Below, piece after piece: positions 1 through 64,000 of a DNA stretch of 64,000 nt. The translations under genes and the position numbers were made by a program. This DNA is from a virus (lineage: Duplodnaviria; Heunggongvirae; Uroviricota; Caudoviricetes). Location: positions 7,267-71,266 of the IMG/VR virus record IMGVR_UViG_3300035701_000006; one strand, given 5' to 3'. A model generated the notes under the pieces. The model was not told where the DNA came from. It worked only from the letters and a program-made list of their open reading frames with translations, and did not search any database. How positions within the stretch are numbered: the first letter of the stretch is position 1; every line of letters begins with the position of its first letter.

Positions 1-1
1 A

Positions 2-391
2 CCCACCATGCCCGTCTAGTATTTCTATCTTGCTTAGACATACTGCATATTTTGTGAAATCTATTTTCTGGAGCAATTCCAGCGTGCCATCGTAATGGAT
101 ATCACAATTAGAGACCATCGCTAAGTTCTTAATGTTCTGGTTGGCATAGTCTATCAATTCCTGATACGTGTGCCTCTTATGTGTATGAAGCACTTCTACT
201 TTGGGATCACCCCATAACTCCCTTAGTCGTACCGCTTCTGCCCATGGGCAAGTCTCAAGGCGGGCATCCTCCACGAACAAATCGATCTTGGTTATGAATT
301 TATTTATGACGTTTTGGTATAAAACTGCACAGAACTCTGCGAGACGCGCTGGGGTTGGTGGCAAATGGTAGCAGACGATTTGTGTTATCAC
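2..391 (-). CDS. Glycosyltransferase-like protein, partial (runs off window start)
   Basis: Hand-translated and not in the ORF track. GTG at 391 overlaps the TGA of the preceding gene. MITQIVCYHLPPTPARLAEFCAVLYQN...YQELIDYANQNIKNLAMVSNCDIHYD carries a DxxxD/NxDI GT-A-like motif. Confidence 0.5.
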   Translation of the reverse strand, partial: MITQIVCYHLPPTPARLAEFCAVLYQNVINKFITKIDLFVEDARLETCPWAEAVRLRELWGDPKVEVLHTHKRHTYQELIDYANQNIKNLAMVSNCDIHYDGTLELLQKIDFTKYAVCLSKIEILDGHGG

Positions 392-1170
392 CTGTATTGT
401 TCTAAAAATGGAGACAAGATACTCCAGCTCCGGGCGGCGTCATAGTTACGCTGGCCAATCAGGTGTTGGACGCAAGGTGGATGCGGCCCATGATAGTTGG
501 GGCTCTTCTTGCACCATTCAATAGATGCGAATCTCTGTTCCGGCGTCTGGGCGTGGCCTAGATAAAGCTTGTGGTGATTCACGGCTTTGACCGCAACCTG
601 ATTGTCAAAGCAATAACTATAGCGATGTATCGTTCCGCCTTCCAGAGGCCATAGGGCGAAATTGTTGCCACCAGGAGGCCAGCAACCATCACCCTGATCA
701 AGGCCTTTTTGCTGATTTGAATAAATTCGGGGAGCCTCGCCATATCCGTACCCCTGGCCACCGTCGAAGTTAAAATTCCCCCAGAAATGCCTCATTTTGA
801 AGGCGAGCGGACGCGCGCTGAGATTATAACAGTCCTCGCAAAGAATTTCGCATGCCTGCAGGTTGAGGACAAACGGCGTGGTGCATTGGGAAATCAGTTC
901 CTGAGTGGCGATTCCAATAGCAGTACCTCCGGTCTCGGGTCGCCATCTTCCAGGCACGACATCGACCTTGGCGTACTTAACTAGCGTTTGAAATGCCTCC
1001 ATCGTATTATCGGTGCATCCATAATTTCCTACGAGAAAATTGCATCCCAGAGGTAGCGCGGAAACAAAAGACTCGAGAAACGGATAATAGAGTGACATGA
1101 GATTATGAGCAACGACGATGATCGTTAATTTAGAATTCTCCGGTGAAGGAGTCCATTTTATTTTATGCAT
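388..1170 (-). CDS. GT2/GT-A-like glycosyltransferase
   Basis: The N-terminal LTIIVVAHN...FLVGNYGCTDNT resembles the GT2 nucleotide-binding start. QACE sits where DxD is expected. It lies in a sugar cluster. Confidence 0.55.
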   Translation of the reverse strand: MHKIKWTPSPENSKLTIIVVAHNLMSLYYPFLESFVSALPLGCNFLVGNYGCTDNTMEAFQTLVKYAKVDVVPGRWRPETGGTAIGIATQELISQCTTPFVLNLQACEILCEDCYNLSARPLAFKMRHFWGNFNFDGGQGYGYGEAPRIYSNQQKGLDQGDGCWPPGGNNFALWPLEGGTIHRYSYCFDNQVAVKAVNHHKLYLGHAQTPEQRFASIEWCKKSPNYHGPHPPCVQHLIGQRNYDAARSWSILSPFLEQYR

Positions 1171-1946
1171 AGTTTCTCTCTCAACACCGCTACCAGATTT
1201 TCATAGGTATGAACGACGACTGCCGAATTGTCCCAGATCGTCCACGGATAGATATACCCCATGAAAATGCGAGGCTTTCCAAGATTGTGTCTCGTGTAGG
1301 TGCAGGCATTCGCGCCGCTGGCCTGAGTAATGAAAGCGATGCACTTGTTGCTCAAATCGGACATTATCAAAAGGTTGTAAGAAGAGCCATCGTACACGTT
1401 TGGTAGTTTGACCTGCGGGTTCGCGGAACATAAGAAGTTATACTGCGGAAACGTAGTTGCCAAGTTATGAATATAGGCACCAACGCCGTGATTACACTGT
1501 CCGGACAGGGCGGGGCCATTTTCAACATATATGGTGCCTGGGGCACAGAGCGTGCTGAGATCGCGCAGTTGTAGTACTGGTGGCTCAGTTGGAAGATCCA
1601 GGAACGTGTTCGTATTATGCATGTGAATCTGTCTATTGAAGGTGTGGACCTGATTCACATGCGTCAATCCATAGACATTTAGGATGTCTGGGAAAATGCC
1701 GAACCACATGTTGAAAAATTCGAAATCTTTGGGGCATTCGGGTGTTGGCGTCGGAGACCCATACCCCAGGGGATAGCGTTCGCAGCCGAAGATCTTCACT
1801 CCATAGTCCTGCCAGAGGTACATCATAGGGGTAGGGCACTGGAGTAGAATGTTGGCGCCCGGAAACTTCTTAATGACCGCGTCTATGGCGACCCTTGTCA
1901 GCAATACGTCGCCGCTGTGTAAGCTATTGTGGATGAAGAAGTTCAT
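1158..1946 (-). CDS. GT9-like (GT-B) glycosyltransferase
   Basis: N-terminal HSGDVLLTRVAIDAVIKKFPGANI resembles the GT9 heptosyltransferase GD-motif start. Confidence 0.5.
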   Translation of the reverse strand: MNFFIHNSLHSGDVLLTRVAIDAVIKKFPGANILLQCPTPMMYLWQDYGVKIFGCERYPLGYGSPTPTPECPKDFEFFNMWFGIFPDILNVYGLTHVNQVHTFNRQIHMHNTNTFLDLPTEPPVLQLRDLSTLCAPGTIYVENGPALSGQCNHGVGAYIHNLATTFPQYNFLCSANPQVKLPNVYDGSSYNLLIMSDLSNKCIAFITQASGANACTYTRHNLGKPRIFMGYIYPWTIWDNSAVVVHTYENLVAVLREKLCIK

Positions 1947-1960
1947 GTTGTTTATCTTTT

Positions 1961-1969
1961 AGTACATAC
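1961..1969 (+). promoter_or_regulatory. Candidate late promoter AGTACATAC upstream of the plus-strand sugar operon
   Basis: The same 8-mer AGTACATA occurs upstream of the tail chaperone (7692), portal (38060) and scaffold (46563). Confidence 0.45.
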
Positions 1970-1973
1970 TTAC

Positions 1974-2831
1974 ATGCGCATTCTCACATTCGGACACGAT
2001 GGTCAAGATGGGTATTATCTGGAGAGGCTGTGTAGGCAGAGGGAATGGGGATTTTATGGGGTGTCGCGCAAGAGCGGGTTTGTAACTGGCGACGTCTCTG
2101 ATATGAGAGTCGTGCGGACAGCCATCTCGCAGACAAACCCGGATGCTATCATAAACTTGGCGGCCAACAGCAGCATACAGCACCGGGCGGTCCTCGAGAA
2201 TAATAGGACGATAGTAACCGGGAATCTCAATATCCTGGAGGCTGCCTATGAACATGACAAGGACGTTCGGGTCTTTGTCACGGGTAGCGGTCTCCAATTC
2301 AAGAATAACGGCAATCCTGTTGCCTGGAGCGATCCATTTGAGGGCAGAGATCCTTATTCCGTGGCGAGGATTGCCTCGGTTTACCAGGCTCGCTATTACC
2401 GGTCGCTTGGTATGCAGGTCTACGTGGGGTATCTCTTCCACCATGAGAGTCCACTAAGGAATAAGTCCTGCGTTAGCCAAATGACATTGAATGCCGCGAA
2501 GAAACGCGAGCGGTTCTCTATCGGCGACGTCGACGTGAAGAAGGAATGGGGTTTTGCCGGCGACATAGCTGACGGGATAATGACCCTCCTATGTCAGAGC
2601 CAGGTATTTGAGGCCACGATTGGAACTGGGGTGGCGCACTCCATTAAAGACTGGATGTCATTGTGCTTTTCTCGTTTCGGGCTGAACTGGGAGGATTATT
2701 GGGACCCTGTCCCAGGCTATGCTCCTGATTTTTCAACGCTGATCTCCGACACTAGGGTCATGGATAAGCTCGGATGGCGCCACAAGACGGACCTGCCTGG
2801 ACTCCTGGAGATCATGGATCATGGAACGTAA
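1974..2831 (+). CDS. GDP-mannose 4,6-dehydratase-like extended SDR (variant active site)
   Basis: GHDGQDGYYL Rossmann motif, NLAA, LFHHESPLR and EWGFAGD match the GMD family. The start is placed at ATG 1974. Confidence 0.8.
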   Translation: MRILTFGHDGQDGYYLERLCRQREWGFYGVSRKSGFVTGDVSDMRVVRTAISQTNPDAIINLAANSSIQHRAVLENNRTIVTGNLNILEAAYEHDKDVRVFVTGSGLQFKNNGNPVAWSDPFEGRDPYSVARIASVYQARYYRSLGMQVYVGYLFHHESPLRNKSCVSQMTLNAAKKRERFSIGDVDVKKEWGFAGDIADGIMTLLCQSQVFEATIGTGVAHSIKDWMSLCFSRFGLNWEDYWDPVPGYAPDFSTLISDTRVMDKLGWRHKTDLPGLLEIMDHGT

Positions 2832-3486
2832 GATAATGCTACTATGGCCGACAGTAAGGCCACAGCAATGCAGGGAGATGTTTTGCAAATGGGTGAGTCT
2901 TGCAGTACACCCGCAGAATGTTAAAATCAAGATCGCCGTGAATACGCAGGCTCAGCGAGAGATTTTGGGCGAATTTGGCGACGTCATGGTTACAGGGGAT
3001 GACAGGCCAGGCGCTGCCTACCCCTCATATTGTCTTACGCAATCTGTCTGGGGTCTTGCCGCAACGGATGTCGTCATTCTTGCAACTGATGACATGCAGC
3101 CACCCAAGTCCTGGGACGCCTGGGTCCTGGAGCAATTCGAAGGGTTCGACGGGTGTCTCATGGTGAACGACGGATACCAGACGGGCGAGTGTGTGACCTT
3201 GCCCATCATGACGTATAGCTGCCTGCTCCGTCTGAACAAGATCATTTTTCATCCGGCTTATTCACACAATTTCGTTGACAGCGAGCTTTACGACGTGTGT
3301 TCCGGGCTTGGCCTGCTCAAGAATTTGAGAGGGCCAGACCAGCCGATCTTCGAACATGTTCACTGGGCTGCCGGCAAGCGTGCGACTGACGAGCATGACG
3401 ACCGCGTGAAGGTGCTATTCTGGGCCGATAAAGAAAAATATCTAAATCGGAAAAGCCTGCCGATTGTAGAAAGGCTGAAAGCGTGA
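2821..3486 (+). CDS. GT-A glycosyltransferase
   Basis: VILATDDMQP acidic motif and FVDSEL and FEHVHW C-terminal motifs. It is translationally coupled to its neighbours. Confidence 0.65.
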   Translation: MERKIMLLWPTVRPQQCREMFCKWVSLAVHPQNVKIKIAVNTQAQREILGEFGDVMVTGDDRPGAAYPSYCLTQSVWGLAATDVVILATDDMQPPKSWDAWVLEQFEGFDGCLMVNDGYQTGECVTLPIMTYSCLLRLNKIIFHPAYSHNFVDSELYDVCSGLGLLKNLRGPDQPIFEHVHWAAGKRATDEHDDRVKVLFWADKEKYLNRKSLPIVERLKA

Positions 3487-4550
3487 AGTTCTTCAACATC
3501 GACCTGCACGTGGCGGTCATCGAAGACGTCGCCAGGATGCTCCAGGAGCTCGGGCACGAGGTGACCAGCATTAACATGTCCGGTCACAATTGGGTCTTCG
3601 GTCGGCAGCCGGCGACCGGCTTCGGACCCGTGAATACACAGACGTGGCAGTCAGTCACCCCGGATCAGTTTTTCGGTGCGACATATAATCAGCTCAAGGA
3701 ATTCGGCGGCTTCATCGCAACCTATCCGCCGTCCCTGAGCCAGATCTACGAGCGGTTTGGCAAGCCCATCATCTGCGTGATTCCGATCCGGTACGAGTAT
3801 CCTTACCACGGCAACCCGGACGCGTGGCGGGCCCTGAATGCGTTCTTCCTGAGGATGCACGCGTACAGAAAGATAGTTTTCGTGGCCAATGGCATGTACG
3901 ACAGCGAGTATTTTCACCATTTTACCGGCATTAAGCCCTTACTCATCCAGAGCCTGTGCGAGTACGTCGGAGTCAACTACGCGCCCGAGTACGACACGGC
4001 GCTTATCATGGACACCAGGTCCAACGCCGCGGTTAATGAATGCGTCGAGGCGGTTCCGCAGGCAAGGCCTGTTCGCGCCGTCTATGGCCGGTTCCAGTGG
4101 TCGGACCTGACAAAGCACAAGGCCCTCATCCATATCCCTTTCAACAGCGGGTCCATGTCGTTCTCGGAACACTATTATATGAACATCCCCATCTTCGTGC
4201 CCTCAAAAGATTTCTTACTGGATCTCCACAAGAGGCATAGCGTCCTGAACGAGATCTCATGGAACGGCACCTTTGGATTACAACCCAAGTCCTGTATCGA
4301 GGGTGTCAGGACGGACATGCCAGATCCGAACGATTATGTCAATCCGGAGACTGTCAGGATCTGGATGGACCTCAATGACTTCTACCAGTTGCCCTACATC
4401 ATCCAGTTCTCGTCATTCTGCGACCTGAAGCAGAAGCTCTTGAGCACGGATCTCGCCGACGTCAGCAAGAAGATGCAGGTTTTCAACCAGTCCAGGAAGG
4501 CGATCATCCGGAAGGCTTGGATGAGAGCCCTTGCAAAGGTGGGGATATGA
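3483..4550 (+). CDS. Putative GT-B glycosyltransferase / sugar-modifying enzyme
   Basis: MKFFNIDLH start, HKALIHIPFNSGSMSFSEHYYMNIPIFVP resembling the GT-B C-terminal E-x7 region, and operon context. Confidence 0.45.
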   Translation: MKFFNIDLHVAVIEDVARMLQELGHEVTSINMSGHNWVFGRQPATGFGPVNTQTWQSVTPDQFFGATYNQLKEFGGFIATYPPSLSQIYERFGKPIICVIPIRYEYPYHGNPDAWRALNAFFLRMHAYRKIVFVANGMYDSEYFHHFTGIKPLLIQSLCEYVGVNYAPEYDTALIMDTRSNAAVNECVEAVPQARPVRAVYGRFQWSDLTKHKALIHIPFNSGSMSFSEHYYMNIPIFVPSKDFLLDLHKRHSVLNEISWNGTFGLQPKSCIEGVRTDMPDPNDYVNPETVRIWMDLNDFYQLPYIIQFSSFCDLKQKLLSTDLADVSKKMQVFNQSRKAIIRKAWMRALAKVGI

Positions 4551-5128
4551 CCGTAGAAATCCACCCGATCGGCGTCATGCGTACGACACCAAGCTCGGCA
4601 GGCTGGATTGGCATGTGCTGGAATGCCGATCGGACTTGCTTATATGAGACGGTTCTCGAGGCCAAGCCAAAGTTAATCTTCGAGGTTGGTACTTGGCTCG
4701 GCGGCGGAAGTACGATGTATCTAGCCAAAGGCCTTCAAAAGAACGGGTTTGGCGAACTTCACACATCTGAAATCGATGCAGCCATCCACCAGCAGGCTTT
4801 GGCGAATTATCAGGCCGAATTCCCGGAGCTGCTTCCCTTCGTGAAGTTCCATCTGGGCAACAGCCTGGAAGTCTTTCCTCCGGTCTTGGTAGGCAAATCC
4901 ATAGACGTCATCTTCCTGGACGGAGCCGAGAACGCCGAGGAATCCGTGCGTCAATTCTTGATGTTCGAGCCTTTCACGCACCCGGAATCTATTCTCATGG
5001 CTCATGACTGGAACACGGAGAAGATGCGGTCGCTCCGACCCATTCTCGAAAGTTCCAAGGTCTGGAAGATCTTGAAGGTCATTGGTCCTCCGGAAAGCGT
5101 AGGCTTCGTTAAAGCAGTCCGTCTATGA
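4547..5128 (+). CDS. Class I SAM-dependent methyltransferase (Methyltransf_24-like)
   Basis: IFEVGTWLGGGST motif I, then LHTSEID, VIFLDGAE and LMAHDW. Confidence 0.8.
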   Translation: MTVEIHPIGVMRTTPSSAGWIGMCWNADRTCLYETVLEAKPKLIFEVGTWLGGGSTMYLAKGLQKNGFGELHTSEIDAAIHQQALANYQAEFPELLPFVKFHLGNSLEVFPPVLVGKSIDVIFLDGAENAEESVRQFLMFEPFTHPESILMAHDWNTEKMRSLRPILESSKVWKILKVIGPPESVGFVKAVRL

Positions 5129-5985
5129 GAATTCTGATTGCGGACCGGCTTCTAACGGGACGCCCTCACGCGGATTGGAAGGAAGGGTGGGAGTTATATT
5201 ATGCCTTCAGAAACCTGGGCATAAGCGCATCCATCGCTGGTCCGGGCTGTCCGATGCCAGAGAAGGACATACCAGACGTCGCCAGCCTGTACGATTTTGT
5301 CATCATCGTTGATAATTACCCACAGGGTGCTTGGACGTGGTGGGATTGGGCGGCTATCAAGATTCCGAAGCTGTTCTATGCTATCGATACCCACGTAAAG
5401 GAGTTCCGTGCCTGGGTACCCGGGTTTGTCGAGATGACGAAGATGGACGTTGTGGCCCTGAACAATCCCCGAGATTCGTCGCTCTTCCCCGGTCGGAAGA
5501 CGTTTTGGCTTCCATACGCCGCCTCGAGGAATTTCGGCGGCGATAGCGTTGTTCAACGGGAGCGCGACGTCGCCTTCATTGGCGGGCCGAACAAGGAGAG
5601 GACAGAACTGTTCGATAGCCTTGGTGGTGTTACGACGATATCTGCCTTTGGCGACGACTATCTTCGGGAAATGCGTAAGTCCAGGATTTGTTTGAACCTC
5701 CCCATAAGCTACGACATCAACGCCAAATACTTCGAAATACCCGCTTCTGGTACGTTTATGCTGGCTAAAGCGCATGAAGAGCTGCAATCGATCCTACACA
5801 AAGACATGCAGGAGATGTTCTGGAAGGACGAGCAGGACCTCAAGGATAAGATATTATACTACCTCGCTCATGATTCGGAGCGGGAGGGTCTGGCGACCAG
5901 CGCCAGGAAGTATATCCTCGCCGAGCACAGCTGGGAGAACAGGGCGAAGCTCATCCTTTCACAGATGGGATTTGAGCAAAGATAA
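5125..5985 (+). CDS. CgeB-family (GT-B) glycosyltransferase
   Basis: FWLPYAA, DVAFIGG, SRICLNL, NAKYFEIPASGTFML and LAEHSWENRA are typical of CgeB/GT1_2 C-terminal domains. Confidence 0.8.
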   Translation: MRILIADRLLTGRPHADWKEGWELYYAFRNLGISASIAGPGCPMPEKDIPDVASLYDFVIIVDNYPQGAWTWWDWAAIKIPKLFYAIDTHVKEFRAWVPGFVEMTKMDVVALNNPRDSSLFPGRKTFWLPYAASRNFGGDSVVQRERDVAFIGGPNKERTELFDSLGGVTTISAFGDDYLREMRKSRICLNLPISYDINAKYFEIPASGTFMLAKAHEELQSILHKDMQEMFWKDEQDLKDKILYYLAHDSEREGLATSARKYILAEHSWENRAKLILSQMGFEQR

Positions 5986-6021
5986 CCTGAGGCATATAGT
6001 AAATAACTCAGGAGGAATGCG

Positions 6022-6564
6022 ATGCCTGGTTTCAACATTATCGGCAGCGAAGTGGACCACCAGGGTCTCAAGGTGCCGTCTGCTAACATCGAGACCAGAA
6101 GGACGCATCGGTGGGTCTTTGCGCTCCTTCAGCCCATGACGGACGCGTCTCTCGTCATCCTGAAGAAGGCTGCGCGACCCAGCTTCAACTTCGACGAAGT
6201 CGAGATGCACCACGACCAGGAAGTCTCCTGGTTTGCTGGTAAGCAGAAGTGGGACGCGATCGAGCTCGAGTGGTACGACGCCGAGCAGGATCCGGAGGTT
6301 TCCGGCGGCATCTACGACTGGCTGAACGCCGTTACCGATCTGCGAAACGTCAAGGTCTCGAAGCCCAGTAAGTTCCCGTCCGGCTACAAATCCAGGGGCG
6401 AGCTCCACATGACGGATGGCCAGGGCAGCTCCACGGAGAAGTGGACCATTCACAACGTGTGGCCGTCGAAGGTCAATTGGAATACGCTCGATTACACCTC
6501 CTCGGAAATACAGACAATCGCTGTCACCATCCGTTATGACCGGGCGACAAGATTGGATCAGTAG
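6022..6564 (+). CDS. gp19: Tail tube protein (T4 gp19-like), probable major tube
   Basis: RPSFNFDEVEMHH, AGKQKWDAIELEWYD, WPSKVNWNTLDYTSSEI and TIRYDRA. Strong SD AGGAGG and C-ending codons. Confidence 0.85.
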   Translation: MPGFNIIGSEVDHQGLKVPSANIETRRTHRWVFALLQPMTDASLVILKKAARPSFNFDEVEMHHDQEVSWFAGKQKWDAIELEWYDAEQDPEVSGGIYDWLNAVTDLRNVKVSKPSKFPSGYKSRGELHMTDGQGSSTEKWTIHNVWPSKVNWNTLDYTSSEIQTIAVTIRYDRATRLDQ

Positions 6565-6588
6565 ATGCGTCGTGAGCTAGCCGGTAAT

Positions 6589-6620
6589 GAGGACCCTGGT
6601 GACAGGGTCCTCTTTGTATT
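6589..6620 (+). terminator. Intrinsic terminator after the first tube gene
   Basis: GAGGACCCTG-GTGA-CAGGGTCCTC (10-bp stem, GNRA loop) followed by TTTGTATTT. Confidence 0.7.
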
Positions 6621-6629
6621 TGGAACCTT

Positions 6630-7169
6630 ATGCCTGGTTTCAATATCATAGGTAGAGAGGTCAGTCCTTCCGCGAACGCGTCCATAGAGACGCGCCGTCG
6701 ACACCGTTGGGCGTTTTCCGTCACCAGTGCTCCACTGGGCATGAATTCCTACCTCAGGGACATTACGGTTTATGCCCTGAAGGTTGACAGGCCTAAGGCC
6801 GTCATCGACAAGATCCTGGTCCATCATGGACAGGATGTCATCTACATCCCGGGCAAGAGCAAGTGGGAGCCCGTTGAGGTAACATTCTACGAAACGGAAA
6901 ATCCCGATGCGACGAAGGCGCTCTACAGCTGGCTTTGGACCGTCGTGAACTTCAACCTGTCAGTGCTCAAGAAGGAGTTCCGGTCCGAGGCTAGGATCGA
7001 CATGCTGGACGGCGGTGGCAACTCGACATGGGTCGCCACGCTAAAGAATGCCTGGCCCGTTCAGATAAGTATGGAGTCGCTGGACTACTCGTCCTCGGAA
7101 ATTGCCAAGACGACGATGACCGTGAGCTATGATAAGGCCGACATGTCCCATTCAGAATCAGTTGAATAA
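6630..7169 (+). CDS. gp19-like tail tube paralogue 2
   Basis: Shares MPGFNIIG, ETRR.HRW, GKSKWEPVEVTFYE, AWP and LDYSSSEI with the first tube protein. Confidence 0.8.
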   Translation: MPGFNIIGREVSPSANASIETRRRHRWAFSVTSAPLGMNSYLRDITVYALKVDRPKAVIDKILVHHGQDVIYIPGKSKWEPVEVTFYETENPDATKALYSWLWTVVNFNLSVLKKEFRSEARIDMLDGGGNSTWVATLKNAWPVQISMESLDYSSSEIAKTTMTVSYDKADMSHSESVE

Positions 7170-7675
7170 TGCCCGGATTCAAAGTCTTCGGCACGGAACA
7201 GGGCGTCGCGGTCCCAAACGTGCTGCTCAAGCACCAATGGGAGATCGTCAAGCTAGGTCCTATCCAGATCAACGACACGTCCCCCGCGAGATATGCTAAG
7301 GAAGTCGAGCTGCCTAAGATCTCATTCGAAGAGGAGCAGGTCCGCGGCGCTGCCCTCATCTACAAGTTCGCTTCGATGGCCAAGTGGGAGGACGTGAACG
7401 TCACGTTCTACGACACGGAAGGTCTTGCCGCGCAGATAGAATCCTGGCGCAAGCTCGTCTACTCTGACGAGAACGGAATCGGCCTCGCATCTGACTACAA
7501 GCAGACGAGCAAGTTCAGGCTCATTGACCGCGACGCAAGCGGTAGCACCCTCGTGATGTTCACACTCAATAATAGCTGGCCGAAGACCATAGGCTACGGT
7601 CAGCTCACCTACACGGACAGTGACGCCAAGATCATTAGCCTCACCCTCAGCTACGACTACGCTGTCATCGAGTAG
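7169..7675 (+). CDS. gp19-like tail tube paralogue 3
   Basis: MPGF start, AKWEDVNVTFYD, SWPKTI and LTLSYDYA. Confidence 0.75.
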   Translation: MPGFKVFGTEQGVAVPNVLLKHQWEIVKLGPIQINDTSPARYAKEVELPKISFEEEQVRGAALIYKFASMAKWEDVNVTFYDTEGLAAQIESWRKLVYSDENGIGLASDYKQTSKFRLIDRDASGSTLVMFTLNNSWPKTIGYGQLTYTDSDAKIISLTLSYDYAVIE

Positions 7676-7724
7676 TCTGCGCACCCTCCGTAGTACATAA
7701 CGCCGGATCATAAGGAGATACCCT

Positions 7725-8690
7725 GTGGACGAGAAGCAGAAGGACCTTCAGCAGCCGGTTGCCGACATCAGCAGCGTCCTGAGGCCGGGGATGAAGGCGG
7801 AAGACCTCCTGGATGCCGTCCTAAATTCCAGGGACATCATCCCGTGGGAGCCCGTGGCCCTTCCGAGCCAGGGCGCCTACTACAAGGGCGAAAAGGGCGA
7901 GCCGCTTATGCCGGACGGGATGGTGCAGGTGAGGCCGATGGGTATCTTCGCGGATAAGGCGCTGGCGACCGCCAGGCTCGCCCAGAGCGGCAAGTCGCTG
8001 GATTGGCTGTTCAGAAAGTGCGTGAAGCTGCCGGAGGGATTCGACCCCCTCGATCTCATCATTGGCGACCGCATTTTCCTGTTGTATTACCTGCGCGGTA
8101 TCACGCACGGTCCGGAGTATGAATTCATCGTGAAGTGCAGCAATGCAGACTGCGGCAAGTCGTCCGAGCAGTTCTACAACCTGTCAGATCTGATCCGGAC
8201 CGTCGTGCCGCCGAACGAGTCGCTGGGCCAGGAGCCGTTCAAGGTCCCGCTGCCGTACATGTCCAAGGTGACGAAGCAAGAGTTCTATGTTGGCGTCAGG
8301 TTGCTGCGCGGCAAGGACACGCAGGATATCATCACGCGCAGAAACTTCCAGAACATGATCAAGCCCCGGGTGGCCAGGCCCAAGTCGGACGTCGACCAGC
8401 TCAACATCGGCGGCGTTAACGAGACCCTCGACGAGACCGTCTCCAAGAACCTGCAGCTCGTCATCGTGCACGTCATGGGCATTCCGGACAGGAGCAAGAT
8501 CGAGAAGTTCGTGGAGCAGATGCACTCTGAGGACACGGCGACGGTGCGGGAATTCCTGCGTGAGAATTCGCCTGGAATCGACACGCAGCTCGTGATCACG
8601 TGCCCGCATTGCGGCATCGAGACGACGGTCGATATGCCGATAACGGAATCCTTTTTTCGTCCATCGCGGAAGCGAAGAACTGGACAATGA
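7725..8690 (+). CDS. Tail/baseplate assembly chaperone (T4 gp26-like)
   Basis: Two repeats of the chaperone module (VRPM, DRIFLLYYLR, C-x4-C, then CPHC). It ends ...SFFRP and follows the tube genes. Confidence 0.65.
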   Translation: MDEKQKDLQQPVADISSVLRPGMKAEDLLDAVLNSRDIIPWEPVALPSQGAYYKGEKGEPLMPDGMVQVRPMGIFADKALATARLAQSGKSLDWLFRKCVKLPEGFDPLDLIIGDRIFLLYYLRGITHGPEYEFIVKCSNADCGKSSEQFYNLSDLIRTVVPPNESLGQEPFKVPLPYMSKVTKQEFYVGVRLLRGKDTQDIITRRNFQNMIKPRVARPKSDVDQLNIGGVNETLDETVSKNLQLVIVHVMGIPDRSKIEKFVEQMHSEDTATVREFLRENSPGIDTQLVITCPHCGIETTVDMPITESFFRPSRKRRTGQ

Positions 8691-8883
8691 GTGGTTCCAC
8701 ATTATGGAGCAAAGCTTCCAGCTGAAGTATTTTGGGAGGTATTCGCTGTTCGAGCAGGACCTTATGACGGCGGAGGAACGCAACTGGAATCTCAAGAGGC
8801 TTGATAGGCAGATTAAGGAGGAGAATAAGCAATCCCAGCGCGGAGCCACCTCACCTCACGTCCCCAGACCACCTCACGCATAG
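8644..8883 (+). CDS. gp51-like chaperone C-terminal ORF (ATG 8704, or +1 frameshift extension of 7725-8690)
   Basis: Hand translation ...EELDNEWFHIMEQSFQLKYFGRYSLFEQDLMTAEERNWNLKRLDRQIKEENK shows the M..EER..L...I.EE pattern of T4 gp51-like proteins. Confidence 0.6.
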   Translation, partial: RNPFFVHRGSEELDNEWFHIMEQSFQLKYFGRYSLFEQDLMTAEERNWNLKRLDRQIKEENKQSQRGATSPHVPRPPHA

Positions 8884-8919
8884 CTGCCTCAAAGATAACG
8901 TGATCATCTTGGAGCTCAT

Positions 8920-9705
8920 ATGGCTTGTCCAGATCCAGGTTATGCTGCCCGCGTGTCTGCGAGGCAGGGCTTACCGGTCAACCTGTGCGTAACGTTCTAT
9001 AGGAATGGGATCACGACAGATCCATGCCTCTTCACGAGGATCGACATCTACCGGTCAGCTGTCTGCGAAGAGAATCTCGTTGCACAAATCCCAATCCCGC
9101 CTGGCACAGGCTATCCCGCTCCGATCGAACAGGTCCTAGATTCGTTCGGAAACCCCATGCCGGGACAGTACTGCTTGCCGTTCCTCATCCCGAAGGAGTT
9201 CGTGCAGGACATCTATTTCGACGTCTGGAGGTTCATTCCGGATGTCGATTCCAATACGGACGTCAACGATGAGAGCATCTGGCTGTGTCAGGCGAGTAGG
9301 TTCTGGGTTTCGCCGGACGCTTGGTTCATGGATGATGGGCTCCAGACGATTCGATTCGGCTTTGAACCACTTGACCTGAAGTTCAGAAAGCCGGAGAAGA
9401 GGGTTCTCGAGGTAGGCATTACGCCTCTTCCGCTGTACGACTTCGACTTCAATCTGACGATGCCAATCATTCCGCAATTGAAGGCATATGTTAAAGTAGA
9501 GACGGAAAACTGTGAATTATTGGTGGATGACGAACCTTGCGCGATCGGGTTGAGGCAAGGCTCTTACAGGCACAGCCCGTTCGTCGTGCAGTTCCTGCTC
9601 GATACGTCTCGGTTCATAATCGGGACATATCGCTATCAGATCAGGGTGGATCTCCCGAACGGACAGAGTCGCATCAGCGAGAAGTTTACCTTTACAGTAA
9701 GCTGA
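8920..9705 (+). CDS. Hypothetical, probable virion protein
   Basis: Beta-rich 261-aa ORF preceded by a CAAAGATAAC late-type motif. Confidence 0.45.
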   Translation: MACPDPGYAARVSARQGLPVNLCVTFYRNGITTDPCLFTRIDIYRSAVCEENLVAQIPIPPGTGYPAPIEQVLDSFGNPMPGQYCLPFLIPKEFVQDIYFDVWRFIPDVDSNTDVNDESIWLCQASRFWVSPDAWFMDDGLQTIRFGFEPLDLKFRKPEKRVLEVGITPLPLYDFDFNLTMPIIPQLKAYVKVETENCELLVDDEPCAIGLRQGSYRHSPFVVQFLLDTSRFIIGTYRYQIRVDLPNGQSRISEKFTFTVS

Positions 9706-9706
9706 C

Positions 9707-10120
9707 ATGCCTAAGATAAGCGACCTGATGGTTGGCGACGCTATCGGCATTCGCGGCGCGGATGCAGGTCATGAGGAGTATGGCAGGATTCAGGGCGTCA
9801 TCACGGACATCCAACCGGATACGATCACCATCATGACAGGCGGGGTGGGTGAGGTAAGTCTGGAAAAGAACAAGATAAACCTCAATAAGGCGGTCATCAA
9901 GAAATGCATCCAGAGCGACTTCGACAGACGATTTCTGTCAGGCTGCGTCATGGAGGATTTCGAGGCACGTCTCGGGAGGAAGCTCGGCAGAAGGAAGCAG
10001 AAGTTGGCGGATAAGGAGGCGAAGAAAATCTCACACAATATCGTCATTCCCGCTACGCAGGGCAAGTTCCAAGCCACCAGGATGGACGGGCTACCGACGC
10101 CGGATAAGCTTAGGTTCTAG
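9707..10120 (+). CDS. Hypothetical protein
   Basis: ORF coupled to the upstream gene. Confidence 0.45.
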   Translation: MPKISDLMVGDAIGIRGADAGHEEYGRIQGVITDIQPDTITIMTGGVGEVSLEKNKINLNKAVIKKCIQSDFDRRFLSGCVMEDFEARLGRKLGRRKQKLADKEAKKISHNIVIPATQGKFQATRMDGLPTPDKLRF

Positions 10121-10657
10121 ACTCGACATCACATAAGACAGCATATCCGACACCTCATTGCGGTGGAATTCTCTAAAGTCTTGTCCGTGGAATCGCTTGA
10201 CTTGTATCATGATCTCCTTGTCGATCCGCTTCGCTGTCCTCAACGATTCGTAGCGACCGTGCCTGTCATAGGAACCCTTGCGCTTGAGTACGATGTTGAT
10301 GTTACTCCGCTCCTTGATGAATCCGCCGACGATCTCGTCGATGCCGCGGACCATATGCGGCTTCTTTGGGAAATAGATGCGACCGTAGACGGCTGACAGG
10401 ACGACGGGTGAGTCGGTGACGACGATCTTCACGCCGGCCTTTATGAGCCGGAATTCCTCCTGGACTTGCTTGGCCATGATGTAGATCTGGTCATAGTCTA
10501 TGATCTGCCGCTTTTCGTAGGCCCAGTTCTTCACGTATTCTCTGGCCATCTCGCATCGTATGCCGCGCACCTTGAGCTCGTTGAACAGCATAGCCGCGAG
10601 CGTTGACTTGCCGCTTCCGGGACCACCGTACATGTTGATGCAGGTTGTCATGGTCAT
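10091..10657 (-). CDS. P-loop nucleoside/nucleotide kinase (NadR/AAA_28-like)
   Basis: INMYGGPGSGKST Walker A, then EYVK, VTDSPV and a GR..T lid. The start is moved to ATG 10657. Confidence 0.75.
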   Translation of the reverse strand: MTMTTCINMYGGPGSGKSTLAAMLFNELKVRGIRCEMAREYVKNWAYEKRQIIDYDQIYIMAKQVQEEFRLIKAGVKIVVTDSPVVLSAVYGRIYFPKKPHMVRGIDEIVGGFIKERSNINIVLKRKGSYDRHGRYESLRTAKRIDKEIMIQVKRFHGQDFREFHRNEVSDMLSYVMSSLEPKLIRRR

Positions 10658-10703
10658 GAGATACTTTCCCTGAGTGACATTCTGTGTTATGTATTTAATA
10701 ACT

Positions 10704-10979
10704 ATGAAGAAGAAAGAAGTGAAAGTCGTCTTTGTCGAATTCGGCCCCGCCATCCTCCCTTGTAGGTATTGCGAACGAAAGGCGCAGATCACCAACGTAC
10801 TCTCTTCGCAGCCTATGTCTTACGGCGCTCCAATCTACGTCTGCAGGTGCGGCAAGAGAATGATCCTAAACTTTGAAGGGAAGCTCATTGCTATTCAAAC
10901 CAAAACAAGAACAAATAGAATCCTGGATTCAGGCGCACTTCCCGAAGTTCAAGCGCCGAAAGAACGGCGAAGAGTATGA
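10704..10979 (+). CDS. Small zinc-ribbon protein
   Basis: CRYC...CRC motifs. Its 3' end overlaps the primase by 107 nt. Confidence 0.45.
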   Translation: MKKKEVKVVFVEFGPAILPCRYCERKAQITNVLSSQPMSYGAPIYVCRCGKRMILNFEGKLIAIQTKTRTNRILDSGALPEVQAPKERRRV

Positions 10980-11880
10980 CGTACCCAATCCCCTAGATGG
11001 CGACGGCGGGATGCATCTCGGGGTCAACACCAAGAAGGGCGTCTGTCACGATTGGCGACCGGGTCATCACAGCGCCGACGGGTCGTTCCTCAAGCTCGTG
11101 TCGAAGTACCGCGGCATATCCTTCCACGAGGCAATCCGCGAGGTCTGCGGCATAGAGGTAGACCTCCGTAGCCTTCTCAGGACGGAGGAGACAGCCCCCG
11201 AAGCAGCCCCGTCGTTGATCAAGCTGCCCGATTCGACGCCATTCGCAAGCGGGGAGGGAGGTAAGATCAGGCAGATAGCCCTGAACTACCTCAAGTCGCG
11301 TGGCGTGTCAGAGGAGATGGCTTCCAGCAGGAAGCTCACATTCACCCCGTCGAAGATCGTGTTCCCCTATTTCGAGTATGGGGAACTGGTCTACTGGCAG
11401 TCGCGGGAGACCCTTCGGAAGGTGTTTGACTTCCCGGAGAATACGACCAAGGACCACTTCATCTATGGGTTTGACGACGTCGAGCCGTGTACCGATGTCA
11501 TTGTCACCGAATCCATCTTCTGCGCGCTTGCGCTCGGCGAGAATGCTGTCGCGACGGGCGGCGCGTCCATGGGTGATATGCAGGTGAGAAAGATCAAGGC
11601 GCTGAGGCCGGAGCGGGTCATCCTGGCGCCTGACAACGACGACGCCGGTAAGAAATCGCTGTTTGACAACTTCTTCAAGCTCGAGCCGTTCTTCTCCAGT
11701 AAGATCTTCTATAGCGTGCCACCGAAGACGTCCGCGGCCTGTGGTATCTTGAGCGGTGCCAAGGATTGGTCGGAGATCGGCGAGAAGATCGGGTGGGACA
11801 AGCCGAGGAAGGTGTATGAGGCTGGCTTGAAGGCGCTTAACCAGACGGAGTTGATGCTTGGATCTGTCCGCGCTTTTTAA
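10873..11880 (+). CDS. DNA primase (DnaG/gp61-like, TOPRIM)
   Basis: Degenerate Zn-binding domain (HLGVNTKKGVCHDW), YLKSRG, YWQSR, and TOPRIM motifs VTESIFCA and LAPDNDDAG. Confidence 0.8.
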   Translation: MKGSSLLFKPKQEQIESWIQAHFPKFKRRKNGEEYDVPNPLDGDGGMHLGVNTKKGVCHDWRPGHHSADGSFLKLVSKYRGISFHEAIREVCGIEVDLRSLLRTEETAPEAAPSLIKLPDSTPFASGEGGKIRQIALNYLKSRGVSEEMASSRKLTFTPSKIVFPYFEYGELVYWQSRETLRKVFDFPENTTKDHFIYGFDDVEPCTDVIVTESIFCALALGENAVATGGASMGDMQVRKIKALRPERVILAPDNDDAGKKSLFDNFFKLEPFFSSKIFYSVPPKTSAACGILSGAKDWSEIGEKIGWDKPRKVYEAGLKALNQTELMLGSVRAF

Positions 11881-12151
11881 GTTCGTGCTTGCTGACGATT
11901 GTTGACCTATCCTTCCTGATGGTCTTGATCCCGCTCTTGGCCGCCGCCACGTTCTGCTTTATCCAGTTCACGCGTTCCGGGAGGTTCATCTTATTCAGGG
12001 CATCGGTGGCGATGAGGACCCTGTTGGCTTCGATCGGCGTGATGCCCGACACCAGCATGCCGACGTGCTTGTCGACGGTCTCGCCCAACATGAGTAGGTG
12101 GACGTATTGCCGCTTATCTTCGTTCTGGTAGCGTACCCAGGCAAGATCCAT
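11837..12151 (-). CDS. Hypothetical protein
   Basis: ORF in a coupled minus-strand run. Confidence 0.45.
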   Translation of the reverse strand: MDLAWVRYQNEDKRQYVHLLMLGETVDKHVGMLVSGITPIEANRVLIATDALNKMNLPERVNWIKQNVAAAKSGIKTIRKDRSTIVSKHELKKRGQIQASTPSG

Positions 12152-12152
12152 G

Positions 12153-12944
12153 TCACTTCGCCTGATGCGGAGCTATCATTTCGCGAAGATGCCGCATGCT
12201 GTCCACGATAGCGGTGACATGCGGCTTGGTGAGGTTCTTCTTTGTCCAGTGCTCCTCGATATATTTTTGGAGCTCGCGAATGGCAACGTCAGGTACGAAT
12301 TCGCAGATTCCGTCAAGGTCCGTTGCGACGGCTCCTATCTCGAGGATTCTCAATTCTTCGACGCGGTTATCGTCAGATATGAAGTCGCCCATCTTGGCCT
12401 TGCCCCAGAGCTTCGGGACTGACATCTGTGAGACGATCCTCACGTCGAAAGCCCGCACGGGCACTTGTAGGACGTCGATGAAGATGGAGGCGATCCACCC
12501 GCCGAGGAACTCGAATGGCATCCGCATCTTTTCCCCATCGAACGTGTCGAAGAAGTTTCGTTCACGTACGGTAGCGACAACTCCCTTGAACCATCCGTCC
12601 TTGGCTAAGTCGTCAAGGTTCATCTTTTTGTTGCCTGTCCCAGCCAAGCTGGCCCCTATCATGAGCCTGAGACTCTGATATAGGCCAGGGCCGGGATTCT
12701 TCTCGATCTCTTTGGTATCGAAAGTGGACGTGACGCTCTCGTCGAACTTGACGCGGGCAAGCCACTGGAGTGCGAAGCGGTTATACGTTTCGACGACCTT
12801 TTGCCCCTCTGGCAACTTCTTCAGGATATCCTGCATCAGATTATATACTTTCTTTGCGTCTTTGTCCATAAGGTCTCTCAGTCCTCTTCGTGCCTCCTCT
12901 CCAGCGAGGAGAGGAGGCCTGGAGGGGGCTTTACGCCTCGACAT
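12153..12944 (-). CDS. Hypothetical protein
   Basis: 263-aa ORF coupled to its neighbours. Confidence 0.5.
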   Translation of the reverse strand: MSRRKAPSRPPLLAGEEARRGLRDLMDKDAKKVYNLMQDILKKLPEGQKVVETYNRFALQWLARVKFDESVTSTFDTKEIEKNPGPGLYQSLRLMIGASLAGTGNKKMNLDDLAKDGWFKGVVATVRERNFFDTFDGEKMRMPFEFLGGWIASIFIDVLQVPVRAFDVRIVSQMSVPKLWGKAKMGDFISDDNRVEELRILEIGAVATDLDGICEFVPDVAIRELQKYIEEHWTKKNLTKPHVTAIVDSMRHLREMIAPHQAK

Positions 12945-13416
12945 CGCGCAGGATGTTGAGCATGCCGCAGAGGTACTGGGTCGTCTTCGCCACGTCCAGG
13001 TCGCGGATGAACTTCTCGACCTCGGCCGCCGTGGGCATACGCACTTCGATGCCCATCGTGTTGCCGAGGTCGCCGTGGCTGTCCAGGTGGCGCGCGTCGG
13101 CGTTGACGCACATGAACGGGAAGCCCAGGGTGTAGTTGTGGCCGCCGGCCTTCCCCGTGGGTACGGACAGCGAGCCGATGACCCACGGCTGCTTCTGCTC
13201 AGGGATCTTCTCCCCGGACAGCTCTTCGATCAGCGCCCTCACGGCAGTCGCCTGACAGCCGAAGGGCTGGCAGAGCGCGGCGAGCCTCTGCGCCTTGGGT
13301 GAGGCTGCCACCCCCGTCCCCCAGCGCTTCTTGGTCATCGCCCGGATGACCTTGCCGATCAGAGCCCTCTCCCGATTCTCCGCGACGGACTTCGGCACCC
13401 CAATAAATGTTGCCAC
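12931..13416 (-). CDS. Hypothetical protein
   Basis: 161-aa ORF with phage-like codon use. Confidence 0.5.
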   Translation of the reverse strand: MATFIGVPKSVAENRERALIGKVIRAMTKKRWGTGVAASPKAQRLAALCQPFGCQATAVRALIEELSGEKIPEQKQPWVIGSLSVPTGKAGGHNYTLGFPFMCVNADARHLDSHGDLGNTMGIEVRMPTAAEVEKFIRDLDVAKTTQYLCGMLNILRDVEA

Positions 13417-13454
13417 ATTAGTGACAACGGGTTAAGAAAAAGGTGGCTTTGGTG

Positions 13455-14009
13455 TCACATCTTCCGCAGAGGGGACATTTTTCGGTTCACGTAGGCTGCG
13501 GTAGCCCCGGCGGCGACCCCAGCCAGGATGGGCGGGCCCGCCTTCTTGGCGACTTCCTTCGCAAGGCTCCAGACGAGCATCAGAACCACCCCAGGGAACC
13601 AGACGGCGTAATAAAGCGCGTACTTCGGGGTGAATACGTAATGGTTGGTCGGCTGGACATAGCCGCCGGGATGCATGGCATCTGTCCAGGCCATGTCTCC
13701 GGTTTCGGCGATCGCGGTCAGGATGTCGATCTTGAGGTCGACGCGCATGAACTCCAGGCCCATGCAGATGGCGAGCCAGGCGGCGATCAGCCCAACAACC
13801 CCAGCGCTGGGGATAAGACCCTTCGCGAGGAACGAGAGTTTGGGTAGGACGAACGGCAGGATGGAGACACCAGCGATGGTCAGGATCGTGTACGAGAACT
13901 TCAAGCCGAAGATAAGGTTGGCTGCGAGCATGGCTGGCACCAGGATCTTCAGGATGCCGCCGACCCGGAGCCTTTCCGTGACCTTCTCTACGGCCTGAGG
14001 GGTTTCCAT
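13455..14009 (-). CDS. Multi-pass membrane protein
   Basis: At least four hydrophobic segments. The start is placed at ATG 14009, after SD GGAGAA. Confidence 0.55.
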   Translation of the reverse strand: METPQAVEKVTERLRVGGILKILVPAMLAANLIFGLKFSYTILTIAGVSILPFVLPKLSFLAKGLIPSAGVVGLIAAWLAICMGLEFMRVDLKIDILTAIAETGDMAWTDAMHPGGYVQPTNHYVFTPKYALYYAVWFPGVVLMLVWSLAKEVAKKAGPPILAGVAAGATAAYVNRKMSPLRKM

Positions 14010-14070
14010 CGTGGTTCTCCTTCCACATTTATGGTACCAAGCGGACGGCACACGGTCAAGTATATAAGGT

Positions 14071-15363
14071 ATGGCAGACAAAGCAGTTGGCCTGGCTCCG
14101 ACGGTCTCCCTCAAAATAGAGGGGGGCGAGGACTTTAGCAAGAACTTCGAGAGTCTCGAATGGGCTTCCTTTATAAACAGCGGTTACATCGTCAGGGCCA
14201 GGGTAGTCGACCCGTTCTTCAGCATCCTTCGCGACCGTCTTGGGGAGTATCTTGAAGGCGCTAGGAAGGAACCCACCCCTCTTGAGTTCCAGATCGCATG
14301 GCCCGACAATGACCCGACGCAGAAAAGGATCTGCTATCTGGCATATCTGAATGGTCAAGGTACCCTCGAGAGGGGCAAGGTAGAGTTTCTCGGCATCGAC
14401 CCACCGAGTTGGTGGTTGAACGCGGGCGACTCGGATGGTAGTGCCTGGGGTAGGGACGACGGGAACGGTACGGAGTCAGGCCGCGTGAGCGATGTCATAA
14501 AGTCCGTGATCAAGAAGTATACCCAGCGAGACAAGAATCCCCAAAAGATTGAAGTTGACGTGACGCAGACGAACGACTCGGAGGAGAATACGTGGTGGAT
14601 GATGAAGATGGATCCGAAGACATTCATCGCTTCTCTTCTAGAATGGTCTTCGTCCATCACGCCGCAGAAATCGGCTTGGGTCGTCGCTAGCGTCGATAGG
14701 AAGATTGTCATAAAGGAACAGGCATCCATGCCGGATAGCCTGCCGGTCGACAAGAAGGATTTTGGCATCTTCAACGTCAACACAAGCATTCCGGGTTCCT
14801 CAGACGTCAAGCATTTTGAGATCCTGGCCAACAACGTCATCTCCGTCTTCCAAACTAAGCTTATAACGCAGGGTATATCCGCCGTGTCTGGACAGTTCAT
14901 TGACAAGATTACGGAGGAAAAGAAGTCAACCGTCGATGACGAGAATACGTCTGCGAAGCTCAATGTCTCGAACCTGGGTCCTGACCGAGCCTTCAAGAAG
15001 CCGGAGAGCGACATCAAGTGGTCGACGTCGATCCGGGCGATCCCAGAGTTCAGCGCTGGTGACCTCGGTATCCAGTATGTTGACTATCTGGACGGGCGAG
15101 CCAGAACCATGTTCATGGATATGCTGAACATGGTCATGCGGATCAAGATCAGGGTCAACGGCGACAGGCGGTTTGATGACAGCACGATCCTGGGGGCGTC
15201 GACGCTGACCCTGTCGTGGAAGGATGCCTGCTTCGAGACGCCCTATTTCCTATCCGGGAAGTGGATCATCTACGGGTTTCATCACATCGTCACGAGGCGG
15301 CAGTGGTGGACGGATCTCTACCTCTATCGCCTAGATTACGACGCAGAGGCCAAGAAGATCTAA
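14071..15363 (+). CDS. Baseplate hub / late-control-D-like protein (gp27-like)
   Basis: Size and position before the tape measure. The C-terminus IRVNGD...LGASTLTL...FLSGKWIIYGFHHIV is typical of hub proteins. Confidence 0.6.
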   Translation: MADKAVGLAPTVSLKIEGGEDFSKNFESLEWASFINSGYIVRARVVDPFFSILRDRLGEYLEGARKEPTPLEFQIAWPDNDPTQKRICYLAYLNGQGTLERGKVEFLGIDPPSWWLNAGDSDGSAWGRDDGNGTESGRVSDVIKSVIKKYTQRDKNPQKIEVDVTQTNDSEENTWWMMKMDPKTFIASLLEWSSSITPQKSAWVVASVDRKIVIKEQASMPDSLPVDKKDFGIFNVNTSIPGSSDVKHFEILANNVISVFQTKLITQGISAVSGQFIDKITEEKKSTVDDENTSAKLNVSNLGPDRAFKKPESDIKWSTSIRAIPEFSAGDLGIQYVDYLDGRARTMFMDMLNMVMRIKIRVNGDRRFDDSTILGASTLTLSWKDACFETPYFLSGKWIIYGFHHIVTRRQWWTDLYLYRLDYDAEAKKI

Positions 15364-15378
15364 CTCCAAATATATCTT

Positions 15379-18300
15379 ATGCCAGGCGACATCAACGAAT
15401 ATGCTCTGTCGATGGAGCTGGCCCTCTCGGCCGGACCTGCCTTAAAGACCATCGCGAGCCTCACCAAGAAACTGGAGACGGTTGAACAGCAGATCCAGCG
15501 CATCGGCGATAAGTTCGTCCAGATCTTCCAGGAGAAGATGTCCACCGCCATCAAGATCGTCCCAGAGATAGCGACAGTCACTACGCCAGTTATCGGGATG
15601 ATCGACGTAGACAAGGACTCGATGACGAGGTTCAGCGAGAAGGTCAGAGTCAGTTTGACGACGGCGATCAGGGAATCCGTCGCTGCTGGGTTCAAGGATC
15701 TTCCGCCCGTAGGAGCACTACCTGCGCCACCTGCGGTACCGCCGATGCCACCACCAGCACCGCCGGTGCCGGTCCCGGGAGCAGACATCGCCGCCGAGAT
15801 GGCCGCGCTCGCAGGCAAGATGGCGGAAGAGATTGCCAGCGCTGTGGGTCCTGCCCTGGCTGCTGCCATCAAAGGCGCTGGTCCGAGCTTTGACAGCTTG
15901 ACCGCCGAGGGCATGGAGTTCAGCAACAAAATCACAGGCGCGTTGGATAAGGCGAAGAGCGAGGAAATACCGCTCAGCGCTATTACCTACTTCCAAGAAG
16001 CTGAGAGAATCCTTAAGGACATCAAGCCGCAGCTAGAAGCTCTTAAGTTCCCCATGGAGAAGTGGGAGAAGTATAACGACGAGGTCAAGAAAGGAATAAG
16101 GGATCAGCTAAAGGACGTCAAGTCCTATGGCAAGGGATTTGAGGATGCGTATGATGAGATAACGTCTCTACAGGAGGAATATGTTGAGGCGGATGTCTAC
16201 ACGATAAAGAATGCGCTTGTGAGCAATAAGCTGGCCGAGAAACAACTGGCTACCATACAAAGCCTGCGTGATGCTAATATCATCGGCCCTGATCTGATGG
16301 AGAAGGAGCTAGAACTCCGCAAGGCTGTTGGAGCCTTTGACACAAAGCACTGGGAGAAAGAGCTCAGCACTCAGCAGATGCGAGAGAAGCATCAGAGGAC
16401 GCAGAGGAAGCATCAGGAGCAACTGAACGCCATGGTCGAGGAGGGCTTCGGCGCGTTCCTTATTCAGAAGTATGTTGTCGATTCGAACCTCATCGGCAGG
16501 GCGATGGATTATGTTGGTGGAAAGTCACTGTCGTTGAGTGGCTCGATAAAGACCGGCTTTACTGCGGTTGGTGGGTGGATTGAAAAGAGTGTGGTTGCCT
16601 GGTCCATGGATCTGAACAGGTTTGCCGAGAATGCTCAGAGGTCCGGTAAGGCTGTGCCGGCTGCCATAGCGAAGGGGCTTCGCGCGACGATGATGGCACC
16701 TTTCAATGCGCTGACCTGGATGGTTGGTAAATTCCGCAAGTTAATACCAACGAATCCGGGTACGGAGCCGTTTATCAAGAGTGGAGAATCCATTGCGAAG
16801 GCAATGGGGAAAGGCATCAACAATGAGTCGGACGTGCCGAAGCAGCTTCTGAAGTTGCTTGTCGGCGACATGGCCTCGACGTTGCTTGGACAGGAAAAGA
16901 AGGTTGGGAATGCCGCCGAGGCGGTCGCCAAGAGCGCGGTTCCGAAGCCGGAACCAGCAGCCGGCGAAGGCTTTAGGGCGATGATGACCAACATCTCTGC
17001 CGGGATTGGGATATTCACGGCTACGGTGATGGCGATCCCCTGGATTGCCATCGCCAAGCTTGCCGTCATCGGGGTCATCATTACGGGGATGCTGACGGCC
17101 ATGGTCGCGCTGGCAGGCTGGCTTGCATCTTCCGGCGTTATGGGGGTCGTCGCGCTTATAGCGCTGACTGGCGCTGCGATCGGTTTTGCTTACGCCGTCG
17201 GCCTGTTGGCCGCTGCGTTACCCGCGCTGGCAGTGGGAGGTGCCGCGGCCATTCCGGTCCTTCTGACGCTCGCGCTTGTGATTGGCGTCCTCGCCCTATC
17301 CGTAGTTGCCATAACCGCGTTTGTCAATGCCATTACGAATCTCTTCAAGGCATTCTCCGAGAATATCACGGCAGGCTTCGCCTTCGTCGGGTTCATGTAT
17401 GCGCTAATTCCTGCGCTGCTCGGGCTTGGTGTTGCCATTCTCGGGTTCAGTGTAATGTTGCTCGCTTCGATGATTCCGATTGCAGCCGCAGTGGCCATTG
17501 GCGCAGCCTTACTCGGTCCGGCTGTGTTCTTCGCCTTGACGATGACGATCATAGCGGGTGGCGTGGCCGTGTTTGCCGCGGCGATTACTGCTCTTGGGGC
17601 AGGAATATCTGCCTTCACGGCGTCGGTAGGTAATCTTGGTGGGGCGCTGACGAACATCACGACTGCCGTCGGTGCATTCGGTGTTGCAATCGTTGGATTC
17701 GCCCTTGGGCTTGGTGCTGCATTAGCTCTGCTTCTACCGAGCATCCTCATGATGCCGGTCATTATTGCTGGGCTCATCGCATTCGGCGCAGGACTGCTTG
17801 GTTCTATGATCTTGCTGTCCATTGCCATGTTCTTTGGGACGGCGGCCGTCGAGTGGCTGACGTCGTTCGGCCTGGCCCTCAAAAACATTTCCGACGCTAT
17901 CGTGGCGATGGGAAGCCCGGGTGAGAAGATGAGGGAGATCGCCGGCGGCATAAACGCGCTCATGAGCGTGAAGGTCAATCCGTTTGCCGTCGTCGGTATG
18001 TTCATGGTGGCGGCTGGGCTTGGTGCTCTTGGCGATGCTTCTACGCAAGCTGCCAGTGGCATTCAAGCGCTTGCCGGTGCCGGAACGACCATTACAGGTG
18101 TCGTGGATGAGGTCATTGCTAAGGAGAAGGACTTCGATAGGGCCGCTGGTATCGTCGAGAGGTTCGGCAACAAGATGTCCGTCGCGTTCGATAAGGTTTC
18201 TGAGAAGGCCGTCGCTGGTCCGTTCTCCGCGGAATCAACGGCCAAGGCCGAGACCGTCACGACGGTCCAGATCACGAGCGACATGGCTAGGAGGACCTCA

Positions 18301-18483
18301 GAATCCAATCGGCAGACGCTCGATGCTCTGACTGCCATAAAAGAGACGCTAGAAAAGATAATGGTAACGGCCGGGAGTGACGAGCTCAAGAAGATCATAA
18401 GCGCGCTTGAAACGTTCCTGCCACAAATTGCTGAAGGGCGTGGCGGCGGACTCGTTGATGACATTAACAGGTGGAAAACGTAG
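15379..18483 (+). CDS. Tape measure protein
   Basis: 1034 aa, largely helical, with a long Ala/Gly/hydrophobic periodic stretch. It lies between the hub and baseplate genes. Confidence 0.75.
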   Translation: MPGDINEYALSMELALSAGPALKTIASLTKKLETVEQQIQRIGDKFVQIFQEKMSTAIKIVPEIATVTTPVIGMIDVDKDSMTRFSEKVRVSLTTAIRESVAAGFKDLPPVGALPAPPAVPPMPPPAPPVPVPGADIAAEMAALAGKMAEEIASAVGPALAAAIKGAGPSFDSLTAEGMEFSNKITGALDKAKSEEIPLSAITYFQEAERILKDIKPQLEALKFPMEKWEKYNDEVKKGIRDQLKDVKSYGKGFEDAYDEITSLQEEYVEADVYTIKNALVSNKLAEKQLATIQSLRDANIIGPDLMEKELELRKAVGAFDTKHWEKELSTQQMREKHQRTQRKHQEQLNAMVEEGFGAFLIQKYVVDSNLIGRAMDYVGGKSLSLSGSIKTGFTAVGGWIEKSVVAWSMDLNRFAENAQRSGKAVPAAIAKGLRATMMAPFNALTWMVGKFRKLIPTNPGTEPFIKSGESIAKAMGKGINNESDVPKQLLKLLVGDMASTLLGQEKKVGNAAEAVAKSAVPKPEPAAGEGFRAMMTNISAGIGIFTATVMAIPWIAIAKLAVIGVIITGMLTAMVALAGWLASSGVMGVVALIALTGAAIGFAYAVGLLAAALPALAVGGAAAIPVLLTLALVIGVLALSVVAITAFVNAITNLFKAFSENITAGFAFVGFMYALIPALLGLGVAILGFSVMLLASMIPIAAAVAIGAALLGPAVFFALTMTIIAGGVAVFAAAITALGAGISAFTASVGNLGGALTNITTAVGAFGVAIVGFALGLGAALALLLPSILMMPVIIAGLIAFGAGLLGSMILLSIAMFFGTAAVEWLTSFGLALKNISDAIVAMGSPGEKMREIAGGINALMSVKVNPFAVVGMFMVAAGLGALGDASTQAASGIQALAGAGTTITGVVDEVIAKEKDFDRAAGIVERFGNKMSVAFDKVSEKAVAGPFSAESTAKAETVTTVQITSDMARRTSESNRQTLDALTAIKETLEKIMVTAGSDELKKIISALETFLPQIAEGRGGGLVDDINRWKT

Positions 18484-18491
18484 GGTGACTC

Positions 18492-19124
18492 ATGGCTAAC
18501 GGCGAGTTCAAGGAACTGTCCATTGCCGATGGTAAGGCCCTCGGTAGCGTCGGTATTATCGTCGTCGCGCAGGCGGGTACGAAGGACATCCCGCTTCAGT
18601 TCCCGCCAGCCATTGAAAGCGATGGTAAGGTTGCGAAGTGGGACGGGTCCGATCAGGGCGCTTATGAGCCCCTCAAGACGTACAACGGGTCAGATTCCAG
18701 GACGTTCAACGTTAAGCTGAAGTACGTCGTTGTAGGCGGGAAGTGGACGGCGAGTCGCATCGCACAGATAGGGCGCGATCTTAGGTCCTACTTCTATAAT
18801 AGCACCTATCTCGGATACAAGGGATATCCGGTCGTAAAGATCTACGCGTATGGAGTGATTCCGATAGCAACGTCCGGCATACTAACGTGCCGCTTGATGA
18901 GTGTTAGCACGTCGTATAAGGGAGCCTTGATGACCGACGACAGCAGCGGGAATCGGGTCATATTCAGTCTGATAACCGAGCACACTCTGAGCTTGGAAGC
19001 CGCGTCGCGCATCGAACCGGGTGTAATGGCTGGATTGCTTGGAATGATGGGTGGGGCGGGGCAGAAGCTTGCGAAGTTTACTAGCCTTGCACTTACGCCA
19101 TCTATCGCTCCGGAGTGGTACTAA
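18492..19124 (+). CDS. Baseplate/tube-initiator-like protein
   Basis: QFPP, YEPLKTYNGSDSRTFNVKLKY and YP.V motifs. It directly follows the tape measure. Confidence 0.5.
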   Translation: MANGEFKELSIADGKALGSVGIIVVAQAGTKDIPLQFPPAIESDGKVAKWDGSDQGAYEPLKTYNGSDSRTFNVKLKYVVVGGKWTASRIAQIGRDLRSYFYNSTYLGYKGYPVVKIYAYGVIPIATSGILTCRLMSVSTSYKGALMTDDSSGNRVIFSLITEHTLSLEAASRIEPGVMAGLLGMMGGAGQKLAKFTSLALTPSIAPEWY

Positions 19125-19441
19125 TGCCCATTTCATTGGACAGTCATAGCCGGTTCAAGGAGACGCAGCCGATCGTCGTCGACGGCAAGGAGACGTTCGG
19201 GATGTGGAAGATCCCGTCGTTTCTGACGCAGCCGATGGACGAACAGCTCGACGTTGTCCGCGTGACAGTAGATAACACGAGGGCTGGGAGGATCGATCTT
19301 CTGGCCAGAGATCTGTACGGCTCCTATGTGTACGGGTGGATTCTTATCGCGTTCAACAAGCCGAAGAACCCGGTCGGTTGGCCCGCGACCGGCGAGGTTA
19401 TTCGGGCCCCTTCCGCTAACATAGTTCTTTCCAATCTCTAA
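19124..19441 (+). CDS. Baseplate wedge gp53/LysM-like protein
   Basis: GRIDLLARDLYGSYVYGWILIAFN...GEVIRAP. Confidence 0.7.
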   Translation: MPISLDSHSRFKETQPIVVDGKETFGMWKIPSFLTQPMDEQLDVVRVTVDNTRAGRIDLLARDLYGSYVYGWILIAFNKPKNPVGWPATGEVIRAPSANIVLSNL

Positions 19442-21615
19442 TGCGATCTACCCACCACCAAGACGGTGTTCAACAGGTCTGGGAGAAGTTCTTCACCGAC
19501 AGGACACGGAACCTCAACGAGCGGTTCCAGGGTGTCTACAGGGCCGTCGTAGTCGAAACTAATGACCCGCTGCGGCACCATCGCGTGCGGGTTAGGGTGC
19601 CAGAACTCCACAATCATGACCTCAAGGCTGAGAAGCTTCCGTGGGCCGTCATAAGCCCGTGGTTTGGCGGTAGCGGCTGTGGCTCCTGGGTCAGCCCGTC
19701 GATCAACGATCTGGTTTGGGTCGAGTTCGAAAAAAGTCATCCGTACTTCCCCATCGTCATCGGCTTTGCAAATCCGACGCGTAGGAAGTTCTATGTCCTG
19801 GAGTCGGTCTATGGCCAGACACCCGTCGCGGTGGATGTGACGGGGAAGCCCGCAGGAAAGCCGAAGCCGCAGGACTATCTAGAAGACTACATGCCTAAGG
19901 ATAACCGGCCGATGAGCGTCGGCTGGAGGGACAGATACGGCAGCTTCTTCGTCATGAATTCCGTCGGCTTCTTCCCCAAGGAGCATGACATCGATCCGAG
20001 CCCTGTCGGGCAGGATGCCATCTCGAAGAATGACTTCAACTCGTCGAAGGACAAGCCGGAGGTCAACGAGCCCGATACGAAACTGATCGCTCTATGCTCG
20101 AAGTACGGCCATTACATGGTCCTCAATGACGTAGGGTACTCCTGGAAGAAGGACGAGAAGAAGGATCCGGCTAAAGGCGAATTTGAGGGAGACTTCGACA
20201 AGGACTTCGAATTTGAGGTCAACCGCGCTCAGTACCTGCAGAGGCTGTTCAACGAGGACAAGCCTAAGGAGCGCGACCAGAGGCGCTTTGAGATCCGCAC
20301 CCGCTACGGACATAAGCTGGAGATGCGAGACGTCGGTTGGGGTAACAAGCCTGGAAGCACTCGCGAGAATGAATATTCTAAAAGTAGGCAGCAGATAGCG
20401 GAGACTCCGACGGAGGAGAAGGACGAGCGCTGGTTCAAGCTCAGGACCAAGGGCGGCCACCTCGTCCAGATGTGGGACTACGGCAACGACCCCGTCGACG
20501 ACGCGTACGTCAAGAGGGAGCTCATCAAGGAAGTTGGCGGGGCAACGGACGTCGACCAGGAAGACCAGTGGCAGGGACGCGGCGACGCTAGACAGATTCG
20601 GGTCGTGACGCGGTATGGATTCAAGTTCGTCCTTGATGATCGCGGGTCCGACAAGACGAACGCGACGGGGCTTGAGAATCCGCGCGGGAACGGCCTGTTG
20701 ATCAAGGGTCGCCGCAAGGCCTTTGATGACCAGAGAGGATTCGGCATAGAGTTCAACGAGAAGGACGCCATCAACTCCGTAAAGATGTACTCGCCGAAGT
20801 CGAAGGTCCTCGAGATCAACGACCGCTACGATTATATCATGCTGTGCACGGACATGGAGGGCCCCATCTCAGAACCCTGGCGGAACCTCTATGACAACGA
20901 GTTCACGCGTAGGCAGTCCATGACGTTCGATCCCGAGAGGAATACGTATCATCTGAAACTGGACAAGGCGAACGGATATATCCGGCTCGTTACGAAGGAG
21001 CAGCAAGGAATCGAAATGCGGGACGGAGTCGTCGGTGACACATGGGTTGAGACGCGGGATATTGAGGATCGCGGCCTTTGGTTCTCGAAGGATTATAGTG
21101 CCTCCGTGTTGAGGTCCAGGGAGGGCACGAAAATCTTCATCGTTATGGATGATGCTGGAAACAACCTGCTCATCCAAAACAATGAAGATGGTATTCTGCA
21201 GATTTATGCGAAAGGTCCGATCCAGATAAAGTCTGACGATAGCATTAGTATGGAAGCCAATACGATCAGTCTCAAGGCGAAACAGCAGATCCAGATGGAA
21301 GGCGGCGGTGCCCATGCGTCCCTGAAGGGAGGCGTGTTCGGCGCGGATGTAACGGCCAGTTTCCCGAAGGTCTTGGGATACCTACCCAAAGCAGCCCCAG
21401 GCACCGGTACCCAATCATCGGCACCCGTATCCTGCTCCCCGCCGAGCATCACCAGGAAGTCATGGGCTACGTTACGGCCTGACAAATTTGACAAAGATAG
21501 GGGGAGGATCTCTCAGACGAAGCCGACCGACTTCGCGGAAGTAGACATCAAGGTCATCAGGGGACAGTCATCGGGGACGAGCAGTGATAATACGGTTTCC
21601 AACGGGAATGTATGA
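19441..21615 (+). CDS. Central spike gp5/VgrG-like protein
   Basis: OB-fold motifs YRAVVVETNDPLRHHRVRVRVP, LPWA and SPSINDLVWVEFE..PIVIG, plus a C-terminal beta-helix-like region. Confidence 0.8.
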   Translation: MRSTHHQDGVQQVWEKFFTDRTRNLNERFQGVYRAVVVETNDPLRHHRVRVRVPELHNHDLKAEKLPWAVISPWFGGSGCGSWVSPSINDLVWVEFEKSHPYFPIVIGFANPTRRKFYVLESVYGQTPVAVDVTGKPAGKPKPQDYLEDYMPKDNRPMSVGWRDRYGSFFVMNSVGFFPKEHDIDPSPVGQDAISKNDFNSSKDKPEVNEPDTKLIALCSKYGHYMVLNDVGYSWKKDEKKDPAKGEFEGDFDKDFEFEVNRAQYLQRLFNEDKPKERDQRRFEIRTRYGHKLEMRDVGWGNKPGSTRENEYSKSRQQIAETPTEEKDERWFKLRTKGGHLVQMWDYGNDPVDDAYVKRELIKEVGGATDVDQEDQWQGRGDARQIRVVTRYGFKFVLDDRGSDKTNATGLENPRGNGLLIKGRRKAFDDQRGFGIEFNEKDAINSVKMYSPKSKVLEINDRYDYIMLCTDMEGPISEPWRNLYDNEFTRRQSMTFDPERNTYHLKLDKANGYIRLVTKEQQGIEMRDGVVGDTWVETRDIEDRGLWFSKDYSASVLRSREGTKIFIVMDDAGNNLLIQNNEDGILQIYAKGPIQIKSDDSISMEANTISLKAKQQIQMEGGGAHASLKGGVFGADVTASFPKVLGYLPKAAPGTGTQSSAPVSCSPPSITRKSWATLRPDKFDKDRGRISQTKPTDFAEVDIKVIRGQSSGTSSDNTVSNGNV

Positions 21616-22285
21616 TACGGTGCTGCCGAAGCTGCCCAGTGATTCTACGAGCATAACCTATACTATATCCAGCGAGGACCCTCCGCGATCGACGGAGACG
21701 TTCCAGGAGATCCCGATTGCCGAGGAAATCAAGGAAAGGCCAAAGCAGGAGTTCACGAGGGATGCCCTTGGTGAACTGGTCTTCACTGTCACGCAGGCGG
21801 CGCAGACTATAACCGGATCTGCCAAGAAGACATTCGAGGTGGGACAGCTTCTTGATTTCAGTCAGGATGTCGTAGCCGCCCCGACGACGACCTCTCCGTC
21901 GTACGTTGAAATCCGGCACGATACGAACAGGCTCGACCTGAGTTCCGTGGGGCTCAGCTCGGCTGAGGTCGTGGAATTGGTGGCGGCGTCCGAACTGAGA
22001 GAAGCGGAACTCGAGAAGCGGCTCACAGAGTTGATCGAGCAGACTGCTGACATTGAAGTGAGGATCGTGGAGAACCAGAAGAACATCAACGAGGTTCAGA
22101 AGACTCTCGACGCAGCTGAGACGGCTATAACGGAGACCGGTTCCATCATCGTCGATAAGCTACGGGCGAAGCTTCAGCAGCTTGAGGGCGAGAAGCAGAC
22201 GTTACTTAACCAGCTGTCGACGTATGATACCCTGACGTCGCAGACGAGAGATGAGATGCTCAAGGTGAGTCAGCTCGTGAGGTAG
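21584..22285 (+). CDS. Hypothetical coiled-coil baseplate-region protein
   Basis: C-terminal heptad-rich region. Confidence 0.5.
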   Translation: MIIRFPTGMYDTVLPKLPSDSTSITYTISSEDPPRSTETFQEIPIAEEIKERPKQEFTRDALGELVFTVTQAAQTITGSAKKTFEVGQLLDFSQDVVAAPTTTSPSYVEIRHDTNRLDLSSVGLSSAEVVELVAASELREAELEKRLTELIEQTADIEVRIVENQKNINEVQKTLDAAETAITETGSIIVDKLRAKLQQLEGEKQTLLNQLSTYDTLTSQTRDEMLKVSQLVR

Positions 22286-22287
22286 CT

Positions 22288-22698
22288 ATGGCGACATGGT
22301 TCGGATATAACGCGCCGTTTTACAACCCTGGCGGCAAGCCGTTGCAGAGGCAGGAGGACGCTCGTCTTATCAAGAACGACCTGCTTCAGCTCCTGCTGAC
22401 CGTTCCAGGCGAGCGGTATAATGCGCCGGACTTCGGCGTGAACTTGAGGAACTATACGTTCGAGATGATCGACGAAATTGGATTAACGCTGCTTAGGGAC
22501 GAGATCGCGTCGAAGATCGCGCTTTACGAACAGCGCGTCACGGTCAAGAACATCGACATTTCTGGGGAGCCGGACAAGAACTTCATGACGATCAAGATAT
22601 TCGGATCATTGAACACTTTGCAGAACATTGACTTCAACGCAGAGCTGAATATCCCCTTGGTGACGACGGTAACTGCAGCGCCCCAGCAGCTGAGGTAA
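22288..22698 (+). CDS. gp25: Baseplate wedge gp25/GPW-like protein
   Basis: LLQLLLTVPGERYNAPDFGVNL...IALYEQRV. Confidence 0.9.
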   Translation: MATWFGYNAPFYNPGGKPLQRQEDARLIKNDLLQLLLTVPGERYNAPDFGVNLRNYTFEMIDEIGLTLLRDEIASKIALYEQRVTVKNIDISGEPDKNFMTIKIFGSLNTLQNIDFNAELNIPLVTTVTAAPQQLR

Positions 22699-22699
22699 T

Positions 22700-24292
22700 A
22701 TGGCGACAGAGAATACGATCATCAAGCTGCCGACATCCGTGGAAGAGATCGCGGTCTTGCTGCCGCCTTCTCAGCTGCGGAGGCTGGACTTCAGTGCCCT
22801 TGAGTTCACGTCGCTGAGGCGGGCAGCCGTGGAATATCTCAAGACGTACTTCCCGAGCGATTTCAACGATTACGTGAAGAACAACGGGATCATCATGCTC
22901 GTGGAGCTCGTTTCTGGAATGGCGGCCCTTCTGGCTATGCGCGAGGACATCCTCGCGCGCGATGGCTTCATATCGACTGCAGAAGACGAGGAGGCGGTTA
23001 GCAATCATCTGCAGCTCATCGGCCAAGCTTTTAGGCGAGCAACCTCGGCTGTCGTGGACGTTGAGGTGTCGATCGGAATCGCTGCGCCGACGGATATCAT
23101 CATTCAACCGGGCTTGCGGTTTACGTTGTCCGGTCCCGACGGGCAGCCGCTCTATTATGAAGTCTTCAGGGCTCCGAATGATTTCAAGAGCAATATCCAG
23201 ATTCCGTCCGGCAAGCGGGGTATTGTTGCCTACGGAATAGAGGGCAAGTTTGGTGACCCTATCGTCGCAATATCAGCCGGCGGTCCCGATCAGATCGTGG
23301 AGATCGTCGCCGCGAACGTCCTTGATGAGCCTATCATCATCGACGTGACGACGGGAGCAACGACGGTGACCTGGCGCAGGGTCAGCTTCCTTGAGCAGGC
23401 CGGTCCCAATGATGAGGTCTTTGAGGTTCAGTTCACGTCGGATGGCGTCATGATCAAGTTTGGGAATGACGTAGCCGGTAAGGCGCCTCTAGCCGGACAG
23501 GGTATTAAGATCAGCTATCGGCAGGGTGGAGGGGTCCGCGGAAGGATCCCCGCTAACGCGATCAATGAGACGAGGCCGGTCCGTCCTCTTCCTCCTGCCA
23601 GCGCTGCGGTGGAGGTGCTACTCAGGAACCTTCAGCCGTCGTCTGGTGGCGAGGACAAGGAAACGCTCGACAACGCGAAAAAGCGCGCTCCGAGGGATTA
23701 CGCTACGCACAACAATGCGGCTACGGCGCTGGACTACGCAGAGATCGCTTCGACCTTCTCGCACCCCGTCTATGGCGCGGTGCTCAAGGCAGTAGCGACG
23801 ATATTGACGAACATCAATGCAAACCTGGTGGACGTTTATGTCCTGGCGGCGGGTCCCAATGACGTTCCAGTGACGCCGAGTACTGGGCTGAAGGAAGGGC
23901 TCAGGTCGTTCCTTCGAGACAACAACGTCATGACGGACGACGTTTCCGTCAAGGATGGTGGAGTCAAGCCGGTGCCGATCGAGATGGTCGTCGTCGTCAG
24001 TAGGAGCGGCGACGCGCCGACGGTGAAGGAACAGGTGAATTCTGCGATCTCTTCGTTCTTCGATATCGCGAACAGGGACATGGGCGCTGGTATGGACATC
24101 AGCCCGTTCCAGACCCTGATTCAGCAGATTCCTGGTGTCAAGAACGTGAACCTATATCAGCCGGCCGACGACATCATTTCGACGAAGAGCGCGTTTGAGG
24201 ACGCACCGAACAGGATAGGGTATGCTCAGTTGCTCACGCTTGGTGCTCAGAACGTCAAGTTCTATCTCGAGAAGCCGCCGGGCGGCAGATGA
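22700..24292 (+). CDS. Baseplate wedge gp6/J-like protein
   Basis: LDFSALEF, FPSDFND, IKFGNDVAGKAP, YRQGGGVRG, GGEDKETL...RAP and TALDY. Confidence 0.85.
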   Translation: MATENTIIKLPTSVEEIAVLLPPSQLRRLDFSALEFTSLRRAAVEYLKTYFPSDFNDYVKNNGIIMLVELVSGMAALLAMREDILARDGFISTAEDEEAVSNHLQLIGQAFRRATSAVVDVEVSIGIAAPTDIIIQPGLRFTLSGPDGQPLYYEVFRAPNDFKSNIQIPSGKRGIVAYGIEGKFGDPIVAISAGGPDQIVEIVAANVLDEPIIIDVTTGATTVTWRRVSFLEQAGPNDEVFEVQFTSDGVMIKFGNDVAGKAPLAGQGIKISYRQGGGVRGRIPANAINETRPVRPLPPASAAVEVLLRNLQPSSGGEDKETLDNAKKRAPRDYATHNNAATALDYAEIASTFSHPVYGAVLKAVATILTNINANLVDVYVLAAGPNDVPVTPSTGLKEGLRSFLRDNNVMTDDVSVKDGGVKPVPIEMVVVVSRSGDAPTVKEQVNSAISSFFDIANRDMGAGMDISPFQTLIQQIPGVKNVNLYQPADDIISTKSAFEDAPNRIGYAQLLTLGAQNVKFYLEKPPGGR

Positions 24293-24580
24293 TCACCTCT
24301 GGCGGTCGATCCTCAAGTCCTGGTCCATCATCTCTCTGAACTTTCTTGTCGCGTAGGCAGCGAGGCGTGCTGCGTCATATACGTGCCCACGGAAGAAGAC
24401 GATGGGTTCTAGCGGCTGAGATTTATGAACAGCGATGACGACGACATTGTTGTAGTCGTCACCAAGCGCTCCTGCGACAGCCTTCGTCGTGGCATCTGCG
24501 AGGCTCTTGTGTGCTGTCGTCGTCTTGGTAACGAGCTTGCGGATCGCGGCGCTCGTCTTCTCACCCTTTGAGCCCTTCAT
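24293..24580 (-). CDS. Hypothetical protein
   Basis: ORF with SD AAGGAGG. Confidence 0.5.
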   Translation of the reverse strand: MKGSKGEKTSAAIRKLVTKTTTAHKSLADATTKAVAGALGDDYNNVVVIAVHKSQPLEPIVFFRGHVYDAARLAAYATRKFREMMDQDLRIDRQR

Positions 24581-24598
24581 AAACCCTCCTTTATTGGG

Positions 24599-25354
24599 TT
24601 GTCGTATTTTATGCTCATGAGTGAAATACAGGACCCTAAGATAGCGAAGCTATGGTCTATTTACCAGTCCGCGATGTGGTACGTAGCAGGCAGGCGCGTG
24701 AATCTACCAAAGAATACGGATCCGACGAAGACGTACCAGTACCGCTGGATGCAAGGGTTTGACAAGCAGCTTCACGTCATCGGCGCTGGGGATGCTCTTG
24801 CGGAGAAGATGATCTATGCCGTCGTCCGCTGGGCCAAGTCGCGTAACAAGCTGCAGATGGGGGCATCTATCCTTGCGATGCAGAAGGTCCTGCAGATCTG
24901 CCACGAGTCGCTCATCAAGGAAAGACACGCGGTCGTCGATTTCGGTCGTGAGCTCTTAGACAGTAAGAACTTCATTCTTCGCGAATGCGGTGGTCACCTT
25001 CGGCTGGAGGTCCTTGTACAGCAGAAGGCTGGCGGCTACGCAAACATCGTTTACTGGCTGAAGTCCAACAAGGTCTCATTCAACTACGCTTCTTTGTCCA
25101 GGATCTGCCACGATGCACTTAACGTCATCGAGCGCAGAGATCCGGACCAGCGCCGCGAGATGCCATCAAACCTGGAATTTCTGAAGCGCAGGCTTCGTAT
25201 CTTATCTAGCGACCTCTTGCAAGGCATCGTCATCAACGAGCTGGCTGAGGACTTCATCGGAGGCCGTCATGAAATTCGAGCGGTTCTTCACGGAAAACAG
25301 CGATCTGGAATCCTTCACGCAGTGGAAAAAGGTAGACGTCAGACTCAAGGATGA
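24599..25354 (+). CDS. Hypothetical protein
   Basis: 251-aa ORF overlapping the nrdJ start. Confidence 0.45.
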   Translation: MSYFMLMSEIQDPKIAKLWSIYQSAMWYVAGRRVNLPKNTDPTKTYQYRWMQGFDKQLHVIGAGDALAEKMIYAVVRWAKSRNKLQMGASILAMQKVLQICHESLIKERHAVVDFGRELLDSKNFILRECGGHLRLEVLVQQKAGGYANIVYWLKSNKVSFNYASLSRICHDALNVIERRDPDQRREMPSNLEFLKRRLRILSSDLLQGIVINELAEDFIGGRHEIRAVLHGKQRSGILHAVEKGRRQTQG

Positions 25355-28300
25355 AGAGACGGGTAAGGTCATCTACGACGTGAAGGGAGTGTGCGTTCCA
25401 GAGAAATACAGCAACGTGTCCGTTAACATTCTGGTCGGCAAGTACTTCCGGATGACTGGAGTGCCGAATAGCGTCGAGCCAGTGAACGAGAAGAACTTGA
25501 AGGGTCAGGACTTTCCCGATTGGCTCCGCAGGCGCAAACCAGTCTCTTCCAGCACGCCAGGGCCTGAAACGCACGCGCTCCAAGTCTTCACGAGGATGGC
25601 CGGGTTCTGGACATACTGGGGTTGGATGTACGGCTACTTCGACGAGGAAAAGGACGCCCGAGCGTTCTTCGACGAGAGCGTCTTCATGCTGGCGAACCAG
25701 ATCGCCGCGCCGAACACGCCGCAGTTCTTCAATTCCGGCATCTACTGGGCCTACGGTTATAAAGGAGAGCCCAAGGGTTACTGGCGCGTGGACCCGGTGA
25801 CTGGCGAATGTAAGCCGACGGACGGCCAGTACGAGTTCCCCGGCGTGCATGCCTGTCATCTTCTCGGCATCGGCGACCATCTCTTCTGCCCGGGTGGCGG
25901 CAACGGCATCTACGACAACGTGGTCATAGAGACGCGGTGCTTCGCCCAGGGCGGCGGGTGCGGATCGAACTTCTCGACCATCCGATCGAAGTACGAGAAG
26001 CTCAGTAACGGGAGTCATGCAACTGGGCTCATGAGCTTCCTGAAGGTTCTCGACAGGAGCGCGAGCGTCATCAAGTCGGGTAATTCCCAGCGCCGCAGTT
26101 CTAAGATGAACATCGTGAACATCGACCATCCGGAGGTCGAGGACTTCATCGACTGGAAGGTCAAGGAAGAAGAGAAGGTTGACGCGCTTATCACTGCCGG
26201 GTACAGCAACCACTACGAGGGAGAGGCTTATCAGACGGTCTCCGGTCAGAGCTCTAACAACTCGATGCGGATTCCTAACCGCTTCATGGAAGCCGTCGCG
26301 AAGGACGAGGACTGGTCCTTGGTCGCGAGGACGACGGGCGAGTCGACCAAGAAGGTGAAGGCCCGCAAGCTCTGGGAGCAGATCGTCAAGGCTGCTTGGA
26401 GGACAGGCGATCCTGGCGTCCAGTACGACGACCACCACAACGACTGGAACACGTGTCCTGCCGACGGACGCTTGACGACGACGAACCCATGTAGCGAATA
26501 TTCGTTCATCACGGACAGTTCATGCAACCTTGCGAGCCTCAACGCCCAGGCCTTCTTCGATCCCAGCAGGAACGATGAAGGCATTTCCCTGGGGTTCGAT
26601 AGGGACGGATTCGCGTACGCCGCGAAGCACTGGGCAACCGTGCTTGACATAACGAACTCCGCTGCGCATCTGCCGTCCAAGGCCATTGCGGAGGGAACGT
26701 TCAAGTATAGGTCGATTGGCCTCGGCCATACGGGCATCGGCGCGGTCCTTATGCAGGCCGGTATCCCCTACGATAGCGACAGGGCATGTCACATCGTGGC
26801 GTCGTTGACCTCGCTCATGACAGCCGCTGCCTACTTCAGGAGCGCAGAGCTTGCACAGTCGCTGGGTACGTTCCCGCGCTTTCAGGCCAACAAGGACCAG
26901 ATGTTATCGGTCCTATCGCGCCACGCACTGCTCACGGCGGGAAAGCCGATTGACCTCAAGACGACATATTGGATCATAGGCAACGTGCCGGGATGTTCCG
27001 AGATGCGCGATGCGGCGATCGCGCTATGGGACAAGGTCCTGGTCATGGGTGCGACATACGGGTTTCGCAATGCCTTCACTACGCTGATAGCCCCGAGCGG
27101 CACGATTGGGCTGCTTCTAGGATGCGACACGCTTGCCATAGAACCCGACTTCTCTATTGTGAAGTTCAAGAAGCTGTCCGGCGGCGGCACAATGAAGATC
27201 GTTAACGAATCGCTGAGCAAGGCCCTCGGGAACCTCGGGTACGCACCGGATCAGATCAAGGACATCCTGGCACACGTCCTTGGACACAACACCCTGGAAG
27301 GGGCCCCGAAGATCAACCGCGAGTCCTTGCTCGGTCTCGGCATCTCGCGCGAGGACGTCGACAAGATGGAGAAGAGCCTGGTCGGCAGTACGGAACTTAG
27401 ATATGTCCTGTCCTTCCAGACGCTATCTGACGAGTCTAAACATGACGCCGTGATCGAAGCGTCTGACAAGAACATCTTCAAGAGGCTATTCACCAAGGAG
27501 GACTACGTCGAGGCTAACTTGTGGATCTGCGGCCACGGGGCCCTTGAAGGTGCCCCGCATATCAGACCGGAGCACCTGCCGGTCTTCGACTGCGCTAATA
27601 AGAGCGGCTCCGGCAAGCGCTTCATTCGGCCTGAGGCCCATGTCAAGATGATGGCGGCCGTGATACCGTTCATTAGCGGGGCGATCTCGAAGACGGTTAA
27701 CCTACCAAACACCGCGACGGAGGCCGACGTAAGCGGGATCTATATGATGTCGTTTAAGGAGGGCGTGAAGTGCATCGCTCTTTATCGCGACGGGTGTAAG
27801 CGGTCGCAGCCGCTGAACAATCCTGGTGATATGTCCTGGTGGGATGATTCAGCCTCACGGGCTAATGAGACCGTCCTGCGCGGTCAGCGCAAGCGCCCGC
27901 CGAAGAAGCGTATCGGAATAACGCAGGAGTTCAAGATCTATTCGGACAGCGGTGAGCATAAAGTTTGGGTGCAGACAGGCGAGTACGAGGACGGCCAGCT
28001 CTGTGAGATCTGGATAGACGTCAGCAAGGAGAACACAGACTTCCAGCGCGCCATGAAGTGGTGGGCCCGCGGCGTCAGCAACGCCATTCAATACGGACAG
28101 CCGCTTGAGGAGATCGCTGCGAGCTTCGTCCTCGAGGAGGGCGGCCCATCTGGCCGCACGGACAACCCGTACATCACGTTCTGCAAATCGATCCCGGACC
28201 TCGTGTTCAAGTTCCTGTCGATGGAGTACCTTGCGGACTTCAACTGGTGTCGTAAGAAACCGCCGATCCATGAACTGCGAGCGAGTCACTCGCAAAAGTT

Positions 28301-28487
28301 ACTTACGGACATTGGTAAGAAGTACCAGGCTTCTAAGAAGGTCTTCCACCGTGTTGATGCACCGGTACTCACGGTTCATGTACGATCTCTCGACAGATGT
28401 CCGATCTGTGGCTCTACGAACATCATTCCGTTCCCATGCGCGACGTGCGCTTCCTGCGGTGCGACGCTTGGAGGGTGCAGTCCCTAG
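25269..28487 (+). CDS. nrdJ: Class II (adenosylcobalamin-dependent) ribonucleotide reductase
   Basis: HACH, GGCGSNFS, TNPCSE, SCNLASLN, IAPSGTIG, IEPDF, GAISKTVNLP, YRDGCKRSQPL, a TSCPD-like C-terminal domain and a terminal CxxC..CxxC. Confidence 0.95.
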   Translation: MKFERFFTENSDLESFTQWKKVDVRLKDEETGKVIYDVKGVCVPEKYSNVSVNILVGKYFRMTGVPNSVEPVNEKNLKGQDFPDWLRRRKPVSSSTPGPETHALQVFTRMAGFWTYWGWMYGYFDEEKDARAFFDESVFMLANQIAAPNTPQFFNSGIYWAYGYKGEPKGYWRVDPVTGECKPTDGQYEFPGVHACHLLGIGDHLFCPGGGNGIYDNVVIETRCFAQGGGCGSNFSTIRSKYEKLSNGSHATGLMSFLKVLDRSASVIKSGNSQRRSSKMNIVNIDHPEVEDFIDWKVKEEEKVDALITAGYSNHYEGEAYQTVSGQSSNNSMRIPNRFMEAVAKDEDWSLVARTTGESTKKVKARKLWEQIVKAAWRTGDPGVQYDDHHNDWNTCPADGRLTTTNPCSEYSFITDSSCNLASLNAQAFFDPSRNDEGISLGFDRDGFAYAAKHWATVLDITNSAAHLPSKAIAEGTFKYRSIGLGHTGIGAVLMQAGIPYDSDRACHIVASLTSLMTAAAYFRSAELAQSLGTFPRFQANKDQMLSVLSRHALLTAGKPIDLKTTYWIIGNVPGCSEMRDAAIALWDKVLVMGATYGFRNAFTTLIAPSGTIGLLLGCDTLAIEPDFSIVKFKKLSGGGTMKIVNESLSKALGNLGYAPDQIKDILAHVLGHNTLEGAPKINRESLLGLGISREDVDKMEKSLVGSTELRYVLSFQTLSDESKHDAVIEASDKNIFKRLFTKEDYVEANLWICGHGALEGAPHIRPEHLPVFDCANKSGSGKRFIRPEAHVKMMAAVIPFISGAISKTVNLPNTATEADVSGIYMMSFKEGVKCIALYRDGCKRSQPLNNPGDMSWWDDSASRANETVLRGQRKRPPKKRIGITQEFKIYSDSGEHKVWVQTGEYEDGQLCEIWIDVSKENTDFQRAMKWWARGVSNAIQYGQPLEEIAASFVLEEGGPSGRTDNPYITFCKSIPDLVFKFLSMEYLADFNWCRKKPPIHELRASHSQKLLTDIGKKYQASKKVFHRVDAPVLTVHVRSLDRCPICGSTNIIPFPCATCASCGATLGGCSP

Positions 28488-28490
28488 GCC

Positions 28491-28688
28491 ATGAGCGAGA
28501 ATATCGTGGTCAAGAGTACGAAGCAGAAAATGCAGGCACTTCTTAACGCGCTCAAGGAGAATTCACTCACCATATTGGGCACGATGTGGGTAGGAGACAA
28601 CAACGTCCTTATCCGCGTGAATCAGTCAGGGGCTGTCCCCGTCGCCAAGAAGATGGGATACGACGTTGTCAACTCTTGGGTTGATTAG
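28491..28688 (+). CDS. Hypothetical protein
   Basis: Short ORF directly after nrdJ. Confidence 0.4.
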   Translation: MSENIVVKSTKQKMQALLNALKENSLTILGTMWVGDNNVLIRVNQSGAVPVAKKMGYDVVNSWVD

Positions 28689-28690
28689 CC

Positions 28691-28897
28691 ATGGGCGATG
28701 AACTGAATTATGGCACGGTCCGCGTGATCAACGCCTTCGAACTTGATCGCGAGATGGACAAGCGCCCAGGCTGGAGGGTCATTAGCGTTAATGTAAACTC
28801 GTTTGGTGGCATGGGGTATCTCGTCTGGATAGAGCGAATAAAGAAAGTGGAAAAATCGGTCGAGTTCCAAGCTCTCGAGAGGGCTGAATCCGCTTAG
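28691..28897 (+). CDS. Hypothetical protein
   Basis: Short coupled ORF. Confidence 0.35.
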   Translation: MGDELNYGTVRVINAFELDREMDKRPGWRVISVNVNSFGGMGYLVWIERIKKVEKSVEFQALERAESA

Positions 28898-31083
28898 ATG
28901 TGCTGCATAAACGGCGGTGGGCCGGGGATGTCCAGCGTGAAGCTGAAGAATTCTCGAATCTGTGACTCGCTCGCGATCCATTCCTGATTCGCCTGCCTCG
29001 GATCGACGGGCCTGACAATGATCTTCCTTGGGCTACCCTCGATCACATTGTAGACATACCACTCGCTTCCGACGAGCGAATTCCAGCGGTAAGACGCCTG
29101 CCTCATGGATAGCCTGACGCCGATCTGTAGCTGATCCTTCTCGTCCTGTCGGATGTTGTGGATATTGGACGGCATCGGGGGCGGCGGTGGCGTCGGGCTC
29201 GGGATGAACCTTGTCTTTACGGTGGCGATGTTGGACGGATAAGACGGGCATGCCGATTGCGACGGGGACGCGGGCTTCGATACGGCGAACACCCTGTAGA
29301 AATATGTTGTGTCCGGGCTGAGGTTATGGTCGGTGTAACGGACGGTTCGCTGTCCGCGTAAGCAGACGGACTCGCCTGACAGCACGCTGTTGATGAGCGT
29401 GAAGTCTGGCGACCCGATCTTCTGGCGCTCGACCCTGAAAAGCATCTCCTGATAGCTGTTGTCAAGCCAACTCAGCTCGACGGAGTATGGAGATATGCTA
29501 CCGGCTTGCATACTGGTCGGCGCTGGTGGAACGTTCGCGTAGGTGGAGAAGTCGCTTTCGACGAAGTTCAGCGGGACGCCGTTCCCGCGTGATAGGCCGA
29601 TTAGACCTCCGTTGCATCCGATGTCGAGATAAGTCAGTCTAATAATGCCATCGAAGAAGATCTCGATCTGGAAGCTGTTGATCGCTGGGATCTCTCCCGT
29701 TGAGGTGCCTAGATTTGCGAGCTTGTCGAAAGTCACTACAACCCTATCCACGAGTTCCTTGAACAGGATCGTTCCACCGCCTCCGGCGAAGGCTGGATGC
29801 ATGAGGTTGAACAGGCCAGAGATACGCGGCTTGTTGAAGTGGTGCTCGAAGGATTCCGCACTTTCCGTATCGCCGCCCCCGAACGTGATGTATCCATTCG
29901 ATCCGACGAACATGGAGCTGTATTTCGTTCCGAACAGGGGGATCATGGCGTGTGGGAAGTTTATTTGCTGGAAAGCGTCGTCTCCGAGGAGTAATTCTAT
30001 GCTTCCGGACGGATTCGTGAGATAGTCCGTTACCGAATCCCTGCAGGCGAGATATGAACCATTGCCGTCCGGGGTGAAGGTTAGTGTCGTGTGATTTATG
30101 TCATTCAGCTTCGTCGTCGATATAACGACTTCCTCGCTCCCGATCTGGTCAGTCCCGACGTGTGTACTCCTGCGCTCAGTTGTGTACACCGTTCTGAAGA
30201 GCTCCGTGAAGAAATCATCACCGATCAGCATGTCGTTCAGTAGGACGCCGTCCGTGTATTCTTTCGTATATCCGAGCATGAACATGAAGGACGGAGAAAT
30301 GTCGATCGACAGGTGGTAGTCTTCGCCAATGAGGTTCTGGGTTATGTCAGGACCATTCGCGACGAAGAAGGCGTGTCGTTCGGAATCGGTGGACCCGCCA
30401 TGATCTTTCCAGTTCGGATCCGTTTCTCGGCCGTGATCCGTGGTCACAACGATATTGGTGTTCCCGCGCATGAGCGGATGGGCATTGACGAGGCTGACGA
30501 TCTCGCCCACGTAAGCGTCGATCGCCTGGATGGCGAGAATATATCCGCCCCAGTCACTGGCGTGGGCCATCGTGTCCGGCGAGGCGTAGCTGACCGCGGA
30601 GATCTCAGGCGGGTTCACGCCGAGGCATTCTGTCTTGAACAGGGCGTGAGTCAGCGCATCGCTCCGATATCCGCCCGTACCGTCTCCATTCACTCCGGCG
30701 TTAACATAGGGTCTATAATCCTGGTAGGGCCCTGGCATGGTATTATTACCCATGCAGAACAGTTTGTCCTTTGAGAAGATGAATTTCGCTCGGTCGGTAA
30801 AGCCGTCTGCGGGATTAGACTTAATGCCCTTTGTATATAGGTATTCCTGAGCAAAAGATGGGAAGTATGGAGATTGGGAGCCATCATTTGGGATATCTTC
30901 ATAACGGCCGGTAAATATGCCGTCATGTCCTGGGATCGTCGTTGAGATGGGACCCACGTACATTCTGGGGAGGGAAGTGCCCGTCAGAGCAAGGTCTGCT
31001 ATGTTCGGGATATTGCCTGGGGCGTCCCAGGTCTCGCTATATCTCACGCCGTCCATGACTATAACGACGAGGTATTTCGCCAT
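28894..31083 (-). CDS. Alkaline-phosphatase-superfamily (NPP-like) enzyme fused to NIDO-like and FN3 domains
   Basis: VIVMDGVR, TTIPGHDGIFTG, PDTMAH and VTTDHG form the AlkP metal site. IPLFGTKYSSMFVGSNGYITFG is NIDO-like. PPAPTSMQAGSISPYSVELSW...YFYRVFA is FN3. Confidence 0.8.
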   Translation of the reverse strand: MAKYLVVIVMDGVRYSETWDAPGNIPNIADLALTGTSLPRMYVGPISTTIPGHDGIFTGRYEDIPNDGSQSPYFPSFAQEYLYTKGIKSNPADGFTDRAKFIFSKDKLFCMGNNTMPGPYQDYRPYVNAGVNGDGTGGYRSDALTHALFKTECLGVNPPEISAVSYASPDTMAHASDWGGYILAIQAIDAYVGEIVSLVNAHPLMRGNTNIVVTTDHGRETDPNWKDHGGSTDSERHAFFVANGPDITQNLIGEDYHLSIDISPSFMFMLGYTKEYTDGVLLNDMLIGDDFFTELFRTVYTTERRSTHVGTDQIGSEEVVISTTKLNDINHTTLTFTPDGNGSYLACRDSVTDYLTNPSGSIELLLGDDAFQQINFPHAMIPLFGTKYSSMFVGSNGYITFGGGDTESAESFEHHFNKPRISGLFNLMHPAFAGGGGTILFKELVDRVVVTFDKLANLGTSTGEIPAINSFQIEIFFDGIIRLTYLDIGCNGGLIGLSRGNGVPLNFVESDFSTYANVPPAPTSMQAGSISPYSVELSWLDNSYQEMLFRVERQKIGSPDFTLINSVLSGESVCLRGQRTVRYTDHNLSPDTTYFYRVFAVSKPASPSQSACPSYPSNIATVKTRFIPSPTPPPPPMPSNIHNIRQDEKDQLQIGVRLSMRQASYRWNSLVGSEWYVYNVIEGSPRKIIVRPVDPRQANQEWIASESQIREFFSFTLDIPGPPPFMQHI

Positions 31084-31100
31084 CTTGGTATTTCAGTCCT

Positions 31101-32630
31101 ATGCTAGTTAAGATCGTCGATAATCACTTCTTATATTTGGACCAGATAACGGCCCAACAAGATGAGATCATCTATAGGCACTTTAGTGCGAAGGATCCAG
31201 ACGCGATCTATATTATAGATACGCTCGAACAGGACTGGGACGGGTGGTACCGCAAGTACAATCGGCAGAAGCAGCGGATGGCGCTGCCATTCCTGGGCGA
31301 GCTGTTGACGCTCTGTAATGGCCATGGCTGGCCTGTGAGTGTGTTGGATAGGCGTCCCAAAATATGGACACCAGGCGAGGAAGACGTCAAGCCGGATATC
31401 CTTCCGGGCATCACACTATATGACTACCAGACGGAGGCTCTGAAGGCAGCGCTCAGGCATCCCATAGGGTGCTTCTTCCACACGACCGGAGCTGGTAAGA
31501 CAGAGTTGATGGCTGCCCTTATCAGGCTGTTCAAATGTTCCGCTCTCATCATATCTGAGAAGCTGGTTATCGTCGATCAGATCAAGAGGGTCATTGAGTT
31601 GCGCGAGGTCGCATCTGATGTCGGCGTCTTCTATAGTGGGCGTACGCCGACGGGTCAGCTCGTCTGTGTAGGGTCCATTCAGTCCATTGCGTCTCCGTCG
31701 AAGCCGGTCCGGCAGCATGGGGTGAAGCAGGAGGAGTTCGACAAGAAGATGGGCCAGTATACTGCCAGATGCAGGCGCAGCAAGCATCTGCAGCAGTTGT
31801 TGCTTCCGAAATGTGAAATGCTGCTCGTAGACGAGTGTGATCTGGCCACAAGCACACAATACCGCCATCTTTTCAAGCTTTCGGAAGCCAGGAGGCGGTA
31901 TGGTTTCTCCGGATCGATGGGAGATCCCAGTAAGCCCGTCCAGAATCTGGTGCTTAAGGAGAGGCTCGGTAGTATCATTCACAAGACGAACAGGCGGGAA
32001 TTAGAGAAGCTCGGTCGTATCATACCCGTGAAGTACATTATGATAGCGTTCGGGGAGGGAATGAGCAAGACGGACAAGACTGCCTACGACATCGCCATAA
32101 AGGAGCTTGAGAACAACCCGAATTTCATTCAGACCATAGCGGGGATAGTGCGGGTGTATCCTAAGAGGACACTTATTCTGGTTGAGCACCGCGTACTTGG
32201 ACACGCTCTTGAGCAGGCGATACCGGGGTCCGTGTTCATCCACGGCGATACCTCGAACAGTGCTAGATGGGAAGCAATTCACGACTTTGAGAATGACAAG
32301 CTGGATTGCCTAATAGGTGGCAAGATTATCAAGCGCGGACTTGACCTGAAAGGAGGCTGCGACAATCTGATCATCGCGCACGGCATGAAGGATATGGCAG
32401 ATTTTGAGCAGAGGATCGGCAGAGCCATTAGAAAGAATAAGGAAGGGTTCGCCAGGGTCTTCGATTTCATGTTCTTACATAATACCCACCTGTACGGCCA
32501 TTCGAGGGCAAGGTTGAAGTATTTAGCCAACATGGGTTATAACTCGGTCGTCGTATATCCGCAGGCTGATATCAGGATCGACGGCACATCCCTCATCCGA
32601 TCGCGGTTCCGTGTGCCACATCAGAAGTAA
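31101..32630 (+). CDS. SF2 helicase (UvsW-like)
   Basis: LYDYQ, TTGAGKT, LVDECD, GFSGS, FIHG, RGLD and QRIGRAIR. Confidence 0.9.
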   Translation: MLVKIVDNHFLYLDQITAQQDEIIYRHFSAKDPDAIYIIDTLEQDWDGWYRKYNRQKQRMALPFLGELLTLCNGHGWPVSVLDRRPKIWTPGEEDVKPDILPGITLYDYQTEALKAALRHPIGCFFHTTGAGKTELMAALIRLFKCSALIISEKLVIVDQIKRVIELREVASDVGVFYSGRTPTGQLVCVGSIQSIASPSKPVRQHGVKQEEFDKKMGQYTARCRRSKHLQQLLLPKCEMLLVDECDLATSTQYRHLFKLSEARRRYGFSGSMGDPSKPVQNLVLKERLGSIIHKTNRRELEKLGRIIPVKYIMIAFGEGMSKTDKTAYDIAIKELENNPNFIQTIAGIVRVYPKRTLILVEHRVLGHALEQAIPGSVFIHGDTSNSARWEAIHDFENDKLDCLIGGKIIKRGLDLKGGCDNLIIAHGMKDMADFEQRIGRAIRKNKEGFARVFDFMFLHNTHLYGHSRARLKYLANMGYNSVVVYPQADIRIDGTSLIRSRFRVPHQK

Positions 32631-32640
32631 CCATAGGCTA

Positions 32641-32670
32641 TTCATTAGAATTTTATGTTCGAATTATAAT
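32641..32670 (+). promoter_or_regulatory. Possible sigma70-type promoter
   Basis: TATAAT at 32665-32670 in an AT-rich gap. The -35 (TTCATT, 18-nt spacer) is weak. Confidence 0.4.
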
Positions 32671-32700
32671 GTATCTTAGTAGGGATTATTGGGATAGCCA

Positions 32701-33480
32701 ATGATACCTAGACCTATCAGGTCATTCCAAAGGCCCCACAACCATCCCCCCTGTCCCCCGCTGCCCGGTCAGCCCCAATTGGCTCCATTACCGCCGAAAC
32801 CAAGAAATTACTACTTCGACAATGCGCACGTTGAAAGGCTTCTGACGAAGTACGTTGGTGGTGGATGCGTCGAGCTGGCTCTCCGCAATGAGATCATGAG
32901 TCACGCGATGGAGCTCATCCGCCAGATCATAAGGACGCACAATCTACACATCATCTACCCGGGTCGAAATCAGGCATCGTTCAATGATCTCGTGCAGGTG
33001 GCTTGGTGTCAGATAGAATCCGCACTTTATAAATTCATACCAGGTAAGGCGAAGGTCTTCAACCTCTGGTCACAGATCGCCAAGACAGTCATCTTGGCTC
33101 ATATCAAGAAAGAAACTCGCGATAAGAAGAATGCGACTCCCTATAGCGGTCACCTGAACGAAAGGCACAAGGACGTACGATGCTTGACGTTGGATAGGTT
33201 TGTCCATGAGGCACACGAGATATTCAAATATAATGATGAGTACCTTAAGATCGTCGCTGCCATAGAACTTCTGGGCGAGGAAGACGACAGGCCGCACGAC
33301 GGCTTCATAGGGAAGCTGGCGAAGAAAGCAAGGGTGTCGAAATCTAAGGTGTCTTCGTTCATCAAGCTTATAAGGCTACGAGGTCATAACTTTACGGATT
33401 CCGGGATCAATGATAAGTCCAGGAGCATCTACGTCAGGCACTCAAAGGCACATTTCGACTCGGAAGATGACGAGGATTAA
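32701..33480 (+). CDS. Phage sigma-factor-like protein (candidate late sigma, gp55 analogue)
   Basis: NYYFDN start, then FNDLVQVAWCQIESALYKF..KAKVFNLWSQIAKTVIL resembling sigma region 2, and a C-terminal HTH-like segment. Confidence 0.6.
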   Translation: MIPRPIRSFQRPHNHPPCPPLPGQPQLAPLPPKPRNYYFDNAHVERLLTKYVGGGCVELALRNEIMSHAMELIRQIIRTHNLHIIYPGRNQASFNDLVQVAWCQIESALYKFIPGKAKVFNLWSQIAKTVILAHIKKETRDKKNATPYSGHLNERHKDVRCLTLDRFVHEAHEIFKYNDEYLKIVAAIELLGEEDDRPHDGFIGKLAKKARVSKSKVSSFIKLIRLRGHNFTDSGINDKSRSIYVRHSKAHFDSEDDED

Positions 33481-33482
33481 AG

Positions 33483-34145
33483 ATGGCTATTCCTAAGTCT
33501 GTCAGAGAACGCATCCACCGCAAGAAGCGCCAGAAGAAGGTTGGCGTGAGCGACACTTCCACCAAGGGTCGCATCGTTCCCAAGAAGAGCGCCGATAACG
33601 ATCCGATCCCGAAATACAGGCAGATCCAGGAGGCTCTGAACGCCCTTCGTGCCGGCGTCTCTCCGAAGCAAATCGTGGAGGAGTTAGACGAGAATGTCGT
33701 CGTGCAACTGAGCGAAGCTGTGTCGCGGCTGATGACGATGCAACTCGGCGGGTGGTCCAAGGTGGACGACAAGTTCATCCACGATAGTGGCATTGTTATG
33801 AAGTCGGAGGCCCTCGTCAAGGCCGGTCTCGAGCTCAAGGAAGGGACCATCGTCATCGGCAAGACCGGCCAGCAGTTCATCTTCTGCGATAGGAACAGGC
33901 TCTATGAGATGCTCTCGTCGCTCTATAAGACGGTCCGCATCCTGGACCTTGAACGGAAGCTGGATCTGTTCACTGAGGCTAGGAGGATCATGGGCTCCGG
34001 CTACGGCGGTCCAGTCCCCATCTTGGTGAAGAACAAGAGCAAGTGCATGCGGTGTGGCGGCGCCATAGAGGCCAATACGTGGGCTGAGTGGGAGAAAGGA
34101 TACGGCGTCTCCCACATGGAATGCCCGCCAAGGGCGGAGCCATAA
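33483..34145 (+). CDS. Hypothetical protein with C-terminal Zn motif
   Basis: CMRC...HMEC. Confidence 0.5.
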   Translation: MAIPKSVRERIHRKKRQKKVGVSDTSTKGRIVPKKSADNDPIPKYRQIQEALNALRAGVSPKQIVEELDENVVVQLSEAVSRLMTMQLGGWSKVDDKFIHDSGIVMKSEALVKAGLELKEGTIVIGKTGQQFIFCDRNRLYEMLSSLYKTVRILDLERKLDLFTEARRIMGSGYGGPVPILVKNKSKCMRCGGAIEANTWAEWEKGYGVSHMECPPRAEP

Positions 34146-34714
34146 TGCCGGAAGACATGCCGGTTGACACTGAGCTTGTTGAACTCCTGGACTCTCTCAC
34201 TAAGGAGAGGTCTAAGGGTGCTTTGCCAGCGCCTGCCTTATCTGTGCCGACGAACGGCACACCAGTGGAACCTCCCAAACCTGCGCCGCCCGCACCGACG
34301 AAGGATCTGGCACCCATCAATGAACCCGCCTCGGTAGATGTAATTCAGAATGCGGAAGACGATGAAGTTCGCAAGCTTATAGGTAGCTTCGTTGGTATCC
34401 GAGATGAGATCCTCGGAAACTACCGCAACGACAGGACCGACGTTGACAGGGCCATCTCCAAGTTCAGGGAAACCGTAGAGGGTGGCGGTGAAGTTACTAC
34501 CGCGGTCGTCGAAGGTTACGTCAACGCTCTTAAGGTGAAGGCAGATATCAATTCGAACGCGATCCGGATGTTGGATGCCGTAGCTAGATTCCTTGCTGCC
34601 GGGAAGGGCACGAACATCTTCGTTCAGAACCAGGGCATCTCCGCCAAGGATCTCGACGCAATCCTGAACGCGCCGGCATACCCAGACGAAGTACGCCGTC
34701 AGCAGGGTACATAA
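34145..34714 (+). CDS. Probable terminase small subunit
   Basis: Helical 189-aa ORF immediately before TerL, ending with a TNIFVQN..AKDLDAIL tail. Assigned mostly by position. Confidence 0.45.
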   Translation: MPEDMPVDTELVELLDSLTKERSKGALPAPALSVPTNGTPVEPPKPAPPAPTKDLAPINEPASVDVIQNAEDDEVRKLIGSFVGIRDEILGNYRNDRTDVDRAISKFRETVEGGGEVTTAVVEGYVNALKVKADINSNAIRMLDAVARFLAAGKGTNIFVQNQGISAKDLDAILNAPAYPDEVRRQQGT

Positions 34715-34754
34715 CCCTGTTGGTCTGCTCCTCATCGCTCTACAAATATATCAT

Positions 34755-36665
34755 ATGCTGACTATTGATGCCAAGCAGCGACAGATTATTAAGCGCACTC
34801 AGGGAAGCGCGCAGTACTTCATATCTCAGTTCTGCTGGCTCAAGCATCCGAAACTGGGTCCCATCAAGTTCAGCCTGTTCAGATATCAGTCAGAATGCCT
34901 TCTCGATTTCCTAACACGGAGATATTTAATCTTTTGGAAGACAAGGCAGGCAGGGATTAGTACGCTTGTCGGCGCCTATGCGCTCTGGTATGCGATGTTC
35001 GCTCCCGCGAGGACGGTACTGATCGTGTCGAAACGCGACCTGGACGCCAAGGAATTCCTCACCAAGAACGTCAAGTTCGCCTATGATAAGCTACCTTCCT
35101 GGATGCAAGCCGTCTGGCCACGGGTCATCGACAATGAACACGTCATAGGCTTTCCGAACGGTTCCAAGATCACGAGCTTATCGTCGAGCAAGGACACGCT
35201 CCGGTCGAACTCAGCATCCCTCGTCGTGCTGGACGAAGTCGCGCACATGCCGAACATGGACGAGATGTGGTCAGCTGGCGCTCCTACCCTGCAGCACGCA
35301 GGGCAGTGCATCTGCATCGGGACTCCGAACGGAATCGGCAACTGGTACTGGCAATCAGTGACTGATGCTCAGGAGGGGTATAACGATTTTAAGCTCATCA
35401 AGATAAACTGGTGGGACATGGACTGGCGTCTTGAGCATGATGACCCAGTCACGGGATTCAGGACCATTATCGCCCCGACCGATGATATCCGGGAAACCGT
35501 TACGGACGAAGAGCGGAAGAAATATGGAAAGCTCTGGAGCCCCTGGCTTGAGGAACAGTATCGAGTGCTGACCCAGCGAGGTGACGACAGGAAGTTCAGG
35601 CAGGAGGTCCTTGCTGAGTTCCTCGGCAGCGGTAACACGGTCGTATCAACCTCAACCCTGACTACCATCAAGGAACAGCATTCCGACACGTTCACGTCTG
35701 TGGGCAACGCAGAATATGTGAACCCGTCAACGGAAGAGCGGACGGTCCTCGAGTTCGATAAGAAGTTCTGGATCTGGAAAAAGCCAGTACGCGGCACGAC
35801 TGTTCAACCAAAGGCGAGCGCCTTGCGCGAGATACATCTGAAAGGTCATGTGGCTGCGTCAGAGGTCCTAGAGGAGCCGCACGTTTATGTGGCGGGCGTC
35901 GATACCAGCACGGGGGATGGCTCCGACTTCTGCGCGGTGGTCGTCTGGGACGTGACAGAAGGGGAGCAGGTTGCGGAGCTCAAGATCCGGGTGACGCCGC
36001 GCATTCTGGCGATGATGGCGGATTACATCGGCAGGTACTACAACAACGCGCTTCTCGTCGTCGAGCGCACTGGCATCGGCGCGACCACGGTCGAGGATCT
36101 TGAGAACATACTCTATTACCCGAACCTCTACAGGCCAAAGAAGTCGAACGGCAAGATGGGCAAGACCGGGTTCAACACGAGTCCTAGCTCGAAGCCTCTC
36201 CTGAACAAGGCCATCGTAGATAACATTGGTACTGACGGCTTCAAGGTGAATTCGTTCAGGCTCTACAAGGAACTCTGCATCTACGTTCACTTGTCCGGCG
36301 GAAGGACGGGGAACGAGCCTGGAACGGGAAACACGGACGACCTCGTTATGGCAGCTGCAATGGGGCTCATCGGGATCAACGAGGCGGCGGCCCGCACGTC
36401 ACAGGTCCTACCGCCGTTCAAGCCCCAGGATGATCCGCGCTTGGAATATGCCGGTAGGACTGAACAGGACGTTCTGAATGACGAAAAGAAAAAGGAAGAA
36501 TTCGCCGTGAAGGGCGGCCCTGGGGTTCTCATGCCGTACATAGCTGCTGATGCGTCTGATTTCACGGCAGAGGACGAGTATAACAAGTTCGTTAGGCAGC
36601 TTGGTGGCGTCCCGATGTTGAAGTCGATGCCAACAGTCACGAACAGGAAACATGTCATAAGGTAA
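34755..36665 (+). CDS. terL: Terminase large subunit (gp17-like)
   Basis: KTRQAGIST, LVVLDEVAH, IGTPNG, VAGVDTSTGDGSDF, VVERTGIG and DDLVMA. Confidence 0.95.
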   Translation: MLTIDAKQRQIIKRTQGSAQYFISQFCWLKHPKLGPIKFSLFRYQSECLLDFLTRRYLIFWKTRQAGISTLVGAYALWYAMFAPARTVLIVSKRDLDAKEFLTKNVKFAYDKLPSWMQAVWPRVIDNEHVIGFPNGSKITSLSSSKDTLRSNSASLVVLDEVAHMPNMDEMWSAGAPTLQHAGQCICIGTPNGIGNWYWQSVTDAQEGYNDFKLIKINWWDMDWRLEHDDPVTGFRTIIAPTDDIRETVTDEERKKYGKLWSPWLEEQYRVLTQRGDDRKFRQEVLAEFLGSGNTVVSTSTLTTIKEQHSDTFTSVGNAEYVNPSTEERTVLEFDKKFWIWKKPVRGTTVQPKASALREIHLKGHVAASEVLEEPHVYVAGVDTSTGDGSDFCAVVVWDVTEGEQVAELKIRVTPRILAMMADYIGRYYNNALLVVERTGIGATTVEDLENILYYPNLYRPKKSNGKMGKTGFNTSPSSKPLLNKAIVDNIGTDGFKVNSFRLYKELCIYVHLSGGRTGNEPGTGNTDDLVMAAAMGLIGINEAAARTSQVLPPFKPQDDPRLEYAGRTEQDVLNDEKKKEEFAVKGGPGVLMPYIAADASDFTAEDEYNKFVRQLGGVPMLKSMPTVTNRKHVIR

Positions 36666-36674
36666 AGATAGCGT

Positions 36675-36953
36675 ATGCCGACTCTTCTCAGACTTGCCTG
36701 CCCGCATTGTCTCGCAGAGAATTGCGTGCAGCCTGAATTTAATTTCGTGCAGATGGGCGTCTGCGAGAAGTGCGGTAAATTCTTCCAATACACGGTCGCT
36801 GTGAGGGAGATAACCCCATCCAACAGCGGGGAGATCAATTCAGGCTCTTGGAAGATCATCTGCGCCCCTTCCATCGAGGAAATACATCCGAACGGCGGTA
36901 TCTTATATAGAAGTTCCGAACCGGAACAGCCTGATGATGGGCAACCAAAATGA
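36675..36953 (+). CDS. Zn-ribbon protein
   Basis: CPHC...CEKC. Confidence 0.5.
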   Translation: MPTLLRLACPHCLAENCVQPEFNFVQMGVCEKCGKFFQYTVAVREITPSNSGEINSGSWKIICAPSIEEIHPNGGILYRSSEPEQPDDGQPK

Positions 36954-37375
36954 CTGAGATTATTCTGTCGCCGCCAGTACCCGATTCTATTGCAAACATG
37001 GTCGACCTCGTCGAGTGGCTCAAGCTCCTGCGTCTCTGGATACAGGGAGCCGAAATGCCATGGTCGATCGCAACTACGACGAATACGGTACTGACGGCTA
37101 GTGACTGGAACGCTTCGGGGATTCTGACTGTAATCGTTGATGCATCGGGCGGGAACAGAATAGTGACGCTGCCCAATTCGTCAACGGTACAGAACAGAAT
37201 AGTCACGATCAAGAAGACCGATCCGTCAACGAATACCGTTACGATCGATGGGCATGATGGTACGAACACTGGGATAGATGGTGCCTTCACTCTAGTATTC
37301 AATCTTCAATACCAGAGCTTCTCGCTTCAGTCGATAGGCATAGGAACTGATCCGCCAGACTGGTACATTATCTGA
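36950..37375 (+). CDS. Probable virion beta-rich protein
   Basis: VDASGGNRIVTLP...VTIKKTDPSTNTVTIDG resembles fibre/decoration modules. Confidence 0.5.
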   Translation: MTEIILSPPVPDSIANMVDLVEWLKLLRLWIQGAEMPWSIATTTNTVLTASDWNASGILTVIVDASGGNRIVTLPNSSTVQNRIVTIKKTDPSTNTVTIDGHDGTNTGIDGAFTLVFNLQYQSFSLQSIGIGTDPPDWYII

Positions 37376-37383
37376 GGCTCGTT

Positions 37384-37806
37384 ATGACTTATATGCCTCG
37401 GCAGTACAAATACAGCTCGATCAGAAAGACTGATGGGAGTTATTATGGGGCTGGCGGTACCCCGATTATTGTCCCTGGAACGACTATTTCGTTCTTGAAG
37501 GTCGGATCCGGCGACGTCCTTTTCTGGGTTGGGGCGACTAGCAACGCCAGTGGGATGATCCCTGACGTACTGCTGTATGTCGTCGTTGATGGGGCCATAC
37601 AACTTCCATTGTCTGCGGACACAATCTACACGTTCGTATCCGATGTCGCCGCTCCATTTGTGGACCTGTCTGGGCATACTTTCATGAGCGGCCTTGCCGC
37701 TGGACCCCATACGGCTGCGATTTACATCAGTACTGTGACAGGTTTTGGTGCTGGGGTAATGGCAGATGCGTCCATGCCACTGAACTTCACCGTTGGGTAC
37801 CCGTAA
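37384..37806 (+). CDS. Hypothetical beta-rich protein
   Basis: 140-aa ORF in the head module. Confidence 0.45.
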   Translation: MTYMPRQYKYSSIRKTDGSYYGAGGTPIIVPGTTISFLKVGSGDVLFWVGATSNASGMIPDVLLYVVVDGAIQLPLSADTIYTFVSDVAAPFVDLSGHTFMSGLAAGPHTAAIYISTVTGFGAGVMADASMPLNFTVGYP

Positions 37807-37816
37807 GGGACGAGTT

Positions 37817-38035
37817 ATGAAATGCACGGAAGTTGCAAAGGGTGTGCGGGATGTGGCTGGCCTAAACAAGGCCTTGAAGGGAGCAACACCTCCGTTTGAC
37901 GTTGCTGGCATCGGTAGCGATGCGAAGAGTAAGACACACGTCTGGCTGAACGATCGCGAGACGAAGGATCCGACACCGTACGTGATGGCTTGGGTAGATC
38001 CACCTCCGAAGTCGCTTCTGCGCACACCGCCGTAG
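37817..38035 (+). CDS. Hypothetical protein
   Basis: Short ORF before the portal. Confidence 0.4.
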   Translation: MKCTEVAKGVRDVAGLNKALKGATPPFDVAGIGSDAKSKTHVWLNDRETKDPTPYVMAWVDPPPKSLLRTPP

Positions 38036-38101
38036 GTCTTGACCATCGGCGTCCGCAAAAGTACATAAGCATGGCTCGCTGAGTCCATATCTGGACGAGT
38101 T

Positions 38102-40834
38102 ATGGGCTTCCAACTCTGGGATCGGTTATCAGCCCTCGCACGACAGGCTCAGGTCTACGGCCAGGAGAGGCTGTTCACTAGCCAGACAAACCTTGATCGC
38201 ATCATATCCGGCGGCGAATTGCTCGACTTTGGTAAACAGCACGCCATTCTCGAGCAGACGAACCTTCAGATCAACCGCCTCGAACGCTACAAGGACTTCG
38301 ATCAGATGGACGAAGTCGGCGAGGTCTCGATGGGCCTCGACATGTACTGCCTCTCCGGCGATACAAAGATCCCGCTCCTTGACGGTACGAGTCCGACTAT
38401 CAAGGAGCTGGCTGAATCCAATCGCCGCGAATATTGGCTCTACTCTTTCGATGCCGAAACCGGAGAATATGTGCCAGGCCGCGCTTATGGCGCACACATT
38501 AGCGGTAGGAATGCAGATCTTGTAGAGGTCGAGTTTGACGATGGACTTAAGCTTCGCGTCACGGCCAGTCATAAGTTCCTAACGCGAGATGGGTATATGA
38601 AGGCGGCTGATCTGAAACCAGGACAATCCATAGTACCACTTTATAAGACGAATTCGTTGTCGGAATCTGAAACTCGTGAAACGAGGCGCTGCGGATCTGA
38701 TCAGCGCAAGATGGCGGAGAAGGGGTATGAGTTCATAAGAATGACGACAGGCGTTTGGAAGCCGACGCACCATTGGGTATATGAGGCCATCTTTGGCGAG
38801 CGTAAGGGTATTATTCATCACGAAAATCTGGCGAAAGGCAACAACGATCCAGCGAATCTGAAGCTGAAGACCTGGGCAGAACACCAGCGGATTCATATGG
38901 CCTTGGGTAGAAATCTACCTCCCGAGGTTATGGAAGCGAAGAGGAAGAAATGCTCAGAGAGAGTCAGAGCAAAATGGCAAGACCCAGAATACAGACTCAA
39001 GCTAAGAGGGCATTGCCAAGAGATGATGCAGTTGATGTATCATCGCGGTCTTGCCTTCAGACGCAAAGAAGAATATTCTAGGGTCGGTTGGGAAGAGCTG
39101 GAGAGATACGCGCAGAGCGGCGGTTCTCTGAGAGGTATAAGGATCATCGCACGCAGCCTACAGTGTGCCGATCGTGTCATAAACAGGATTCTCGACAGGC
39201 GAAATATTGACCTAGAGACCCTGCGCAGGTCGGCGGTCGGTAATCATAAAATTGTTGCTGTAATGCCCTGTGGTGTTGCTGCGGAGGTCTATGATCTCTA
39301 TGTCGAGAAACATCACTGTTTCGCCGCCGGCGACGGCAAATCATGGGTCATCGTCCATAACTCGGACGAGGGTACCGTCACGGATTCCGAGCGGAAGCAT
39401 ACCGTGATGGTGCGGGCGAAATCCAAGCGCGTTAAGGAAGAGATTGAGGACCTACTCTACAACATCCTCAACATCGACAGTTTCTCCCGTCCCGCCATTC
39501 GGTACCTGTGCAAGTATGGCGATGCGCCGTTTGAGATTATCCCGTCTAAGAATCGCGATGCCGTCGCCTCGTTGAAGTTCATGAACGTCTATAACTTCAC
39601 GCGCGTGGAGACGAAGTTTGGGGACCTGGTGGGCTTCTTCTACCAGGACGAGATCATGGCGACCCCGATCTTTTTGCATCCGTGGTCCGTCATGCACCTG
39701 CGTCTGACCAGTTTCGAGAACATCTACCACCCTTACGGCCGCGGCATTCTTGACCCGGCGCGCAAATCCTTCAAGCAGTTGAGGTTGATGGAGGACGCCG
39801 CGCTCATCTACCGCATTACCCGTGCTCCGGAACGCCGCATCTTCAAGATCCCCGTGGGCATGATTCCTGCCAAGGAAATCTCGGGGTACATGGAGATCAT
39901 CGCCCGCCAGTTCAAGAAGCGCCGTCTGTTCAATCCGGCGACCGGGGAGCTCGACGAGAGATGGTCGCCTCTGATCCAGGAAGACGATTACTGGCTGCCT
40001 GTGAGGCCGGATGGCAGCGGCCCTGACGTGACGACGCTGCCTGGCGGCCAGAATCTCGATCAGATTGCTGACATCGTCTACTTCAAGAAGAAGATGATGT
40101 CAGCCATGAAGGTCCCGTTCGTCAAGGCGGGGCTATCAGAGTCGACTGGCGAGGAATCGTCGAGGCCTGCCTCTCATATTTCTCCTGAGTTTGCGAAGTC
40201 TGTGCAATGGGTGCAGCGCGAGTTCCTGACAGGACTCAAGAAGGCCTGCATTGTGCACCTGGCTCTGCGCGGCCATAAGCTAGGCGACTTCAAGAACTTC
40301 GACCTCTTCATGACGGCATCTAGCGCCATAGATGAGCTCTATCGCATAGAGACGTGGAAGTCGAGGGCAGACGTCATCGGGAGCTTGAAGGATACGGAAC
40401 TGTTCCCTGATGCCTGGATTCTGCGCAACTTTACTGACATGACGGAAGAAGAAGTTGTGCAGCTTCAGAAGGAAAAGGCAGCCGCCGCTCCTCCGCCTGA
40501 GGAGGGAGATGAAGGCATGCCGTCGCTGCCCGAAGGATACGACGCGAAGGCGGAGAATAAGCTCATTACGGAATGGCGGCAACTCGAATCTACTCTTATC
40601 CCTGTCGAGAAGGAGCGGGTCTTCACGAACGGCTTCCTGAAGCTCCTCAGCGAAGGGCAGTTTGACGGACTTGAGGCAGGGAATAAGAAAGTAGAGCCCA
40701 AGGCGGATGGAAAGCTCATTACGGAGGCGAGGGACGCGACCAAGGCCCTCATTGAGATGAAGAAGGAGTTCGTGAAGCGGCGCGTCGTCATACAGGATGA
40801 ACCCACAGAGGAAGACCTACCGCCCCTGAGATGA
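38102..40834 (+). CDS. gp20: Portal protein (gp20-like) containing an intein
   Basis: MEDAALIYRITRAPERRIFKI, EDDYWLP, VTTLPGGQNL..IADI.YF.KK....KVP. The spliced junction reads GLDMY|SDE. Confidence 0.93.
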   Translation: MGFQLWDRLSALARQAQVYGQERLFTSQTNLDRIISGGELLDFGKQHAILEQTNLQINRLERYKDFDQMDEVGEVSMGLDMYCLSGDTKIPLLDGTSPTIKELAESNRREYWLYSFDAETGEYVPGRAYGAHISGRNADLVEVEFDDGLKLRVTASHKFLTRDGYMKAADLKPGQSIVPLYKTNSLSESETRETRRCGSDQRKMAEKGYEFIRMTTGVWKPTHHWVYEAIFGERKGIIHHENLAKGNNDPANLKLKTWAEHQRIHMALGRNLPPEVMEAKRKKCSERVRAKWQDPEYRLKLRGHCQEMMQLMYHRGLAFRRKEEYSRVGWEELERYAQSGGSLRGIRIIARSLQCADRVINRILDRRNIDLETLRRSAVGNHKIVAVMPCGVAAEVYDLYVEKHHCFAAGDGKSWVIVHNSDEGTVTDSERKHTVMVRAKSKRVKEEIEDLLYNILNIDSFSRPAIRYLCKYGDAPFEIIPSKNRDAVASLKFMNVYNFTRVETKFGDLVGFFYQDEIMATPIFLHPWSVMHLRLTSFENIYHPYGRGILDPARKSFKQLRLMEDAALIYRITRAPERRIFKIPVGMIPAKEISGYMEIIARQFKKRRLFNPATGELDERWSPLIQEDDYWLPVRPDGSGPDVTTLPGGQNLDQIADIVYFKKKMMSAMKVPFVKAGLSESTGEESSRPASHISPEFAKSVQWVQREFLTGLKKACIVHLALRGHKLGDFKNFDLFMTASSAIDELYRIETWKSRADVIGSLKDTELFPDAWILRNFTDMTEEEVVQLQKEKAAAAPPPEEGDEGMPSLPEGYDAKAENKLITEWRQLESTLIPVEKERVFTNGFLKLLSEGQFDGLEAGNKKVEPKADGKLITEARDATKALIEMKKEFVKRRVVIQDEPTEEDLPPLR
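38348..39361 (+). mobile_element. 338-aa intein with HNH homing endonuclease
   Basis: Block A CLSGDT, block B VTASHKF, block F VYDLYV, block G VHN|S, and the internal HNH THHWV...IIHHENLAKGNNDPANL. Confidence 0.93.
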
Positions 40835-40861
40835 TATTCTAGTCAAATATAGTATTAAATC

Positions 40862-43800
40862 ATGTTAAGGGAACTGCTCATGCCTAGGCCCATCGTTACG
40901 ATGGACGCGCGTAAGTTTCTTCACACGATCAATGAGTCCGCTCAGAGTCGTGTGAACTTCTTCTCCAGGCTCATATCTGAGCTGGGAAAGAAGGAGCAAG
41001 GCAGTTGGGCGTTGACCGCCCTTGGGCCTAAGTCCCTTGTCTTTGAGGACAAGGGAACGGGCGACTTCTTCACGGCAGACATCACGCCGAAGATGCACAA
41101 TCGCTTCGAGGTCAGCGGCATCAAGAAGGTGCAGATCGTCGAGGCCAAGAAGGGCGAGGCCTTCCGCAAGGCCTGCTCTGAGCTGATCGATGCCCTGTGC
41201 GAGGACGACACCAAGAGCGCCGACGGCGCTTTTTCCAAGATCGAGGCGTTCAGGTTCCGCTCCCGGGCCATCCCGGAGAGCGGAGTCGTCGCCACCCGCG
41301 ACGGCGAGGTGCGCCGCGTGAAGGTCACCGACGGGATCTTCACGGAGGGCATCCGCAAGTCCATCGTCGAGAGCTTTGTCGGCGCGGTCAAGGACGACGT
41401 CGTGCTGGAGAAGGGCCGCGTCGTCAGGGCCATTCTCGGCGACGGCACCGAGAAGTTCGACATTCCCATCAACGAGATGACCCGTCGCAGGGTGGTCGCC
41501 AGGCACATGAAGGTCTTCGCCGAGGACGCCTACAAGAGTGATGCGTTCCAGAGCAAGGTCATTTCGTGGGCCGGACTCGTCTGCGAGGACAAGATCGTCG
41601 ACGCCGTACAGGATGCTGCCAAGTTCCTTCGCGAGTACCAAGAGTTCTGCCTCCTGACCCTGCCGGAGACCCGCGAGCTGGTGTCGAACTCCCTCGCGGC
41701 GAAGGGCCAGTTCAACCAGAGGCTGGCGGAGGACGTCGGCCTCATGGTGTTCCGCACGAGCTTGAAGGTCAATCGCGGCGACATCGTCGAGAGCTGGGAA
41801 AGGACTGCGAAGCGGGCCGAGGATATGGATCTCCTCGAAAGGGCGAAGTCCCTCACGGAGTCCAAGGACTTCGAGAAGGACTACCAGAGCCTGCTCGGGT
41901 ACCTCTTCACGGAGGAAGAGGGATCGAAGACGACTCGCCACAAGGCGTATCACAACAGCCTGAAGATCATCCGCAGCGTGGTCGGCAAGATCGAAGGCAA
42001 CGAAGAGATGCTCGCCGCGATGGACGACCTCATCGCGAAGTTCGACCGCGACAAGATGGACGACGCAACCCTCTACGAGGTGGAGGATCTGCTCGCTTCC
42101 ATCAGCTCTGAGCTCATCACTGCGATCGGGCAGCTGGGCGGGGCTGAGATGCCTCCGATGGGCGGCGCTCCTGAGGGCCTCGAGGGTGAGGCTCCTGAGG
42201 GCCTCGAGGGTGGAGCTCCTGAGTCTGCTGTCGAGCTCCCGCCCATGGGTGGCGAGGGCGAGGGTGAAGAGGGCGGCCTTGAGGGCCTAGAGGGTCTCGA
42301 CCTCGGCGGCGGCGAGGAAGAGAAGGGCGAGGAAGAGAAGCCCAAGGAAGAGAAGCCCAAGGAAGAGAAGCCCAAGAAGGAGAAGAAGGAGAAGAAGGAA
42401 GAGTCCAAGGACGAGGATGGCGACAAGAAAGACGAGCCCAAGGACGAGTCCAAGGACGAGGATGGCGACAAGAAGGACGAGGAGCCCATCGAGGGTATGA
42501 GCGAGAGCCAGCTCAAGGAAGAGCTCGAGGGTTGGCGGGCCAACCATGCCACCTTCATCCTCGAGGACGGCGTGGACGACTGCATGCATCAGCTCTCGCG
42601 CTACGTCAAGCGCAGCCAGGCCGTCAAGAATGAGGAAGTGACCAAGGGCTTCAAGGCCATCGTGGGCCTCTACGAGGCAGCGGCCGAGGCCGCCCTCGCT
42701 GATCCGTACGGCACTGGGCCGGATCTGGGCGACCCCGCCCCGAAGATCAGCCTCGCGTACCCCTACAAGGGTGGCAAGCAGCCCTCTGACAAGGACGTCC
42801 AGAGGGTGAAGTGCCCCAGCTGCAAGTGGTGGCTCGGAGAGGCCGCCGATGACGTGCAGAAGACCATCACCAAGAAGGTCGTCGCCCACGAGTCCGTCGA
42901 CTGCCCCAAGTGCGGCACCAAGCTCGTGACTGAGGATGACGACATCACCGACCCCGATGCGTCCGATTACAGCGGCGATGTCAAGATGCCGCATTCGAAC
43001 ATCGGCGAGGGCAAGCACTCTGACTGCGCCAAGATTCTCCAGGAAGAGCTCGACACCTACAACGGCGACATCGATCTCGTCATTGAGGCGATGGAAGACG
43101 ACCCTACAAAGTGGAAGAAGATGTGGAGCTCCCTCACGGGCGATCGCACGCACAAGATGACGGCCTGCATGAGGGCGATGAAGGGCAAGGTCGAGAACCC
43201 TGCCGCCTTCTGCAACAAGCTCGCGCAGGTCGCTGAGGACAAGGACGTCACCGATCCGAGCAAGAAGGACTTCGGCAACGATATCAAGATGCCGCACGGG
43301 AACGACGGGCACAAGGATGAGAAGGGTGGCCTTGGTGACCGTACTGCCAAGGAGATGAAGCCCGCCAACATCGGGGCTGGCGGCATCACCGAAGACGACA
43401 CCAAGTGCAGGAAGTGCCCCAAGTGTGGCGCGACGATCCTCGGCGAGGCCCTCACCTGCTCGAAGTGCGAGACCGGCATGACGAAGACCGAGGACAAGGA
43501 CATCACCGATCCGAGCAAGAAGCAGTTCGCAGGCGACATCAAGATGCCGCATTCGAACATCGGCGAGGGTAAGTGCCCTGACTGCGGCGGCAAGCTGGTC
43601 ATCGACGAGGCGGATGACGCGCAGGTCGCGGTCTGCGAGGGCGACTGCGACGTCCTTTACGAGGCCAAGTGCCCGACCTGCGACACCAAGCTCGGTAAGG
43701 GCGGCTACTGCATCTCGTGCCGCAAGAAGTGCGCAGCCGAGGACCAGTTCAAGTGGGGCACCCGGCGCCGCCGTTACGGCTTCCGCCGGTCCACCATCAA

Positions 43801-44302
43801 CCAGCTCGAGGCGGAGTCCATCGAGTCTCCGTCTGAGCAGGCCCTGAGTGAGCACATCGACAGCGTGATCGCCGACATCGCGAAGGAGATGGAAGGCATC
43901 GCCGAGGACAAGGACATTACCAGCCCCGAGAAGGGCTCGTACTCCGGCGACACGGCTATGCCTCACTCCAACAAGGGGCATGACGTCCAGGGTACTCCCA
44001 AGGTCGGCGACGTTCTGAAGACCGGGCAGACCGCCAAGGGGTCTCCGACCCTGGCTGAGACCGGCGACAAGCCCGGCGAGACCAAGACCGAGGCTACGGA
44101 TGCCGAGGTGAATGCCATCGCGGCCCAGGTCAAGGTCGAGGACAAGGACATCACCGACCCGAGCAAGAAGGACTTCGGCAACGACATCAAGATGCCGCAC
44201 GGGAACGACGGGCACAAGGAGCAGGGCGGCGGGCTGGTGAACCCGAAGCTCCAGGATATCAAGCCCGCCAACATCAGTGGCGGTGGTCAGACGGTGGGGT
44301 AA
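40862..44302 (+). CDS. 1146-aa acidic repeat protein, probable prohead core/internal head protein
   Basis: Lies between portal and protease (the T4 gp67/68 position). Strong C/G3 codon bias, many (hydrophobic)-x-E sites, and a terminator follows. Confidence 0.55.
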   Translation: MLRELLMPRPIVTMDARKFLHTINESAQSRVNFFSRLISELGKKEQGSWALTALGPKSLVFEDKGTGDFFTADITPKMHNRFEVSGIKKVQIVEAKKGEAFRKACSELIDALCEDDTKSADGAFSKIEAFRFRSRAIPESGVVATRDGEVRRVKVTDGIFTEGIRKSIVESFVGAVKDDVVLEKGRVVRAILGDGTEKFDIPINEMTRRRVVARHMKVFAEDAYKSDAFQSKVISWAGLVCEDKIVDAVQDAAKFLREYQEFCLLTLPETRELVSNSLAAKGQFNQRLAEDVGLMVFRTSLKVNRGDIVESWERTAKRAEDMDLLERAKSLTESKDFEKDYQSLLGYLFTEEEGSKTTRHKAYHNSLKIIRSVVGKIEGNEEMLAAMDDLIAKFDRDKMDDATLYEVEDLLASISSELITAIGQLGGAEMPPMGGAPEGLEGEAPEGLEGGAPESAVELPPMGGEGEGEEGGLEGLEGLDLGGGEEEKGEEEKPKEEKPKEEKPKKEKKEKKEESKDEDGDKKDEPKDESKDEDGDKKDEEPIEGMSESQLKEELEGWRANHATFILEDGVDDCMHQLSRYVKRSQAVKNEEVTKGFKAIVGLYEAAAEAALADPYGTGPDLGDPAPKISLAYPYKGGKQPSDKDVQRVKCPSCKWWLGEAADDVQKTITKKVVAHESVDCPKCGTKLVTEDDDITDPDASDYSGDVKMPHSNIGEGKHSDCAKILQEELDTYNGDIDLVIEAMEDDPTKWKKMWSSLTGDRTHKMTACMRAMKGKVENPAAFCNKLAQVAEDKDVTDPSKKDFGNDIKMPHGNDGHKDEKGGLGDRTAKEMKPANIGAGGITEDDTKCRKCPKCGATILGEALTCSKCETGMTKTEDKDITDPSKKQFAGDIKMPHSNIGEGKCPDCGGKLVIDEADDAQVAVCEGDCDVLYEAKCPTCDTKLGKGGYCISCRKKCAAEDQFKWGTRRRRYGFRRSTINQLEAESIESPSEQALSEHIDSVIADIAKEMEGIAEDKDITSPEKGSYSGDTAMPHSNKGHDVQGTPKVGDVLKTGQTAKGSPTLAETGDKPGETKTEATDAEVNAIAAQVKVEDKDITDPSKKDFGNDIKMPHGNDGHKEQGGGLVNPKLQDIKPANISGGGQTVG
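42332..42376 (+). repeat. 3x 15-nt tandem repeat (EEKPK)
   Basis: GAAGAGAAGCCCAAG three times, in frame. Confidence 0.9.
42932..44220 (+). repeat. Five dispersed copies of a ~27-aa E-DxDITDP...D..MPH.N repeat
   Basis: Copies start at 42932, 43235, 43490, 43904 and 44138. Copies 2 and 5 are nearly identical over about 83 nt. Confidence 0.9.
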
Positions 44303-44350
44303 TGCTCATGGAGGTCGCCCCAACCAGGGCCCCACCTCCCCCCGGGAAGA

Positions 44351-44384
44351 AGAGGCCGTCGCGCAAGCGGCGGCCTCTTTTCTA
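44351..44384 (+). terminator. Intrinsic terminator
   Basis: AGAGGCCGTCGC-GCAA-GCGGCGGCCTCT followed by TTTCT. Confidence 0.85.
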
Positions 44385-44434
44385 TCAGGGCTGCGCAAAA
44401 ATAGTAGAAGAGGCAGTAGCACAGGAGATCAACC

Positions 44435-45115
44435 ATGAAGGCGACCATTGACAGGAACTACGTGTTTTCGACCGGCGACATCCCCGATGGGATGCAGCTG
44501 ATCACGGACTCCATGCCCTTCGAGGTGCTCGAGGTCAAGAGCGTCATTCTCGAGGGCGCAGGGCAGAAGGAACCGGTGATGCGGATCACCGGGATCTTCC
44601 AGAGGTCCGACAAGAAGAATGCCAATGGTCGCATTTACACGCAGGATGTCCTTCATGAGGCCGTCGAATCCGTGCAGGAGGACATCAAGAGCCGTCGCGT
44701 CCTTGGGGAGCTTGACCATCCGGCTGACGCCAAGCTGCACATGGACAGGGCCTCCCACCTCATTACCAAGATCTGGATGGACGGTCCCATCGTCATGGGA
44801 GAGGCGGAGATCCTTCATAAGCTGCCCTGTGGCGAGATGCTCAAGGCGCTGTTTGAGCACAAGGTTCAGATCGGCATCAGCTCCCGTGGGATCGGCGACA
44901 TGTCCGTGGAAGAGGACGACGGCGGGAACGAGGTGTACAAGGTCCAGCCCGGCTACAAGTTCGTGACCTGGGATGCCGTTGCGGAGCCCAGCGTTCCTGG
45001 CGGCCAGCTGATGGTCATGGAATCCCGCCAGAAGATCCGCAAGGCCTCTGAGGACGCTCGCCGCCAGCACGAGAAGATGATCGTCGAAGAGGTGCGGAAG
45101 CGTTTCAATGCATGA
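44435..45115 (+). CDS. gp21: Prohead protease (gp21-like)
   Basis: GIFQRSDKKNANGRIY, LGELDHP, GISSRGIG and TWDAVAEPS. Confidence 0.93.
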   Translation: MKATIDRNYVFSTGDIPDGMQLITDSMPFEVLEVKSVILEGAGQKEPVMRITGIFQRSDKKNANGRIYTQDVLHEAVESVQEDIKSRRVLGELDHPADAKLHMDRASHLITKIWMDGPIVMGEAEILHKLPCGEMLKALFEHKVQIGISSRGIGDMSVEEDDGGNEVYKVQPGYKFVTWDAVAEPSVPGGQLMVMESRQKIRKASEDARRQHEKMIVEEVRKRFNA

Positions 45116-45501
45116 ACCTCGCAACGGACGAGATCGTTGAGATTGTAAGGCGCGAGGTCATAGACCCGACCTTCGGTGACAAATCCAACTGGACCCGGGT
45201 CGGGTCCTTATTCAAGACGGTCGTCGAAGTGGAAGACGCACGATTCTTGCGAGAAGCCGGTCCCTCGTTTCTCCAGGACATCTCCGGATATTCCGTCGGC
45301 GTCATGCCCTGGGACGGCGCAAACGATGCCGAATACTGCATAGAATCTGGTAGGCCCGCAGAAGGCGTCATTGCCAAGTTCGTCATATCTGCCACTCCCA
45401 AGCCTAAGATGCATCGGACGGGAGCGGTGCTTGGGATCAGATCCGCTCCAAGCAAAGTTCCTACTGGAAACGAGATCCAGCAGATCGCTGACATGATGTG
45501 A
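45112..45501 (+). CDS. Hypothetical (head module)
   Basis: Coupled to the protease. Confidence 0.45.
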   Translation: MNLATDEIVEIVRREVIDPTFGDKSNWTRVGSLFKTVVEVEDARFLREAGPSFLQDISGYSVGVMPWDGANDAEYCIESGRPAEGVIAKFVISATPKPKMHRTGAVLGIRSAPSKVPTGNEIQQIADMM

Positions 45502-45508
45502 GGCTGTC

Positions 45509-45970
45509 ATGGACGACTCCCGCAGGTTCCAGACGATCCTTGAGTTCATCCTTGCCGATCCGCATGAGGTTGCAAGCGTCATCCAGAATACCATGGCCTC
45601 CAGCGTCATCTGGGTCAACGTGAGAAGGACAGACGTCACGCCGGGGCCGGATCCGGATACGGCGTTTCCACTGACCACGAGCACGATAGACGTGCGGAAG
45701 GACCCCAGGAGCGGGATTTCCGTGTCGGGTACCATTCGCGAGGCTGGAGATGCTGTCCAGATAGATGAGGCTAACGCTGACTTCGACATGGGTAATAACG
45801 TTGCCAAGTTCCTCATCCTGGGTGCATATTTCCTGTCAAAGTCGTTCTTCCGAAATAAAGATACCGCAGAATATAGGCAATACGACCTGAAGCAGCTGCT
45901 TCTGATGCTCCAAAGAAGGTGGAATGGCATAACGGACGCGGTTTATGGCGGTGAAAAATGGCAGCATTGA
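45509..45970 (+). CDS. Hypothetical (head module)
   Basis: 153-aa ORF. Confidence 0.45.
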   Translation: MDDSRRFQTILEFILADPHEVASVIQNTMASSVIWVNVRRTDVTPGPDPDTAFPLTTSTIDVRKDPRSGISVSGTIREAGDAVQIDEANADFDMGNNVAKFLILGAYFLSKSFFRNKDTAEYRQYDLKQLLLMLQRRWNGITDAVYGGEKWQH

Positions 45971-46221
45971 CGCCTGAGAAGATGCCGGAGAGGATAAAAG
46001 AGTGGCTCCGGGAGCATCCCGGAATGGTGGATAGCATACTCGCGAATCCGGAAAGCAAGGGGTGGCTCGAGCAGCTGCTCAATGATGTCTATGCGGGGCC
46101 CGCGGGAGAAAAGACGAGGCAGGCCATCCGCAGCGAAGCTTTGCGACTGGCCGGCATTCGAAAGAAGATGAAGGACGCCGGGATGGAAGCAAGGATCGAC
46201 GGCCAGCTCGGAGGCATATAA
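45958..46221 (+). CDS. Hypothetical (head module)
   Basis: Coupled ORF. Confidence 0.45.
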   Translation: MAALTPEKMPERIKEWLREHPGMVDSILANPESKGWLEQLLNDVYAGPAGEKTRQAIRSEALRLAGIRKKMKDAGMEARIDGQLGGI

Positions 46222-46526
46222 TGCTCACCAGCGTCCAGCGTAGGAAGGCAAGATATATCATCAGCGAGGCTGTTGAGCAGCTTCCGATCATCATCAAGGA
46301 ACTGGCAGCCCACATTAAGAAGCTCCAGGAGAGCATCAAGGAATTCAAGCGCATCAACCCGGAAGGCGACGTGACTCAGTTCGTCCCGAAGGACATCGAT
46401 AGGCTGGCTGGTGGTGTCAAGATGAACAGCTTCATCAACTGGAAGGCGTTGTTCGACTCCGTGAAGCTGCCCATGACGGGTCCGAAGCCGCCAGTGTCAC
46501 CAGCACCAGAAAGGCCGATGATATAG
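46221..46526 (+). CDS. Hypothetical (head module)
   Basis: Coupled ORF. Confidence 0.45.
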   Translation: MLTSVQRRKARYIISEAVEQLPIIIKELAAHIKKLQESIKEFKRINPEGDVTQFVPKDIDRLAGGVKMNSFINWKALFDSVKLPMTGPKPPVSPAPERPMI

Positions 46527-46626
46527 GCTGTAGTTCAGCAATTGAGATAGAGATGATACTGAAGTACATAATCTAGTCAAAAATAACTGTAAATTCGCCC
46601 ATCAAATTCCTGGCACGGAGGGAGCA

Positions 46627-47334
46627 ATGGATAAGATCCGCGAGCTGCTCAAGAAGATCGGCGCCTCCGAGGAGCTGGCCACCCAGATCATGGAGGAGCT
46701 CGATCGGTACACGACTTCCTCCCGCGAGAAGCTCGAGACGGAGTATCAAGTCAGGATTCAGAAGGCGAAGAAAGTGTGTCTGGAGGAGGTCGCGAAGGAG
46801 AAGGCTCGCATCGCCCACAAGGTCGAAGTATTCCTCGAGAGCAAGGCGGCGTCCATCGAGCGTGCGGCGGCCAGGCAGAGGGCCATTGAAGAGTCCGCTG
46901 CTGTTGCGGCGCTTCGCAAGGTCAAGGGAGCCTTGGGCGTCGAGAACGGCAATAGCGAGGAACTCCAGGCCCTCCAAAGGAAACTGGCCCGCATCGCCGA
47001 GCAGGCGAACGCCCTGAAGGAGGAGCGTGATCACGCGGTCGAGAAGGCCAACCAGGCCAACAAGATCGCGTCTCGCGTCGTTCGCAGGGCCAGGCTCCTG
47101 GAGGCGAAGGCTCCGGAGACGAAGCCCGAGGCCAAGCCCGCCAAGGTCGTGACCGAGGACGAGGGCGTGGCCGGACTCGCCGCCGCTAGGACTGCCACGG
47201 CGGAGCCGAAGACGAGCGTCGTGAGCGTCGCTGACGTTCCTCCCGTCGTAGCGCCCGTCGCCGCCAGGATGACGGCGACTGTCCCCAACTCGCCTGAGGA
47301 CATCGCCAACTCGATGGACAGGGAAGTGGCGTAA
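46627..47334 (+). CDS. Prohead scaffold (gp22-like)
   Basis: Charged coiled-coil protein immediately before the capsid gene, with late motifs upstream. Confidence 0.7.
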   Translation: MDKIRELLKKIGASEELATQIMEELDRYTTSSREKLETEYQVRIQKAKKVCLEEVAKEKARIAHKVEVFLESKAASIERAAARQRAIEESAAVAALRKVKGALGVENGNSEELQALQRKLARIAEQANALKEERDHAVEKANQANKIASRVVRRARLLEAKAPETKPEAKPAKVVTEDEGVAGLAAARTATAEPKTSVVSVADVPPVVAPVAARMTATVPNSPEDIANSMDREVA

Positions 47335-47363
47335 GCGTAACCCAAACATTCGAGGATGTACAG

Positions 47364-48890
47364 ATGACGGCCATGATCACCGAGGAAGTCAGGCAGGCGA
47401 AGCTCCTGTCTGAATCCAAGAAGAACGAGACGATCCGGCGTTGGGCCCCGGTGCTCCGGAAGTGCACGGAGATCGGCCCCAAGAAGATGAGCACGTTCGC
47501 TCAGCTTCTCGAGAACCAGCACAGGGCATGGGCGCCAGGTGGCTCCCGCCTCCTCTTCGAGGAGACGACGACCACGAACAACATCGCGGACTTCACCAGG
47601 TTCGCGCTGCCGCTCCTGCGCAAGAGCTACCCGAAGCTGATCGCTGACAACCTGGTAGGCGTTCAGCCGATGTCCCAGCCGGCAAGCCTGATCTTCTACA
47701 TCAGGTACCGCTACGCCCTGAACAAGGGCATGACCCGGGCCGGCACGCAGATCATGCGCCAGAACACGGCGCAGCAGTTCGCTCGCCAGAACGGCTGGGC
47801 GATGGATCCGTACTACAGCTCCCAGACGGTCAAGGGCGAGGAAGCCACGATCGGACCAGGCGGCGGCGTGGTCACGGCTACGCTCGTGCACAAGCCCGTG
47901 CTCGCCGGCACGGTCGTCGTGAACGTCTACGAGGCGGACACCGACTCCTGCCTCGAGCCGACCCCCTGCCTGCAGGTCGGGTTCGACTCGACGGGTCATG
48001 CGGACACCGTGCTGGTCGGTTCCGGCACCGGCTGTCCGGCGGGCGTCGTGGTTGACACCACGACAAGCGGCGGGACGTTCTTCGACCACAGCTCGGCCCA
48101 GGTCCAGGTCACGCTGACCTCCGGCAACCTGACCGGCCTGGTCGCCAGGGTCGACTACGAGTTCGACCTGGAGAACAACCCCTTCCAGCCCGAGGTCACG
48201 CTCTCCATCGACTCCGACAGCGTGTCGGCAGTCACCCGGAAGCTCAAGACCAGCTGGTCGCTGGAAGCCGCTCAGGACCTCAAGGCGGTGCACAACATCG
48301 ACGCTGAGAGCACCCTGACGGACCTCATGGCCGACGAGATGGTCGCCGAGATCGACCGCGAGATCATCAACGACCTCATCATCGCCGCCTCGATCCGCGC
48401 CACGCACAACTTCGCCACCGCGGCGGGGGCGAGCGTGAACTTCACGGATCGCAACATCGCGCTGCTGTACAAGGTGCTGGAAGTCGCCAACGTCATCCAC
48501 AGGACGACCCTCCGCGGGCCGGCCAACTGGATGGTCACCTCGGCCGACATCGCCAGCAAGTTCGAGCAGCTGAACGACTTCAGGGGCTCGGACGCTCTCG
48601 CGCAGGACGGGATCGACATCGGGATCACCAGCGCCGGGACGGTTCAGGGGAAGATCAAGCTGTACAAGGACCCCCTCTTCCCGAACTGCAAGATCCTGAT
48701 GGGCTTCAAGGGCAACAGCGTGCTGGATGCGGGCTACTTCTATGCGCCCTACATTCCCCTGCTGTCCACGCCGACCGTGCTGGACCCCAACAGCTTCACC
48801 CCGAACAAGGGCATAATGACGCGTTACGGAAAAAAGCTCATCGAGGACGGTGGGCTTTACTACGGCGTGGTTACGGTCTCGAATTTGTAA
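47364..48890 (+). CDS. gp23: Major capsid protein (gp23-like)
   Basis: LVGVQPMSQPASLIF, VSAVTRKLKTSWSLEAAQDLKAVHNIDAE, EIDREII, YAPYIPL and GIMTRYG. Confidence 0.97.
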   Translation: MTAMITEEVRQAKLLSESKKNETIRRWAPVLRKCTEIGPKKMSTFAQLLENQHRAWAPGGSRLLFEETTTTNNIADFTRFALPLLRKSYPKLIADNLVGVQPMSQPASLIFYIRYRYALNKGMTRAGTQIMRQNTAQQFARQNGWAMDPYYSSQTVKGEEATIGPGGGVVTATLVHKPVLAGTVVVNVYEADTDSCLEPTPCLQVGFDSTGHADTVLVGSGTGCPAGVVVDTTTSGGTFFDHSSAQVQVTLTSGNLTGLVARVDYEFDLENNPFQPEVTLSIDSDSVSAVTRKLKTSWSLEAAQDLKAVHNIDAESTLTDLMADEMVAEIDREIINDLIIAASIRATHNFATAAGASVNFTDRNIALLYKVLEVANVIHRTTLRGPANWMVTSADIASKFEQLNDFRGSDALAQDGIDIGITSAGTVQGKIKLYKDPLFPNCKILMGFKGNSVLDAGYFYAPYIPLLSTPTVLDPNSFTPNKGIMTRYGKKLIEDGGLYYGVVTVSNL

Positions 48891-48919
48891 CCGTGACCGC
48901 TCCAATCTGGACGTAATGG

Positions 48920-48955
48920 AAAGGCCCGGAAGGAAACTTCCGGGCCTTTTCTTTT
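48920..48955 (+). terminator. Intrinsic terminator after the capsid gene
   Basis: AAAGGCCCGGAAG-GAAA-CTTCCGGGCCTTT followed by TCTTTT. Confidence 0.92.
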
Positions 48956-48988
48956 GTATGTAGGAATATCTTACCGTATTTAAACAAT

Positions 48989-49564
48989 ATGAGAAAATGC
49001 GTGAAATGTGGTACATCTGAGTTGGCGTGTGTTTTCAAACCGCGCGCCAATGTTTGTATGGAATGCCATAAGGAATACATGCGGAAATATAGGCTGAAGA
49101 ATAGGGAGAGGCTTAGCAAGCTAGTGATGGAATGGAAGAACAAGAACAGGGATAAGTACAGAGATTCTTGCAGGGCGCACTATGCCACGGAGGAAGGGAA
49201 GCGGAAGCATGTAGTCAGGGTTGAGAGGACGTTTCGTTCCTGGCTATCACATTTGACAAGTAGATCTCGGATGCGGAATCCGGGGCCTCACGATCCTAAG
49301 GACCCTGAGCGTAGAGAATTCAACATAGACCTGGACTACGTGATGGGGATCCTTGAACGTCAAAAGCATCACTGCGCATTGACTGGCCTTCCTTTGACCC
49401 ATAGATTTAATGACCTTTATGCCGCCTCAGTTGACAGAATAGATTCTTCAAAAGGACACATCAAGGGGAACATCCAGATTATCTGTTCGGCTATCAACTT
49501 TGCCAAGCGCAGTCATTCTAATGAGGGCATGATCAAGTTCATTAGAGATCTCCGTTCTCAGTAG
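48989..49564 (+). CDS. Free-standing HNH-like (putative homing) endonuclease
   Basis: N-terminal CVKC..CMEC, then CALTG...ASVDRIDSSKGHIKGNIQIICSAINFAK. Lower GC than its neighbours. Confidence 0.8.
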   Translation: MRKCVKCGTSELACVFKPRANVCMECHKEYMRKYRLKNRERLSKLVMEWKNKNRDKYRDSCRAHYATEEGKRKHVVRVERTFRSWLSHLTSRSRMRNPGPHDPKDPERREFNIDLDYVMGILERQKHHCALTGLPLTHRFNDLYAASVDRIDSSKGHIKGNIQIICSAINFAKRSHSNEGMIKFIRDLRSQ

Positions 49565-49617
49565 TCTTCTTTCCGTATTTAACCCAACGTTGACTACCAA
49601 GACAAGGAGAACGTGTC

Positions 49618-49953
49618 ATGTGGTACGTCCAAACTTCCGCAGAACACGGAAACGAGGCTGTTCCCACAGAGAATGAGCTGAGAAAATCCATTGCCAGAAC
49701 TTATTGGAAGGCTGAACAGCGATGGAAAAGCTGGCGTGGGCAGCATCCCAAGGATTCAAGACCGGGTATTAATTATTCTGGTTCTTCCGAAGAGGATGGC
49801 ATTGCTAACGATTGGCGAGCCTTCGATGTCTTGTTTAAGTCGTGGAAATCTCGCCATCTGGTTCCCTCTGGGTATTTCTGGGGTATTGGATATCCCAGTC
49901 ATGAGCCGGAATTGATGAAGAGCGCATATTACGCGAAGAAGGGCCAGCCATGA
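49618..49953 (+). CDS. Hypothetical protein
   Basis: SD AAGGAG and lower GC. Confidence 0.45.
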   Translation: MWYVQTSAEHGNEAVPTENELRKSIARTYWKAEQRWKSWRGQHPKDSRPGINYSGSSEEDGIANDWRAFDVLFKSWKSRHLVPSGYFWGIGYPSHEPELMKSAYYAKKGQP

Positions 49954-50189
49954 CCCACAAGGAAGCCTGGGCAGAGCGCAACGCCATCTGGAAGGCCACC
50001 GAAGAGGAGAAGGACAGGCACAAGAAAGCGCTCGAGGAGCTTGAAGCCAGAATGGCTCAACTAAAGAAGATTTGTCCCCACGAAGAGGTGTACTCCTACT
50101 CAGGGACTCCATACGACTCCGGCGGATATTCCTGTGAAGTTACCAAGGATTTCGGATTTGACAAGCCCCAACACTCGAGGGTCGTCTAA
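49950..50189 (+). CDS. Hypothetical protein
   Basis: Coupled ORF, coiled-coil followed by CPH..C. Confidence 0.45.
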   Translation: MTHKEAWAERNAIWKATEEEKDRHKKALEELEARMAQLKKICPHEEVYSYSGTPYDSGGYSCEVTKDFGFDKPQHSRVV

Positions 50190-50284
50190 TGTGGGCTCTC
50201 TGGCTTGCCGTGGGGTTCGTGGCGGGACTTATTGCCATGTTCCTATTCTTTTGTATCTTCTTCATGAAGCCGCCCTTTAGGTGA
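50189..50284 (+). CDS. 31-aa single-pass membrane peptide
   Basis: Hand translation MWALWLAVGFVAGLIAMFLFFCIFFMKPPFR. The ATG overlaps the upstream TAA. Confidence 0.4.
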   Translation: MWALWLAVGFVAGLIAMFLFFCIFFMKPPFR

Positions 50285-50291
50285 TAGGATA

Positions 50292-50570
50292 ATGCCTACT
50301 CAGGAAGAGATCATCGACGCGCTGGTCCTGGTGCTGTCGGCCCAGCGGGCCGCTTGTATAGAAGATTTCGATGCGTACAAAAATGCCGGTCGGCTTCTAG
50401 ACGCTCGTGCCGGAGAGATCTTATACGCCAGGCGCAGGAAGCTAGAGGAGGAGAAGGCCAAGTCCGACGAGACGGTCTACGGTGTCGCCCTCGTCACCGT
50501 ACCCCGGAAGCTCCGGAGCGACCGCGGCAAGTCGCGCGGTCCTCTGCATAAGAAGGCGAGAGGCAAGTAA
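50292..50570 (+). CDS. Hypothetical protein
   Basis: C-terminal RKLRSDRGKSR basic motif. Confidence 0.45.
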   Translation: MPTQEEIIDALVLVLSAQRAACIEDFDAYKNAGRLLDARAGEILYARRRKLEEEKAKSDETVYGVALVTVPRKLRSDRGKSRGPLHKKARGK

Positions 50571-50748
50571 ATGCGGCCATTACATGACCTTCGGCTGCGA
50601 GTGCAAGTGCGAGCCGAAGTGCATAACTCCGACGAACGAGCAGATAGCCGCCTTAAACGCGCGGCTCAAGGAGGACCTAAAGGACGTGAAGAGATACGAG
50701 GCGCCAAAGGGAGCACAAGGCTTGCAGGGATATCGTTAGGACTAAAAT

Positions 50749-51777
50749 ATGGGTGGCACTCAGGGCTGGCAGGACGCTCCGTTGTCGTCGGATGCGCAGA
50801 GGTTCATCTCGGAACTTCCCACGACGGCGAAGGGCTGGTTCCTCAGGTTCCTTCGGGAGTTCGTCACCGGCGCAGGCGAGATGCGCGGGAACGACCTCCC
50901 GGACGGTTGCGAGCATCAGCACAATTACCAGGAGTACCTCAAGTTCGCCTACGACAAGCACCTGGAAATCGTCCTGACGCCGGACATCATCTGGTTCACG
51001 CTCTTGTGCGAGGTCGCCCGGATCGTCGACAAGGACCCGGAAGCCTACAGGGACAAATTCACGACGTCGAATGAGAAGATCCAGATCCAGGTTCGTACAG
51101 AAACTCCTCAGGACCTCACGACGTATATCGGCCAGATCATGAAGCGGCTCAGGAATTACGTCCCAGGCGGTCTGGCAGACAAGATTCTGGTCGAGTTCAC
51201 GACGGGGACGCTATCCTCCACGTTGGCCCTCCGTTCAGCTTTCGCCGACATGATAAGGCATTATTACGGCTACCAGGGCTGCGGGGGCTATCAGGGGCCG
51301 CCCTACGTGCTTCCAAAAGGCGACATCCCTGAGGTCCACCTGGAGGGTACCGCGGAGGACTGGGGAAAGATCGTGGATGGCTGGACAGCGGTCTGGCAGA
51401 CGGTCTTCACGGGCGACAATCCCTTGATGATCGGATATATCGATGACGTGATCGACATCCTCACGAGGCTGGAAGATATGGCGAGGGGGGTACATCAGCC
51501 GGCCGGAGACCAGCACTTTCTCCGAAGGATCTTCTATGAGGAAGGGAATATGTCTACCCGGCTGACGACGACCTCTGGGTGGTTCCTGAAGCTGCTTGCA
51601 CCTGCGGGGATCAAGGTCAAGAGCGCCCTGGAGCATGTCGCCCGGGTGCCGTACAGCGCGTCATACGACGACGGTAGGGCGGAGAACCTCATCCTGGCAG
51701 CCGGTCTCTTCTCGAGGCGGTTGGACGGCAATGTGCTGCGGCCCGAATTCAACCACGTCATCTACAGCGTGAGGTAA
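50749..51777 (+). CDS. DUF4419-family protein
   Basis: AYDKHLEIVLTPDIIWFTLL...DPEAYRDKF, EFTT, YYGY..CG..IPEVHLEGT.EDW and SGWFL. Confidence 0.75.
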   Translation: MGGTQGWQDAPLSSDAQRFISELPTTAKGWFLRFLREFVTGAGEMRGNDLPDGCEHQHNYQEYLKFAYDKHLEIVLTPDIIWFTLLCEVARIVDKDPEAYRDKFTTSNEKIQIQVRTETPQDLTTYIGQIMKRLRNYVPGGLADKILVEFTTGTLSSTLALRSAFADMIRHYYGYQGCGGYQGPPYVLPKGDIPEVHLEGTAEDWGKIVDGWTAVWQTVFTGDNPLMIGYIDDVIDILTRLEDMARGVHQPAGDQHFLRRIFYEEGNMSTRLTTTSGWFLKLLAPAGIKVKSALEHVARVPYSASYDDGRAENLILAAGLFSRRLDGNVLRPEFNHVIYSVR

Positions 51778-51782
51778 CTGAT

Positions 51783-53352
51783 ATGCGAAGATGGGGAATG
51801 CAGCTCATAGACTGCAAGAGGACTCACTGGTGGAAGCTGTCGTTCTTCTGGTTCCCGTACGTCTACGTCGCGTTCAACGTAGTCGGCGGCGGAGGGCTGC
51901 GCAAGTATCGCTACGTTGAGATCTGTACTAGATTCATGAAGAAAGGATGGTACTTTACCTGGGACACGGCATGAATAAAGAAGGCGTGATCAGGACATAC
52001 ATCGAGATGGAGAAGAAGGACCTGGAGACGAAGAGCCTGCGTCACCCGAACTGGTGGGACTCGCCGGAAGGCAAGAAATATCGCCTGGAGGCAAGCCAGC
52101 GGTCCGAGAAGTGGTGGTCCAGCCCGGAAGGCATGACCCACCGGAAGAAGATGGAAGAATTCTGGCGGGATAGGGGAGCTGACGCCTCGAGCAAGAGAAA
52201 AACGAAGTACTGGTGGAAGGTCAAGGCCTACGCCAAACAGCACGGCTTGACCGTGCCGGAAGCGCAGAGCCAGCTAAGGGACAGGACGCTGAAGCAGCGG
52301 AAGTACAGGCTGCGCTACAAGAGCGTCATGGAGGAACGCGGCCTCATCATGAACTGGATCCGGCTCACGAAGGAGAACGACGCGCTCATCTGCAGCGCCA
52401 GGAAGAGGCTCGACACGACCAAGCACGTCATCGTGAACGCGGCCATAAGGTTCTTCCTGCTCAACGACGCTGACATACCGAACGGCGACAGGCTGGCGGG
52501 GAGTTCCAGGGAGAGATGGCATCCGGACAATACGCGGAGAAAACATGGAGACGGACAACCCACGCTATGATCTAGCAGCTTTGGTGAGAGACATCCAACT
52601 CTCCCTGAAGTGTTACATCGGGATGAATCCGGACGGTAAGTATGAGGATGCCGTAGAGTTCGCGCTGAAGGATGTCATGAAGGCGACGAGGGGCAGCATG
52701 AACCCTGCGGTGGTCAGGACGATCATCCAGCTGGAGAGATCGGTCTTCAAAGACTCCAAATACCTGCTGCCATGCTAGGAGGGGTTATGGGTAACGAAGA
52801 TGCAAAGTGCGGGCCGCCCTGCCGGGAGAAGTACTGGAGCGAGATCGATGCCGAGGAGAAGTGTCAGCGGCTCCGTGTCGAAATCAAGCGGCAATATCGG
52901 CTGATAGTCGAGATGATGGAAATATTGCGGAAGCTCTCGAAGCATAGTCACGACGCGCAGGGGAAGCCGTCCGTAGCGATCGAACCTGTCTATGACGGTC
53001 CGGGCGGCCCATATCCCGGTAAGGACGACAGGGACGAAGAGGTCTATTTCTGAGGGTGCTATGTACTGCCAAAGGTGCGGACGCGTCCTGGATACGTTCG
53101 AGCAGAGGATTGGCTACTGTCGCGACTGCGACGTTCCACGCTTGCTCGAGGAAATCCGGAATAGGATGGGATTCCAGCCTGTCACCCCGGATAAGGATGG
53201 TATCATTACGATCACGACCCGTCCGATCGTCAGGCAATGGGTTGACGGCGTTGAAATGCCAGCGTCCCCATCTATGGACGGGTCGAGTTGTGCATCCTGC
53301 GGCCATTCCGTGGGTCACGAGTAGTCGTCCATCCCGTGCTACCAATGATTGA
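51783..53352 (+). other. Run of five small hypothetical ORFs (51783-51974, 51971-52570, 52545-52778, 52772-53053, 53056-53352)
   Basis: Translationally coupled plus-strand ORFs. The last has CQRC..CRDC..CASC Zn motifs. No recognisable family. Confidence 0.45.
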
Positions 53353-53377
53353 CAGCTTGATGCCTCTGTGGTATCAT
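53349..53377 (+). promoter_or_regulatory. Sigma70-type (early) promoter
   Basis: TTGACA-17 nt-TATCAT with TG just upstream of the -10. Confidence 0.75.
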
Positions 53378-53417
53378 GTATTTGATGGACAAAGAACCCA
53401 TCATTGGAGGCTCGGCT

Positions 53418-53657
53418 ATGGAGAAATGTGCGAAGTGCGACAGGGAGTTCAAGACCACGCAGGGCGCGGCGGTCCATCGTGCTCGGATGCACAGCAAGCG
53501 CGCCAGGGCCAGGAAGGCCGCCAATGCCCGCTGGGCCAAGGTGCGGGCCGCGAAGAAGGCAGAGAAGGCACCCCGCGCTATCCGCGGAGCGATGCCCGTC
53601 ATGATCCGGTTCTGTCCGCATTGCGGACATGAGATCCCGAACGCCATCATCAGCTGA
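53418..53657 (+). CDS. C2H2-type zinc finger protein
   Basis: CAKCDREFKTTQGAAVHRARMH plus a C-terminal CPHC. SD GGAGG. Confidence 0.65.
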   Translation: MEKCAKCDREFKTTQGAAVHRARMHSKRARARKAANARWAKVRAAKKAEKAPRAIRGAMPVMIRFCPHCGHEIPNAIIS

Positions 53658-53721
53658 TCCACAACCCACAACAACAGAATCGACAACCGGCACCTTGGTG
53701 CCTCATTTTACGGAGGTCTGT

Positions 53722-53961
53722 ATGTTGGACCGCGTCACGCGCTCGTCGATCATCTATTTCGGCGAGCGCGGGTTCCACGCGAGCCTGATCGCCGATAAGA
53801 CGGGCCTGGAGAAGGGGCAGGTCTACTACGCCTGCCGCAAGCTGGGCATCCGTCTCCGGGATTACCGGAACGGCTTGGGCGAGGTCGCCGAGCGCATCGT
53901 CGCCGTCGCGCCGTGCGTCCGCGTCAGAACCGTTCGTCGTCGTCAACGAGTCACGGCCTAG
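53722..53961 (+). CDS. Small HTH-like protein
   Basis: ASLIADKTGLEKGQVYYACRKLG. SD GGAGG. Confidence 0.5.
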   Translation: MLDRVTRSSIIYFGERGFHASLIADKTGLEKGQVYYACRKLGIRLRDYRNGLGEVAERIVAVAPCVRVRTVRRRQRVTA

Positions 53962-53998
53962 TAAGTCCAAGGCCGTGACGTAGCGAGCGGGAGCAGCT

Positions 53999-55258
53999 AT
54001 GACGGACAAGCTGAAGGTTCTTGTCGTAGGTGGTGACGACAGGAGCATCACAGACGAAGTGCGGGAGCGGCTGGACGTCATCCACGTCCAAAGCAACAAG
54101 CCGCTCCAGTCCGTCCTCGCCCCCGACGCGAAGGCAGTCATCGCGATCTCCCGGTTCATGTCGGGAACCATGTTCGACAAGGCGAGGGAGGCAAGCAGAC
54201 GTCGAGGAATCCCATTTATCCAGGCTAAGACGGGCAACTACGTCATTTCAGTTTTGGTCAAGCGCGGCCTTCTCACTGCTACTCCTCCGCGACCCAAGCA
54301 AGCGACCCCACCCGACCAGACTACTCCCACACCAACTCCATCGACCTCTGCAACCGGAATCGCAGTGGACAAGCTGTGGGACCTTTATGGCGGGGCGGCT
54401 GGGGACGCGATCCGGGACGGGCTCAGTGAAGGCGAAGTCTTTACGCACGAGGAAATGATCGATCTACTCACGCTGATCGGCCTTCCGCCATCCGATTGCG
54501 AAAACCATCTGATGCCTGAACTCAGGGTGCGAGGGCTTATCGAGAGGGTGTCAGACACCGAGTGGAAGAGGCCGGGCACGACCATCCATAGGAGAGGAAC
54601 GCGGGCGCACCTCAAGCCTGCTTGGGAAGCGATATCGGCGAAGTCAATCAAAGAGAACGATCGCCTTGCCGGGCTTTTGGCTGGATTGCCAGAGGGACCC
54701 TATAGGAGCGTGAACCAGTTCCGGGACATTACGGGCAGTTTCGCAGAATTCACGAGCAGGGGTGGCAAGCCCCTTACCTGGGACCGGATAAATAAGATTA
54801 TCGAACGGGCGCAGCAATTGGGTGTCGTGCTCAAGAACGGCGATGATGATCAATTCCACATAAAGCACGATGCCTCCGTGAAGCTCACGCAAACCAAGGG
54901 GCACTGGCAAATCGGGCCGAAGCCTGCCGCTGAGGTTGTTGCGAAGCCCGACGAGAAGTCGACGCCGAATGAGATTCATGCTACGCTCATAAAGTTCTAT
55001 AGCGGGAAGCTCAGGGAATCCGGCATGGGTGTCCCTTCTCTGGAATGGATTAAGGGCCTTGTGCCGGCGGAACATTGGAACGAGTGCGCCGCACGAAGCT
55101 GTGCCAAGCTGTCGTCGAACACGAGCTTCAAACAATATCTGGACATGCGGGAGCGCATGCCGGAGGATCTGTGGGATCAGCTGGCCTGGTACACCCTGCG
55201 GGGTTTGTCGATCGACAACCTGCTTCCATTTGCCGAGGCGATAAATGGGCGCAGTTAA
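53999..55258 (+). CDS. DUF2325-like N-terminal domain protein
   Basis: KVLVVGGD...AVIAISRFMS...RRGIPFIQ, followed by a Pro/Thr linker. Confidence 0.45.
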   Translation: MTDKLKVLVVGGDDRSITDEVRERLDVIHVQSNKPLQSVLAPDAKAVIAISRFMSGTMFDKAREASRRRGIPFIQAKTGNYVISVLVKRGLLTATPPRPKQATPPDQTTPTPTPSTSATGIAVDKLWDLYGGAAGDAIRDGLSEGEVFTHEEMIDLLTLIGLPPSDCENHLMPELRVRGLIERVSDTEWKRPGTTIHRRGTRAHLKPAWEAISAKSIKENDRLAGLLAGLPEGPYRSVNQFRDITGSFAEFTSRGGKPLTWDRINKIIERAQQLGVVLKNGDDDQFHIKHDASVKLTQTKGHWQIGPKPAAEVVAKPDEKSTPNEIHATLIKFYSGKLRESGMGVPSLEWIKGLVPAEHWNECAARSCAKLSSNTSFKQYLDMRERMPEDLWDQLAWYTLRGLSIDNLLPFAEAINGRS

Positions 55259-56048
55259 CCAGAAAATAACAAAGACCATCTTCCTCGACATAAGGGAGAG
55301 GGTCAGGGCTGCTAAGGATCAGCCCGCGTTCATTATTGCCAGCGAGATCGTCAAGGATTATCCGCAATTTGCCAATAACACGGTCACGGAATATGTTACT
55401 ATCTTAAAGACGGCAAGCGATTTCTTGCTAGATTTGTACCTGCGGGGAAAGGTGTCGCTCAGCGTTCTCAAGATATTGGCTCGCGAGACTTTGAGTAAGA
55501 GCACGAAGCATTTGTCTGACCACGGCACGCAGGATTTTCTTGCTCGGGAATTTCTTGCGAGGAAGCTGACGAGGATCCACCTTAAGCGTTTGAAGGGTTT
55601 CATGCGCAACGGTGATAGCGCGGCTGAAGCCCTTATGAAGGCAACTGGCGAGATGCCTGCGAAGCGGGTGAAGGTGTCGACCAAGAACCTTGACAAGATG
55701 CTGGATGAGATCAACAAGCTCGGCATACGATTCCGTACCAAGGTCGCGTTCGTCAACGACATGCTGCCGGTGTCCGTATTTGATGTAAGAAACGTTTTGA
55801 ATTTCTTCGAACGCGTCTATATGTTCAGACACATTCTTAAGGAGCAATTCGACTTTGTTGATAAGCGAGTGCGTGAATATCTCGATGGGTTGGGCAAGTT
55901 GCAAAGGAACCAGGCGGAATTAGCCGCCGCAAAGAAAGGAGCCGCTGATGTGTCCGAGGGAGAAGGCGCCGGATCGTCGGTTCATGATGCTGGATCGGTT
56001 CTTCAGGATCGCCCCTGTGAAGTACAAGGCGAAGGACGGGAGCGGTAG
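55245..56048 (+). CDS. Hypothetical, ParB-C-terminal/HTH-like
   Basis: NTVTEYVTIL..ASDFLLDLYLRGKVSLSVLKILA resembles the ParB post-HTH helix. Confidence 0.4.
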   Translation: MGAVNQKITKTIFLDIRERVRAAKDQPAFIIASEIVKDYPQFANNTVTEYVTILKTASDFLLDLYLRGKVSLSVLKILARETLSKSTKHLSDHGTQDFLAREFLARKLTRIHLKRLKGFMRNGDSAAEALMKATGEMPAKRVKVSTKNLDKMLDEINKLGIRFRTKVAFVNDMLPVSVFDVRNVLNFFERVYMFRHILKEQFDFVDKRVREYLDGLGKLQRNQAELAAAKKGAADVSEGEGAGSSVHDAGSVLQDRPCEVQGEGRER

Positions 56049-56616
56049 GACGGTCGTCGTCGAGCATCGTATCGGGCGCGCGGCGGGTCATTTCACGAAG
56101 AATGACCTGATGCTCAAGACCGGACTGGAGCAGGAGTACAGCGAGGACTGCTCCCAGATGGCTCGCCGCATCAAGGACCGGAAGTCCCTGCGCAGGTGGG
56201 AGAAAGGCGAGTACACGAGACAGCAGGGCCGCATGGGTAGGATGGTCGATTCCTATCGGAAATTCCTCGCTCAGTTCTACGAGGTCCAGGGCCTCGTCCC
56301 CAGGATGGTCTTTGTTCCGCATGACAAGGACAATATCATCTTCATCCAGGGGCTGGTCAATACCGGAACCCACTCGCTTGTCGCTGGGGAGGCCGAAGAC
56401 ACGGCGGCTTGGACCGACGCCACGCAGCGCAAGAACAAGCCGTCCCACGAGAGGTACGAGGAGAGTATTGCCCAGGCCAAGGCGCTCCTGCGGCTCCCGA
56501 GCATCAACAAGGACCTGGAGCATCGCCTGCGTCTGCTCGCGTCCGGCGAGCTGCCGCCGCTGCTGGAAGGGCCCAAGGATAAGAAGAAGGGCGACAAGGA
56601 GCCCGACAAGAAGTAA
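55948..56616 (+). CDS. Hypothetical protein
   Basis: 222-aa ORF with phage-like codons. Confidence 0.45.
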   Translation: MCPREKAPDRRFMMLDRFFRIAPVKYKAKDGSGRTVVVEHRIGRAAGHFTKNDLMLKTGLEQEYSEDCSQMARRIKDRKSLRRWEKGEYTRQQGRMGRMVDSYRKFLAQFYEVQGLVPRMVFVPHDKDNIIFIQGLVNTGTHSLVAGEAEDTAAWTDATQRKNKPSHERYEESIAQAKALLRLPSINKDLEHRLRLLASGELPPLLEGPKDKKKGDKEPDKK

Positions 56617-56619
56617 GCG

Positions 56620-56664
56620 ATACGATCACCCAGAGGTAGATACCCTGGCATTGGGTGATCGTAT
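56620..56664 (+). other. Intergenic hairpin
   Basis: ATACGATCACCCA...TGGGTGATCGTAT 13-bp outer stem ending just before SD AAGGAG. Confidence 0.6.
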
Positions 56665-56678
56665 TTAAGGAGATAGGG

Positions 56679-58412
56679 ATGGTGCCAGGGTGCGTGACCG
56701 AGGCGCTCTGTACCGAAGTCAAGAATGTCTTGCTGTTCGAGCCGACGGATGACCTCAGACACGATCTGTTCGTGGAGAGGGTCAAGTGGAGGCTCGGATT
56801 TGTCGGCTTTGACGTCCTCGGCATTGGGCCGTTCGCGACGTCGAATAACGTGACGACGCTCACGGTGACGATGGTCGACAGGCGAGATAATGAAGAGCTG
56901 GAAGTCATTGTGAAGATAGAAGGCAAGCAGTTCAGTATCATCTAATCAGGAGCGTCGTCATGGCAAGCCGCAGAGCGCATCGACGAGCTACTAAGTTTGT
57001 GAAGACCTTGGTCTCTGAGATGGCAGCGCTGAAGAGGGCCAAGGCGGAGCTCAAGAATTGCGAGCTGACGTTGGCCGCCTCGAAGGCCCGTACCGACCGC
57101 GCCGCTGCTTCCTGCTGCATCAAGGTCGACCCGGCTGCGAGCATCAAGATGCTTCTTCCGGACAACTGGTCCGACAATTCGACCTGCAAGTGCCAGACTT
57201 GCAGGTTCTACGTGCTCAAGGCCAGTTCTGGCACCCGGCCGATCGGCCGCTGCCGCCGGCGCTGCCCGGTCGTCGAGATCGGGTACCCCGCGGTCTACCC
57301 GACCGACTGGTGCGGCGAGCACAAGATCGACGAGAACAAGATCTAGTAAGTGATGGATGGAGAGGTTCCTTCTAGTTCACTATTGGCCAGAGAACCGGAG
57401 TATTCTGGTCGTCTGAATCAGGACCGGAAGTCAACGGAAGGGCAACCGTATGGATAAGGTAGACACTGTTAGCGTCATTGCCGCGATATTCCGTCTGTAT
57501 GGCTCCCATAACAAGCATATGTCGGACGGAGATATCGACCTGGCCGTCGGCGAGGCGACCCGCATCGTGGAGCGCGCAGATGCATTTCTGAAGCTAACCC
57601 CGGATGAGAGGGAGAAGGTCCTCAAATCCGCTACAAAGGGTAAACCCGTTGGAAAGGCGGATATGCCAACGAACAAAATCCTCCTGGAGGATGCCTAAGA
57701 ATGAAGATGAAGTGCCCGCAGTGCGCCAAGAAGATTGACAGGGCCGAGGCCATGCCGGTCGTCAATCCCACCGAGAAGACCAAGAAGGTCATCCGGCTGG
57801 TCATGTTCCCCTGCAACTGCGAGTACGAGATTAAGGATGACTTCACCCTCAAGAAGACGCGCAAGTTCTTTGATGATATAGAGAGGGGAGAGGCCGCCAC
57901 GAAGGCCCTGAATGAAGGCAAGGATCGGGACAGCTAAGCGCGTTCACCTCCTGCTGAACGGCAATATGACCCTGGCACCGGCTGGGGCGTCGGCCTTTGT
58001 CAGTTGTGGGCTGGGAAATCCTTCCCTACGGATGATCCGGTGACATGCCAGGACTGTCTCCGGAGATTATACCTACTTGACCGGGAGCGTCGTCCGGGGT
58101 ATGGTGGAGGTGGAGACCGCCACCATGAACCTCGGCAGAAGGCTGACGAAGGTCATCGCGAATAAGGTCGCTGAGATCATCATCCGGCGCGTCAACGAGC
58201 TGTACGCGATGACGGACGACCAGGCTGCCCAGGTGGCCAAGCGCTGTTGGGGATCGCTTGGGATAGCCTTCCGCCGGGATGATGAGACCGGTTCTATCTG
58301 TTGCGTCGGCATGAACGATTACACCGTGCCGTCAGTCAAGGGGTGGGGATATTCCTGGGAAGAGGCTTTTGCGATGGCGAGGTCACAATGCCGCAGTTTG
58401 TGTTCTTCGTAA
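56679..58412 (+). other. Run of small hypothetical ORFs (56679-56945, 56960-57346, 57450-57698, 57701-57937, 58077-58412)
   Basis: Plus-strand ORFs. 56960-57346 ends with CQTCRFY..GRCRRRCP..WCGEH and 57701 starts with CPQC. Confidence 0.45.
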
Positions 58413-58573
58413 AGCTGTTCTTGACCATCACCGTGACAGGATTTGTCCTCGCGTTGCTTCTCTTGTCTGGTTATAGTGCGGAGATGGCACTATTCGTCTC
58501 CGTGGCGTTTGGGATGTTGATCGCCATAGACACCACGATGACCACGTTCTCGATTGAACAGAGGAAACCATGA
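58388..58573 (+). CDS. Small two-TM membrane protein
   Basis: MPQFVFFVKLFLTITVTGFVLALLLLSG...ALFVSVAFGMLIAI. Confidence 0.5.
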   Translation: MPQFVFFVKLFLTITVTGFVLALLLLSGYSAEMALFVSVAFGMLIAIDTTMTTFSIEQRKP

Positions 58574-58941
58574 AATCCCGCGGCTTCACCATGATTGAGG
58601 TTTTCGTCGTCGTAGCTATTATCGGCATTGTCGCAGCTCTCATGATCCCTGCGTTAGCCGCAGCAAGGGACAAGACCAAGGAACAGGAAGCTCTACAGGC
58701 GATTGCTGACAACGCTCCGCCCAGAGAGATCGAGCGGATGGAATATGTCAGCGGCGGCGGTGAGACGAAGGAATTCAAGACCGTCGTCCATTGGGTCGAT
58801 GGGACTACTACAATCTTGGATGGCCTTGTCCAGAACTACGCCCAAAAGGGGTATCTTGCTAAGCTCTCCAGGGTTGATGGCAAGTTCGCTATTGTCCAGG
58901 CGGGTCGCGCCCACGTCAAGGTCAAGGTAGAGGCAGAATGA
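58570..58941 (+). CDS. Type IV prepilin-like protein (N-terminal cleavage/methylation motif)
   Basis: MKSRG|FTMIEVFVVVAIIGIVAALMIPALAAAR has G-1, F+1 and E+5 followed by a hydrophobic helix. Confidence 0.85.
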   Translation: MKSRGFTMIEVFVVVAIIGIVAALMIPALAAARDKTKEQEALQAIADNAPPREIERMEYVSGGGETKEFKTVVHWVDGTTTILDGLVQNYAQKGYLAKLSRVDGKFAIVQAGRAHVKVKVEAE

Positions 58942-59171
58942 ACTGGCCTAATAGCATCCGCTCCCGGATTGAGGCCTTGAAGGCCTTCGTCGTCACAGGA
59001 ACTCTCGTCGCATATGCGTTCATTTGGGGCGTATTCGTGATGTGTGATGCGGTCGAACATCGAGAAGCGCAATTCACCATGGCCCATTTCCTGCTCACCC
59101 TTGGAATGGCGATGGCCTATTGGGCATTTTGCAGGTGCAGGGAAGACTACTACAAGTACAGGAATGGGTAA
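58938..59171 (+). CDS. Small two-TM membrane protein
   Basis: Two hydrophobic segments, coupled to the pilin-like gene. Confidence 0.5.
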   Translation: MNWPNSIRSRIEALKAFVVTGTLVAYAFIWGVFVMCDAVEHREAQFTMAHFLLTLGMAMAYWAFCRCREDYYKYRNG

Positions 59172-59443
59172 GTGTGCTCTCTGCGACCGACACGCACAAA
59201 CCACTCGACACCACATCGTGCCGAAGTGTCGTCGGCGGAACAAGATGTCCGTGGATGCCAAGAAGCTGGTCGGCAACACGGTCCCATTTCTGCCGCGACT
59301 GCCACAGGGCTATCCATGTGATGTTCAGTGAGAAGCAACTGGCTTCGGAATACTATACCGTTGAGAGGCTAAAGGCCGAGCCTCGAGTGCAGAAGTTCAT
59401 CGCCTGGATCAAGAAGCGGCCCTCGACGACGTACTTTGGGTGA
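59164..59443 (+). pseudogene. HNH endonuclease split by a +1 frame change at 59287-59290
   Basis: MGKCALCD...RHHIVPK...TVPF in one frame, CRDCHRAIH...KFIAWIKKRP in the +1 frame. Confidence 0.7.
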
Positions 59444-59508
59444 AGAGGAATTTGCCAAGAGTATCTAAACATAGGATGATGGAGCAATCCTCAGGGCAGC
59501 GCGCCGCA

Positions 59509-59673
59509 GGAATCTCCTGATTCCACGTTCCTTTGCCGCAGGGCCGTGAGGCCGCCGGCGAAGCAAAGCCAGGTGCCCGGCGACGGCACCCGGGTGTCAG
59601 GGAAGCCTTTAGAGCCTGGTGCGGCTTCCGCACTCCCGGAGTTGTCGGACGTCAAAAGGAAGTGGAGGACACT
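59509..59673 (+). promoter_or_regulatory. Structured 5' leader of the vWA gene with an anti-SD helix
   Basis: 59521-59535 is complementary to 59653-59667 (covering GGAG). Three internal hairpins, and a competing hairpin at 59509-59524. Confidence 0.45.
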
Positions 59674-61191
59674 ATGTCCGCGCCATCCGTGTCTTTGTCT
59701 GCACGCCTCGGTCTCTCGAAGGTCTCGTACGAGAATCCTGGCGAGAACCACCTTCTAATCACCCTGGAAGGCGGCAAGCTCGACAAGTCCAAGACCAGGA
59801 AGCCCCTCCGCGTCGGAGCTGCCATCGACACCTCCGGGAGCATGGCGGGGCAGAAGCTGGACTTCGCCATCAAGTCCCTCTGCATTTTCGTCGACAACCT
59901 CACCGCCGACGACATGTTCGGCGTCTGTGGGTTCTCCGACAACGTCTTCTCCGTCGTCAAGCCTGCCTTTATGACTCCGGAGAACAAGGAGGCCGCGAAG
60001 GCGGAGATCAGGGGTCTCAGGTCGATGAGCGCGACGAACCTGTCCGGAGCGACCATCGAGGCCTTCAACCTCGCCAACGCCGACAGGCCGAAGAAGGACA
60101 AGGTGCCCAAGGCTGAGTTCGGGAAGCTCGGGGCGGCCAAGATCATCGACGACGCGAACGACGTCGATGATGGGTTCCTTTGTCGCGGCTTCCTGTTCAC
60201 GGATGGGCAGCCAACGGCCGGAGATACATCGAAGGAAGGGCTCATTAAGCTGGCTGGAAGCCGGATCGGCGGGGCGAGCCTGACCGCCTTTGGCTACGGC
60301 AGCGACCACGATGCGGAGCTCCTGGCGTCGATGGCCAGCAAGGGCGGCGGCAATTACTACTTCATCGAGGACTTCGACAAGTGCCCGGCTTTCTTCGGCC
60401 GGGAGCTTGGGGGCCTCATCTCCTGCATGGCGCAGGGCATCAAGATCAAGATCAAGGCGGCCTCGGGCGTCAAGTTCACCAAGGTCTTCAACGATCTCGA
60501 CGTGGACGCCAGCGACGACCAGTCTGAGTGCACCATCTCAATGGACGACGTCTATGCGGAAGAGAAGCGCAAGATTCTCATCCTTACGGAGCTGCCCGAG
60601 AAGAGCAAGGCTGTCGCGGCTCGGGCGTCCAAGCTCTGTGACATTGAGGTGACGTACGTCGATCTCAAGACGGGTGAGAAGGTCAAGCTGGAGGACTCCG
60701 TCAAGATCGAGTATGTCAAAGAGGATGAGGCCGACAAGAAGGTCGATAAGGAGGTCGAAGAGCAGATCGTCCGTTTCAAGGGCCTCGAGGCTCAAGAAGA
60801 GGCCCGAGCCTTCGCCGACAGAGGCAACTTCGCGGGTGGCCAGTCGGTACTTCGGAGCTTCTCTGCTTTCGCGGGTAATCAAGGCTGGCAGGGAATGGCC
60901 GACGACGTTGGTGAAGCCGCCCTTTACCTTTCGGACGCCGGCACGTACGAGAGCGGAGGGAAGAAAGGGCTCATGGCCAGATCAATGTCATACGGCACTG
61001 GCCGCGGCGGGACGATCGAGACGGCGGCGATGTTCGGGACCAGGGTTCAGGCCGATACGGCGGCCAAGTTCCAGGACGAGTCGAAGTCTGGGTCCGCTGA
61101 TGCGGCTGGAGGCGCGACAGGAGGGCTGGGCGGGCGCGCGGCTACGGGAGGGGTCGCTGGGAGGCTGTCGAAGAAGCGCAGCCGCAAATAA
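59674..61191 (+). CDS. von Willebrand factor A (vWA) domain protein
   Basis: MIDAS motif AIDTSGSMAG, then TNLSGA, LFTDGQPT, FGYGSDHD..LLASMA..GGGNYYFI. The start is at ATG 59674 after GGAGG. Confidence 0.9.
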   Translation: MSAPSVSLSARLGLSKVSYENPGENHLLITLEGGKLDKSKTRKPLRVGAAIDTSGSMAGQKLDFAIKSLCIFVDNLTADDMFGVCGFSDNVFSVVKPAFMTPENKEAAKAEIRGLRSMSATNLSGATIEAFNLANADRPKKDKVPKAEFGKLGAAKIIDDANDVDDGFLCRGFLFTDGQPTAGDTSKEGLIKLAGSRIGGASLTAFGYGSDHDAELLASMASKGGGNYYFIEDFDKCPAFFGRELGGLISCMAQGIKIKIKAASGVKFTKVFNDLDVDASDDQSECTISMDDVYAEEKRKILILTELPEKSKAVAARASKLCDIEVTYVDLKTGEKVKLEDSVKIEYVKEDEADKKVDKEVEEQIVRFKGLEAQEEARAFADRGNFAGGQSVLRSFSAFAGNQGWQGMADDVGEAALYLSDAGTYESGGKKGLMARSMSYGTGRGGTIETAAMFGTRVQADTAAKFQDESKSGSADAAGGATGGLGGRAATGGVAGRLSKKRSRK

Positions 61192-61247
61192 GCTACATAA
61201 GCTACTGGCAACGACCCCGGCCAACCCGGGGTCGTTGTGTATGTAGC
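61192..61247 (+). terminator. Long hairpin after vWA (terminator or processing site)
   Basis: CAACGACCCCGG-CCAAC-CCGGGGTCGTTG inside GCTACATA/TATGTAGC. The U-tract is weak. Confidence 0.55.
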
Positions 61248-61258
61248 AAAGATAAAGT

Positions 61259-61420
61259 ATGAAAATAAAGATAGTTAAGATCATACTTGCAATAGCGGCT
61301 GTCGCCCTTGCTACCGTCATCGTGTACGATAAGAAGACCGATTATATCTATGCCGGGATACTTCTCGTGATTGTCGCGCTCTTCATGAACCTTGACAGGA
61401 ATGACGACGTAGGACACTGA
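61259..61420 (+). CDS. 53-aa two-TM protein, holin candidate
   Basis: Hand translation MKIKIVKIILAIAAVALATVIVYDKKTDYIYAGILLVIVALFMNLDRNDDVGH. CAAAGATA motif upstream and the endolysin downstream. Confidence 0.45.
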   Translation: MKIKIVKIILAIAAVALATVIVYDKKTDYIYAGILLVIVALFMNLDRNDDVGH

Positions 61421-61461
61421 GTATCTCATCTTCTAAGGGTTCATTGGAGGGACGCGTAAAA

Positions 61462-61685
61462 GTGGTTGACAGAGAGATGGCTGCGGCCAAGCCAATTGGC
61501 CCGCGCGAAGGGCATCGCGCACAGTGGGATGGTCCAAGGCGCAGTGGCGGATTGTCGAGCGCGCGAAGCGGCAAGACCGATAGCGCGCGGGGCCACGGAG
61601 CTAGAAACGAAGCGCCCAAAGTTATCTTGAACTGCCATAAATAGGTGCCGGTGAGAATCCGGCCAGCCATCTCTCTTTCAACCAC
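61462..61685 (+). ncRNA. Candidate ~224-nt structured, tRNA-like RNA
   Basis: 21 of 22 bp terminal stem, two short hairpins, a long nested arm, and a 5-bp/7-nt T-loop-like arm abutting the 3' strand. Confidence 0.55.
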
Positions 61686-61693
61686 GAGGTCGT

Positions 61694-62188
61694 ATGAAGA
61701 CCGGTATACTGGGTCTCAATCTGATCAAGGAATATGAAGGCTTCCGCGGCTCTGTCTATATAGACGGCGCTGGACATGAAACGATAGGGTTTGGTCACAA
61801 GCTGACGGCTAGCGAGGTCTTTAACGGAGCATACATCAACAAGACCATCACAGAGGATCAGGCAATCCAGATCCTCGCCAATGACCTTGTCGTCGCAGAG
61901 AGCGTAGTGTCGAGCGAGGTCATAGTCGAACTGAACCAGAATCAGTTCGACGCGCTGGTCAGCTTCGTGTTCAATCTTGGATCTGGCAACTTCTCCAGGA
62001 GCACGCTTCTGCAGAAGCTCAATGAAGGCGACTACGACTCCGCATCGTCGGAGATCCTCCGGTGGGACAAGCAGACGGACAAGAAGACAGGCATCAAGGA
62101 AAGTGTTCCGGGCCTGGCGAGACGCAGGAAGGCGGAAGCCGACCTGTGGAATGCGCTTCCACCCATGTCCAGTAATGGTGTCGTATGA
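61694..62188 (+). CDS. GH24 phage lysozyme (endolysin)
   Basis: IKEYEGFR..VYIDGAGHETIGFGH, NQNQFDALVSFVFNLG and GLARRRKAE. Confidence 0.95.
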   Translation: MKTGILGLNLIKEYEGFRGSVYIDGAGHETIGFGHKLTASEVFNGAYINKTITEDQAIQILANDLVVAESVVSSEVIVELNQNQFDALVSFVFNLGSGNFSRSTLLQKLNEGDYDSASSEILRWDKQTDKKTGIKESVPGLARRRKAEADLWNALPPMSSNGVV

Positions 62189-62721
62189 GGTTCTGGTTCG
62201 ATACGGAATTCATCGAGGACGGACGTACGATAGACCTTATTAGCATCGGCATAGTGTCTGAGGATGGTAGAGAGTACTACGCCGTGAGCAGGGAATTCAA
62301 CCCCAAGAAGGCAGGGGATTGGGTCAGGGACAACGTCCTCAGCAAGCTCGGCGACGTACCGAGAAAGAAGAGACGAGAGATAAGGGATGAGGTCCGACAG
62401 TTCTTGGGGAGCCATCCTGAAGTTTGGGGGTATTATTGCGACTACGACTGGGTCGTCCTTTGTCAGCTGTTTGGGCGCATGGCTGATCTCCCGGAGGACT
62501 GGCCGAAGTTCTGTCTGGACATTAAGCAACTCTGCATCCAGAAGGGAGATCCTGTGCTCCCGAATCAGGACGAGGGGGAGCACAACGCGCTATCTGACGC
62601 AAGATGGAACATGATCGCCTGGGATTTTCTGATGGGCGCGGAAGCGAATTACAACCAGAGGCTCGATGTCGCGCTTCAACGCCCACTCAACTTGTCGGCT
62701 TATCCTTGGCAGACCTTATGA
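62185..62721 (+). CDS. DEDDh 3'-5' exoribonuclease (RNase AS / Rv2179c-like)
   Basis: WFDTEF..DLISIGIVSEDGREYYA, YDWVVLCQLFG.M..LP and HNALSDARW. Confidence 0.9.
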   Translation: MRFWFDTEFIEDGRTIDLISIGIVSEDGREYYAVSREFNPKKAGDWVRDNVLSKLGDVPRKKRREIRDEVRQFLGSHPEVWGYYCDYDWVVLCQLFGRMADLPEDWPKFCLDIKQLCIQKGDPVLPNQDEGEHNALSDARWNMIAWDFLMGAEANYNQRLDVALQRPLNLSAYPWQTL

Positions 62722-62930
62722 AGGTCATCATAGTCCCGAAGAGCGACCGGTGCAATTGCCCTTGCGGATGCAAGAAGAATTTCGAATATACACAGCGCAA
62801 GCCCATTCCCAAGCAGATCCTACCAGATGGAAGCCGCCAGCCAGTTGCCGAAAGTCGGGTCCTTGCAAACTACAACTACATCATCAATAACTATGGGAGT
62901 GACGGTAGGAGTGGGGTTAGCGTCATCTAG
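62718..62930 (+). CDS. Small Cys-containing hypothetical protein
   Basis: CNCPCGC. The ATG overlaps the upstream TGA. Confidence 0.4.
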   Translation: MKVIIVPKSDRCNCPCGCKKNFEYTQRKPIPKQILPDGSRQPVAESRVLANYNYIINNYGSDGRSGVSVI

Positions 62931-63250
62931 GATTGGGACGAAGCGTTGAGACCGATCTTCGGCTTGGGATTAGCAGAATGGACGGCTATGCCGAGGAATT
63001 CCTGCGCGAAGAATGAGATGACTTCCCCAGGGGTTTGATGCGTTGCTTTGGCATACGCGTTGATGAAGACCCAGCACGTTTCTGGCAGGCCGACGTCCAC
63101 GCCTTGAACTACGAGCCGACCCTCACGCCAGAGTTCTGGGTGTTCGGCTAGTACTGTGGATACTCTGCGGCGCACGCTGTCGTACGAGACACTCCCATGT
63201 CCGTACGGCGACCCAGGTTCCCCAGCATTATGGGTTAGGGCTTTCCCCAC
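62927..63250 (-). CDS. Hypothetical protein
   Basis: ORF downstream of a minus-strand sigma70-like promoter. Confidence 0.45.
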   Translation of the reverse strand: MGKALTHNAGEPGSPYGHGSVSYDSVRRRVSTVLAEHPELWREGRLVVQGVDVGLPETCWVFINAYAKATHQTPGEVISFFAQEFLGIAVHSANPKPKIGLNASSQS

Positions 63251-63256
63251 AGACGT

Positions 63257-63285
63257 ATTAAATACTACCGAAATACTCTTGTCAA
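63257..63285 (-). promoter_or_regulatory. Sigma70-type promoter (minus strand)
   Basis: TTGACA-17 nt-TTTAAT on the reverse strand. Confidence 0.6.
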
Positions 63286-63370
63286 TTATTTAACATTCTA
63301 TCCACAGTCTCCTAACAGTGAATCCACAAATCCAGTATGCAAATATAAATAAAGTCGAGGAAGATACCCC

Positions 63371-64000
63371 ATGGCAGATTTCGAAAAGCTTCTCAGTATT
63401 GCCATCTCCATCCTGTCAGAACAGGATGAGGGTGATGAGCCCGAGCGGGCCCCGGAAGTGGCCGCGCCCGAGCAGGCCGTTCCGGTCCTCGACGCACCTG
63501 GGGTACCGCCAGCAGAAGCCGATGATGAAGAAGGGAAATACGGATATCCGCCTGGGGTCGATCCTGCGGAATTCAGGGCTCGTCAGTGGACACCGGAGGA
63601 GTTAAAAGAAGTCGGCATTACGCCGGAGATATCTGCCGAGTGGCGTGCGATGCCGCATACGTTAGAGAACCTTACGAAGATAAAGCTGCCGCTTATCCAT
63701 GGCTGGACCGAGAGAGAAGTCGTAAAGGCTCTGGAGCCGTATATTTACAAACTTGCGCAGAAGTATGTGACCGAGAGGTTTCCGATCGATGATGCAGCCC
63801 AAGAGGGTGCTATCGGCGTCCTGGCCGCACTCAAGACGGATGGGGGCCTTGCGCCTATTGCGACCCATGCCTGGAAGCATATCCAGACCGCCATCAGAAG
63901 GGCATCTGCTCAGAGCGGCTTGATCAGGAAGGGCGAGCGCGGGATGCCGCTTCCTAGCGGTGGTTATTCCGGTCCAGAATTCCACGATGTCGGTGTCGTG
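63371..64000 (+). CDS. Sigma70-family factor, partial (runs off window end)
   Basis: Hand translation ...EVVKALEPYIYKLAQKYVTERFPIDDAAQEGAIGVLAALKTD...ATHAWKHIQTAIRRA is region-2-like. It follows an acidic Pro-rich N-terminus. Confidence 0.7.
   Translation, partial: MADFEKLLSIAISILSEQDEGDEPERAPEVAAPEQAVPVLDAPGVPPAEADDEEGKYGYPPGVDPAEFRARQWTPEELKEVGITPEISAEWRAMPHTLENLTKIKLPLIHGWTEREVVKALEPYIYKLAQKYVTERFPIDDAAQEGAIGVLAALKTDGGLAPIATHAWKHIQTAIRRASAQSGLIRKGERGMPLPSGGYSGPEFHDVGVV

What the first reader, a model, noticed from the sequence alone, without database searches (positions are those of the whole stretch)
61462..61685. tRNA-like ~224-nt structured element between the holin candidate and the endolysin
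Seen: 61462-61483 pairs with 61664-61685 (21 of 22 bp). Inside, in tRNA order, are a D-like hairpin GGCC-9nt-GGCC (61485-61501), an anticodon-like hairpin GCGCG-8nt-CGCGC (61503-61520), a very long nested arm (GGCGC/GCGCC, GTGGC/GCCAC, GCGCGC/GCGCGC, CGG-CAAGA-CCG at 61538-61616), and a T-like arm GCCGG-TGAGAAT-CCGGC (61647-61663) joined with no linker to the 3' strand, which ends ...ACCA-C. The stem ends immediately before the endolysin SD (GAGGT at 61686), and a T4-late-like CATAAATA lies inside at 61636. Known: T4 gene e is silenced on early transcripts by a hairpin that late-promoter transcripts lack, and tRNA mimics (tmRNA, bacterial Y RNAs) keep an acceptor/T domain. Inference: either a novel tRNA-mimic ncRNA (for example a decoy for anticodon nucleases or a protein scaffold), or an elaborate lysis-timing element, or both.
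Basis: partly seen in the sequence, partly recalled or inferred. Interest (0 to 1): 0.78.

Follow-up and report, generated by a model that had tools for sequence, protein, structure and literature searches.

The report
Orphan inverted-repeat spacer before phage endolysin
Between the holin and endolysin genes of an uncultured giant phage lies a 224-base non-coding insert closed by a real 22-base-pair inverted repeat, but it is not tRNA-like, matches no known RNA family and has no relatives, so it is a genuine yet unexplained curiosity.

Summary
The 22-nt inverted repeat (21 of 22 complementary, 180 nt apart) is real and far beyond chance. It ends one base before the endolysin ribosome-binding site.

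- **Not tRNA-like.** ARAGORN finds no tRNA or tmRNA. Rfam gives no hit of any family at E<=10.
- **The interior is not special.** Without the closing stem, the 180-nt interior folds no better than shuffled sequence (z -1.2).
- **Not a Y RNA.** The Rfam YrlA model finds this phage's own Y RNA elsewhere but not this element.
- **Not a partner RNA of the phage's reverse transcriptase.** A covariance model I built for that family recovers two held-out members but not this element.
- **Not coding.** No reading frame has the phage's codon usage, and gene callers leave the gap empty.
- **Not a T4 gene e-style switch.** The stem does not cover the ribosome-binding site or the start codon.
- **No relatives.** The element is single-copy. 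It is identical in all seven assemblies of this phage checked base by base, and an eighth has the same gap length. I found it in no related giant phage, nor as its arms in 185,579 species genomes or IMG/VR.

My best reading has modest confidence. The element is a lineage-specific spacer transcribed within the holin-endolysin message, and its 22-bp RNA helix acts on that message as a cleavage or stabilising site. A functionless DNA insertion is almost as likely. Low-to-moderate interest.

The parts
61462..61483 (+). 5' arm of the 22-nt inverted repeat (closing stem P1)
   Evidence: 21 of 22 complementary to 61664-61685; pairing probability above 0.9 along the arm
61664..61685 (+). 3' arm of the inverted repeat; ends 1 nt before the endolysin ribosome-binding site
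61484..61663 (+). 180-nt GC-rich interior (CGCG and GCGC 7-8 times the genome rate); not coding; folding not beyond chance
   Evidence: z -1.21 and -1.03; best frame score -0.15 against 0.30 +/- 0.19 for genes; flat GC by codon position; composition
   Evidence: pairing probability about 0.99; 6-bp stem and 5-nt loop, unlike a D arm
   Evidence: pairing probability mostly 0.9 or more on the + strand; the equivalent region on the - strand is poorly defined
61559..61588 (+). GCGCGC / GCGCGC hairpin with apical CGG-CAAGA-CCG
   Evidence: pairing probability about 0.88-0.99; surrounding helices of the 'long arm' are 0.3-0.7
61647..61663 (+). hairpin H4, GCCGG-TGAGAAT-CCGGC, abutting the 3' arm (the 'T-like' arm)
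   Evidence: also scored as a weak terminator-like site on the - strand
61636..61643 (+). CATAAATA, the proposed internal late promoter
   Evidence: the only copy on the + strand; 5 of 8 match to this phage's recurrent upstream motif
61447..61464 (+). GGAGGG, 9 nt, then GTG: a ribosome-binding-like site placed to start a 60-codon open frame at the first base of the 5' arm
   Evidence: that frame scores -0.15 on codon usage; no homologue
61686..61696 (+). endolysin ribosome-binding site GAGG and ATG start
61259..61420 (+). 53-aa two-transmembrane holin candidate, preceded by CAAAGATAA 4 nt before the ATG and no ribosome-binding site
61694..62188 (+). GH24 (T4-lysozyme type) endolysin, 164 aa
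   Evidence: PF00959, E 1.8e-39
61193..61237 (+). CTACATAA (candidate late promoter of the lysis operon) followed by a 12-bp hairpin at 61209-61237

Best explanation
The element is a lineage-specific, non-coding spacer of about 224 nt. It sits inside the transcript that carries the holin, endolysin and exoribonuclease genes, all on the + strand. Its one feature beyond chance is a 22-bp helix that clamps a GC-rich 180-nt loop.

**Shown:** the repeat is real, the element is non-coding, it is single-copy, and it has no relatives.

**Inferred:**
- The region is co-transcribed from a promoter-like CTACATAA upstream of the holin. No terminator lies between the holin and the endolysin on the + strand.
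- Once transcribed, the two arms form about two turns of perfect double-stranded RNA directly 5' of the endolysin ribosome-binding site.
- Such a helix is the kind of substrate that RNase III-type enzymes cut, and it can also protect a 5' end.
- The most likely action is therefore on the message. It would separate the endolysin-exoribonuclease message from the holin message, or stabilise it, and it would abolish translational coupling. That would set the holin to endolysin ratio.
- It does not act as a tRNA mimic, and it does not hide the ribosome-binding site.
- Whether this effect is selected for, or is just a tolerated consequence of an insertion, is not known.
For: - The repeat is real and highly improbable by chance.
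- All neighbouring genes are on the + strand, and the scan finds no + strand terminator between holin and endolysin.
- The + strand folds better and more sharply than the - strand: -108.9 against -102.4 kcal/mol, 46 against 38 pairs with probability above 0.9, and interior -71.3 against -65.5 kcal/mol.
- It is not coding. The best of six frames scores -0.15, against 0.30 +/- 0.19 for genes. GC by codon position is 0.65/0.61/0.65, against 0.58/0.41/0.69 in genes. Independent gene calls leave the 273-nt gap empty in two other assemblies.
- There is a precedent in the same genome. The reverse-transcriptase partner RNA is also a domain closed by an 18-21-bp end-to-end helix, wedged between two genes with its 3' arm at the next start codon. 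That architecture is supported by covariation: 23 of 36 pairs carry compensatory changes across five phages.
- The element and the gap length are unchanged wherever this phage was assembled. The sequence is identical in three runs and one JGI contig, and the gap is the same 273 nt in an ENA contig.
Against: - There is no homologue, so there is no covariation test.
- The interior is no more structured than shuffled sequence.
- The closing stem has only Watson-Crick pairs, so it fits a DNA-level repeat equally well.
- Only two helices of 20 bp or more closing such domains exist in 137 kb, so processing at such helices is not a general habit of this phage.
- The nearest relative with a lysis region on hand has a GH24 endolysin without any structured upstream element (z +0.24). 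The element is therefore dispensable for this kind of phage.
- Predicted accessibility of the ribosome-binding site barely changes with or without the stem.
Confidence: 0.35

Rival explanations
1. The element is a functionless or selfish DNA insertion. Either it is a miniature inverted-repeat element, or it is a quasi-palindrome made by template switching, that landed between holin and endolysin and is merely tolerated. The RNA helix would be a by-product.
For: - It has terminal inverted repeats of 22 bp with only Watson-Crick matches.
- The interior is not structured beyond chance.
- Composition is atypical: CGCG and GCGC occur at 7-8 times the genome rate, and core GC is 0.64-0.71 against flanks of 0.45-0.52.
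- It is absent from every related giant phage examined, and the whole vWA-holin-endolysin block is an accessory region.
Against: - It is single-copy in the 137-kb record.
- The arms do not occur, exactly or as a two-arm pattern, in 185,579 species genomes or in IMG/VR.
- No target-site duplication flanks it: the left flank is ...GTAAAA and the right flank is GAGGTC....
- No empty site was seen in the other assemblies.
- No serine or tyrosine recombinase gene lies in the available 137 kb. Transposases were not searched for.
Confidence: 0.3
2. The element is a stand-alone or processed trans-acting non-coding RNA. Cut out of the lysis message at the closing stem, it would serve as a decoy or as a partner for one of the phage's RNA-binding proteins (Ro60, the reverse transcriptase or another). 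The first reader's tRNA-mimic idea belongs here.
For: - The genome carries an unusual load of RNA biology: Ro60 with several Y-like RNAs, 47 tRNAs, and a reverse transcriptase with a helix-closed partner RNA.
- The element shares that end-to-end helix architecture.
- It contains TGGGATGG, which resembles the conserved template-loop motif of the reverse-transcriptase RNA family.
Against: - ARAGORN and all 4227 Rfam models are silent.
- The YrlA model does not hit it, and neither does my model R1 of the reverse-transcriptase RNA family (best 3.6 bits, trivial hairpins). R1 does recover the held-out members L186 (31.9 bits) and L187 (51.4 bits).
- One shared 7-mer between two such sequences is expected by chance (about 1.2 expected).
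- It lies 12 kb from the reverse transcriptase and outside the tRNA and Y-RNA island.
- It has no promoter or terminator of its own.
Confidence: 0.12
3. The element is a T4 gene e-style lysis-timing switch. Transcripts from upstream would carry the full stem and translate endolysin poorly. Transcripts from an internal late promoter (CATAAATA) would lack the 5' arm and translate well.
For: - CATAAATA lies inside the element, 51 nt (one search's count) before the ATG.
- The stem abuts the ribosome-binding site.
- With the stem formed, the stretch from -20 to +15 is less open: unpaired probability is 0.29-0.32, against 0.49-0.52 without it.
Against: - The ribosome-binding site and the ATG are outside the helix, and their own accessibility does not change.
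- The motif is a single occurrence and a 5-of-8 match to the phage's recurrent (A)GTACATAA. The better copy lies before the holin.
- A 180-nt interior is not needed for such a switch.
Confidence: 0.08
4. A short peptide is translated across the element: a leader peptide or a small protein starting at GTG 61462 behind GGAGGG, or the 54-aa frame at 61466.
For: - A strong ribosome-binding-like GGAGGG lies 9 nt before a GTG that opens a 60-codon frame.
- The 54-aa frame has a helix-turn-helix-like stretch (my reading).
Against: - Codon usage is off in all six frames, and GC by codon position is flat.
- Pfam gives no hit.
- tBLASTN against 50,697 phage records gives nothing for the 66-aa frame.
- For the 54-aa frame it gives only two hits, at E 0.4-0.6. 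These fall antisense or out of frame to real genes of a GC-rich Ralstonia phage.
- Gene callers call nothing here.
Confidence: 0.06
5. The element is an invertible DNA switch: a promoter-sized segment flanked by inverted repeats directly upstream of a gene and flipped by a site-specific recombinase.
For: The geometry fits: 22-bp inverted repeats, a 180-bp segment, and an intergenic position immediately upstream of a gene.
Against: - No serine or tyrosine recombinase lies in the 137 kb on hand.
- All assemblies show the same orientation, and no strand-changing joints were seen. These were contigs only, which hide minority forms.
- An OFF state of the endolysin makes little sense for a lytic phage.
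Confidence: 0.04

Closest known systems
RNase III processing and stabiliser helices in phage polycistronic messages (T7 intergenic sites, lambda sib and N leader, SP82); from my own knowledge, not re-read here
   Same: It is a long double-stranded RNA helix placed between cistrons of a phage operon, next to the start of the downstream gene. At 22 bp it reaches the roughly two helical turns such enzymes need.
   Different: Classical sites are compact hairpins of about 50-60 nt, usually with an internal loop. They do not clamp a 180-nt interior. No cleavage data exist here, and the host and its RNase III are unknown.
T4 gene e (lysozyme) translational control by an early-transcript hairpin; from my own knowledge
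   Same: It is an RNA structure upstream of a T4-type lysozyme gene in a T4-like giant phage, with a TATAAATA-like word inside it.
   Different: In T4 the hairpin contains the ribosome-binding site, and the late transcript starts inside it. Here the site and the ATG lie outside the helix and are equally accessible in all constructs. The word does not match this phage's own upstream motif.
The helix-closed partner RNA of this phage's UG17/UG26-like reverse transcriptase (window-external, genome 80985-81142), related to DRT10 non-coding RNAs (PMC12632851)
   Same: It lies in the same genome and has the same outline: an end-to-end helix of 18-22 bp, an interior of 120-180 nt, a position between two genes with the 3' arm at the next start codon, an inner stem end reading CTG/CAG, and a TGGGATGG-like word.
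   Different: The family model R1 gives it no score. It lacks the conserved TATCCTC, GATGCCTAAAAGCT, GGTTnATGTAAG and CCGTTTT blocks. It is not next to a reverse transcriptase.
YrlA-type bacterial and phage Y RNAs (Rfam RF02553) with Ro60
   Same: The 5' and 3' ends pair into a terminal stem, and the phage encodes Ro60 and Y-like RNAs.
   Different: The RF02553 model gives no match at E<=10, whereas it scores 54 bits on the phage's own Y RNA. It has no internal-loop Ro60 site and no tRNA-like module. It is twice the length and lies outside the tRNA island.
Miniature inverted-repeat transposable elements, and the small mobile elements of mycobacteriophages (MPME; cited in PMC3029335, details from my own knowledge)
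   Same: It is a short non-coding segment bounded by terminal inverted repeats, inserted between phage genes and absent from relatives.
   Different: It is a single copy with no target-site duplication. No other copy turned up in any collection searched, and there is no transposase partner.

Membership tests
tRNA / tRNA-like mimic | Cloverleaf recognised by tRNA detectors | tested here: not met
   ARAGORN finds 0 genes in the window, and 0 at lowered thresholds down to 70% without introns. The Rfam tRNA model gives no hit at E<=10 on 261 nt with lax filters.
tRNA / tRNA-like mimic | T-loop consensus (TTCRA..) and a free single-stranded NCCA 3' end | tested here: not met
   The loop is TGAGAAT, which matches 3 of the 5 defined positions. 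The terminal ...ACCAC is fully paired with the 5' end.
YrlA / Y RNA (RF02553) | Match to the family covariance model (terminal helix with conserved internal loop plus tRNA-like domain) | tested here: not met
   No hit at E<=10. The same model scores 54.1 bits on genome 123521-123658.
Reverse-transcriptase partner RNA of this phage lineage (DRT10-like) | Match to a covariance model of the family | tested here: not met
   Model R1 was built from 5 loci, and 23 of its 36 pairs carry compensatory changes. It scores 3.6 bits at best here, against 31.9 and 51.4 bits for held-out members.
Reverse-transcriptase partner RNA of this phage lineage (DRT10-like) | Lies directly upstream of the reverse transcriptase gene | tested here: not met
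   The gene starts at genome 81122 and the element lies at 68728-68951, 12 kb away.
Miniature inverted-repeat transposable element | Terminal inverted repeats | tested here: met
   22 nt, 21 of 22 complementary.
Miniature inverted-repeat transposable element | Several copies, and a target-site duplication | tested here: not met
   One copy in the record. None in IMG/VR or in 185,579 species genomes. The flanks AAAA and GAGG are not a duplication. The host genome may be missing from the collections.
T4 gene e-type translational occlusion | Ribosome-binding site or start codon sequestered in the helix and freed in transcripts from an internal promoter | tested here: not met
   The helix ends at 61685 and the site starts at 61686. 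Its unpaired probability is 0.36-0.50 in all four constructs.
Invertible promoter switch | Both orientations present, and a site-specific recombinase | tested here: inconclusive
   One orientation in all assemblies, but these were contigs only. PF00239 and PF00589 are absent from the 137 kb, which is about 37% of the genome.
RNase III-type processing or stabiliser helix | About 20 bp or more of uninterrupted double-stranded RNA within a transcript | tested here: met
   8 bp, one C-U mismatch, then 13 bp. Pairing probability is above 0.9. Co-transcription is inferred from gene order and the lack of a terminator.
RNase III-type processing or stabiliser helix | Cleavage in the helix, and an effect on message fate | not testable with these tools
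   No RNA data were available for this phage.

The most novel reading that the evidence does not exclude
The element would be the founding member of a new class of helix-closed non-coding RNAs of giant phages. It would be excised from the lysis message at its 22-bp stem and act in trans, for example as a partner or decoy for one of the phage's RNA-binding proteins, or as a sensor that ties endolysin production to the state of the cell.
Probability: 0.1. Interest if true: 0.6.

Novelty: new member of a known kind. Interest (0 to 1): 0.3.

Why it matters
If the helix really governs the endolysin message, it would be a simple and previously unseen way for a giant phage to uncouple holin and endolysin output, and a handle on lysis timing in an uncultured lineage.

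As it stands, the main value is negative. The attractive tRNA-mimic reading does not hold. The element is an orphan with a single significant feature, so it should not be counted among the phage's tRNA-like or Y-like RNAs.

The genome does contain well-supported helix-closed RNAs (the reverse-transcriptase partner RNA and the Y RNAs). These give the right comparison set if relatives of this element turn up.

Tried and rejected
**Searches for relatives**
- The endolysin has no relative above 53% identity apart from this phage's own variants, in IMG/VR, JGI metagenomes or the 5.8-billion-protein set. None of about 160 endolysin loci carries a similar sequence or a long inverted repeat upstream of the gene.
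- The vWA neighbour has no relative in IMG/VR or in the giant-phage records.
- The capsid protein finds many giant phages at 72-85% identity. Five whole records, their 10-kb flanks and G001 lack the element, the vWA gene and a close endolysin.
- L192 has a 47%-identical endolysin with an unstructured upstream region.
- The exoribonuclease neighbour is too widespread to mark synteny.

**Arm patterns.** The full arm, and a two-arm pattern with a free interior, gave nothing in viral contigs or genome contigs.

**Sequencing runs**
- No RNA holder is listed for this stretch.
- Four sediment DNA runs were laid. X3, X4 and X5 have a contig right across the element; X6 has no cover over it.
- No differences and no joints were seen in it, so there is no variation to use.

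**Earlier scan notes.** A look-up by sequence gave no look-alike.

**Other checks that led nowhere**
- Relatives cannot be drawn for a virus record.
- The 54-aa frame's weak hits in Ralstonia phages are antisense or out-of-frame noise.
- The weak SLATT_4 hit of the holin candidate (E 0.09) was judged to be transmembrane composition only.
- Literature searches for a structured RNA between holin and endolysin, or for such elements in jumbo phages, returned nothing.
- I did not build a single-sequence covariance model of the element.

Full report
**Context.** The window is part of a 137-kb IMG/VR record, about 37% of a T4-like giant phage from sediment metagenomes. Around the finding, all genes read on the + strand.
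- A vWA-domain protein ends at 61191.
- A 12-bp hairpin lies at 61209-61237.
- A 53-aa two-transmembrane holin candidate runs 61259-61420.
- A 273-nt gap follows.
- A GH24 endolysin runs 61694-62188 (PF00959, E 1.8e-39).
- An overlapping Rv2179c-like 3'-5' exoribonuclease follows.

**The observation.**
- The arms 61462-61483 and 61664-61685 are complementary at 21 of 22 positions, 180 nt apart.
- It is the only such repeat in the window. None appeared in 20 block-shuffled windows.
- In 715 kb of unrelated phage loci, only two repeats of 18 bp or more lie 40-400 nt apart.
- The whole element folds with z -5.9 on the + strand and -5.3 on the - strand.
- That signal belongs to the closing stem. 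The 180-nt interior alone scores z -1.21 and -1.03, and 22 and 33 of 200 shuffles fold as well.
They are what a GC-rich stretch produces by chance. Several compete with one another in the ensemble, and the 'long nested arm' has pairing probabilities of only 0.3-0.7 outside the GCGCGC hairpin.

**Not tRNA-like, and no known RNA family.**
- ARAGORN finds no tRNA or tmRNA in the window. It finds none in the element at thresholds lowered to 70%. Only with introns allowed at that threshold does it emit three poor calls, two of them on the opposite strand.
- Rfam's 4227 models give no hit overlapping the element at E<=10 in a 2-kb search, and none at all in a 261-nt search with the laxest filters.
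- The 'T-like' loop TGAGAAT matches three of the five defined T-loop positions.
- The '...ACCA-C' end is base-paired to the 5' end.

**Not coding.**
- I trained a codon log-odds score on 63 long ORFs of the genome. It gives 0.30 +/- 0.19 for in-frame 55-codon windows and -0.62 +/- 0.31 for off-frame windows. The six frames of the element score -0.15 to -0.73.
- GC by codon position is flat at 0.65/0.61/0.65, against 0.58/0.41/0.69 in genes.
- Pfam finds nothing in any of the open frames.
- tBLASTN against phage records finds nothing for the 66-aa frame. For the 54-aa frame it gives two hits at E 0.4-0.6, which lie antisense or out of frame to real genes of a GC-rich Ralstonia phage.
- Gene callers leave the gap empty in two independent assemblies.

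**Links to the phage's other RNA systems.** Earlier notes of this scan and my own searches show that the genome also carries two such systems.
- Ro60 with YrlA-like Y RNAs. The Rfam YrlA model scores 54 bits at genome 123521-123658.
- A UG17/UG26-like reverse transcriptase (PADLOC, E 1e-39) at genome 81122. It is preceded by a 158-nt RNA closed by an 18-21-bp end-to-end helix.

That second helix-closed domain made a link worth testing.
- I collected the upstream regions of reverse transcriptases 50-55% identical to this one. Each has a closing helix of 12-21 bp of unrelated sequence.
- Five of them align, with 23 of 36 consensus pairs carrying compensatory changes.
- The covariance model R1 built from them recovers the held-out members L186 (31.9 bits) and L187 (51.4 bits). 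On the element it scores at most 3.6 bits, from trivial hairpins.
- The shared word TGGGATGG resembles the family's template-loop motif, an A-B-A' pattern as described for DRT10 in PMC12632851. One shared 7-mer between two sequences of these lengths is expected by chance.
- The element is therefore neither a Y RNA nor a reverse-transcriptase partner RNA by any test I could run.

**No relatives, no copies, no variation.**
- The element is single-copy in the record.
- The arms do not occur, exactly or as a two-arm pattern with a free interior, in IMG/VR or in one genome for each of 185,579 species.
- The endolysin's nearest relatives apart from this phage's own variants are 53% identical or less.
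- None of about 160 such loci has a similar sequence or a long repeat upstream of the endolysin.
- The capsid protein identifies many related giant phages at 72-85% identity. Three complete genomes (320-395 kb), two large fragments and G001 lack the element, the vWA gene and a close endolysin.
- The one close relative with an endolysin on hand (L192, 47% identity) has an unstructured upstream region, z +0.24. The block is accessory and the element is lineage-specific.
- Contigs of three further sediment runs, a JGI contig and an ENA contig carry the same gap. The sequence is identical where DNA was available. There was no empty site, no inversion joint and no polymorphism. These were contigs, which hide minority forms.

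**Mechanism.**
- A recurrent motif, (A)GTACATAA, lies 25-67 nt upstream of several structural genes. It occurs as CTACATAA at 61193-61200, before the holin.
- The CATAAATA inside the element is the only copy on this strand and matches 5 of 8 positions.
- No terminator-like site lies on the + strand between holin and endolysin. The element is therefore most likely transcribed within the lysis message.
- The + strand folds somewhat better and more sharply than the - strand.
- The helix stops one base before the ribosome-binding site GAGG. The predicted unpaired probability of that site (0.36-0.50) and of the ATG is much the same with the full element, without the 5' arm, or from a start at 61650. 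Only the stretch from -20 to -9 changes. A T4 gene e-type occlusion is not supported.
- What remains physically certain, if the region is transcribed, is about two turns of perfect double-stranded RNA directly 5' of the endolysin start. That is the kind of structure RNase III-type enzymes cut and that can protect a 5' end.
- I therefore rank an intercistronic processing or stabilising helix first (0.35). A neutral or selfish DNA insertion comes close behind (0.30).

**Arguments for the insertion reading.** The stem has only Watson-Crick pairs, the interior is unremarkable, the composition is atypical, and the element is absent from relatives.

**Arguments against it.** The element is single-copy, there is no target-site duplication, and no other copy turned up anywhere.

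**Lesser readings.** A trans-acting RNA (0.12), a T4 e-like switch (0.08), a leader peptide behind the GGAGGG-N9-GTG at 61447-61464 (0.06) and an invertible switch (0.04; no recombinase in the 137 kb) are not excluded.

**Verdict.** The inverted repeat is real and unusual. The tRNA-like anatomy is not. The element belongs to no known family and has no relatives, so neither covariation nor expression could be tested. Interest is low to moderate.

Noticed in passing
window 7694, 34708, 38062, 46565, 61193-61200; genome 88011: The motif (A)GTACATAA lies 25-67 nt upstream of the starts of several structural genes. Five of the six GTACATAA copies in the genome are upstream of genes. It is a candidate late-promoter element. 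The copy before the holin (CTACATAA) is followed at once by a 12-bp hairpin at 61209-61237, which may serve both as the vWA terminator and as a 5' hairpin of the lysis message.
   Followed up: partly
window 15367, 34743, 40844, 61248, 63340; genome 124822: CAAATATA or CAAAGATAA sits only 4-11 nt before several ATG starts that have no ribosome-binding site, the holin among them. The copy at 63340 is 24 nt upstream and does have a GAGG-like site. This suggests leaderless or otherwise unconventional translation starts for a subset of genes.
   Followed up: no
window 59500-59690: The vWA gene leader has a long-range helix (TTCCAC.GTTCCTTTG with CAAAAGGAAGTGGAG) that buries its ribosome-binding site and encloses GC-rich hairpins. 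The outline is the same as the element studied, but the fold is only marginally better than shuffles (z -1.74, 9 of 200).
   Followed up: partly
genome 80985-81142 (L086:486-643) and L179, L182, L183, L185, L186, L187: The reverse-transcriptase partner RNA family has a closing helix of 12-21 bp that differs completely between phages, and 23 of 36 pairs are compensated. Its conserved template-loop word TGGG(R)ATGG forms an A-B-A' pattern like that of DRT10. In L187 the model hit lies on the strand opposite to the reverse transcriptase gene.
   Followed up: partly
window 60812: Contigs of three sediment runs (X3, X5, X6) match the window from 60812 onward. Before that point they carry a different sequence, the same in all three. 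This suggests a strain-level recombination breakpoint inside the 3' part of the vWA gene (table 7).
   Followed up: no
contigs of P0244 (no DNA served): In other phages, the 69%-identical Rv2179c-like exoribonuclease gene is followed directly by a GH108-type lysin gene. So the pairing of exoribonuclease and lysin recurs with a different lysin and in the reverse order.
   Followed up: no
L192:6419-7860: The nearest relative with a lysis region has a 51-aa single-transmembrane protein, a 184-aa ORF, and a GH24 endolysin whose open frame extends 75 codons upstream of the lysozyme domain. This could be an N-terminal extension or a miscalled start.
   Followed up: no
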